This document shows positions 1 through 26,792 of a DNA stretch of 26,792 nucleotides, one piece after another. The notes beneath the pieces were generated by a model, which saw nothing but the letters and a program-made list of their open reading frames with translations, did no database searches and was not told the origin of the DNA. The position numbers and the translations under genes were made by a program. Position 1 is the first letter of the stretch. Each line of letters begins with the position of its first letter. Origin of the DNA: Candidatus Anderseniibacteriota bacterium (GTDB lineage: Bacteria; Patescibacteriota; Andersenbacteria; UBA10190); NCBI GenBank assembly GCA_003229735.1, contig QIFI01000066.1, positions 1 to 26,792 of the forward strand, read 5' to 3'.

Positions 1-49
1 GAAAATAATACAGCCTGTAAATTCGCGATTTCCCACATACATAAAAGCT

Positions 50-242
50 GCTCTTTAGCCCAGCGGGTGGCGCGGTCAGAAAGGATTCCAGGCCCGAAGG
101 CATCCACAGAGGTCATGCCCGGTGGTAGGGAATTCCGTGGGGCCCCACCTTTGGTGGGGAAACCGGAATTGCACGCCGGGCCGACAGTGGCGCCACGGCG
201 ACAGGACCCGTGGGTTTTTCCTCTTTTATCTAAACGAAGAGC
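50..242. ncRNA. Candidate structured ncRNA (~160-190 nt, rod-like), family unassigned
   Basis: GC-rich intergenic segment with nested complementary pairs: 50-55/237-242, 59-62/211-214, 64-68/206-210, 118-122/176-180, 131-137/164-170, 143-149/153-159. A hairpin at 92-101 reads C(UUCG)G on the minus strand. Confidence 0.35.
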
Positions 243-272
243 TGTCTAGAAAAACACCAGCCAAGTGGAAAA

Positions 273-307
273 TTACCAGTTACTAATTACCAGTTACCAG
301 TTACTAT
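273..307 (+). repeat. Heptamer tandem array TTAC(C/T)A(G/A/T) x5
   Basis: TTACCAG TTACTAA TTACCAG TTACCAG TTACTAT, then AAACCC and the ATG at 314. Confidence 0.9.
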
Positions 308-313
308 AAACCC

Positions 314-934
314 ATGTCCAAGTTCTGGTTTATAACCTTAGTCCTCCTCATCGTCGGCCTAGTCTATACCGGCGTTTTAGAAGTCAAGCTCAACACCGGC
401 CAAGTATCCAATATATCTTCCCTGTCCTCCGTCACCAATAATCTGGTTAAAGAAAAGACCACCTTTGAAAAAGGCCGCTCCTATGTAGTAGGGTTAAAAC
501 GCAAAGGAGAATTTCTAGTCGTCAGAGATAAAGAGAAGCGCCTGGTATTATCTAACCTCTACGTCAAAACAGATGCCCGGCGTTTAGAAGATCTAATCGC
601 CGCTAAAACTACTCCTGCCGGATTATTGCCCCAGGCGGAACTCTTAATCTCCAGTCTGGATCTGGTCAGAAATACTGCCCAAAAGGCTTCAGTCGAAGTA
701 GTCGCCGGCATGAAATCAGAATCCTCCTCTGCCTTTTCCGCGGCTCAATTAGCCTTGGGTAAATTGCAAAATGAAAATCAGGAGTATGGCCGGATCCAAT
801 CAGAATTTACTCGCTTGACTAACGCTCTGGAAGAACAAATAGGGGACTTGGGCCTCCAGCGCGGAGCAGTCGCCGGCGCCAGCGACACCAACGATGACGC
901 CTCTTCGGACACCTCAAAAAATCAAAAAAAATAA
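314..934 (+). CDS. Hypothetical protein with N-terminal membrane anchor/signal and helical C-terminal part
   Basis: 206-aa ORF with hydrophobic residues 4-22; fits the gene-dense + strand run. Confidence 0.75.
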   Translation: MSKFWFITLVLLIVGLVYTGVLEVKLNTGQVSNISSLSSVTNNLVKEKTTFEKGRSYVVGLKRKGEFLVVRDKEKRLVLSNLYVKTDARRLEDLIAAKTTPAGLLPQAELLISSLDLVRNTAQKASVEVVAGMKSESSSAFSAAQLALGKLQNENQEYGRIQSEFTRLTNALEEQIGDLGLQRGAVAGASDTNDDASSDTSKNQKK

Positions 935-939
935 TATCC

Positions 940-1632
940 ATGCCCAATCAGTCCTTACTAATCTCCACTGCCATTAAATTTGGCTGGACAAAAACCCTCC
1001 AGTTTTTCCCTTTCTGGTTGGGTGCCATGGCTATTTATTTGGGAATCAACTTTATTCCCCAGCTGTCGCAATTTTTAGTCAAACCTTTCGGTCTGCCGGC
1101 CGCCCAATTTTCCATTGTGATTACCATCGCCGCTGCCCTCCTCTCCTATTTGTTCGGTATGGGGTTGATTAGAGTTACCATAGATATTATTGATAATCAA
1201 AATCCGAATTTTGGTCGTCTATTTCAAGAATATCCTAAATTCTGGCGCTATTTGGGCGTCAATATCTTAATTGCTCTCATCTTTTTGCTAGGCCTGCTTC
1301 TCTTCATTATCCCCGGCATTATCTGGCTCCTGATGTTTTTCTTTGCTCCTTATCTGATAATTGATAAAAATATCGGCGTCATTGATGCCCTCAAAAAAAG
1401 CAGACAGATGACCAAAGGTTCACGTTGGCGGCTCCTGCTGGCAGTCATTATTTTATTCTTCATTAACATTTTAGGCATTCTGGCCTTCGGCATTGGTCTG
1501 CTAATTACCAGCCCGCTTACTTTAATCACCTATGCCTATCTTTATCGCCAGCTCTCTCCATCATCAACCCCAACCACCCCAACTGCTCCGGATATCCCAA
1601 CCGCCCCAACCCATAACAATTTAGCAATATAG
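940..1632 (+). CDS. Integral membrane protein, DUF975/YciC-like
   Basis: About 5 TM segments; pattern IIPGIIW...FAPYLIID...IDALKKSRQMTKG typical of this group; Pro/Thr-rich tail. Confidence 0.65.
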   Translation: MPNQSLLISTAIKFGWTKTLQFFPFWLGAMAIYLGINFIPQLSQFLVKPFGLPAAQFSIVITIAAALLSYLFGMGLIRVTIDIIDNQNPNFGRLFQEYPKFWRYLGVNILIALIFLLGLLLFIIPGIIWLLMFFFAPYLIIDKNIGVIDALKKSRQMTKGSRWRLLLAVIILFFINILGILAFGIGLLITSPLTLITYAYLYRQLSPSSTPTTPTAPDIPTAPTHNNLAI

Positions 1633-1667
1633 TAATTTAACAAATTAGCCCTTTAACCAAACGGATA

Positions 1668-1726
1668 TGGTATACTTTCACTTCACCAACACAAACCTGT
1701 CAAAGTGAAGTATCTAAATCTATAAT
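1668..1726 (+). promoter_or_regulatory. Possible promoter(s) of the redox/copper cluster
   Basis: TG-G-TATACT (1668-1676) and TATAAT (1721-1726) with a weak -35 CTGTCA 18 nt upstream, in an AT-rich spacer. Confidence 0.3.
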
Positions 1727-1757
1727 TTATTAATCATAATTTAATTCTTACAATCAC

Positions 1758-2045
1758 ATGAAAAACGAAACACATCATAACAGCAAAAGCGTCACACCTT
1801 CCTCTTCATCCAGCCGCCCGACACATACTACTCACTCAAAATCTAAAAAACGGCCGGAATTTAGCGTTCCGGAAACATTAATCGTGGTGGTGGTTGTGCT
1901 GGTGATTATGTCAGCCGTTCAGGTGTATCAGGCCCAAAAACTACTGGCCGCCGTATCCAGCGGCGCGGTGGTGGCCCCGGCCGGCGCCCCAGCGGCCCCG
2001 GCCAACCCCATTGGACTGCCCAGCCAGGTCGGAGGCTGTGGATAA
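1758..2045 (+). CDS. Small single-TM protein with His/Ser-rich N-terminus and C-terminal LPSQVGGCG
   Basis: 95 aa; TM segment LIVVVVVLVIMSAV; Ala/Pro linker; ends in GGCG. Confidence 0.75.
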   Translation: MKNETHHNSKSVTPSSSSSRPTHTTHSKSKKRPEFSVPETLIVVVVVLVIMSAVQVYQAQKLLAAVSSGAVVAPAGAPAAPANPIGLPSQVGGCG

Positions 2046-2049
2046 GTTC

Positions 2050-2799
2050 ATGCCGTACCTCAAAACCCAAATAGTCCTGGGGCTACTTGTCTTTCTAGCT
2101 GTGCTTTATGGCGTCAACATCTTTCTCACCCAGAAACTTTCCGGCGTACTCATCGATAAGCCCGCCAAAATATCCTTCGCTATATTACTGCCCCCTCCGG
2201 ACAAGTGCGCCGACTGTTTTGACGCGGAAAGTATTATCAAAATGATTGACACTGCTCATAACATCAAATACACCAGCCAGCGCCTGGCCTACAATAGCCC
2301 GTTATCATCTAAATACATTGATACATATGGTATTGAAAATCTTCCCGCCCTGATTGTTTCCGGAGATATTGATAATAAAAAAGTTACAGCCGCCTGGACA
2401 GCTCTGGCCGGCCGGAAAAAAAACCAGCGGGTTGTCATCGCCAGCCAGCTTCCTTACTACAATATCGCCTCCAGTCAAGTTAAAGGAATCGTTAGTACGG
2501 TTCTGCTGACGGACGACACCTGTGCCGACTGTTTTGACGCCAATGAATATCTAACCGCTTTGGCCCGCTTCAACATAGTTTTAAATGATACGGCGGTATA
2601 TGATATTGCTTCTGATTCAGGCGCGGAACTAGTTCAAAAATACGACATTACCCGGGTCCCGACGCTAATCCTTTCACCAGACGTTGCTGACTATGAAGGC
2701 TTTGCTTCTTCCTGGTCAGAAGTTGGCACTATTGCCCCCGACGGCTGGTTTGTTTTTCGTGAAGTGCAAAAACTAAGCTCTCAATATCAGGAAATATGA
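2050..2799 (+). CDS. Membrane-anchored tandem thioredoxin-fold protein with two CxxC motifs (PDO-like)
   Basis: CADCFDA occurs twice, each followed by a cis-Pro-type motif (LPALI, VPTLI). ATG 2050 lies 4 nt after the previous stop and is preferred over 2011. Confidence 0.7.
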   Translation: MPYLKTQIVLGLLVFLAVLYGVNIFLTQKLSGVLIDKPAKISFAILLPPPDKCADCFDAESIIKMIDTAHNIKYTSQRLAYNSPLSSKYIDTYGIENLPALIVSGDIDNKKVTAAWTALAGRKKNQRVVIASQLPYYNIASSQVKGIVSTVLLTDDTCADCFDANEYLTALARFNIVLNDTAVYDIASDSGAELVQKYDITRVPTLILSPDVADYEGFASSWSEVGTIAPDGWFVFREVQKLSSQYQEI

Positions 2800-4229
2800 C
2801 TATCGATTCCTTATTTCACCTAGTCCGCCATACGGCCTCGCTGTTTAAGAGCCGGTTTAATATCGCCGTTTTTTCCATCGCCCTGCTGTTTTTTATCGGA
2901 TTGCTGTCTTTCTTTTACGGGCTTTTCACTATCCCCATGCCCACTGGAGTTATTGGCTTCTACCGCATGGAGCCGCCCACAAGCTTTGAAATTTTCTATC
3001 TGTTTTTCTCGGCCATTGTCTCGGCTCTCATTATCACCATCACCATATATTCCTCCCGAATGAAAATCGCCGCCAGCACCACAGGTAGAAGCACGTCGGC
3101 CCTGGGGCTGGCCACCGGTATATTCGGCGCCGTTTGTCCGGCCTGTTTAGGCATTAATTTTCTGGCTTTTGGCAATGTTTTCACCGCCCAACTGGCTTTC
3201 CTTATCCCTTACATTTTTTGGATTCAAGTTGGTGGAATAATCCTGTTGTCTCTCGGACTTTATTTTGTCGCCCAAAGCGCCTACCGCAAATCCTGCCTCT
3301 CATGCTCATCTGACAGCCCAACTAAACAGCCCCTCGAATCCACCCCCAAATCTAAATCTAATTTCAACAACGATCCGGCCCTTAAAAAATTTACGGCCGT
3401 TGCCCTGGGCGCGATCATTATCTTTGCCTACCAGATAACCACGGTATTAGGAGAAAATCCGCCCCCCGACCCGACCTCATCAGGTCCCAACCTGGTTACC
3501 ACCAGCGGTCAGACTGTCAACATCGACGCAGTTATCGAATCAGTCACCCCTAAAGATGGATTCACTACCAACGTAAAGTGGAATGATATAGTAGACAAAA
3601 TGGTCAAAGCTGGAGTATTGGATCCCGATAAACTCGCCAGTATTCTCACCAAGCGATATCAACAGCCCATGCAGCCCGAATGGAGCGCCGTGCTGGCCGG
3701 GGAAGATGCCAATCTTACTATTAACAATGACAATGCCGTTTTCATGATGTATGTGCTGTGGACGCTAGCCAAACATAACCAGAATGAAATTTTGACCAAC
3801 AGTCCCTTTGCCAAAAGCTTCGTTAAATATGACATCGGCGTCGGACGCCCCGGCTATGGAGACACGCCGCTTCTGGCCTTAACGCCGGATCAGCAGGCCA
3901 TCGCCCAAAAAGTCGCCGCCAACGCTTATCGCCCCTGTTGCGGCAACTCCACCGCCGCTCCCGATTGTTCTCATGGATACTCCGCCCTGGGGCTCATAGA
4001 GCTAATGGCCTCGCAAGGTTTCTCTGAATCCGAGATATTTGCCGCCTTTATTCAATTCAATTCATTTTGGTTCCCGGAAACATACATTAAAAACGCCCTG
4101 TATTTCAAAATTACCCAGGATCAGGACTGGGATAATGTTTCCAAAGAACTCGTCGCCGGACCGGAATATTCAACTCTCAAAGGGTCTTTCACCGCCAAAA
4201 ATTATCTTAAAAATAACTTCGGAATATAA
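2796..4229 (+). CDS. Uncharacterised Cys-rich membrane protein (TM domain with CPAC and CLSC; globular domain with RPCCGNST..PDCSHG)
   Basis: 477 aa, about 5 TM segments followed by a soluble domain; ATGA overlap with the upstream gene. Confidence 0.8.
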   Translation: MTIDSLFHLVRHTASLFKSRFNIAVFSIALLFFIGLLSFFYGLFTIPMPTGVIGFYRMEPPTSFEIFYLFFSAIVSALIITITIYSSRMKIAASTTGRSTSALGLATGIFGAVCPACLGINFLAFGNVFTAQLAFLIPYIFWIQVGGIILLSLGLYFVAQSAYRKSCLSCSSDSPTKQPLESTPKSKSNFNNDPALKKFTAVALGAIIIFAYQITTVLGENPPPDPTSSGPNLVTTSGQTVNIDAVIESVTPKDGFTTNVKWNDIVDKMVKAGVLDPDKLASILTKRYQQPMQPEWSAVLAGEDANLTINNDNAVFMMYVLWTLAKHNQNEILTNSPFAKSFVKYDIGVGRPGYGDTPLLALTPDQQAIAQKVAANAYRPCCGNSTAAPDCSHGYSALGLIELMASQGFSESEIFAAFIQFNSFWFPETYIKNALYFKITQDQDWDNVSKELVAGPEYSTLKGSFTAKNYLKNNFGI

Positions 4230-4273
4230 GTTAAATTATTAAAATACAGTAAATCAATGTATAATTAACCCCC

Positions 4274-5350
4274 ATGGAAAACACTAACGGCAGTGCCATC
4301 AGCGACCGGGCCAAAAAATGGCTGGTGATGATCGCTTTCATCTTATTCTCAATCCTATTAGTGGGCATCTTTTACCTGTTTATGACACCCGGGGAAACGG
4401 TCAATCTCGCTTTTGCCTATGTCGTCGGCCTGTCCATGATTGTCCTGCCCTGTACCTTGCCTCTGGCTTTTGTAATTGTGCCGATGGCCATGGGCAAAAG
4501 CGCCAAAAAAGGTTTATTAATGTCCATTTTCTTTGGTCTGGGGCTCTCTATAACCCTTTCTATCTACGGTCTTTTTGTGGCGGTCATCGGAAAATCAATT
4601 GGTCTCGATCAGGCCGTCGGCAGTGCCGGCCTGGTCAGTCGGATATTATTTATCATTGGCGGTCTGGCCGCTTTCATTTTTGGCCTCTCTGAATTGAATT
4701 TAATTAAGTTCAAAATGCCCAGCTATAAAGGTTCATATCCTGATTTTATCCAACAGCAGGGAGATTATCTAAAAGCCTTTTTTCTGGGGCTTTTTCTGGG
4801 CAATGCCGGTGTCGGGTGCCCAAATCCACTCTTCTACGTTCTCCTGGGCGATATAGCCGTCGTTGGCAGTATTGTTAATGGCTGGTGGCTGGGGTTTATT
4901 CATGGCGTCGGACGAGCCACGCCACTGGTCTTTTTAGCTATCCTGGGCATCCTGGGAGTCAATGCCGTCAGCAATATTTCTAAAAAAACTGTTCTGGTAA
5001 CCAAGTGGACCGGCATCAGCCTTATCTTGCTCGGCGCTTTCATATTCATCAGCGGCACCTCTCATCAGTGGTATGAGGGAACCATTGTCCATAAAGGCTG
5101 GAATCAGATAGTTCAGCTGGTCACCGGAGATGACAATAAAATTGCTGAAATCGAAGAACATGAAGAAGCCCCCGGTACCCTGCCCGGAGATGGACACGAT
5201 GAAGCCGCCCCCCCGGCCGATGATCACGCGGATAACGCGGACTTTATTCCCGCCCCCTGGTCATGGATAACTCTTTTACTGATGGTAATCATTCCTCTTG
5301 GCTGGTATAAATATAAGCAAACAAAAGTGGAAGTGCCTAAAGTACCTTAG
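4274..5350 (+). CDS. ccdA: CcdA/DsbD-family transmembrane disulfide reductase with a His/acidic loop
   Basis: Two membrane Cys motifs (VLPCTLP, GVGCPNP) in a multi-TM core; EEHEE..GHDE..DDHAD segment before the last TM. Confidence 0.75.
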   Translation: MENTNGSAISDRAKKWLVMIAFILFSILLVGIFYLFMTPGETVNLAFAYVVGLSMIVLPCTLPLAFVIVPMAMGKSAKKGLLMSIFFGLGLSITLSIYGLFVAVIGKSIGLDQAVGSAGLVSRILFIIGGLAAFIFGLSELNLIKFKMPSYKGSYPDFIQQQGDYLKAFFLGLFLGNAGVGCPNPLFYVLLGDIAVVGSIVNGWWLGFIHGVGRATPLVFLAILGILGVNAVSNISKKTVLVTKWTGISLILLGAFIFISGTSHQWYEGTIVHKGWNQIVQLVTGDDNKIAEIEEHEEAPGTLPGDGHDEAAPPADDHADNADFIPAPWSWITLLLMVIIPLGWYKYKQTKVEVPKVP

Positions 5351-5361
5351 GCATTATAATT

Positions 5362-5523
5362 ATGGGGTGCTGCGGATCAAATTCAGCCCAGTCGACCAAT
5401 GAACAAGAGCCAGAACGCGATCATGTTCATATTGACCGGCCTGATCATAGTCGCGCCAAAATTATTCTGATTAGAGTTACTGTCGTTGTATTAATAGTCG
5501 GGCTGGTAATTTGGATGATCTGA
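5362..5523 (+). CDS. 53-aa tail-anchored small protein beginning MGCCG (not in ORF track)
   Basis: Hand translation: MGCCGSNSAQSTNEQEPERDHVHIDRPDHSRAKIILIRVTVVVLIVGLVIWMI*. It starts 11 nt after the ccdA stop. Confidence 0.65.
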   Translation: MGCCGSNSAQSTNEQEPERDHVHIDRPDHSRAKIILIRVTVVVLIVGLVIWMI

Positions 5524-5577
5524 ATTATTTTATAATCAATTAGAGCCCAAGACTTAAAAATATTAAAGCCAGATAAT

Positions 5578-7821
5578 ATGAACCAAGATCATAAACCTTC
5601 TAAATCTCATCAGTCAAATAATCACCAGGATTGTTCCGTCTGCGGGAAAAAGTGCGTTTCCTGCCAGGTTAACCGTCTGGCCGTCAGCACCGGCTCCAGT
5701 ATGGAAGCTAAACAGTATGAATATAATCTTGACCAAAAACTAACGCATCAGGAGCATGATGCTCGGAGCGGCAGCCAGGATATGTCTGACATGTCAACCA
5801 TGAACCATCAGGACCACGATTCCGCCATGAGCAATCCGCAAATGGCCCAGGATATGGAGCGCGATATGAAAAAACGATTTTGGATAGCTCTCGTCCTTAC
5901 CGTCCCCATTTTATTATATTCGCCGCTGGCCATAAATATTTTTAAGCTGTATCTTCCCAGCCCCATTCCCATCAACTGGCTGCTGTTGATCCTTACTACT
6001 CCGGTAGTATTTTGGACTGGCTCCATTTTTATCACCGGCGCCTACAATTCGTTGAAGAACCGGGTGCTCAATATGTCCGTCTTGATTTCGGTCGGCGTTT
6101 TATCGGCTTATTTATTTAGCATATTCATTACCTTATTTATCGGCGGAGAAACATTCTTTGAAGCCGCCGCCATGCTCATCACTTTTGTTCTATTCGGACA
6201 TTGGATGGAAATGAAATCCAGAAAAGGCACCTCCGACTCTCTGCGCGCCTTATTTGATCTGGTTCCTCCTAAAGCCATTGTTATTCGTCAAGGCCGGGAA
6301 GTTGAGATTTTAACCCGCCAAATCCAATTAAATGATATTGTTCTGGTAAAACCTGGTGACAAGATACCGGTCGACGGAACCATATCTAAAGGCGAAAGCA
6401 CTATTGATGAATCGCTTGTCACCGGCGAATCCATGCCCGTCTTTAAAAAAATATCAGATAAAGTAATTGGCGGATCAATAAACAAAACTGGTTCAGTAGA
6501 ATTCAAAGTAACTCAAGTCGGCAGTGATACCGCCCTGGCCCAAATTATTAAGCTGGTGGAAAAAGCCCAGAACTCCAAGGCCCCGGGCCAGCGCATTGCC
6601 GATAAAGCCGCCGCCTATCTGGTGATCTTGGCTGTCGGTGCCGGCATTGCCACTTTTTTTGGCTGGTATCTGATCGCCGGAGCCACTTTAATTACGGCTT
6701 TCACTTTTGCCATTTCCGTAGTGGTGATCGCTTGTCCTGACGCTCTGGGCCTGGCCACCCCCACCGCCGTGGCGGTTGGCACCGGCATCGGCGCCCGCCA
6801 TAATATCCTGATCAAAGACGCGGCTACTCTGGAGAGAGCCTCTAAAATCCAAGCCATCCTGCTGGACAAAACCGGCACCTTAACTGAAGGCCGTCCCGTT
6901 ATCGACAGCGTCACCACTATTGACGGAGTTTCCGAACGTGATCTATTATATTTTTCCGGCGGCGCTCAAAAACTCTCCAGTCATCCCTTTAGTGAAGCCA
7001 TTATCAATGAAACTGATCGGCGTCAGATTGATTTGCCTACTGACATCAAGAACTTTACGGCCGTTGGTGGACTTGGCGTCAAAGCCACTGTCGATGGTCG
7101 GCCGGTATTGGTTGGCACCATGCGATTTCTGGAATCAGAAAAAGTTGATGTGGCTGGAGTCAAAAGCCTGGCCGACCAACTGCTTAAACAAGGTAAAACC
7201 GTTAGCCTGGTTTCCCTGGATGGTCAGGCGATCGGCGCCCTGGCCGTTTCCGATAAAATTAAAGAGACGGCCAAAAATGCCGTTGCCGGTTTTAAAAAAA
7301 TTGGCATTGCCACCGCCATGATTACCGGCGACCATGACCAGATAGCCAAGATTGTCGCTAAGCAAGTCGGCATCACCAGAGTTTTTGCCAATGTCCTGCC
7401 CTCTGAAAAAGCTGATTACGTCAAAAAGATGCAGGCCGAAGGTAAATTTACGGCCATGGTTGGAGATGGCATCAATGACGCGCCGGCCCTGGCCCAATCA
7501 GATATTGGTATTGCTATCGGCGCCGGCACGGATGTAGCCATTGAGACAGCCGACATTGTTTTGATGAAATCTGATCCGGAGGACATATTGCGGGCCATCG
7601 CCTTATCCAAAGCCACCGTCAGAAAAATGAAGCAGAACCTCTTTTGGGCCGCTATCTATAACGTGGCCGCGATTCCCATAGCCGCCGGATTATTTTACAC
7701 TTCCCTGGGCTGGTCCTTAAGGCCGGAAGTATCGGCCCTCTTAATGTCCGCGTCATCAATCATTGTCGCCACCAATGCCGTGCTGTTAAAACGCATCGAG
7801 CCTAAACTTAAAAATGTCTAG
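5578..7821 (+). CDS. copA: Copper-translocating P1B-type ATPase (CopA/CopB-like, CPD variant)
   Basis: TGES, CPDALGLATP, DKTGT, HP, GDGIND, TM YN and MSASS motifs; His/Met-rich N-terminus with CxxC-x3-CxxC. Confidence 0.92.
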   Translation: MNQDHKPSKSHQSNNHQDCSVCGKKCVSCQVNRLAVSTGSSMEAKQYEYNLDQKLTHQEHDARSGSQDMSDMSTMNHQDHDSAMSNPQMAQDMERDMKKRFWIALVLTVPILLYSPLAINIFKLYLPSPIPINWLLLILTTPVVFWTGSIFITGAYNSLKNRVLNMSVLISVGVLSAYLFSIFITLFIGGETFFEAAAMLITFVLFGHWMEMKSRKGTSDSLRALFDLVPPKAIVIRQGREVEILTRQIQLNDIVLVKPGDKIPVDGTISKGESTIDESLVTGESMPVFKKISDKVIGGSINKTGSVEFKVTQVGSDTALAQIIKLVEKAQNSKAPGQRIADKAAAYLVILAVGAGIATFFGWYLIAGATLITAFTFAISVVVIACPDALGLATPTAVAVGTGIGARHNILIKDAATLERASKIQAILLDKTGTLTEGRPVIDSVTTIDGVSERDLLYFSGGAQKLSSHPFSEAIINETDRRQIDLPTDIKNFTAVGGLGVKATVDGRPVLVGTMRFLESEKVDVAGVKSLADQLLKQGKTVSLVSLDGQAIGALAVSDKIKETAKNAVAGFKKIGIATAMITGDHDQIAKIVAKQVGITRVFANVLPSEKADYVKKMQAEGKFTAMVGDGINDAPALAQSDIGIAIGAGTDVAIETADIVLMKSDPEDILRAIALSKATVRKMKQNLFWAAIYNVAAIPIAAGLFYTSLGWSLRPEVSALLMSASSIIVATNAVLLKRIEPKLKNV

Positions 7822-7823
7822 AC

Positions 7824-7997
7824 ATGAGCCATAAAGCCAAAAGCATATATTTCGCCGTCTTCGCTGTCTTATATCTGGGCTACACCGCGTTCATCGCCGG
7901 GCACGGCTTTCATTGGACAAATTCCATCATCACTATCACCATTCTAGCCTTATCAGGTTATTATTATCTAAAGCATCAAAACCAGTCAAAATCATGA
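7824..7997 (+). CDS. 57-aa two-TM small protein (not in ORF track)
   Basis: MSHKAKSIYFAVFAVLYLGYTAFIAGHGFHWTNSIITITILALSGYYYLKHQNQSKS*. It starts 2 nt after the ATPase stop, and its TGA overlaps the next ATG (ATGA). Confidence 0.65.
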   Translation: MSHKAKSIYFAVFAVLYLGYTAFIAGHGFHWTNSIITITILALSGYYYLKHQNQSKS

Positions 7998-8461
7998 CCC
8001 AATCAAAGAACATTTGGTATAGCTTGCTCATTCTCGCCGCAATAATTATTGTAGTTGGCCTTTATTGGACGCGGCGATCCCAGACAACAATTCAAAATCA
8101 GCCGGCCGCCAGCCAGTCTGAAAAACCGCTCGCCTTTACCGGACTTAGTTCACGGCAGTTAAGCGACCTTCTGCCCAACAAAGATTTTACTTTGATTGAT
8201 GTGCATATTCCCGAACAGGTCCACGTGCCGGGCACGGATTTTATGATTCCCTATAATGATCTTACTGCTCTAATCAAAGTTCTGCCGGATAAACAGGCTA
8301 AAATAGTTCTCTATTGCCGGTCTGGAAGTATGAGTAAAACAGCCGCCCAGGCTCTGGTTGACCAGGGTTATGCCAACATATTTGATCTAACCAACGGCAT
8401 GAACGAATGGCTGTCCGAAGGCCGGGCCACTATACCCCTGGGCAGTATTCCTGAAATATAG
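7994..8461 (+). CDS. Membrane-anchored rhodanese-like domain protein
   Basis: N-terminal TM, LIDV motif, active-site loop YCRSGSMS, and L..GMNEW. True start is likely ATG 7994 rather than 7913. Confidence 0.85.
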   Translation: MTQSKNIWYSLLILAAIIIVVGLYWTRRSQTTIQNQPAASQSEKPLAFTGLSSRQLSDLLPNKDFTLIDVHIPEQVHVPGTDFMIPYNDLTALIKVLPDKQAKIVLYCRSGSMSKTAAQALVDQGYANIFDLTNGMNEWLSEGRATIPLGSIPEI

Positions 8462-8527
8462 AATTTTCCGGCAGCTTTGCCAGAAGTGACTATTACATTT
8501 TTCACGCCAAAGGTGTACAATTAATAA

Positions 8528-10399
8528 ATGATTAGCGGAGTCGCTACTACCAGAAAAAAAGTCAGCGTGGTTATGGTAGCAGTCGCGCCTATCCATGGAC
8601 AAGTTGTCTGGTTGGGCTGGCAAAAATCCGGCCAGGTTATTAGGCCTCGAGTATTTACCTCTCAACCGAACGGGGCCATTAAACCCTCCCCGCGATCCGT
8701 CAGCCTGACCAGAACTGACGGCAGTGACTATGTCGCCCTGGGCCTGGCCGATGCCCGGCTGGCCCAAGTGGAAGACAAATATATGTTGACCTGGAGGGAA
8801 GTCCTGGATAGCCGTTCCAGCCCGATGATGGTGGCCGTCTCGGCTGACTTAGCCTCCTGGACGGTTTACGACACCAATATCAATGCCTCCGGCCCCTCCA
8901 TAATTGTTTCGCAATATTCCTGGCAGAATCGCTTAGTTATGTATTATGAAGATGGTTTAATCCGGATGGCGACTTCACCGGAAGGGCAAAAATGGCACAG
9001 CTGGGATCGGTTTATGCTTGCTCCCCGATCAACCAAATTTGATCACGGTCTATTGTCCATTCTGGCATCATGGCAGACCAGTCAGGGAGTTTTGACAATT
9101 TATGATGCTTCGATTAGAAAATCTGATAGTTGGCAGTTAAGAATTGGCGCTCTGTTCACCTCAACAGATGAACCGTTCCAGATAATCTGGAGAAGCGAGC
9201 GGCCCCTGATCAAGGTTGATCTACCGGAACAACAAGCCATTAGACCGGTGGGCAGTGTCCTGTTAAATGGATATGTGCATTGCTATTGGCAAAAGCAGGA
9301 TGGTTCAGTTTTTACCATGTCGGCTCTGGCCCCCACCATTAAAAAACTAAACATTAAGCGTCACGTCTCACCTTTAGTTAGACATAGAGCTAACCCCATT
9401 CTTGAGCCTACGAATCAGGCCTGGGAATCCACTGGCACCTTTAATCCGGCCGTCCTCCATGATGATGACGGAATTATCCATCTGATATACCGGGCCGTGG
9501 GCCATGATGGCTTATCAGTTTTTGGCTATGCCAAAAGCGAAGATGGCACCACTATTACCGAGCGCTCCACCCGGCCGGCCTATTGGCCCAGGGAAATTTG
9601 GGAAGGAGTTAATTCTCAACCCAGCCGCTACAGTGAAATATTCTTATCCGGCGGCGGCTGGGGCGGGTGCGAGGATCCAAAATTAACCCGGATTGGCGAC
9701 ACCGTCTATATGACTTATGTGGCCTTCAACGGATGGGGGCCCCCGCGCGCGGCTTTGACCTCCCTGCATATTGATGATTTCAGGGCTCAAAATTGGAATT
9801 GGTCGCCGCCTCAACTTATATCACCGCCGGATACGATTACCAAAAGCGCCTGCTTATTATCAGAAAAAATCAATGGCAAGTTTGTCATGTTCCATCGGAT
9901 ATTTCCTGATATTTTAATCGACTATTTAGATGATCTGGAATTTGGCGAAGATAAATGGCTGGCCGGACACGACCGAATTGGCATCCGCGCCTCCTTTTGG
10001 GATAGCCGAAAGTTAAGTATCGGCGCCCCGCCCATCAAATGTGATCAGGGGTGGCTGGCGATTTATCACGCCGTAGATGATCGTGATCCTTCCCGATACA
10101 AAATGGGAGCCATGCTGTTGGATCGTGATAATCCATCTCGAGTCATCCGGCGCACCAGTCGGCCCTTAATTTGCCCTGATGTTCATTATGAGAACGAAGG
10201 CAAACCCGGGGTAGTCTATCCTTCCGGCGCGGCTATTAAAGATGATCGTCTGCTGGTTTATTATGGCGGCGGAGACCGCGTGGTTTGTGTGGCCGAGTCT
10301 CCGATTAAAAAATTTATGTCTTTCCTGATGAAATCGGAAAACATCGACGCGCCATTAAAAATAAGACCGGAAGATAAATGCATACGGGCTCTGGAGTAA
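8528..10399 (+). CDS. GH130-family glycosidase/phosphorylase; degenerate N-terminal domain plus intact C-terminal domain
   Basis: NPIL..., FNPAV, GCEDPKL, and YPSGA...YYGGGD motifs; the N-terminal half retains only a weak ADARL echo. Confidence 0.85.
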   Translation: MISGVATTRKKVSVVMVAVAPIHGQVVWLGWQKSGQVIRPRVFTSQPNGAIKPSPRSVSLTRTDGSDYVALGLADARLAQVEDKYMLTWREVLDSRSSPMMVAVSADLASWTVYDTNINASGPSIIVSQYSWQNRLVMYYEDGLIRMATSPEGQKWHSWDRFMLAPRSTKFDHGLLSILASWQTSQGVLTIYDASIRKSDSWQLRIGALFTSTDEPFQIIWRSERPLIKVDLPEQQAIRPVGSVLLNGYVHCYWQKQDGSVFTMSALAPTIKKLNIKRHVSPLVRHRANPILEPTNQAWESTGTFNPAVLHDDDGIIHLIYRAVGHDGLSVFGYAKSEDGTTITERSTRPAYWPREIWEGVNSQPSRYSEIFLSGGGWGGCEDPKLTRIGDTVYMTYVAFNGWGPPRAALTSLHIDDFRAQNWNWSPPQLISPPDTITKSACLLSEKINGKFVMFHRIFPDILIDYLDDLEFGEDKWLAGHDRIGIRASFWDSRKLSIGAPPIKCDQGWLAIYHAVDDRDPSRYKMGAMLLDRDNPSRVIRRTSRPLICPDVHYENEGKPGVVYPSGAAIKDDRLLVYYGGGDRVVCVAESPIKKFMSFLMKSENIDAPLKIRPEDKCIRALE

Positions 10400-10400
10400 T

Positions 10401-12305
10401 ATGTTCATTGTTAGGCGCCAGGATCATAATCCTATCATCACCCCTGATTGGCACCGGCCCTGGGCCGCCCGAGCCGTCTTTAATTGGTGTCCTTGGTCAG
10501 AGCCAAACCAAACCCATGTAGTCTATCGCGCCGAAGCCAACGTTGACCCCTTGACCGAGATGGAAGTAGGCATGTCAACCATTGGTTATGCTCAAAGCCG
10601 GGATGGCATCCATTATACTGATCATCGCCAGTTAATAACCCCCCAGGAGCCCTGGGAGAAATATGGGTGCGAAGATCCCCGGATTACCAGAATTGCTGGT
10701 AATTACCTGATATTCTACACGGCTCTCGGCGACTACCCATTTTCCGCCAAAGGAATTAAAGTAGCCGTCGCTTTAACGGATAATCTAAAAGAAATTCAGG
10801 CCAGGCATCTGGTTACGCCATTTAATGCCAAAGCCATGGTCATGTTTCCGGATCGAATTGGCGGTAAAATGATGGCCTTATTGACGGTTAATACCGATGA
10901 CCCGCCGGCCAGCGTGGCCCTGGCTTCCTTCGACAATCTATCCGATATTTGGTCGACAGCCAAATGGCTGCAATGGTACAAATATCTGGAGCAATCCGAA
11001 TTGGATCTCCACCGTGAACCTGGAGACCACTGCGAAGTGGGAGCGCCGCCGATCAAAACCAAAGCCGGGTGGCTGGTAATATACGCTCGTATCAAACATT
11101 ATTTCTCCGAGGATCGGATATTCGGCGTAGAAGCAGTTCTACTGGATTTAAAAGACCCTCGTCAAGTAATTGCCCGCACTCAATATCCTCTCCTGGTGCC
11201 GCAAGCTCTTTACGAAAAAAACGGTCAGATGCCTAATATAATTTTTCCCAGCGGGGCCTTATCAAAAAGAAAAAAAATTCAAATATTCTATGGTGGAGCC
11301 GACACCGTTTGCTGTCAGGCTGAAGTAGAAACAGATCATCTATTAACAGCCATGGCGGCTAAGCCCGGCCAGGATTTTATGAAGAGATCAGCCGAAAATC
11401 CTATTCTCGCCCCGATTAAAGATCATGCCTGGGAGTCCAAGGCGGTATTTAATCCGGCCGCCATAGCCGCTGGCGGGCGTTATCACCTGCTATACCGGGC
11501 CATGTCGGAAGATGATACGTCCGTCATTGGCTACGCCTCTAGTCCCGACGGTGAAAATTTTGATCAGCGATTACCAAAGCCGGTTTATCTGCCCCGTGAA
11601 TCGTTTGAGATTAAGGGGGCGGATAATGTCGGGTCGGGTTGTGAAGACGCCAGAATGGTTCTGGTAGAAGACAAGATATTCATGACTTATACTGCTTATA
11701 ACGGCGTTAGTGACCCTCGAGTCGCCATCACCTCTATTAAGATAGATGACTTTATCAACCATCGCTGGGATTGGGCTAAACCCTATTTAATTTCCCCGCC
11801 CGGGATTATGGACAAAAACACCTGTATTATGCCGACCAGAATTGACGGCAGATATATGATGCTGCACCGGATAAATGTCAACATTTGCGGCGAATATATT
11901 GACTCTCTGGACTTTTCTCAAGAGAAGCTGGAACACTGTATAGAAATTATGAGGCCCCGGCGCGGTATGTGGGACAGCCTGAAGATCGGCATTTCCGCTC
12001 CCCCCATTAAAACCAAAGCCGGATGGCTTCTGCTTTATCATGGGATAGGGGAAGATCACGCCTATCGGGTGGGAGCCGCTTTATTAGACCTTGAACATCC
12101 CGCCACCGTCTTAAGCCGAACTAACACTCCTTTACTGGAACCAATAGAGTCATATGAAAAAGAGGGGCAGGTAAACAACGTAGTCTTTCCTTGCGGGGCC
12201 GTAGAAATTGGCGGAGAAATATATGTATATTATGGCGGAGCAGATTCCTATGTAGGCCTGGCCAAATTCAACCTAAAAGATTTACTAAAAATCCTCACCG
12301 CTTAA
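10401..12305 (+). CDS. GH130-family glycosidase/phosphorylase with two tandem domains
   Basis: Two repeats of NPI...FN...GCED(P/A)R...FP(S/C)GA...YGGAD. Confidence 0.88.
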   Translation: MFIVRRQDHNPIITPDWHRPWAARAVFNWCPWSEPNQTHVVYRAEANVDPLTEMEVGMSTIGYAQSRDGIHYTDHRQLITPQEPWEKYGCEDPRITRIAGNYLIFYTALGDYPFSAKGIKVAVALTDNLKEIQARHLVTPFNAKAMVMFPDRIGGKMMALLTVNTDDPPASVALASFDNLSDIWSTAKWLQWYKYLEQSELDLHREPGDHCEVGAPPIKTKAGWLVIYARIKHYFSEDRIFGVEAVLLDLKDPRQVIARTQYPLLVPQALYEKNGQMPNIIFPSGALSKRKKIQIFYGGADTVCCQAEVETDHLLTAMAAKPGQDFMKRSAENPILAPIKDHAWESKAVFNPAAIAAGGRYHLLYRAMSEDDTSVIGYASSPDGENFDQRLPKPVYLPRESFEIKGADNVGSGCEDARMVLVEDKIFMTYTAYNGVSDPRVAITSIKIDDFINHRWDWAKPYLISPPGIMDKNTCIMPTRIDGRYMMLHRINVNICGEYIDSLDFSQEKLEHCIEIMRPRRGMWDSLKIGISAPPIKTKAGWLLLYHGIGEDHAYRVGAALLDLEHPATVLSRTNTPLLEPIESYEKEGQVNNVVFPCGAVEIGGEIYVYYGGADSYVGLAKFNLKDLLKILTA

Positions 12306-12311
12306 AAATAT

Positions 12312-12690
12312 CGTTCCCCTCTCCCCTCGAGGTCTGCTCGCCGAACGGGCGGGGGAGAGGGCTAGGGTGAGGGGGCCGTCGTATTTGAAAATTAAAAGCA
12401 AGGGGGGGCGCTCCTCCCCCTGCCCGAGGGGGAGTTAGAGGGGGTGGGAGAAATTGATAAATAGCCATTCTCGCAACCGCATTCCCCTCTCCCCACGTGG
12501 GGAGAGGGTTAGGGTGAAGGGACGCAACCGCCGCCGCCTTTTGCCGTCTACATTAGCATTGCCTTAGCAGTATTCGCGTCATTCGCATGCGATTAGTGGA
12601 TTAGCATCGCTCTTTAACTTTTCCCTCGTATTCGGGTCATTCGGATGCAATTCGGATATTAGGGTCGCCTTCGAGTCATTCGGATAAGAT
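12312..12690 (+). repeat. Mosaic repeat spacer: three hairpin/G-tract elements (12312-12375, 12411-12446, 12482-12521) plus ATTCGC/ATTAGC unit (12570-12624) and degenerate copies
   Basis: CCCCTCTCCCC..GGGGAGAGGG-NNAGGGTGAGGGG copies; the same modules recur at 21.1, 22.5, 24.0 and 26.5 kb. Confidence 0.88.
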
Positions 12691-12697
12691 TTGTAGA

Positions 12698-14449
12698 TTA
12701 GGATCGCTTCTCAATCTTAATCTTCAGCTCCCCAATCACATCTTTCAAACTCTTCCCTCCCTCATCACCCTTCTCTCGCGATCTAACCGCTACCTGACCC
12801 GCCTCAACTTCCTTCTGGCCCACAATCAGCATCACCGGCACTTTCATCATTTCCGCCTCGCGGATTTTTTTACCAATACTTTCCGATCGCTCATCCATCT
12901 CCGCCCTGATTCCGACAGCTCTCAATTTTTCCACCGCTCCCCTCGCGTATCCCAGTTGATCATCAGCTATCGGCAGTACCTTGACTTGAGTAGGGGATAG
13001 CCATAAAGGCAATGCCCCCGCGTAATGCTCCAGTAAAATGGCCATAAATCTCTCAAGTGATCCCGTAATCGCCCGATGAATCATCACCACTCTCTTTTGC
13101 TCGCCATCATCCGCTGTATAAGTCAGATCAAATCTTTCTGGTAGATTGAAGTCCAGCTGGATAGTCGCCAATTGCCACTTGCGCTTCAAGGAATCTTCGG
13201 CCGCAAAATCAATCTTAGGTCCATAAAAAGCCGCCTCGCCTTTATCCTCCTCAAACTCCACTTTCTGGTTCCGCAATATATCTCTTAACTTTCCTTCCGC
13301 TTTCCGCCAAACTTCCTCACCGCCCAGATATTTTTCCGGCTCTTTAGGATCACGCAGTGACAAATGAACCAATAACTTCATATCAAAAACCTGATAAAAT
13401 TTAGTGATAATTCCATATACCATATCAATTTCCTGACTCACTTGATCCGCAGTGCAAAAAATATGAGCATCATCAACCGAAATCGCCCGCACTCTTGATA
13501 AACCCTGCAATTCGCCCACCTGCTCATCCCGATACATCATTGTCACTTCCGAATATCTAATCGGTAATTCCTTATAGCTCCGTTTTCGCGCCGCGTATAT
13601 TTGCGTATGATGTGGACAATTCATCGGCTTCATCACAAACTCCGCCTCACTCTTGCCCTTAACGTGAAAAATATCATTCTGGAATTTATCCCAGTGTCCG
13701 CTGACCTCATACAAATCTCGCTTGGCAATATGAGGAATAGTCACCCGCTCAAAACCATGCCTCTCCTGCAATTCCCATAAAAAGTTTTCCAGTTGTTGTC
13801 TAATCACCGTTCCTCGCGGAGTGAACAAAGGCAGACCCGGCCCCACCAGAGGTGAAAAAGTAAACAAGTCCAATTTCTGGCCCAGTTTTCGATGATCCCT
13901 CTTTTTAGCCTCTTCTCTTAACTGCAAATACTCTTTCAATTCTGGCTCCGTCTCAAAAGTAACCCCGTAAATCCTCTGCAATTGCGCGTTCCCCGTATCT
14001 CCTTTCCAATACACTCCGGCCAGCCGGATCAATTTAAAAAAACCAATCTTACTCGTTGATTCCACGTGCCCGCCTTCACACAAAGTCACAAAAAAACCAT
14101 CTCCCATATCAGAAATTCCTACCATCTCATCCTCAATCTCATCAATCAACTCCAGCTTAAACGGATCATCAGCGAACATCTCCCGCGCCTCTTTCTTGGA
14201 TACCTGCTGATGTGTCATGACTAAATTCCGGGCCTTAATCTTCTTCATCTCTTTCTCCAATCTCTTCAAATCATCCTCCGACCAGTTTTCATCCACGTCA
14301 ATATCGTGATAAAACCCGTCCTCTATGGCCGGCCCCACTCCCAGGCGCGTCTCCGGCTTCAGCACCGTACTGGCCGCCGCCAGCACATGGGCCGCCGTGT
14401 GCCCCATCTTCTCCTCCTCGCTCGTTTGCGCTTGATCTTTTTTACTCAT
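12698..14449 (-). CDS. thrS: Threonine--tRNA ligase (lacks N-terminal TGS domain)
   Basis: RDHRKLG, KPMNCPHH, DDAHIF, GEAAFYGPKID, IHRAITGSLERF, and anticodon-binding domain. Confidence 0.97.
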   Translation of the reverse strand: MSKKDQAQTSEEEKMGHTAAHVLAAASTVLKPETRLGVGPAIEDGFYHDIDVDENWSEDDLKRLEKEMKKIKARNLVMTHQQVSKKEAREMFADDPFKLELIDEIEDEMVGISDMGDGFFVTLCEGGHVESTSKIGFFKLIRLAGVYWKGDTGNAQLQRIYGVTFETEPELKEYLQLREEAKKRDHRKLGQKLDLFTFSPLVGPGLPLFTPRGTVIRQQLENFLWELQERHGFERVTIPHIAKRDLYEVSGHWDKFQNDIFHVKGKSEAEFVMKPMNCPHHTQIYAARKRSYKELPIRYSEVTMMYRDEQVGELQGLSRVRAISVDDAHIFCTADQVSQEIDMVYGIITKFYQVFDMKLLVHLSLRDPKEPEKYLGGEEVWRKAEGKLRDILRNQKVEFEEDKGEAAFYGPKIDFAAEDSLKRKWQLATIQLDFNLPERFDLTYTADDGEQKRVVMIHRAITGSLERFMAILLEHYAGALPLWLSPTQVKVLPIADDQLGYARGAVEKLRAVGIRAEMDERSESIGKKIREAEMMKVPVMLIVGQKEVEAGQVAVRSREKGDEGGKSLKDVIGELKIKIEKRS

Positions 14450-14530
14450 AATTAAATACTACCAGACCCTTCAGCATGACACACTATCCAAATCTCGGTC
14501 AATGTATAAACCGTAAATAAAACAATTCTT

Positions 14531-14658
14531 CGTCATCGCGAAGAGGAGCCAGAGGCGATGACGCCGGGTTAATGGCTGTCATCGCGAGGCCCGCCGGCGG
14601 CGGGACGCGGCCATCCCGGGGTCTGACGGCGGGATTACTTTGCTTCACTCGCAAAGAC
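14531..14658. repeat. REP-like palindromic element(s), GTCATCGCGAG...CTCGCAAAGAC type
   Basis: Perfect inverted repeat CGTCATCGC (14531-14539)/GCGATGACG (14555-14563). Second element 14578-14658 has imperfect terminal IRs and an inner CCCGCCGGCGGCGGG palindrome. Confidence 0.65.
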
Positions 14659-14688
14659 GTTACCGGTTAGGTGCTACTATCAGAAACC

Positions 14689-14717
14689 TTGACATCCCCT
14701 CAAACATCCTATATCAT
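14689..14717 (+). promoter_or_regulatory. Sigma70-type promoter of the RHH gene
   Basis: TTGACA-17 nt-TATCAT. Confidence 0.65.
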
Positions 14718-14736
14718 TGTAATACAAATTATTACA
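14718..14736. promoter_or_regulatory. Putative autoregulatory operator
   Basis: Perfect inverted repeat TGTAATA-caaat-TATTACA directly after the -10 box and 4 nt before the ATG. Confidence 0.55.
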
Positions 14737-14740
14737 TCCT

Positions 14741-14956
14741 ATGCGTCAAGTAATTAATATCTCCATGCCTAAAGACATGGTCTCATTCGTTAAAAAAGAG
14801 GTCAAAGCCGGCAAATATGCCTCCGTCAGCGAGTTTTTCCGCGCCCTGCTTCGCGATTACGAAGAACAGCGCGTTTTAGCAGATTTGCAGGAGAGCGAGC
14901 GTGAGCTCCGGGCAGGCAAAGGTAAAGTCTTACGCTCACTTAAAGATTTACGTTAA
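14741..14956 (+). CDS. Ribbon-helix-helix protein, ParD/CopG-like antitoxin (orphan)
   Basis: INISMP beta-ribbon, G.YASVSEFFR.LLR, and a short charged helical C-terminus. Confidence 0.8.
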   Translation: MRQVINISMPKDMVSFVKKEVKAGKYASVSEFFRALLRDYEEQRVLADLQESERELRAGKGKVLRSLKDLR

Positions 14957-15038
14957 AATTTAAAATATATGGGCACCATATTAGGGTCATCGGTCATTTA
15001 TTATGGTATTAGTCATTGTTATGATTGCCGCCTACCAA

Positions 15039-16187
15039 CTACTTACTAATTACTAATATCTCCACCGCCTCCGGCCGACTCGGTATGCTAGTCACCCAGA
15101 AAGGGGAGAATAAAACTTTTACCTCTCCCACTCCCGGTAATTTCCGCAATTGTTCCCGCGCCTCCTCGGCCGTTAACCCCGCGATATTATCGGCTGAAAA
15201 AAGCGCCGACCCTAATTTTGCAGCAAACGTACCCGACAAAGACCCGGTTATCACCGCCTCCCCCCGTTCAAAATCACTCCGTATCAATTTAGCCGAAAAT
15301 GTTTGCGGATCATACGTCACAAATTCTTCATCCGGTCCCGCCGCTCCTCTTAAATTCAATAACGTTAGACTCAATAAATCATTCTCATCAACTATAAATG
15401 ATTTTGCTTCCACCACTGCCCTAACCAGCAGCTTACTGGTCTGACTGCCCACATCCGCGGACACCGTCAACTCTTTCTGATTAAAAGCAGTTAAATCCTG
15501 GCGCAGTAAAGCTCCTCCCGCCGCTGAAGTCATTTCTCCCATCAACCGCTCCCGAGCCGCCGCCAGCACTTTATCTTCCGCCAGTTTCTTCTCCGCCTCC
15601 GTTAACGGCTGATCCACCACCAGGCCCCCGGTCGTGGCTTGCCCGCTCTCCGCGTATACGGTTGATTGCAGACTGGCCGGCAATTTATCAATCACAAATC
15701 TTCCCGCTTCCACGTTCCCTTTGGCCCCCGCCTCCTTAGCCGTAATCCCCACTTCAATTTCTGCCTGCGGTGGAATAATCACTGCTTTATCTGTCAGAAA
15801 AAAAACTCCCGTCTTCCCGTGCCGTAAATTAGTTTTGGGCAATAGTCTCTGCTCTTCCGCCTGCTTATTAATCATCTTTACTGCTCCCTTGGCAAAATCT
15901 TCCCTGGTCTCCCCCTGACCCCTGGTAATTACCTGCTGTTCCGTCACTTCCTTGGTCACCACTCGACTCGGCAGTACAAACTTCACAAAATCAGGCTCTC
16001 CAGCCGCCGCGGATAATATAATTTTCTGCTCCACGGATCGCTCTATTGTCGCCGGCGACACCTCAATTATCGCCTTTGGTAAATATATCCCGGCCATGAT
16101 TCCAATCACCGCCGCCACAACTACTACTCCCAACAGGAAGGCCATTCTCCTCGGAAAAACCAGGTGAAGATTGGACATAGGAAGCAT
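15039..16187 (-). CDS. Membrane-anchored protein with baseplate J-like domain
   Basis: One N-terminal TM; F.TD..V.IP....V...A...G..GNV.......TTGG pattern reminiscent of baseplate J-like domains. Start may be the second ATG (16178). Confidence 0.6.
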   Translation of the reverse strand: MLPMSNLHLVFPRRMAFLLGVVVVAAVIGIMAGIYLPKAIIEVSPATIERSVEQKIILSAAAGEPDFVKFVLPSRVVTKEVTEQQVITRGQGETREDFAKGAVKMINKQAEEQRLLPKTNLRHGKTGVFFLTDKAVIIPPQAEIEVGITAKEAGAKGNVEAGRFVIDKLPASLQSTVYAESGQATTGGLVVDQPLTEAEKKLAEDKVLAAARERLMGEMTSAAGGALLRQDLTAFNQKELTVSADVGSQTSKLLVRAVVEAKSFIVDENDLLSLTLLNLRGAAGPDEEFVTYDPQTFSAKLIRSDFERGEAVITGSLSGTFAAKLGSALFSADNIAGLTAEEAREQLRKLPGVGEVKVLFSPFWVTSIPSRPEAVEILVISK

Positions 16188-16194
16188 CTAAAAA

Positions 16195-16299
16195 CCCCTC
16201 TCCTCTCGAGGCCTGCCCGCCGAACTGGCGGGGGAGAGGACTGGGTGAGGGATATTTTTAAACCTCATCCCCGCCTTCTCCCTATTCCGGTAGAAAGGA
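16195..16299. repeat. Hairpin/G-tract element (16195-16251) with a degenerate inverted copy (16263-16299)
   Basis: CCCCTCTCC..GGGGAGAGGACTGGGTGAGGG followed by CCTCATCCCCGCCTTCTCCC. Confidence 0.75.
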
Positions 16300-16336
16300 T
16301 TGACTGGGTTATTAGACGCTTTTATAAACATAACCT

Positions 16337-19300
16337 TCATTTATAGCTCACTGCCCGATCTCCCACAATACCCATTAATTTTTTAATCGCGGCCTCATCT
16401 CGGGTCAACACAAAACCGGTAGCCACCGCCTGGCGCGATCCATTATTTGCAACTAACAGCCTCACTCCCATTCCCTGGCCATCCGGAGCGTGATTAGCCG
16501 CCAAAATCCCTTTAATCTCCTCCAGTTGCTCCCGGCTTACCCCGGCCGGCAAAGCAATAGACAAAATTCTGGCCGTGCTATGCTCCGCCGCCTCATTATT
16601 CACCGGGGTCAGCTCCTTTTCCAGGATCACCAGATTCTCGTCATTCAATTGCCACACTCTATCAACCAGCACTTTAGTATCTCCATCCTTATCATTCAAT
16701 TTACCTTCCACAATTAAAACGGCGCTCTCTTCCCAATATTCTCGAGTCTTTTCAAACACTGTGGGAAACACCACCACTTCTACCGATCCCGCCAGATCTT
16801 CAAACTGGCAGAATGCCATTTGCTGGGCCTTCTTGGTCACGATTTGTTTCAAGCGGCTCACCACCCCCGCTACTCGCACCGTTGACGCTCGTCCTTTTAA
16901 TGAAGGCAGCTCTGCCATCGGGGTCGTCAGTCTCTTAAGTGAATCCCGCCACTCGCTTAATGGATGCTCCGACAAATATAATCCCAATAATTCTTTCTCC
17001 CAGGCCAGCCTCTCCTTTCTCTCCGCTGACGGTGCTTCCCGCAAATTCATTTTCGGCGGCGCCAATTCAATTTCTCCTCCCCCAAACAAACCCTTCTGTC
17101 CAGCGTCCACCACTTTATGTATTGATCGATTAAATACCAGCAAATCATCCAGATTTTCCAGCACCAGGTTTCGCTCGGCTACGGCATCCATGGCCCCGCA
17201 CTTGGCCATGCTTTCCACCGACTTACGATTAAAATCCCGGCCCGACACCCGCCGAAACAAATCCAATAAATCAATATATTTTCCATTGGTCTCCCGTTCC
17301 GTAATTAAAGCCCGCACCACGTTATGCCCCACATTCTTAATCGCGCTCAGCCCAAATCGAATCGCCTCTGTTTTATCATCTTGCTTCACCACCGTGAAAT
17401 CGTGTTCGCTCTCATTAATATCCGGCGGCAAAACCGCTATATTCATACTCAAAGCCTCCGCCACTTCAATCGCTTGCCGGTCCGTATTCCCCTCATCGCT
17501 GGTCAGCACTGCCGCCATAAAATCGGCCGGATATCGGGCCTTTAAATAGGCCGTCTGATAAGCAATCATCGCGTAGCAGGCCGCGTGGGCGCGATTAAAC
17601 CCATAGCGGGCAAACGGCTCAATAAAATCCCACACCTTAACCGCCGTATTTTTATCTACCTGACTCGCCATTATTGCCCCGGCAATAAACTTTTCCCGCT
17701 GTTCATCTAACAGCTTCTTGATTTTTTTACCCACCGCCTTCCGTAAAATATCTGCCTCCGCGTATGATAATCCGGCAAACTCTCTGGCCATCTGCAATAC
17801 CTGGTCTTGGGTCACAATCACTCCATAAGTTTTTTCCAGAATTGGTTTCAGTTTTGGATGCAGGTAAGTAATCATTTTACGCCCGTGTTTAGCCGCGATA
17901 AAATCAGGAATCGAATCCATGGGCCCCGGCCGATAAAGCGCCACCATGGAAATAATATCTTCAAATTCTGTCGGCTTAAGTTCCTTAAGATATCTTTTCA
18001 TCCCCGCCGACTCCAGTTGAAACACTCCCGTAGTCTTGCCTTCCTGCAATAGGCGATAAGACGCCGCGTCGTCCAGCGGTAAATTATCTATATCAATTTT
18101 TACTCCGTGCCGCTCCTTAATTCGCCGCAGTGCGTTTTGAATAATCGTCAAATTCTTTAGCCCCAGAAAATCAATTTTTAGCAAGCCTAAATCTTCCACA
18201 TCTTTCATCGCGTATTGGGTCACCAGCGCCTTCTCATCCTGGCCTGTAGTTGACATTTGCAGTGGTACATGACAAGTCAGTGGATCTTCAGTCACCACCA
18301 CTCCGGCCGCGTGCGTCGACGCGTGCCGGCACACTCCCTCCAGCTTTTTGGCCGTATCCACCAATCTTTTTACTTGCGGGTCGCTGGCATACATCTGCTT
18401 CAAGTCCGGCGAAACCTGCAAGGCCTCTTCAAAATTAGTAAACATGGGAATTGTCTTGGCTACTTGATCACACAGCGAATAGGGGAAACCCAATGCTCGT
18501 CCCGCGTCTCTAATTGCCGCCCGGGCCGCCATAGTTCCAAAAGTAATAATCTGGGCTACATGCTCATGGCCATATTTTTCCCGCACATAATCAATTATTT
18601 CATCCCGCCGATCGTCCGCGAAATCCAAATCAATATCCGGCATCGACACCCGCTCCGGATTCAAAAACCGCTCGAATAACAAATTATAATGCAGCGGGTC
18701 CAGCCCCGTAATCTTCAATAAAAATGACACAATACTCCCCGCCGCACTGCCTCTTCCCGGCCCCACTAATATCCCGCGCTTTTTAGCTTCATTCACAAAA
18801 TCCGCCACGATCAGAAAATATGAGGCGTATCCTGTTTTACCGATTACTTCCAGCTCATAATCAAGCCTCTCTCCAGCTTCCTTAAGCTTGTCCTGGTCAT
18901 AATAATTCTTTAAGCCAATCTCACATTTTTCCCGCAAAGCTTGCTCCGCTGTCTGGCCTTTAGGCAAAGGAAAGTGCGGTAAATGATTCCGGCTGAAATC
19001 CAATTTCACATTACACATCTCAGCAATTTTCTGGGTGGATTCAATCGCCTGCGGATAATCTTTCCAGGCTTCCTTCATCATCTCCGGTGTCTTCAACGAA
19101 AAATCCTCGCCCAGCATGCACAACCTGTTCTTATCCTGCACCGTCTTGCCGGTTTGCACGCACACCAGCACGTCCTGGGCCTCCGCGTCCTCGGGATGAA
19201 TATAGTGAGCATCCGTCGTGGCCACCAGCGGAATCTTGAATTTCCGGCTATATTTAATCAGAGCTGAATTCAACACCCGTTGCTCCTCAATAGCGGCGTG

Positions 19301-19831
19301 GTGCTGTACTTCCAGATAAAATCTATCCGGGCCAAATACTTCCCGGTGCCACTTAATCAGCTTCTCCGCGTCCTCTAAACGTTTCTCGTTTATCGCTTTC
19401 GCGATATCCCCATTCAAACAGCCGGATAAAACAATCACTCCCTCTGAATGCTTCTCCAATATGTCATAATCAATTCTCGGCTTATAATAATAACCCTCCA
19501 AATGCGCCTTGGTAGTCAACTGAATCAAATTTTTGTAACCCGTGTTATTCTGCGCCAGCAGTGTCAAATGCCGCGGATTAGCATCCACTCGCGCCCGTTT
19601 ATTCTTCCGGCCGGTCGGTGCCAAATACGCCTCCATGCCGATAATCGGCTTTATTCCCGCTTCACGGGCGGTTTTATAAAAATCCACCACCCCGTACATC
19701 ACTCCATGATCAGTCAGCGCCAGCGCGTCCATCCCCATGTCCTTGGCCCGCTCCACCAATGCCCCAATCTTCCCTAATCCATCCAGCAGGGAATAATGTG
19801 AATGAACATGTAAATGTGTAAAATCAGACAT
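16337..19831 (-). CDS. dnaE: DNA polymerase III alpha subunit
   Basis: PHP domain HLHVHSHYSLLDG, GPGRGSAAGS, MPDIDLDF, LKIDFLGL, YGFNRAHA, and C-terminal OB fold. Confidence 0.98.
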   Translation of the reverse strand: MSDFTHLHVHSHYSLLDGLGKIGALVERAKDMGMDALALTDHGVMYGVVDFYKTAREAGIKPIIGMEAYLAPTGRKNKRARVDANPRHLTLLAQNNTGYKNLIQLTTKAHLEGYYYKPRIDYDILEKHSEGVIVLSGCLNGDIAKAINEKRLEDAEKLIKWHREVFGPDRFYLEVQHHAAIEEQRVLNSALIKYSRKFKIPLVATTDAHYIHPEDAEAQDVLVCVQTGKTVQDKNRLCMLGEDFSLKTPEMMKEAWKDYPQAIESTQKIAEMCNVKLDFSRNHLPHFPLPKGQTAEQALREKCEIGLKNYYDQDKLKEAGERLDYELEVIGKTGYASYFLIVADFVNEAKKRGILVGPGRGSAAGSIVSFLLKITGLDPLHYNLLFERFLNPERVSMPDIDLDFADDRRDEIIDYVREKYGHEHVAQIITFGTMAARAAIRDAGRALGFPYSLCDQVAKTIPMFTNFEEALQVSPDLKQMYASDPQVKRLVDTAKKLEGVCRHASTHAAGVVVTEDPLTCHVPLQMSTTGQDEKALVTQYAMKDVEDLGLLKIDFLGLKNLTIIQNALRRIKERHGVKIDIDNLPLDDAASYRLLQEGKTTGVFQLESAGMKRYLKELKPTEFEDIISMVALYRPGPMDSIPDFIAAKHGRKMITYLHPKLKPILEKTYGVIVTQDQVLQMAREFAGLSYAEADILRKAVGKKIKKLLDEQREKFIAGAIMASQVDKNTAVKVWDFIEPFARYGFNRAHAACYAMIAYQTAYLKARYPADFMAAVLTSDEGNTDRQAIEVAEALSMNIAVLPPDINESEHDFTVVKQDDKTEAIRFGLSAIKNVGHNVVRALITERETNGKYIDLLDLFRRVSGRDFNRKSVESMAKCGAMDAVAERNLVLENLDDLLVFNRSIHKVVDAGQKGLFGGGEIELAPPKMNLREAPSAERKERLAWEKELLGLYLSEHPLSEWRDSLKRLTTPMAELPSLKGRASTVRVAGVVSRLKQIVTKKAQQMAFCQFEDLAGSVEVVVFPTVFEKTREYWEESAVLIVEGKLNDKDGDTKVLVDRVWQLNDENLVILEKELTPVNNEAAEHSTARILSIALPAGVSREQLEEIKGILAANHAPDGQGMGVRLLVANNGSRQAVATGFVLTRDEAAIKKLMGIVGDRAVSYK

Positions 19832-19838
19832 AGGTCAT

Positions 19839-19919
19839 CTACCATGAACGCTTGCCCCGTACTAAAGCGAGCTTCAGCGAGCTTTTAGTATCGGGGTGTA
19901 AATGTGTAAATTCCGACAT
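19839..19919 (-). other. 26-aa upstream ORF carrying a duplicate of the first 8 dnaE codons
   Basis: MSEFTHLHPDTKSSLKLALVRGKRSW* versus DnaE MSDFTHLH. 19897-19920 matches 19809-19832 at 22/24 nt; the two ATGs are 88 nt apart (out of frame). Confidence 0.75.
19850..19896. mobile_element. Short palindromic (MITE/REP-like) insertion
   Basis: gcttg-CCCCGTACTAAAG..agcgagctt x2..TTTTAGTATCGGGG hairpin lying between the two copies of the dnaE 5' end. Confidence 0.6.
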
Positions 19920-19935
19920 ACTCTTATGGCCACTT

Positions 19936-19944
19936 ATTATACCA
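19936..19944 (-). promoter_or_regulatory. Extended -10 promoter for dnaE
   Basis: Minus strand TG-G-TATAAT; the predicted start site is about 10 nt upstream of the duplicated ATG at 19919. Confidence 0.5.
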
Positions 19945-20116
19945 ACTCCGGTCATGAAGTCATTGAGATTTCTCATAAATCCCCGACTTTACAAACACCG
20001 CAAAACAAGACATCGCAACCTCGTCCCGTAATCGGGAATTTAGTCATTTGAAATTTGGAGTTGATTAGCGACGCGCCACAGCGCTAGTGCCGGCGCCCGG
20101 CCGACGCACCGCCTAG

Positions 20117-20240
20117 TTACTGATTACCAGTTACCAGTTACCAGTTACCAGTTACCAGTTACTAATTACCAGTTACTGATGCCCATCGCAGCATAAGTGA
20201 AAAAGTTACTAGTTACTAGTTACCAGTTACCAGTTACTAT
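20117..20240 (+). repeat. Heptamer tandem array TTAC(C/T)(A/G)(G/A/T), 9 + 5 units
   Basis: Units at 20117-20179 and 20206-20240, then AAACCT and the ATG at 20247. Confidence 0.92.
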
Positions 20241-20246
20241 AAACCT

Positions 20247-21041
20247 ATGCCCGCTCTCAAACGTGTCACCAAGCAAGCCGCCTATCTTACTTTCTACATA
20301 GTTGTCTTTATTCTGATTATTAGTTTTATCGTCGTCCCCAACATCGGTTTATTCACCGGTGATCGTAATCGCCCCCAGCCCCCGCCTCGTCAAGCCGTAG
20401 TTATTGAAAGTGTTGACCCGGTCATCCATGCCAACACTATCGATATTGTAGCTCGCGTCCGTAATCCCAACCCCAATGCCGGAGTCAGCAGCTATGATCT
20501 GAATTTCATCCTGCTTGATATTCAAGGCAGTGAGATCCAGCGCTACTCTAAAAATACTTATCTTCTACCCGGCAGTCTTAATTACATTCCGCTGCTCGAC
20601 ATCCCGGCCAATACCAGCTTAGCCAAAGTTAACGTCGAAGCCCCCACGAATATTACTTATACTGATTTGCCGGCCAATGTATCTGCTCCCACCTTTAACT
20701 CTTTTCTTCAGACCCGGCGGCTCCGTAACATTGGTGATGAAATAGTGGAGGAGCAAAAAGGCATTGTCACTAACACCAGCACTCTTGGCTATCGCCATGT
20801 CGAAGTCACCGGGGTCGCCTTTGACTCCAATGGGACAGTCGTCGGCGTCAGCACTACTTTCATGGGCCAGCTCCGGGTCGGAGAAGGCCGCGAGTTCACT
20901 CTTCAATGGCCATCTCCCGCGACGCCCACCGAGCGGGTAATCATTATCCCCACTACCAATGTCTATGAACCGGATAATATCCTGGAAATTAAAGGCAGCC
21001 CCGGCCGCCTTCGTGGCATCACCGACACCAAGCAGGAATAA
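20247..21041 (+). CDS. Membrane-anchored protein with two Ig-like/FxLYD-type domains
   Basis: N-terminal TM; beta-rich repeats ARVRNPN..FILLDIQG and GIVTNTS..VAFDSNG..FTLQW. Confidence 0.7.
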   Translation: MPALKRVTKQAAYLTFYIVVFILIISFIVVPNIGLFTGDRNRPQPPPRQAVVIESVDPVIHANTIDIVARVRNPNPNAGVSSYDLNFILLDIQGSEIQRYSKNTYLLPGSLNYIPLLDIPANTSLAKVNVEAPTNITYTDLPANVSAPTFNSFLQTRRLRNIGDEIVEEQKGIVTNTSTLGYRHVEVTGVAFDSNGTVVGVSTTFMGQLRVGEGREFTLQWPSPATPTERVIIIPTTNVYEPDNILEIKGSPGRLRGITDTKQE

Positions 21042-21050
21042 AACCAATCA

Positions 21051-21298
21051 TTCTTCCCGATGAGAAGAAGGCCAGGATGAGCGGCGTAACGCCGTGTCAT
21101 TGGGAATTGGTCATTATCCGTAACCGTCGTTCCCCTCTCCCCGATGGGGAGAGGGCGGGGGTGAGGGGCGCAGTCGCCGCGCCAGTGGTCATTGGGAATT
21201 GGGAAGTGGCCATTACAACATAGTCATTACAACATGGTCATTGGGACTTGAGTGGAAATTAGGAATTGAGATTAGGTCATTCCCAAATGGTCATCAGT
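21051..21298 (+). repeat. Mosaic repeat spacer: degenerate hairpin (21051-21078), hairpin/G-tract element (21130-21168), and GTCATTG/GGAATTG heptamer runs
   Basis: 21145-21197 is identical (53 nt) to 24066-24118. Confidence 0.85.
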
Positions 21299-21332
21299 AG
21301 CCATAAAATAGTTAATACATAATACTAACCCT

Positions 21333-22457
21333 GTGCATCTTCGAGATTTTATATCATCATATGATTGGCTGTTAACCGGAGCCGCCATGTTATTAGTTTT
21401 TCTGGGCCTGGCCATGTTATTTAGCAGTGGTGCCGCTGACAACTCTCTCTTTTCCACCCGCTTCATCCGCCAGATAATATCGTTCATAATCGCCCTAATT
21501 GGATACCTGGCGCTAAGCCTGTTTCCTTACCACAAAATTCAGCGGTATACTCCGGCCATTTATACTCTTGGTTTGATCGGTCTCCTTATTGCTTCCCAGT
21601 TAGGCCGCGTTATTCGCGGCACCACCTCCCGCCTGGAAATAATTGGCGCCCAATTCCAGCCGTCCGAATTTATGAAAGTTGCTATCGTCATCGCCTTGGC
21701 CTGGATATTCAGTAAATGGAGCGTTAATAATTTTCGCGGCTTGTTAACCAGCGCTGTCGTAGTAGGCATAGCCGCCGTGCTAATAATTCTGGAACCGGAT
21801 ATGGGCATGGCCGCTCTGGTTCTGGGCGCTTGGCTGGGCCTTATAATATACCTCGGTTTGTCCTGGCGTCTCATCGGATTTATTACCATGACCGGTATCA
21901 TCAGCTCCCTGGGAGCCTGGCGCTGGCTATTTGCTGATTATCAAAAAGCTCGCGTCCTCATCTTTATCGACCCCACGCGTGATCCCCTAGGCGCTGGTTA
22001 TAACGTCATGCAATCCATTGTGGCCCTCGGCTCTGGCGGTCTGATCGGCCGGGGATTAGGCCACGGTCCTCAATCCCAACTGCAATTTCTTCCCGAACAG
22101 CACACCGACTTCATCTTTGCCAGTCTAGGTGAAGAGCTGGGCTTCGCTGGTCTATCTCTTCTGGTGGCCCTCTATGTTGTCTTGCTCTGGCGCGTTCTGC
22201 GTGTCACCAGGAATACCGAAGATCCCTTTGGCCGATATTTAGCCGCCGGCACCTTTCTAATCCTGTTAATTGGCTTCTTTGTTAGTGCCGGTATGAATAT
22301 GGGCCTCCTGCCGGTCACCGGCATCCCCCTGCCTCTGGTCAGTTATGGTGGATCCAATCTGCTAAGTACATTTATCCTATTGGGCATAGTTCAATCAGTT
22401 CACCTTCATAATAAATGGGTTCGCAAACCTCCTCTTGAACTCACCCATTTCACCTAA
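21333..22457 (+). CDS. rodA: Rod shape-determining protein RodA (SEDS family)
   Basis: FQPSEFMK, EPDMG, YQKARV..F.DP..DPLGAGY, LPEQHTDFIFA..GEE, and PLPLVSYGGS; GTG start. Confidence 0.9.
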   Translation: MHLRDFISSYDWLLTGAAMLLVFLGLAMLFSSGAADNSLFSTRFIRQIISFIIALIGYLALSLFPYHKIQRYTPAIYTLGLIGLLIASQLGRVIRGTTSRLEIIGAQFQPSEFMKVAIVIALAWIFSKWSVNNFRGLLTSAVVVGIAAVLIILEPDMGMAALVLGAWLGLIIYLGLSWRLIGFITMTGIISSLGAWRWLFADYQKARVLIFIDPTRDPLGAGYNVMQSIVALGSGGLIGRGLGHGPQSQLQFLPEQHTDFIFASLGEELGFAGLSLLVALYVVLLWRVLRVTRNTEDPFGRYLAAGTFLILLIGFFVSAGMNMGLLPVTGIPLPLVSYGGSNLLSTFILLGIVQSVHLHNKWVRKPPLELTHFT

Positions 22458-22464
22458 CAGCCAT

Positions 22465-22680
22465 CCCTTCTCCCCCTGGAGAGAAGGCCAGGCCGAAGCT
22501 CGCAACCGTCGCGTTCCCCTCTCCCCTTTAGGGGAGAGGGCTAGGGTGAGGGGACGAAACCGCCGTCGTAACTTTCAACTTTTAACCTGCATTTTTGCCC
22601 TTTAACTTTTGCCCTTTAACTTTTCCATCGTATTAGCGTCATTCGCATGCGATTAGCGGATTAGCATCGCTCTTTAACTT
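22465..22680 (+). repeat. Mosaic repeat spacer: hairpin (22465-22492), hairpin/G-tract element (22514-22553), TTTAAC runs, and 60-nt unit (22621-22680)
   Basis: 22621-22680 is identical to 24326-24385. Confidence 0.88.
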
Positions 22681-22752
22681 ATGCCTTTTATCTTCTAACC
22701 TTTATCTTAAACAAAAGCACAAATAAAGTGTTCATAATACCAAGACCCCAGA

Positions 22753-22781
22753 TTGACAAAAGGTCAAAACTAATATAAGAT
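22753..22781 (+). promoter_or_regulatory. Sigma70-type promoter
   Basis: TTGACA-17 nt-TAAGAT, 10 nt upstream of ATG 22792. Confidence 0.6.
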
Positions 22782-22791
22782 AGTAAGTAAT

Positions 22792-23124
22792 ATGGTGTTC
22801 GATGACAACGTCCAACTAGTCACCAGATGTCCCTTCTGCAGCGCCGAGTATGATCTCGACGGTGCCCAGGTGATTGGCGAAGAAAACGATGCCACCATGG
22901 TCTATATCACCTGCAGTGAATGTGCCAGCTCAATCATCGCTATTGTTGCTATGTCCGGACTGGGAATAGTCAGCCTCGGCCTGGTCACCGATATGACCGT
23001 GGAAGACACCAAGCGATTCAACAAAGAGAAAGCTTTAACTGGCGATGAGTTATTGGAAGTATATGAACTATTGGAGAAGCAAAAACATAAAGCCCTCAAA
23101 CAATTGACGAAATCCCAGAAATAG
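22792..23124 (+). CDS. Small zinc-ribbon-like hypothetical protein
   Basis: CPFC and CSEC pairs 27 residues apart. Confidence 0.75.
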   Translation: MVFDDNVQLVTRCPFCSAEYDLDGAQVIGEENDATMVYITCSECASSIIAIVAMSGLGIVSLGLVTDMTVEDTKRFNKEKALTGDELLEVYELLEKQKHKALKQLTKSQK

Positions 23125-23239
23125 CATAAACTTACAGCCTGGCGGCGCGGCCAAGAACCACTGCTCCTCCCATGACCAATACCGATACTCTTGATTTATA
23201 TCTTGTATTTTTGACCCATTCCTTTTAACCTTTAACTTT

Positions 23240-23968
23240 ATGGAATTACAATTAACCGTCCAGGTGCGTCCCGGCAAATCATCAGCCGTCCGCCAGCAGG
23301 ATCAGATCCCGGCTGTTTTATATGGTCATGGTATCGATAATCAATCCCTGGCTATTGACCGCAAAACCTTCATTAAAGTATTTAGAGAATCCGGCTACAC
23401 CAGCCTGATTAATGTCACCGTCAAAGGCGAAAAAGAAGCCCGGCACACCGTCCTGGTCCGGGAAATTCAATATCATCCGGTTCATTCTCACATTTTACAC
23501 ATCGACCTATACCAGGTCCGTCTGGATGAAACCATCACCGCCAAGGTGCCGTTATTATTTACCGGCGAATCAATAGCCGTCAAAGATATGGGCGGCGTCT
23601 TAGTCCGAGGTCTGGATGAAGTCGAATTAACAGCTCTGCCTCAAAACTTGCCCCGTGAAATAGAAGTTGACATTTCATCCATTAAAGACTTTGATGCCAT
23701 TATTCATGTCAGTGATCTGACTGTACCGGATGGCGTAGAATTACACTATGAAGCCGAAGAAGTTGTGGCTCTGGTTCAACCTCCCCGCACCGAAGAAGAG
23801 ATAGAGGCACTTGAAGAAGAAGTAGCTGAAGATGTCGAGAGTGTTGAGGGTGTTGAAGAAGCTAAAACAGATGAAGGTGAAGCGGGCGAAGGAACCGGAG
23901 ACAAAACCAAAGAAGTTAAATCTGATCAAGCTGAACAAACCCAGCCCGAAGCATCTGAAAATAAGTAG
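23240..23968 (+). CDS. rplY: 50S ribosomal protein L25/Ctc
   Basis: IPAVLYGHG, VREIQYHPV..ILHIDL, VPL.FTGES..VK..GG, LPQNLP.EIEVDIS, and an acidic tail. Confidence 0.95.
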   Translation: MELQLTVQVRPGKSSAVRQQDQIPAVLYGHGIDNQSLAIDRKTFIKVFRESGYTSLINVTVKGEKEARHTVLVREIQYHPVHSHILHIDLYQVRLDETITAKVPLLFTGESIAVKDMGGVLVRGLDEVELTALPQNLPREIEVDISSIKDFDAIIHVSDLTVPDGVELHYEAEEVVALVQPPRTEEEIEALEEEVAEDVESVEGVEEAKTDEGEAGEGTGDKTKEVKSDQAEQTQPEASENK

Positions 23969-23997
23969 TAAGGTGGGAGCTGGAAAAAGTGGGAGCG

Positions 23998-24385
23998 TTC
24001 CTTTCTCCCCGATGGGGAGAGGGCCAGGATAAACGGCGCAACCGTCGCGTTCCCCTCTCCCCACGTGGGGAGAGGGCGGGGGTGAGGGGCGCAGTCGCCG
24101 CGCCAGTGGTCATTGGGATTTGGGATTTGAGTGGTCATTGGGAATTGGCCATTATCCGTAACCGTCGCGTTCCCCTCTCCCCACGTGGGGAGAGGGCGGG
24201 GGTGAGGGGATGCAACCGCCGTCGTAACTTTTACCTTTTAGGAATTGGCCATTTCATCCAGTGGTCATCAATGTCAGAATTCGGGTCATTCGGATATAAT
24301 TCGGGTATTAGCATCGCTCTTTAATTTTTCCATCGTATTAGCGTCATTCGCATGCGATTAGCGGATTAGCATCGCTCTTTAACTT
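23998..24385 (+). repeat. Mosaic repeat spacer: hairpin (23998-24029), two identical 50-nt elements (24040-24089, 24160-24209), heptamer runs, and ATTCGC/ATTAGC units
   Basis: Direct reading; the two 50-nt copies are exactly 120 nt apart. Confidence 0.9.
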
Positions 24386-24507
24386 TTGTCATTTGGATTT
24401 CGCCAGCAATCATTGTGATTTGAAAATTGGTTATAATATTTTAGTCCTCTTGAGCTAGAAAGTATCAGCAAAACAAAGTCACCATCACTCAAACATCAAT
24501 TCATTGC

Positions 24508-25320
24508 TTAAATGGGACCATGTTTTATCTCTCCGCCTATCCCCTCATAAATAACCGGCACATCGGCCATCAAAAGCTGATTAATAAATTTCAACCCATC
24601 ATCCCCGCCATCCAAAGCTGCTTGCGGCTCAAACTTAAGCCCCATTCTCTCTATCTCACCCAAACCAACTTTACACGCCTGGTGTGTAAAGTTGGTAACT
24701 TCACTCAACTCACCGCTCGGGACATATGGCGGATTGCTCACAATCAAATCTATATTTCTACCCTTCAAAGCCTTCAACATATCACCCTCAATGAACTCAA
24801 TCATACTATCAACCCTATGCAGCTTTGCATTTTTCCTGGCCACCTTCAATGCGATAGGGGATACATCGATAGCATAAAGCCGCTCAACTTTATCCGACCT
24901 CTCCCGCAGTAATGTAATACCAATAATTCCGCTGCCAGTCCCAATATCAGCCACCCTCACTTTACGACCTAATTTAGTGTACAAAGCGTCAATCTTGATT
25001 ATCGCCTCATCAACTAGTGCCTCCGTGCTGGGGCGGGGGACTAAAACATCAGGTGTCACTATGAATTTACAACTATGAAACTCCCACCAGCCAAATATAT
25101 ATGCCAGCGGTTCACCAGTTGCCCGGCGCCGAACCATCGCCTCAAACCGTTCCTGCTGATCTAAAGTCAGCTCCTGGTCATGGTGGGTAATAATATAGCT
25201 CGACTCGCTCTCCCCCAGCGCTTCCAATAAAATCCACTCGATATCAAGCTCGGGGGTATTAGAAATATTCTTCAACACTTTTTTCCCAAAACTAGCCGAC
25301 TGCCCTATTGAGATATGCAT
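24508..25320 (-). CDS. prmC: Release factor glutamine methyltransferase HemK/PrmC
   Basis: GEPLAYI.G..EF, VLVPRPSTE, DIGTGSG, NPPY, EP.AALDGG.DGL; located directly downstream of prfA. Confidence 0.92.
   Translation of the reverse strand: MHISIGQSASFGKKVLKNISNTPELDIEWILLEALGESESSYIITHHDQELTLDQQERFEAMVRRRATGEPLAYIFGWWEFHSCKFIVTPDVLVPRPSTEALVDEAIIKIDALYTKLGRKVRVADIGTGSGIIGITLLRERSDKVERLYAIDVSPIALKVARKNAKLHRVDSMIEFIEGDMLKALKGRNIDLIVSNPPYVPSGELSEVTNFTHQACKVGLGEIERMGLKFEPQAALDGGDDGLKFINQLLMADVPVIYEGIGGEIKHGPI
24664..24696. repeat. Perfect 13-bp inverted repeat inside prmC (in-frame insertion)
   Basis: ACCAACTTTACAC-gcctggt-GTGTAAAGTTGGT, encoding TNFTHQACKVG. Confidence 0.8.
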
Positions 25321-25328
25321 AATTAAAT

Positions 25329-26399
25329 CTAGTCATTTTCTCCCAACTGTTTCTCTTTCACGGCGCTCTGCAAATCCTTAAAAATTTGTCCCAGTCCGCC
25401 ATCCATAACTACCGGAATATTTCCCCATGATTGCTTAATTCTATGATCGGTAATCCTATCCTGCGGATAATTGTATGTCCTTATCTTCTCCGACCTATCG
25501 CCTGTGCCTACTTGAGACTTCCTGTCCGACGCCTCCTTCTGCTGACGCTCCGCTTCCTGGGCATCTAACAAGCGGGTTCTAAGCACGCTCATCGCCTTAG
25601 CCTTATTCTTATGCTGACTGCGCTCATCCTGCACTGCCGCAACTGTATTGGTTGGAATATGAGTAATTCGCACCGCGGAATCTGTCTTATTGACGTGCTG
25701 GCCACCAGCCCCGCTAGCCCGATATGTATCAATTTTTAAATCCTCCGGTTTTATTTCAATGTCAACTTCCTCCGCCGCCGGCATCACCGCCACCGTCACC
25801 GTGGAAGTATGAATTCGCCCCTGCTTCTCTGTCTCCGGCACTCTCTGCACTCGGTGCACCCCGCTCTCATACTTCAATGTCCCAAAAACATTTTTACCGC
25901 CAACCTCCGCCACCACTTCCTTATACCCCCCGGCCTCGCTCGAAGAAACGCTGACTACATGCACTTTCCAGCCTCTCTCCTCACCATATCTGCTATAAGC
26001 CCGAAATAACTCACTGGCGAATAGTCCCGCTTCGTCTCCCCCCGCTCCCGCCCTAATTTCCAATATTACATTCCGGCTGTCTCTGGGATCCCTGGGCAGT
26101 ATCAGGTTTTCTAACTCTTTCCCCAGCTCCGCCTCTTCTTTAACCAAACGATGCAAATCTTCCCTGGCCAGTTCCATCAACTCCTCATCGCCGCCGTCAG
26201 CCATAATAGCCTTCACCTCTTCCTTAGCCCGCTGATTTTTCTCCCACTTAGACGCCGCATCCAATAATTCCCGCTTATGCCCCAGTTCAGCCGATAATTC
26301 TTTCATCTTATTAGCATCACGTTGAACCGCCGGATCGCTCATTTGAGCCATCATAACTTCCACATCTTTACTCAATTCATTTTTCCGCGGCAATTCCAT
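25329..26399 (-). CDS. prfA: Peptide chain release factor 1
   Basis: EIRAGAGGDEA, GVHRVQRVPETE, GAGGQHVN, RSEKIRTYNYPQ.R.TDHRI. Confidence 0.96.
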   Translation of the reverse strand: MELPRKNELSKDVEVMMAQMSDPAVQRDANKMKELSAELGHKRELLDAASKWEKNQRAKEEVKAIMADGGDEELMELAREDLHRLVKEEAELGKELENLILPRDPRDSRNVILEIRAGAGGDEAGLFASELFRAYSRYGEERGWKVHVVSVSSSEAGGYKEVVAEVGGKNVFGTLKYESGVHRVQRVPETEKQGRIHTSTVTVAVMPAAEEVDIEIKPEDLKIDTYRASGAGGQHVNKTDSAVRITHIPTNTVAAVQDERSQHKNKAKAMSVLRTRLLDAQEAERQQKEASDRKSQVGTGDRSEKIRTYNYPQDRITDHRIKQSWGNIPVVMDGGLGQIFKDLQSAVKEKQLGEND

Positions 26400-26455
26400 A
26401 TATCTATTTTACCTTATCTTAAATATAGTCAATCAATTCCAGGCGTCTATGGCCA

Positions 26456-26562
26456 TCCCCAAAGGCGGGGATAAGAGTTTCCTCCCCCTCCTTGAGGGGG
26501 AGCTAGAGGGGGGTGAAAAGCGTTCCCCTCTCCCCACGTGGGGAGAGGGCCAGGGAGAGGGG
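26456..26562 (+). repeat. Small hairpin (26456-26472) plus two hairpin/G-tract elements (26481-26515, 26523-26562)
   Basis: CCTCCCCCTCCTTGAGGGGGAGCTAGAGGGG and TTCCCCTCTCCCCACGTGGGGAGAGGGCCAGGGAGAGGGG. Confidence 0.85.
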
Positions 26563-26653
26563 CGTCGCACAGCCAGTCCAGTCAACAACTTAACAATATA
26601 ATTATTCAACATTATATCGTAACGGAGCTGCTCACTACCAACTTACAAACTAC

Positions 26654-26792
26654 CTACCCGATTTTCACCGCCTTATCCTGCTGATCATCCTCGTCCGCCT
26701 CCTCATCCTTCCTGGCCGCCTTTTTCTCAATTGCCGCCTGCTCCTTTTTGGCCGCCCCCGCCCCCGCCATGCGCTTCTTGAATTTATCAATC
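26654..26792 (-). CDS. rpmE: 3' end of 50S ribosomal protein L31 with a charged extension (partial)
   Basis: ..IDKFKKRMAGAGAAKKEQAAIEKKAARKDEEADEDDQQDKAVKIG*. The DKFKKR end motif and the rpmE-prfA-prmC synteny both fit. Confidence 0.75.
   Translation of the reverse strand, partial: IDKFKKRMAGAGAAKKEQAAIEKKAARKDEEADEDDQQDKAVKIG

Follow-up and report, generated by a model that had tools for sequence, protein, structure and literature searches.

A candidate copper-defence gene cluster with a CcmH-like domain and a cysteine arm in an Andersenbacteria genome

Gene content of the locus

We have analysed a window of 26,792 nucleotides, the whole of the stretch examined, from Candidatus Anderseniibacteriota bacterium (contig QIFI01000066.1). 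Its plus strand carries eight co-directional and closely packed ORFs (Table 1), with gaps of -4 to 54 nt and two overlaps of the ATGA type (2796-2799 and 7994-7997) that can be read directly in the sequence. Hydrophobic segments are predicted in 8 of the 8 ORFs, and the motifs seen are, in gene order, a GGCG C-terminus, two CADC, CPAC, CLSC and PCC..C, the pair C60/C182, MGCCG, CPD, HGFH, and CRSG. The first-pass annotation had described just such a group of close genes with two overlaps, Cys/His motifs and nearly all products membrane-anchored, and the sequence bears out each of these points. For two genes the likely start codons are ATG 2050 (gene 2) and ATG 7994 (gene 8), not the upstream TTGs at 2011 and 7913, respectively.

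Table 1. Features of the locus and their positions in the window
Feature	Position	Strand	Remarks
Promoter-like site CTGTCA-18 nt-TATAAT	1697..1726	+	Consensus match only; within the 125-nt gap 5' of gene 1
Gene 1, 95-aa single-pass membrane protein	1758..2045	+	Ends SQVGGCG; adjoins 13/13 tail-less gene 3 homologues
Gene 2, membrane-anchored, two probable thioredoxin folds (PDO-like)	2050..2799	+	Each fold with CxxC (CADC here)
Gene 3, N-terminal module	2796..3470	+	Five predicted TM helices; CPxC in TM3; CxxC before TM5
Gene 3, extracytoplasmic domain	3498..4229	+	R379-P-C381-C382...D390-C391-x-H393-G invariant; own C-terminal Cys arm absent
Gene 4, CcdA-type membrane thiol/electron transporter	4274..5350	+	PF02683 31.2 bits vs cut-off 27.1
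ORF 5, 53 aa, MGCCG N-terminus, C-terminal TM helix	5362..5523	+	Not supported as a gene
Gene 6, copper-type P1B ATPase	5578..7821	+	TIGR01511 574 bits vs cut-off 397
Gene 7, 57-aa membrane protein, HGFH	7824..7997	+	One hydrophobic segment over threshold, second likely
Gene 8, membrane-anchored single-domain rhodanese	7994..8461	+	PF00581 48.9 bits vs cut-off 22.2

Conserved homologues exist for seven of the eight ORFs. The exception is the MGCCG frame, ORF 5: neither 86 related loci nor the rest of the genome contain a detectable homologue, which leaves it without support as a gene. In addition, the idea of one eight-gene system does not hold across the surveyed loci, which show shuffled modules instead, namely a trio of genes 1-2-3, a CcdA gene with gene 7, and the ATPase. 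The trio is present in 13 of 13 subfamily loci, and a literature search has found no study of the gene set or of the gene 3 domain family, in agreement with the first impression that no characterised operon has this composition.

Gene 2 carries two cysteine pairs, C53/C56 and C158/C161, which are invariant among its homologues. A profile of 13 homologues matches PDO structures at E values of 2e-4 to 3e-3; the best matches are the archaeal PDOs 1j08 and 1a8l (E 2e-4), and 2ywm and 2ayt cover both halves. Like the PDOs of archaea and Aquifex (1a8l, 1j08, 2ayt; TIGR02187), gene 2 probably combines two thioredoxin folds, both bearing a CxxC, but it is membrane-anchored and probably outward-facing, and its motifs are of the CADC type. 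All its Pfam and NCBIfam matches fall under cut-off, that to TIGR02187 far under it (23 bits against 185).

The remaining small modules can be described more briefly. Gene 4 belongs to the CcdA/DsbD_TM type, with one conserved cysteine in each half (TM1, LPCTLP, C60; TM4, GCPNP, C182), and has an acidic His-rich loop and an additional C-terminal TM helix as extras; its orthologues are placed after CsoR at locus L008 and on contig C114 of the same genome. Gene 7 has no Pfam match, and its homologues, 72% and 68% identical, directly follow the CcdA orthologue at loci L009 and L059. Gene 8 is a rhodanese by both its HMM match and its catalytic cysteine, which lies in the active-site loop CRSGSMS.

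The outer domain of gene 3 and its cysteine arm

Gene 3 consists of a membrane module and an extracytoplasmic domain. In the module, the CPxC of TM3 (C114/C117) is invariant, and a second pair (C167/C170), placed before TM5 in a loop that is basic and probably cytoplasmic, is absent in 3 of 29 homologues. The first 225 residues have no Pfam match at E up to 0.1, and fold search gives weak and non-specific matches only, among them one AFDB model of a VKOR domain (E 0.025). The 50 best matches among solved structures are generic helical bundles (Z up to 7.4) with no DsbB or VKOR among them. DsbB/VKOR proteins are four-helix bundles whose second cysteine pair faces outward; that of gene 3 is probably cytoplasmic.

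The outer domain founds a large and widespread new family without a Pfam model. It is found at no fewer than 588 loci in species genomes (378 representatives as clusters at 50% identity), and its range covers CPR, DPANN and Chloroflexota. Chloroflexota carriers also retain a true CcmH. Of 201 genomes sampled from the phylum, only 20 have the family, which is therefore accessory. The domain is helical, with an AF2 pLDDT above 95, and among single-pass members 58 of 73 are N-in/C-out by the positive-inside rule. Elsewhere it is fused to HMA, cupredoxin, DsbC_N or rhodanese domains, the rhodanese fusions being seen in 3 of 90 aligned members and in two clusters, one of AFDB and one of the Atlas with 220 members.

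Comparisons of fold and of sequence profile indicate that this domain is remotely related to CcmH. The relation lies beyond direct searches: PF03918 matches neither gene 3 nor, at E up to 10, any of 90 members of the family, and neither an HMM search of PDB sequences nor Foldseek against the PDB gives a match. In a VIA-align comparison against the PDB, the CcmH structure 2hl7_A is the sole outlier (Z 4.9, 78 of 82 residues, rmsd 3.1), the next hit having a Z of 3.3. A shape search of the Atlas returns five PF03918 clusters, with TM of 0.22-0.26 by model and up to 0.50 by hit. With 32 diverse CcmH sequences, hhalign gives 74% and 69% (P 2.8e-5 and 4.5e-5), and only 1.3% with a shallow CcmH alignment. 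It aligns P-x-C-x-N...D-[SC]-N motif on motif, so that R379 falls on the first cysteine of CcmH and C382 on the second; since RPCC is invariant, the family has no LRCxxC.

CcmH/NrfF/CycL proteins (PF03918; 2hl7) share with the gene 3 domain a membrane anchor and an outward orientation, and probably also a helical core (a three-helix bundle in CcmH) with a cysteine loop after the first helix. In the System I thio-reduction path CcmH works with CcmG and DsbD/CcdA, and on apocytochrome c with a heme lyase (CcmF/NrfE); gene 3 may likewise have a thioredoxin-fold partner and a transporter of the CcdA type. On the other hand, CcmH has about 80 residues against about 240, and LRCxxC in place of RPCC. 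The gene 3 domain has an extra invariant Cys-x-His, and its family has a tethered cysteine arm (here a separate gene) and is linked to copper ATPases; no heme lyase or c-type cytochrome is found in the 94%-complete genome.

Most members of the family end in this flexible Gly/Ser arm with a single cysteine, which stands at position -3 in 132 of 145 arm-bearing members, commonly within GG[GS]CG[VA]; in the AF2 model the arm is disordered and not docked. Gene 1 has a basic N-terminus inside and a low-complexity tail of about 35 residues outside, and its ending is invariant and identical between CPR and Aenigmarchaeota homologues, with the cysteine at position -2. All 13 tail-less gene 3 homologues (2796-4229 included) are adjoined by a small ORF with this ending. 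At the other loci (n = 73), gene 3 homologues have their own arm and no such ORF in 70 cases. Of the three exceptions, the open frame of one (L058) continues into a CcdA-like gene, and in two (L016, L034) the arm is present and a longer GGCG-ending ORF lies several kb off; no arm-bearing homologue has an SQVGGCG ORF directly next to it. Because tail-less homologues always have the adjacent SQVGGCG gene, gene 1 probably supplies the cysteine arm of gene 3 in trans. That is, gene 1 is probably the detached C-terminal arm of the gene 3 domain family, a relation that the first-pass annotation had missed.

Copper context and candidate functions

Gene 6 carries CPD in place of CPC/CPH, together with YN, MSASS, DKTGT and a Cys/His-rich N-terminus, and TIGR01511 assigns it to the copper type. 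CPD is a variant of CPH and has been described as a P1B-3 variant (PMC5552934). All family-linked ATPases with a readable motif (n = 36) have CPC, CPH or CPD, the last in 7 of them. At 46 of 84 loci the gene 3 domain has a copper P1B ATPase no more than 8 kb away, as it does at 20 of the 26 loci with full flanks, which upholds the link to copper export proposed at first. Other neighbours in the 84 loci are CcdA-like (38), DUF1573-like (38) and CsoR (26) proteins, and more rarely DsbA-like (18), cupredoxin (10) and CopG/DUF411 (6) proteins.

The window has no CsoR box, no csoR gene and no CopZ. In the same genome, three CsoR operators lie outside the window, and CsoR is found on two other contigs; a second copy of the gene 3 domain belongs to a copA operon that has a CsoR box. 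That a genome of 1.0 Mb (94% complete) keeps this domain twice, both times next to a copper ATPase, speaks for a function that matters to the cells. The locus resembles the CsoR-regulated cop operons (csoR-copZ-copA) in that accessory proteins of the surface accompany a copper P1B ATPase, but it differs from them in the missing regulator, operator and chaperone, and in helper families that are unrelated. For comparison, CopL of S. aureus is presumably an extracytoplasmic helper of this kind.

We consider it somewhat better than an even bet that the locus serves copper defence and that its P1B copper exporter is joined by a relay of cysteines facing outward. Cu(I) that has been exported is known to attack thiols outside the cytoplasm and to induce reductive Dsb pathways (bioRxiv 10.64898/2026.10.17.759849). 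In the proposed relay, reducing power would enter via CcdA (gene 4), possibly also via the cytoplasmic CxxC and intramembrane CPAC of gene 3 itself. Electrons would then pass through gene 2 and reach both the CcmH-like cluster in gene 3 and the cysteine on the tethered arm, gene 1. Once reduced, the cluster and arm could capture the Cu(I) that the ATPase releases at the outer face, or pass it on, or alternatively they could resolve the disulfides that Cu(I) catalyses. The net role would be that of a protein-tethered thiol buffer at the cell surface, with the rhodanese (gene 8) as an optional accessory.

A relay from CcdA through the double thioredoxin to a Cys-rich target had already been suggested by the first-pass annotation. 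The remote CcmH kinship of the target fits such a relay, for which we infer the direction of flow. As for the further suggestion that the relay keeps metal-binding thiols reduced, the cysteines concerned are indeed invariant among homologues, and their role as metal-binding thiols is presumed. Of the observations named at first as refuting the proposal, the two that sequences can show, genes that do not co-occur in other genomes and cysteines that are not conserved, are thus not made. Vicinal Cys-Cys pairs are recurrent in the membrane proteins of the island, so that metal hand-over fits better than disulfide exchange.

A more specific form of the copper-defence reading is possible but doubtful. 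Here the Gly-flanked terminal cysteine would be a swinging arm, fused in most lineages and detached as gene 1 in this one, which shuttles Cu(I) or copper-sulfur species between the ATPase exit and the Cys3-His pocket of a CcmH-derived domain and is recycled by CcdA and the PDO-like protein; the copper-sulfur species would be made with the rhodanese.

A sulfur-carrier system is an unlikely explanation of the locus. The arm cysteine would carry sulfane sulfur, with the rhodanese loading it, the CcmH-like cluster processing it, and CcdA with the thioredoxin-fold protein resetting the arm; as an extension, the sulfur might, outside the cell, bind copper in the form of sulfide or serve to detoxify reactive sulfur. 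The Sox system itself uses a CcdA homologue (SoxV) and thioredoxins, and a reset by CcdA and thioredoxins would parallel SoxV and SoxW/SoxS. The genes soxV, soxW and soxS have been named (PMC5748708), and SoxY has a carboxy-terminal GGCGG carrier arm (PMC6067878; PMC5336275). The -3 cysteine on the Gly-rich, flexible arm of the gene 3 family resembles this geometry, in which the carrier cysteine is third from the end, and accessory CcdA and thioredoxins are common to both systems. A rhodanese is present within the operon and, as described above, fused to the gene 3 domain elsewhere. However, the SoxY fold seems to be missing, since what bears the arm is either a helical domain like that of CcmH or no more than a TM anchor, in place of a beta-sandwich, and the cysteine of gene 1 stands at -2. 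The context is that of copper, and a rhodanese is near the gene 3 domain at only 13 of 84 loci, far fewer than the copper ATPases. The linked CsoR-family regulators retain metal-type C...H ligands, and none resembles the persulfide sensor CstR. The coupling to sulfur transfer is accordingly the weakest link of the original proposal, the rhodanese being only an occasional neighbour.

General disulfide repair of the Scs kind is, in our estimate, rather improbable. It holds that the proteins never touch copper and act only on exported proteins in which copper has catalysed wrong disulfides, by reducing or isomerising these. The parts list suits it, with CcdA, a thioredoxin-fold protein, DsbA-like neighbours and a CcmH-like oxidoreductase. 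It also has a precedent in copper tolerance, since Scs (ScsB-ScsC/ScsD) and DsbD-DsbC/CueP of Proteobacteria form reductive thiol paths in the envelope that are fed by DsbD-family proteins (PMC3322552). But the soluble parts of Scs are non-homologous to those of the locus, which is found in single-membrane CPR/DPANN cells, has a CcmH-like domain and arm, and adjoins an exporter. A dedicated single-cysteine tethered arm conserved to the residue has no evident need in such repair, and the HMA and cupredoxin fusions together with the Cys3-His cluster point to direct contact with metal. Ultra-small genomes, moreover, generally encode few exported disulfide proteins.

We regard a MerT/MerC-like conduit as very improbable. 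Here the outer cluster, CPAC and cytoplasmic CxxC of gene 3 would pass a soft metal, Cu(I) or another, inward for sensing or re-export, and CcdA-like proteins with Cys-Cys pairs would likewise pass metal by ligand exchange. The cysteines of gene 3 do lie in three tiers (outside, TM3, basic loop), a logic that matches the MerP-MerT relay; APCC and CCAPV pairs are found in 28 of 34 CcdA-like neighbours, and another neighbour family carries SCCAH. Against it, neither gene 3 nor its first 225 residues match MerT, MerC or MerF in Pfam at E up to 0.1, the cytoplasmic CxxC is missing from a few homologues, as noted above, and gene 4 is a canonical CcdA. Copper import beside an exporter also brings no evident benefit.

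Finally, a remnant or variant of cytochrome c maturation (the CcdA-CcmG-CcmH thio-reduction branch) is scarcely credible, since in spite of the CcmH-like core and CcdA no CcmH (PF03918, genome-wide, E up to 1), no CcmC/CcmF/CcsA (PF01578, over cut-off) and no cytochrome c domain (PF13442) is found in the 94%-complete genome, which extends the earlier remark that the window has no cytochrome c gene, and since a true CcmH is kept as well in Chloroflexota. Chance adjacency of unrelated membrane genes, considered along with it, is excluded, as the neighbourhood recurs in 84 loci of bacteria and archaea.

Implications for CPR and DPANN cells

The fate of Cu(I) after its expulsion by the pump is poorly understood in single-membrane cells and is not known for CPR/DPANN. 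The locus provides a concrete and widespread candidate for this step, as the set recurs across hundreds of ultra-small bacteria and archaea. Its parts are separable and can be tested in vitro, that is, the soluble Cys3-His domain, the peptide arm, the two-thioredoxin partner and CcdA. In addition, the occurrence of the arm either split off as gene 1 or fused as a C-terminal arm is a natural experiment that names the interaction partners.

To our knowledge, CcmH has been known only from cytochrome c maturation. If the copper-defence reading is true, CcmH would have taken on a part in metal defence where c-type cytochromes are absent. If the doubtful swinging-arm form of it is also true, extracellular metal detoxification by a covalent carrier, replacing small-molecule thiols, would be common to CPR bacteria and DPANN archaea.

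The gene 3 family and its arm

We have found that gene 3, which encodes a membrane protein of 477 residues, founds a large undescribed family. CPR bacteria and Aenigmarchaeota have full-length homologues of it, 41–69% identical. Invariant among these are C114-P-x-C117, within TM helix 3, and, in the extracytoplasmic C-terminal domain, R379-P-C381-C382 and then D390-C391-x-H393-G. An exhaustive HMMER search has yielded 378 cluster representatives, the majority of which match residues of about 240–475 only. Scanning a single genome for each species gives at least 588 loci with this domain, from CPR, Chloroflexota and DPANN (Aenigm-, Micr- and Naiadarchaeota). By the positive-inside rule, the domain faces outward in 58 of 73 single-pass members. 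The family is present in only 20 of the 201 sampled genomes of the phylum and is thus an accessory function.

Most family members end in an arm, i.e., a Gly/Ser-rich C-terminal tail with a single Cys (e.g., ...GGGCGV, ...GGSCGA), and exactly two residues follow the arm Cys in 132 of the 145 arm-bearing sequences. The subfamily of the window is tail-less, with C-termini ...NFGI or ...LGL. At all 13 tail-less loci, bacterial and archaeal, an adjacent small ORF carries a TM anchor and the identical ending SQVGGCG; this ORF is gene 1 in the window. Among the other loci in the arm tally, 72 of 73 have an arm of their own, and none of the 73 is flanked by a small ORF that encodes one. The sole arm-less one (L058) has an open frame that continues into a CcdA-like gene, and two loci (L016, L034) have, besides their own arm, a longer ORF several kb off with the same GGCG ending. 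No other result of the analysis is as strong as this fused-or-split pattern, which implies that the gene 1 tail and the gene 3 domain act jointly. Gene 1 is read as a detached arm of the gene 3 family, probably serving the arm-less domain in trans. When AF2 was run on an arm-bearing paralogue from the same genome to see the arm docking, the arm came out disordered.

Gene 2 is present at all 13 tail-less loci too and is thus a member of a trio. The window shows the clean split form, namely gene 1, a tail-less five-TM gene 3 and a PDO-like gene 2. This trio is common to Aenigmarchaeota and CPR bacteria at about 48% identity. Gene 3 is 46–50% identical between the two groups and the end of gene 1 is the same in both, so that a transfer between domains is implied. 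The loci compared here are L005, L007 and L013–L015 versus L003 and L008–L011.

Layout and recognisable genes of the cluster

The host genome (1.01 Mb, 131 contigs) is 94% complete, and the window is one entire contig of 26.8 kb; the top named relatives of its genes are from Patescibacteria, e.g., Roizmanbacteria. The eight co-directional ORFs of the first-pass annotation are borne out; they lie -4 to 54 nt apart. Its two ATGA overlaps were read in the sequence at 2796–2799 and 7994–7997, and all its Cys/His motifs were found in the translated ORFs. One or more hydrophobic helices are predicted in each of the eight products. A search of 86 related loci and of the genome itself found no homologue of the MGCCG ORF (ORF 5), whose conservation is thus unsupported. 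Gene 7 has 68–72% identical homologues in two relatives, there directly after the CcdA orthologue. Gene 2 probably starts at the ATG at 2050 and gene 8 at that at 7994. A pattern search found no CsoR operator in the window. The Gly-Gly codons of the gene 1 GGCG ending form a GGAGG 14 nt 5' of the gene 2 ATG, so that the conserved tail doubles as a Shine-Dalgarno-like sequence. Two paralogous neighbouring ORFs (623 and 634 aa) lie directly 3' of the cluster.

Coordinates of the cluster and of related features in the compared loci (L numbers)
Feature	Location	Strand	Remark
Promoter-like site	1697-1726		sole sizeable upstream gap
Gene 1	1758-2045	+	
GGAGG	2031-2035		in gene 1
Gene 2	2050-2799	+	
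Gene 3	2796-4229	+	
Gene 4	4274-5350	+	
ORF 5	5362-5523	+	MGCCG
Gene 6	5578-7821	+	
Gene 7	7824-7997	+	HGFH
Gene 8	7994-8461	+	
Two paralogous ORFs	8528-12305	+	
Second copper locus	L128:4434-11704	-	contig C4 (L002)
CcdA-like protein of contig C4	L002:522-1412	-	
Unnamed neighbour families	L011:5878-6779; L059:8798-9690		examples

Pfam and NCBIfam, applied to all eight proteins, gave nothing usable for genes 1, 3, 7 and ORF 5. Gene 4 is a CcdA; it scores 31.2 bits with PF02683 (cut-off 27.1) and contains the motifs LPCTLP and GCPNP. Gene 8 is a membrane-anchored rhodanese according to Pfam. For gene 2, thioredoxin models of the two collections match below cut-off only. A profile built from 13 gene 2 homologues, among which both CxxC motifs are invariant, finds Pyrococcus and Aquifex protein disulfide oxidoreductases, which consist of two thioredoxin folds (E 2e-4 to 3e-3), and two of the matches span both halves. 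Gene 6 encodes a P1B ATPase of copper type (574 bits with TIGR01511), whose transport-helix motif is CPD, in contrast to CPC in CopA and CPH in CopB. A CPD variant has previously been recorded in Rhizobiales (PMC5552934). The seven ATPases of CPD type (gene 6 and those of L020, L031, L047, L062, L066 and L070) can be recognised as a group. The N-terminus of five of them bears the heavy-metal-binding motif CPMH...CPxCGM, in place of which gene 6 has a CxxC-xxx-CxxC region.

Probable remote kinship of the gene 3 domain with CcmH

AF2 models of the gene 3 domain and of the arm-bearing paralogue both have a pLDDT above 95, and neither has a Foldseek match in the PDB at E <= 0.001. The family HMM profile found chance matches only among PDB sequences. 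Unnamed relatives only, one fused to rhodanese, were found in the AFDB clusters, and unnamed clusters only in a protein language-model atlas. In an exhaustive structural alignment of the paralogue over 48,161 chains, the single outlier is the CcmH periplasmic domain 2hl7 (Z 4.9, 78 of 82 residues aligned), all else having Z <= 3.3. An independent shape search of the ESM Atlas gives five CcmH/NrfF clusters, ranked after the family's own. The hhalign probability against a shallow enterobacterial CcmH alignment is 1.3%. Against 32 diverse CcmH sequences out of Chloroflexota genomes, the arm-bearing alignment reaches 74% (P 2.8e-5) and that of gene 3 reaches 69% (P 4.5e-5), with P380 paired to the CcmH proline, C382 to the second CcmH cysteine, and D390-C391 to a conserved D-S.

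The gene 3 domain is probably a remote relative of CcmH. It should not be counted as a member, because the Pfam model is blind to it, RPCC replaces the LRCxxC of CcmH, and the partner machinery is absent, no cytochrome c machinery having been found in the 94%-complete genome. Some Chloroflexota CcmH proteins (PF03918 over cut-off; L093, L094, L095, L122) have two extra Cys just after CxxC, and their motif CPVC-x-NTPLDVC-x-T-xx-C recalls the extra Cys of the gene 3 domain.

Copper loci and the role of the thiols

For 84 non-redundant loci, ORFs were called and clustered, representatives were annotated, and neighbours were counted within 8 kb. Rhodanese was counted by its active-site (catalytic) column, and DUF1573-like proteins clustering via rhodanese fusions were set apart. 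The gene-neighbourhood survey that the first-pass annotation had proposed has revealed co-occurrence, both of the trio (13 of 13 tail-less loci) and with the P1B ATPase (46 of 84).

Neighbours of the gene 3 domain at 84 loci
Neighbour	Loci	Remark
P1B ATPase	46/84	20/26 loci with full 8-kb flanks
CcdA-like membrane protein	38/84	26 within two genes
DUF1573-like	38/84	29 within two genes
CsoR	26/84	
DsbA-like	18/84	
Rhodanese	13/84	
Cupredoxin	10/84	
DUF302	9/84	
DoxX	9/84	
CopG/DUF411	6/84	

The family is linked to copper loci. All the linked ATPases with a readable transport-helix motif are of copper type (CPC 17, CPH 12, CPD 7). The metal-ligand Cys and His residues are retained in all the linked CsoR proteins (x-C-H-C or x-C-H-H), none of which resembles the persulfide sensor CstR. 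Domain fusions within the family involve HMA, cupredoxin, DsbC_N and rhodanese; as a neighbour, rhodanese deserves low weight given its count.

Three unnamed neighbour families recur: a four-TM protein of roughly 150 aa with invariant SCCAHYL, a secreted protein of roughly 165 aa with His motifs THS...GGHH, and a Met-rich protein with MMGGEGSESL...MH, many copies of which have a SHOCT domain at the C-terminus. The CcdA-like family (about 280 aa; L018, L020, L042, L059 and about 30 other loci) has weak DsbD_TM similarity and no Pfam match, and it carries vicinal Cys pairs, FAPCC in TM1 and xCCAPV in TM4, where CcdA has single cysteines. At L058, such a protein is apparently fused in frame to a gene 3-type domain. 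Assigning the gene 3 membrane module to the SCCAH or the CcdA-like family is unsupported (hhalign P 0.59 and 0.24).

Two other contigs of the same genome carry related sets of genes. On contig C4 there is a second copper locus, which comprises a copA whose product has two HMA domains, genes for a Met-rich/SHOCT protein, DUF302 and DUF1573, ORFs of 92 and 235 aa, the arm-bearing paralogue (311 aa, ...SGCGV) and a CcdA-like protein of 296 aa in which the Cys pairs are APCC and CCAPV. Contig C114 (L092, L131) carries a csoR of x-C-H-H type, preceded by the perfect palindrome AATAATACCCT-N3-AGGGTATTATT and followed by a 377-aa gene 4 paralogue, whose outer loop is Cys-rich, whereas that of gene 4 is acidic and His-rich. 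After it lie, in this order, a protein of 151 aa that shares the CC-x-V-x-PC-xx-CL...CEC motif with this paralogue, another CsoR box and a thioredoxin of 85 aa. The genome has three canonical CsoR boxes (ATACCC-N5-GGGTAT), one about 30 nt upstream of the C4 copA, one before csoR and one more on C114; the reversed control pattern has zero matches in it.

Our literature search on this gene combination found no published description; the papers it gave deal with Scs, Ccm, CsoR and Sox in general. The thiols may bind metal, and the recurrent vicinal Cys pairs in membrane proteins of these islands lean to metal hand-over. They may also serve in disulfide repair. Sulfur carriage may be a third role, as the family's arm resembles in its geometry the GGCGG arm of SoxY, a sulfur carrier (PMC5336275, PMC6067878).

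By analogy with DsbD/CcdA -> CcmG -> CcmH, electrons would enter via CcdA, possibly also via the cytoplasmic CxxC and intramembrane CPAC of gene 3, and would pass to the two-thioredoxin protein of gene 2. They would thereby maintain both the arm cysteine and the Cys3-His cluster in the reduced state. Cu(I) release and copper-catalysed disulfides are established hazards for envelope thiols (PMC3322552; bioRxiv 10.64898/2026.10.17.759849). The relay would most plausibly serve to capture or hand on the Cu(I) released by the ATPase at the outer face, or to reverse copper-catalysed disulfides.

Follow-up and report, generated by a model that had tools for sequence, protein, structure and literature searches.

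A short hairpin element within the first of two dnaE starts in a Candidatus Anderseniibacteriota genome, and similar loci at other gene starts

Ogata and co-workers are said to have described, in 2000, the Rickettsia palindromic elements (RPEs), small palindromic repeats carried in frame by protein genes of reduced genomes. RPEs are about 100-150 bp long and occur in Rickettsia only, and we know of no report of RPEs in duplicated gene starts. The hairpin family described here is likewise spread in reduced genomes and found in frame in miaA and other genes, and is set apart from RPEs by the size of its units (32-62 nt), by their conserved CCCC and YACGGGGCARG ends and by its host phylum. A second parallel is provided by e14 and phage 21 in icd, kilobase elements with integrases that replace the 3' end of the gene and carry a substitute gene end. 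The dnaE locus analysed in this study shares with them a gene kept intact by a slightly recoded second end, a displaced fragment beside it and mostly synonymous differences between the two, whereas the dnaE unit is shorter than 50 nt, is located at the 5' end and has no recombinase nearby. Translational-coupling upstream open reading frames (uORFs) are similar in that a short ORF ends a few nucleotides before a main start lacking its own ribosome-binding signal. However, tnaC, ermCL and secM are dedicated sensors, while the dnaE uORF is a cut-off gene start with a peptide that is not conserved between loci.

REP and REPIN sequences are short GC-closed hairpins with a non-palindromic GTAG/CGTC tag that are mobilised by RAYT (Y1 HUH), are extragenic, are usually present in tens to hundreds of copies and insert without target duplication (PMC3733652). 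The present hairpins are also GC-closed, have a conserved end and insert without target duplication, and the genome contains three Y1_Tnp-type ORFs; but the GTAG/CGTC tag is lacking, the genome holds three copies, and many copies lie within genes, in frame. The three Y1_Tnp ORFs are flanked by other inverted repeats. NTS/SRM hairpin repeats are recognised by Ssn GIY-YIG single-strand nucleases (Chenal et al., 2025, PMC11893778). The family hairpin is similarly oriented, with conserved flanking bases, and five small GIY-YIG ORFs are present in the genome; the NTS motif (CGTCATTCCCGCG…) is unrelated in sequence, however, and the GIY-YIG ORFs here are not hairpin-flanked. No published description of start-duplicating hairpin elements in CPR bacteria was found by full-text literature searches. 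The clean-insertion anatomy, the link to miaA hairpins, the tRNA example and the synonymous bias between the copies are added here.

The window is the whole stretch of 26,792 nt that was analysed (QIFI01000066.1, positions 1-26792, assembly GCA_003229735.1). It belongs to a metagenome-assembled genome of about 1.0 Mb in 131 contigs with a depth of about 7.6x, and the single sequencing run containing this stretch is a hydrothermal-vent metagenome. The gene for the alpha subunit of DNA polymerase III, dnaE, is located on the minus strand at 19831..16337, as are all features of the locus given below. The protein of 1164 aa begins with MSDFTHLHVHSHYSLLDG, comprises the PHP through OB domains and has full-length relatives with 63-85% identity, the matching proteins being named Candidatus Andersenbacteria. 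It is encoded by the sole DNA_pol3_alpha gene found in the assembly.

A direct repeat of 24 nt was detected at 19809-19832 and 19897-19920, with 22 of 24 positions identical and the copies 88 nt apart. The chance of such a match is about 1e-11 at a fixed offset, so the repeat is far beyond chance with all offsets in the 415-nt spacer allowed for. The upstream copy, termed the decoy, is preceded by a predicted promoter, consisting of an extended -10 element TGgTATAAT (19936..19944), 16 nt upstream of the decoy ATG, and a -35-like hexamer ATGACT (19958..19963; consensus scan, 10/12 matches, 16-nt spacer). The first 23 nt of the decoy start (19897..19919), delimited by repeat comparison, comprise the ATG and codons 2-8 (MSEFTHL-). 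They are followed by a hairpin unit of 46 nt, CCCCGATAC…GTACGGGGCAAG (19851..19896), which was recognised by its fold (-19.6 kcal/mol, z = -4.15), by the family pattern and by its removal restoring homology. With the unit removed, homology to dnaE extends over 7 more nt, CGTTCAT (19850-19844), which represent the last base of codon 8 plus codons 9-10 and match dnaE in 6 of 7 positions at the expected place. The rejoined flanks read ATG…CAC GTT CAT. Without the hairpin, the upstream copy amounts to 30 nt, of which 27 are identical to dnaE (MSEFTHLHVH versus MSDFTHLHVH); residue 3 of the decoy is Glu, where Asp (Asp3) is invariant in 11 relatives. Since dnaE homology resumes after the hairpin, the hairpin lies inside one copy and not between two.

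The decoy start is separated from the intact gene (16337..19831, defined by its full-length relatives) by a spacer of 12 nt, GGTAGATGACCT (19832..19843), which contains TAG and TGA in two frames before the dnaE ATG. The order at the locus is thus promoter, interrupted 30-nt old start, 12-nt spacer and intact dnaE. The decoy frame opens at the upstream ATG (19919) and extends over 26 codons, MSEFTHLHPDTKSSLKLALVRGKRSW, plus stop (19839..19919). Its TAG at 19841-19839 is located 7 nt 5' of the dnaE ATG, and the frame differs from that of dnaE. The fold of the whole leader RNA was not significant (z = -0.81).

The structure was recovered in three assemblies. A Logan contig of the source run, X1, spans 19300-20108 with 0 differences, 0 gaps and no alternative joint reported. 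The arrangement recurs in the JGI contig Ga0212232_1000393 (L013), with 99.98% identity over 5.2 kb. The longest exact stretch common to both start copies is 14 nt, which is below the word size of assemblers. The agreement of the three assemblies confirmed that the junctions are genuine and not an artefact of assembly. An earlier note on this DNA had reported the two copies of the dnaE start (22/24 identical), the location of the upstream copy behind an extended -10 and 88 nt away, and its 26-codon frame ending 7 nt before the real ATG. These features were reproduced on recomputation, both copies being present in the window, the Logan contig and the JGI contig, and the doubt that the note had left about the junctions was settled by the two independent contigs, which carry the same ones. 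Its view of the hairpin as an inserted element holds in that the hairpin is a clean unit and belongs to a family, with the correction that the unit is 46 nt long and lies inside one copy instead of between two.

Among relatives, dnaE of 11 genomes of the family has one start only, preceded at 8-23 nt by TATACT or TATAAT, and their similarity to the window begins at the real dnaE ATG. As the -10 element precedes the single ATG at this distance in the relatives, the predicted promoter of the decoy is in the ancestral position; the decoy retains the ancestral dnaE promoter, and the old start occupies the ancestral position. The earlier note had proposed a comparison with relatives to find the empty allele. 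The 11 genomes provided a single start without the feature; they are not close empty alleles. The closest relative of DnaE (85% aa identity) is encoded on a Logan contig (P0003, SRR18502801), where the gene call for dnaE begins at Met34 and the PHP His motif is missing. The 163 nt between this dnaE and the neighbouring gene are too short for the 88-nt segment plus the 33 missing codons, which is indirect evidence. On the same contig, a GIY-YIG gene (100 aa) comes after dnaE.

A multi-copy repeat comprising the whole 64-nt segment was rejected as a candidate, as no other copy was detected in the genome itself or, by BLAST, in 41 genomes of the order. Comparison of the insert with the sequences up- or downstream of the copies yielded no extended similarity above shuffles. 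A simple tandem duplication including the leader was rejected, the 12-nt spacer being unlike the 12 nt before the decoy ATG.

Hairpins of the family have the form CCCC-stem-loop-YACGGGGCARG, with conserved ends CCCC(R) and YACGGGGCARG. Matches to a strict-arm pattern came from 40 metagenome and 8 CPR genome contigs, and most of them lie within miaA in frame; a ninth genome-contig match, an unrelated palindrome in Periweissella, was left out. In dozens of contigs miaA carries the unit in frame as TPDTKNSSNFSTGQ, and miaA of the present genome is without hairpin. In 41 genomes of the order, a pattern restricted to the termini (CCCC … ACGGGGCARG) gave 48 matches versus 13 for the backwards control and was present in 18 genomes. 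This pattern uncovered many more units on the same contigs; their interiors differ and are still self-complementary, and each unit folds. Both orientations were observed among the units, whose locations include in-frame sites within genes, positions behind stop codons, intergenic regions and leaders.

Comparison of miaA of L038 with the orthologues of L054 and L024 revealed a clean 33-nt insertion without target duplication. The presence or absence of this unit shows mobility, and its clean insertion argues against an obligatory duplication on insertion; the flanking duplications that the earlier note had proposed to look for at other copies were absent at this site. The present genome contains three copies of the family only, so that current mobility would be putative here, and with a stricter pattern including the CTGAAG loop only dnaE and rpiB were matched, both in duplicated starts. 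When compared with MITEs, the family shows dispersed copies and presence/absence polymorphism (48 versus 13 matches, CPR contigs, miaA) and no flanking target-site duplication, dnaE homology resuming after the hairpin and the miaA insertion being clean. The miaA gene of L038 (plus strand, 5838-6897) holds three in-frame units of the family, one antisense near the N-terminus, the common TPDTK…TGQ and a third near the C-terminus.

Longer-loop variants of the strict arms were searched in 400 sampled Patescibacteria genomes, and the window alone matched. There was no Rfam match at the gathering threshold in the whole window and none at E <= 1 in 19780-20000. No terminator-like site was called on either strand in 19832-19900, where the minus-strand stem is followed by CAAGCG, and an attenuator-type terminator was rejected since a U-tract after the hairpin is lacking. 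A viral origin was dismissed after 0 matches in IMG/VR. Candidate mobility genes in the genome are the five stand-alone small GIY-YIG ORFs and the three Y1_Tnp ORFs, none of which is flanked by a hairpin of the dnaE type. Within the window, prmC contains a 13-bp inverted repeat (24655-24700, minus strand; ACCAACTTTACAC … GTGTAAAGTTGGT) that is read in frame as TNFTHQACKVG; its arms are unlike the dnaE hairpin.

All ORFs of at least 100 codons of this genome were scanned for a repetition of their start within 300 nt upstream. Eight matches were obtained, and only dnaE and rpiB have this hairpin between the copies. At rpiB (contig C35, about 3245-3341, L075, minus strand), the upstream start copy likewise contains a family hairpin. 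The rejoined old start is identical to the gene in 28 of 33 nt (MTIYIGADHNG versus MTIYIAADHNG), and the decoy frame, 28 codons long, ends 10 nt 5' of the real ATG. In relatives, rpiB has a single start. The same layout was found on other CPR contigs at xth, an exonuclease III-type gene (L046), and at miaB (L030), where clean removal of the hairpin restores homology and the decoy stop TAA abuts the real ATG. In another genome of the same family (G006), a tRNA-Leu gene has its leader and its first 28 nt in duplicate. The upstream copy contains a hairpin, and removal of the hairpin likewise rejoins this copy cleanly. The tRNA case shows that the duplication is independent of translation.

At the four readable loci (dnaE, rpiB, miaB and tRNA-Leu), the old copy continues for 5-10 nt beyond the hairpin. 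The duplicated length varies by locus (30, 33, about 42 and about 36 nt). At each of the four protein genes, the decoy frame runs through the hairpin without a stop, the hairpin being read in different frames, and the first in-frame decoy stop is located 0-21 nt before the real ATG, with a joint chance of about 3e-4.

Codon differences between decoy and gene copies comprised 12 synonymous and 5 non-synonymous changes. This bias was significant against random change (P = 6e-6) and under a lenient null with the decoy alone drifting freely (P = 0.0013). Possible reasons are that the decoy is constrained as a ribosome entry site, that the new copy was recoded, or that a foreign allele was imported. 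The differences were not adenine-specific, and a template/variable repeat pair of the DGR type was therefore rejected.

The best explanation of the locus, taken as a whole, is a clean insertion into the old start, a rescued start and reinitiation behind the decoy, to which a probability of roughly 0.7 was assigned. After its nucleotide 23, the original dnaE start carries the clean insertion of a small mobile hairpin element that is widespread in Patescibacteria. The interrupted 30-nt start still lies behind the ancestral promoter, followed by the stop-rich 12-nt spacer and by an intact second start with the gene. Since the element inserts elsewhere without target duplication, insertion alone does not explain the second copy, which we infer to have arisen in a rescue of the disrupted 5' end. 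The gene stays intact because its start is present twice. In this respect the earlier note was correct, as it had regarded the insertion as tolerated for this reason and the upstream copy as a decoy uORF behind the native promoter. The long target-site duplication that it had given as one option is contradicted by the dnaE homology resuming after the hairpin and by the miaA insertion of L038 without duplication, and the new replicase control point that it had considered possible was weakened by the same architecture at rpiB, xth, miaB and tRNA-Leu. Recurrence at these genes fits a rescue of disrupted 5' ends better than purpose-built control, and the decoy frame is best seen as a by-product of this rescue and not as a regulator of dnaE. 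The mostly synonymous differences count against this explanation, as a freely drifting relic should look otherwise. As an extension, the hairpins may constitute an undescribed class of selfish DNA of ultra-small genomes in which insertion at the 5' ends of essential and tRNA genes is mechanistically coupled to a fresh downstream copy, the hosts reinitiating behind the decoy; we consider this conceivable, with the odds against it. If this were true, synonymous changes in the new copy might give immunity to re-insertion.

Instead of a rescue within the genome, one start copy and the hairpin may have been acquired by recombination with DNA of another lineage. The strong preference of the differences for synonymous sites, as expected of functional alleles that have diverged, is consistent with such an import, which would resemble integrative elements with a substitute gene end. 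The hairpin arms are identical over 25 nt to miaA hairpins of other CPR lineages, and together with the hairpin-free miaA of the genome itself this points to horizontal movement. However, at every locus the duplicated segment matches the resident gene of the host (dnaE, rpiB, xth, miaB, tRNA-Leu), neither an integrase nor a larger element is located nearby, and the non-coding spacer has no similarity to the native leader; an imported start was therefore regarded as unlikely. The probability is also low that uORF and hairpin form a purpose-built regulatory leader tuning DnaE synthesis, e.g. by coupling it to ribosome supply. Such a function would agree with the retention of the decoy ATG and of an open frame, with the stop near the real ATG in 4 of 4 cases and with the apparent constraint on the decoy copy, but genes without any relation to dnaE share the layout, as does a tRNA gene, for which a uORF is meaningless. 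Moreover, the uORF peptides are unrelated, the hairpin is read in differing frames, there is neither a U-tract nor an Rfam match, and the feature is absent in relatives.

The near-identical 24-nt copies on either side of the hairpin are reminiscent of classical transposition with a 24-nt target-site duplication, which is nevertheless very improbable: the hairpin is inside one copy with dnaE homology resuming directly after it, the miaA member of L038 has no duplication, and duplicated lengths of 30, 33, about 42 and about 36 nt differ between loci. Translational bypass would require ribosomes to leave the decoy at its final codon ahead of the hairpin and to land on the matching dnaE codon. Codon 8 is indeed synonymous between the copies (His CAC/CAT in dnaE, Asp GAT/GAC in rpiB), and the hairpin starts right after it. 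Yet no stop follows the take-off codon, the next codon being CCC and the decoy frame continuing for another 18 codons without a stop; the real gene starts with an intact ATG of its own, and gaps of 88-126 nt compare with 50 nt in gene 60 of phage T4. Bypass was thus judged extremely improbable. An assembly artefact or strain chimera might be suspected in view of the fragmented, low-depth source genome, but has a negligible probability given the identical sequence in the window, the Logan contig and the separate JGI contig, repeats shorter than assembly words, and the same architecture at further loci and in other genomes.

For the preferred reading, an insertion into the old start followed by its rescue, the expression of dnaE was considered in the context of the whole genome. 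An SD-like motif precedes 92 of 638 ORFs, and TAnnnT forms a sharp peak at -12 to -7 (95 of 638 ORFs), the signature of leaderless transcripts. Upstream of the real dnaE ATG, neither an SD motif nor a -10 element at leaderless distance was found. With the decoy stop near the ATG and a genome that is SD-poor and leaderless-rich, termination-reinitiation behind the decoy is the likely route to DnaE and, from the arrangement of these signals, the most economical reading. The dependence of DnaE synthesis on re-initiation that the earlier note had proposed is plausible. Transcription from the native promoter would yield an mRNA with the decoy AUG first, at which ribosomes would load as on short-leader or leaderless mRNAs. 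They would read 26 codons through the hairpin, stop at the UAG 7 nt before the real AUG and reinitiate there to produce DnaE.

No replicative polymerase gene other than dnaE was found in this genome of about 1 Mb, so an insertion in the first codons of dnaE must permit life. A compact genome thus appears to tolerate a mobile hairpin in an essential gene, with the broken start kept as a decoy and an intact start after it, and the repeated occurrence of this solution (rpiB, xth, miaB, a tRNA gene) points to a general process. A further implication is that SD-poor, leaderless-rich bacteria can express a core gene through reinitiation downstream of a relic ORF. Gene callers and start-site prediction should reckon with starts of relic ORFs; the dnaE of the closest relative, called from Met34, may be compared.

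Several further sites were noted. The bases just 5' of the real ATG are similar in dnaE (ATGGTAGATGACCT, window 19832-19846) and rpiB (ATGGTAATGCT, end of the C35 spacer), a resemblance that may stem from a common segment introduced together with the new start or may be accidental. In L106 (G012:C3, minus strand), a family hairpin at contig positions 11370-11408 directly follows an ATG and precedes leuS, and the short frame ends in a TGA overlapping the likely leuS start. Start duplications without this hairpin were also observed. On contig C58 of the present genome (plus strand, about 1528-1775), about 28 nt including 7 nt of leader and the codons MANKLT are present twice, one copy in a 64-codon ORF with a hydrophobic tail and the other in the next gene. 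In L040 (plus strand, about 6718-6880), the start of rplK (L11) is duplicated over about 54 nt (MAKKIKTIVKIQIPAGQA versus MPKKIKTIIKLQIGAGQA), with a 50-nt AT-rich spacer between the copies and the family hairpin absent. Small GIY-YIG genes (about 85 aa) on contigs C102 (about 3450-4050) and C109 (about 2900-3450) of the present genome, each preceded by two hairpins, are located between a partial upstream and a full downstream copy of a tRNA-like sequence. Here too, a duplicated 5' end encloses an inserted element.

Upstream of the dnaE promoter, a terminator-like hairpin with a T-run is located at 20001-20028 of the window (minus strand), although it does not follow any minus-strand ORF of 100 codons or more. 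The spacer between dnaE and the divergent gene contains an array of CAGTTAC-type heptamers (window 20113-20180 and 20203-20249). Near-identical heptamer arrays were found on many contigs of the genome and in several genomes of the family, and at very high depth in run X2.
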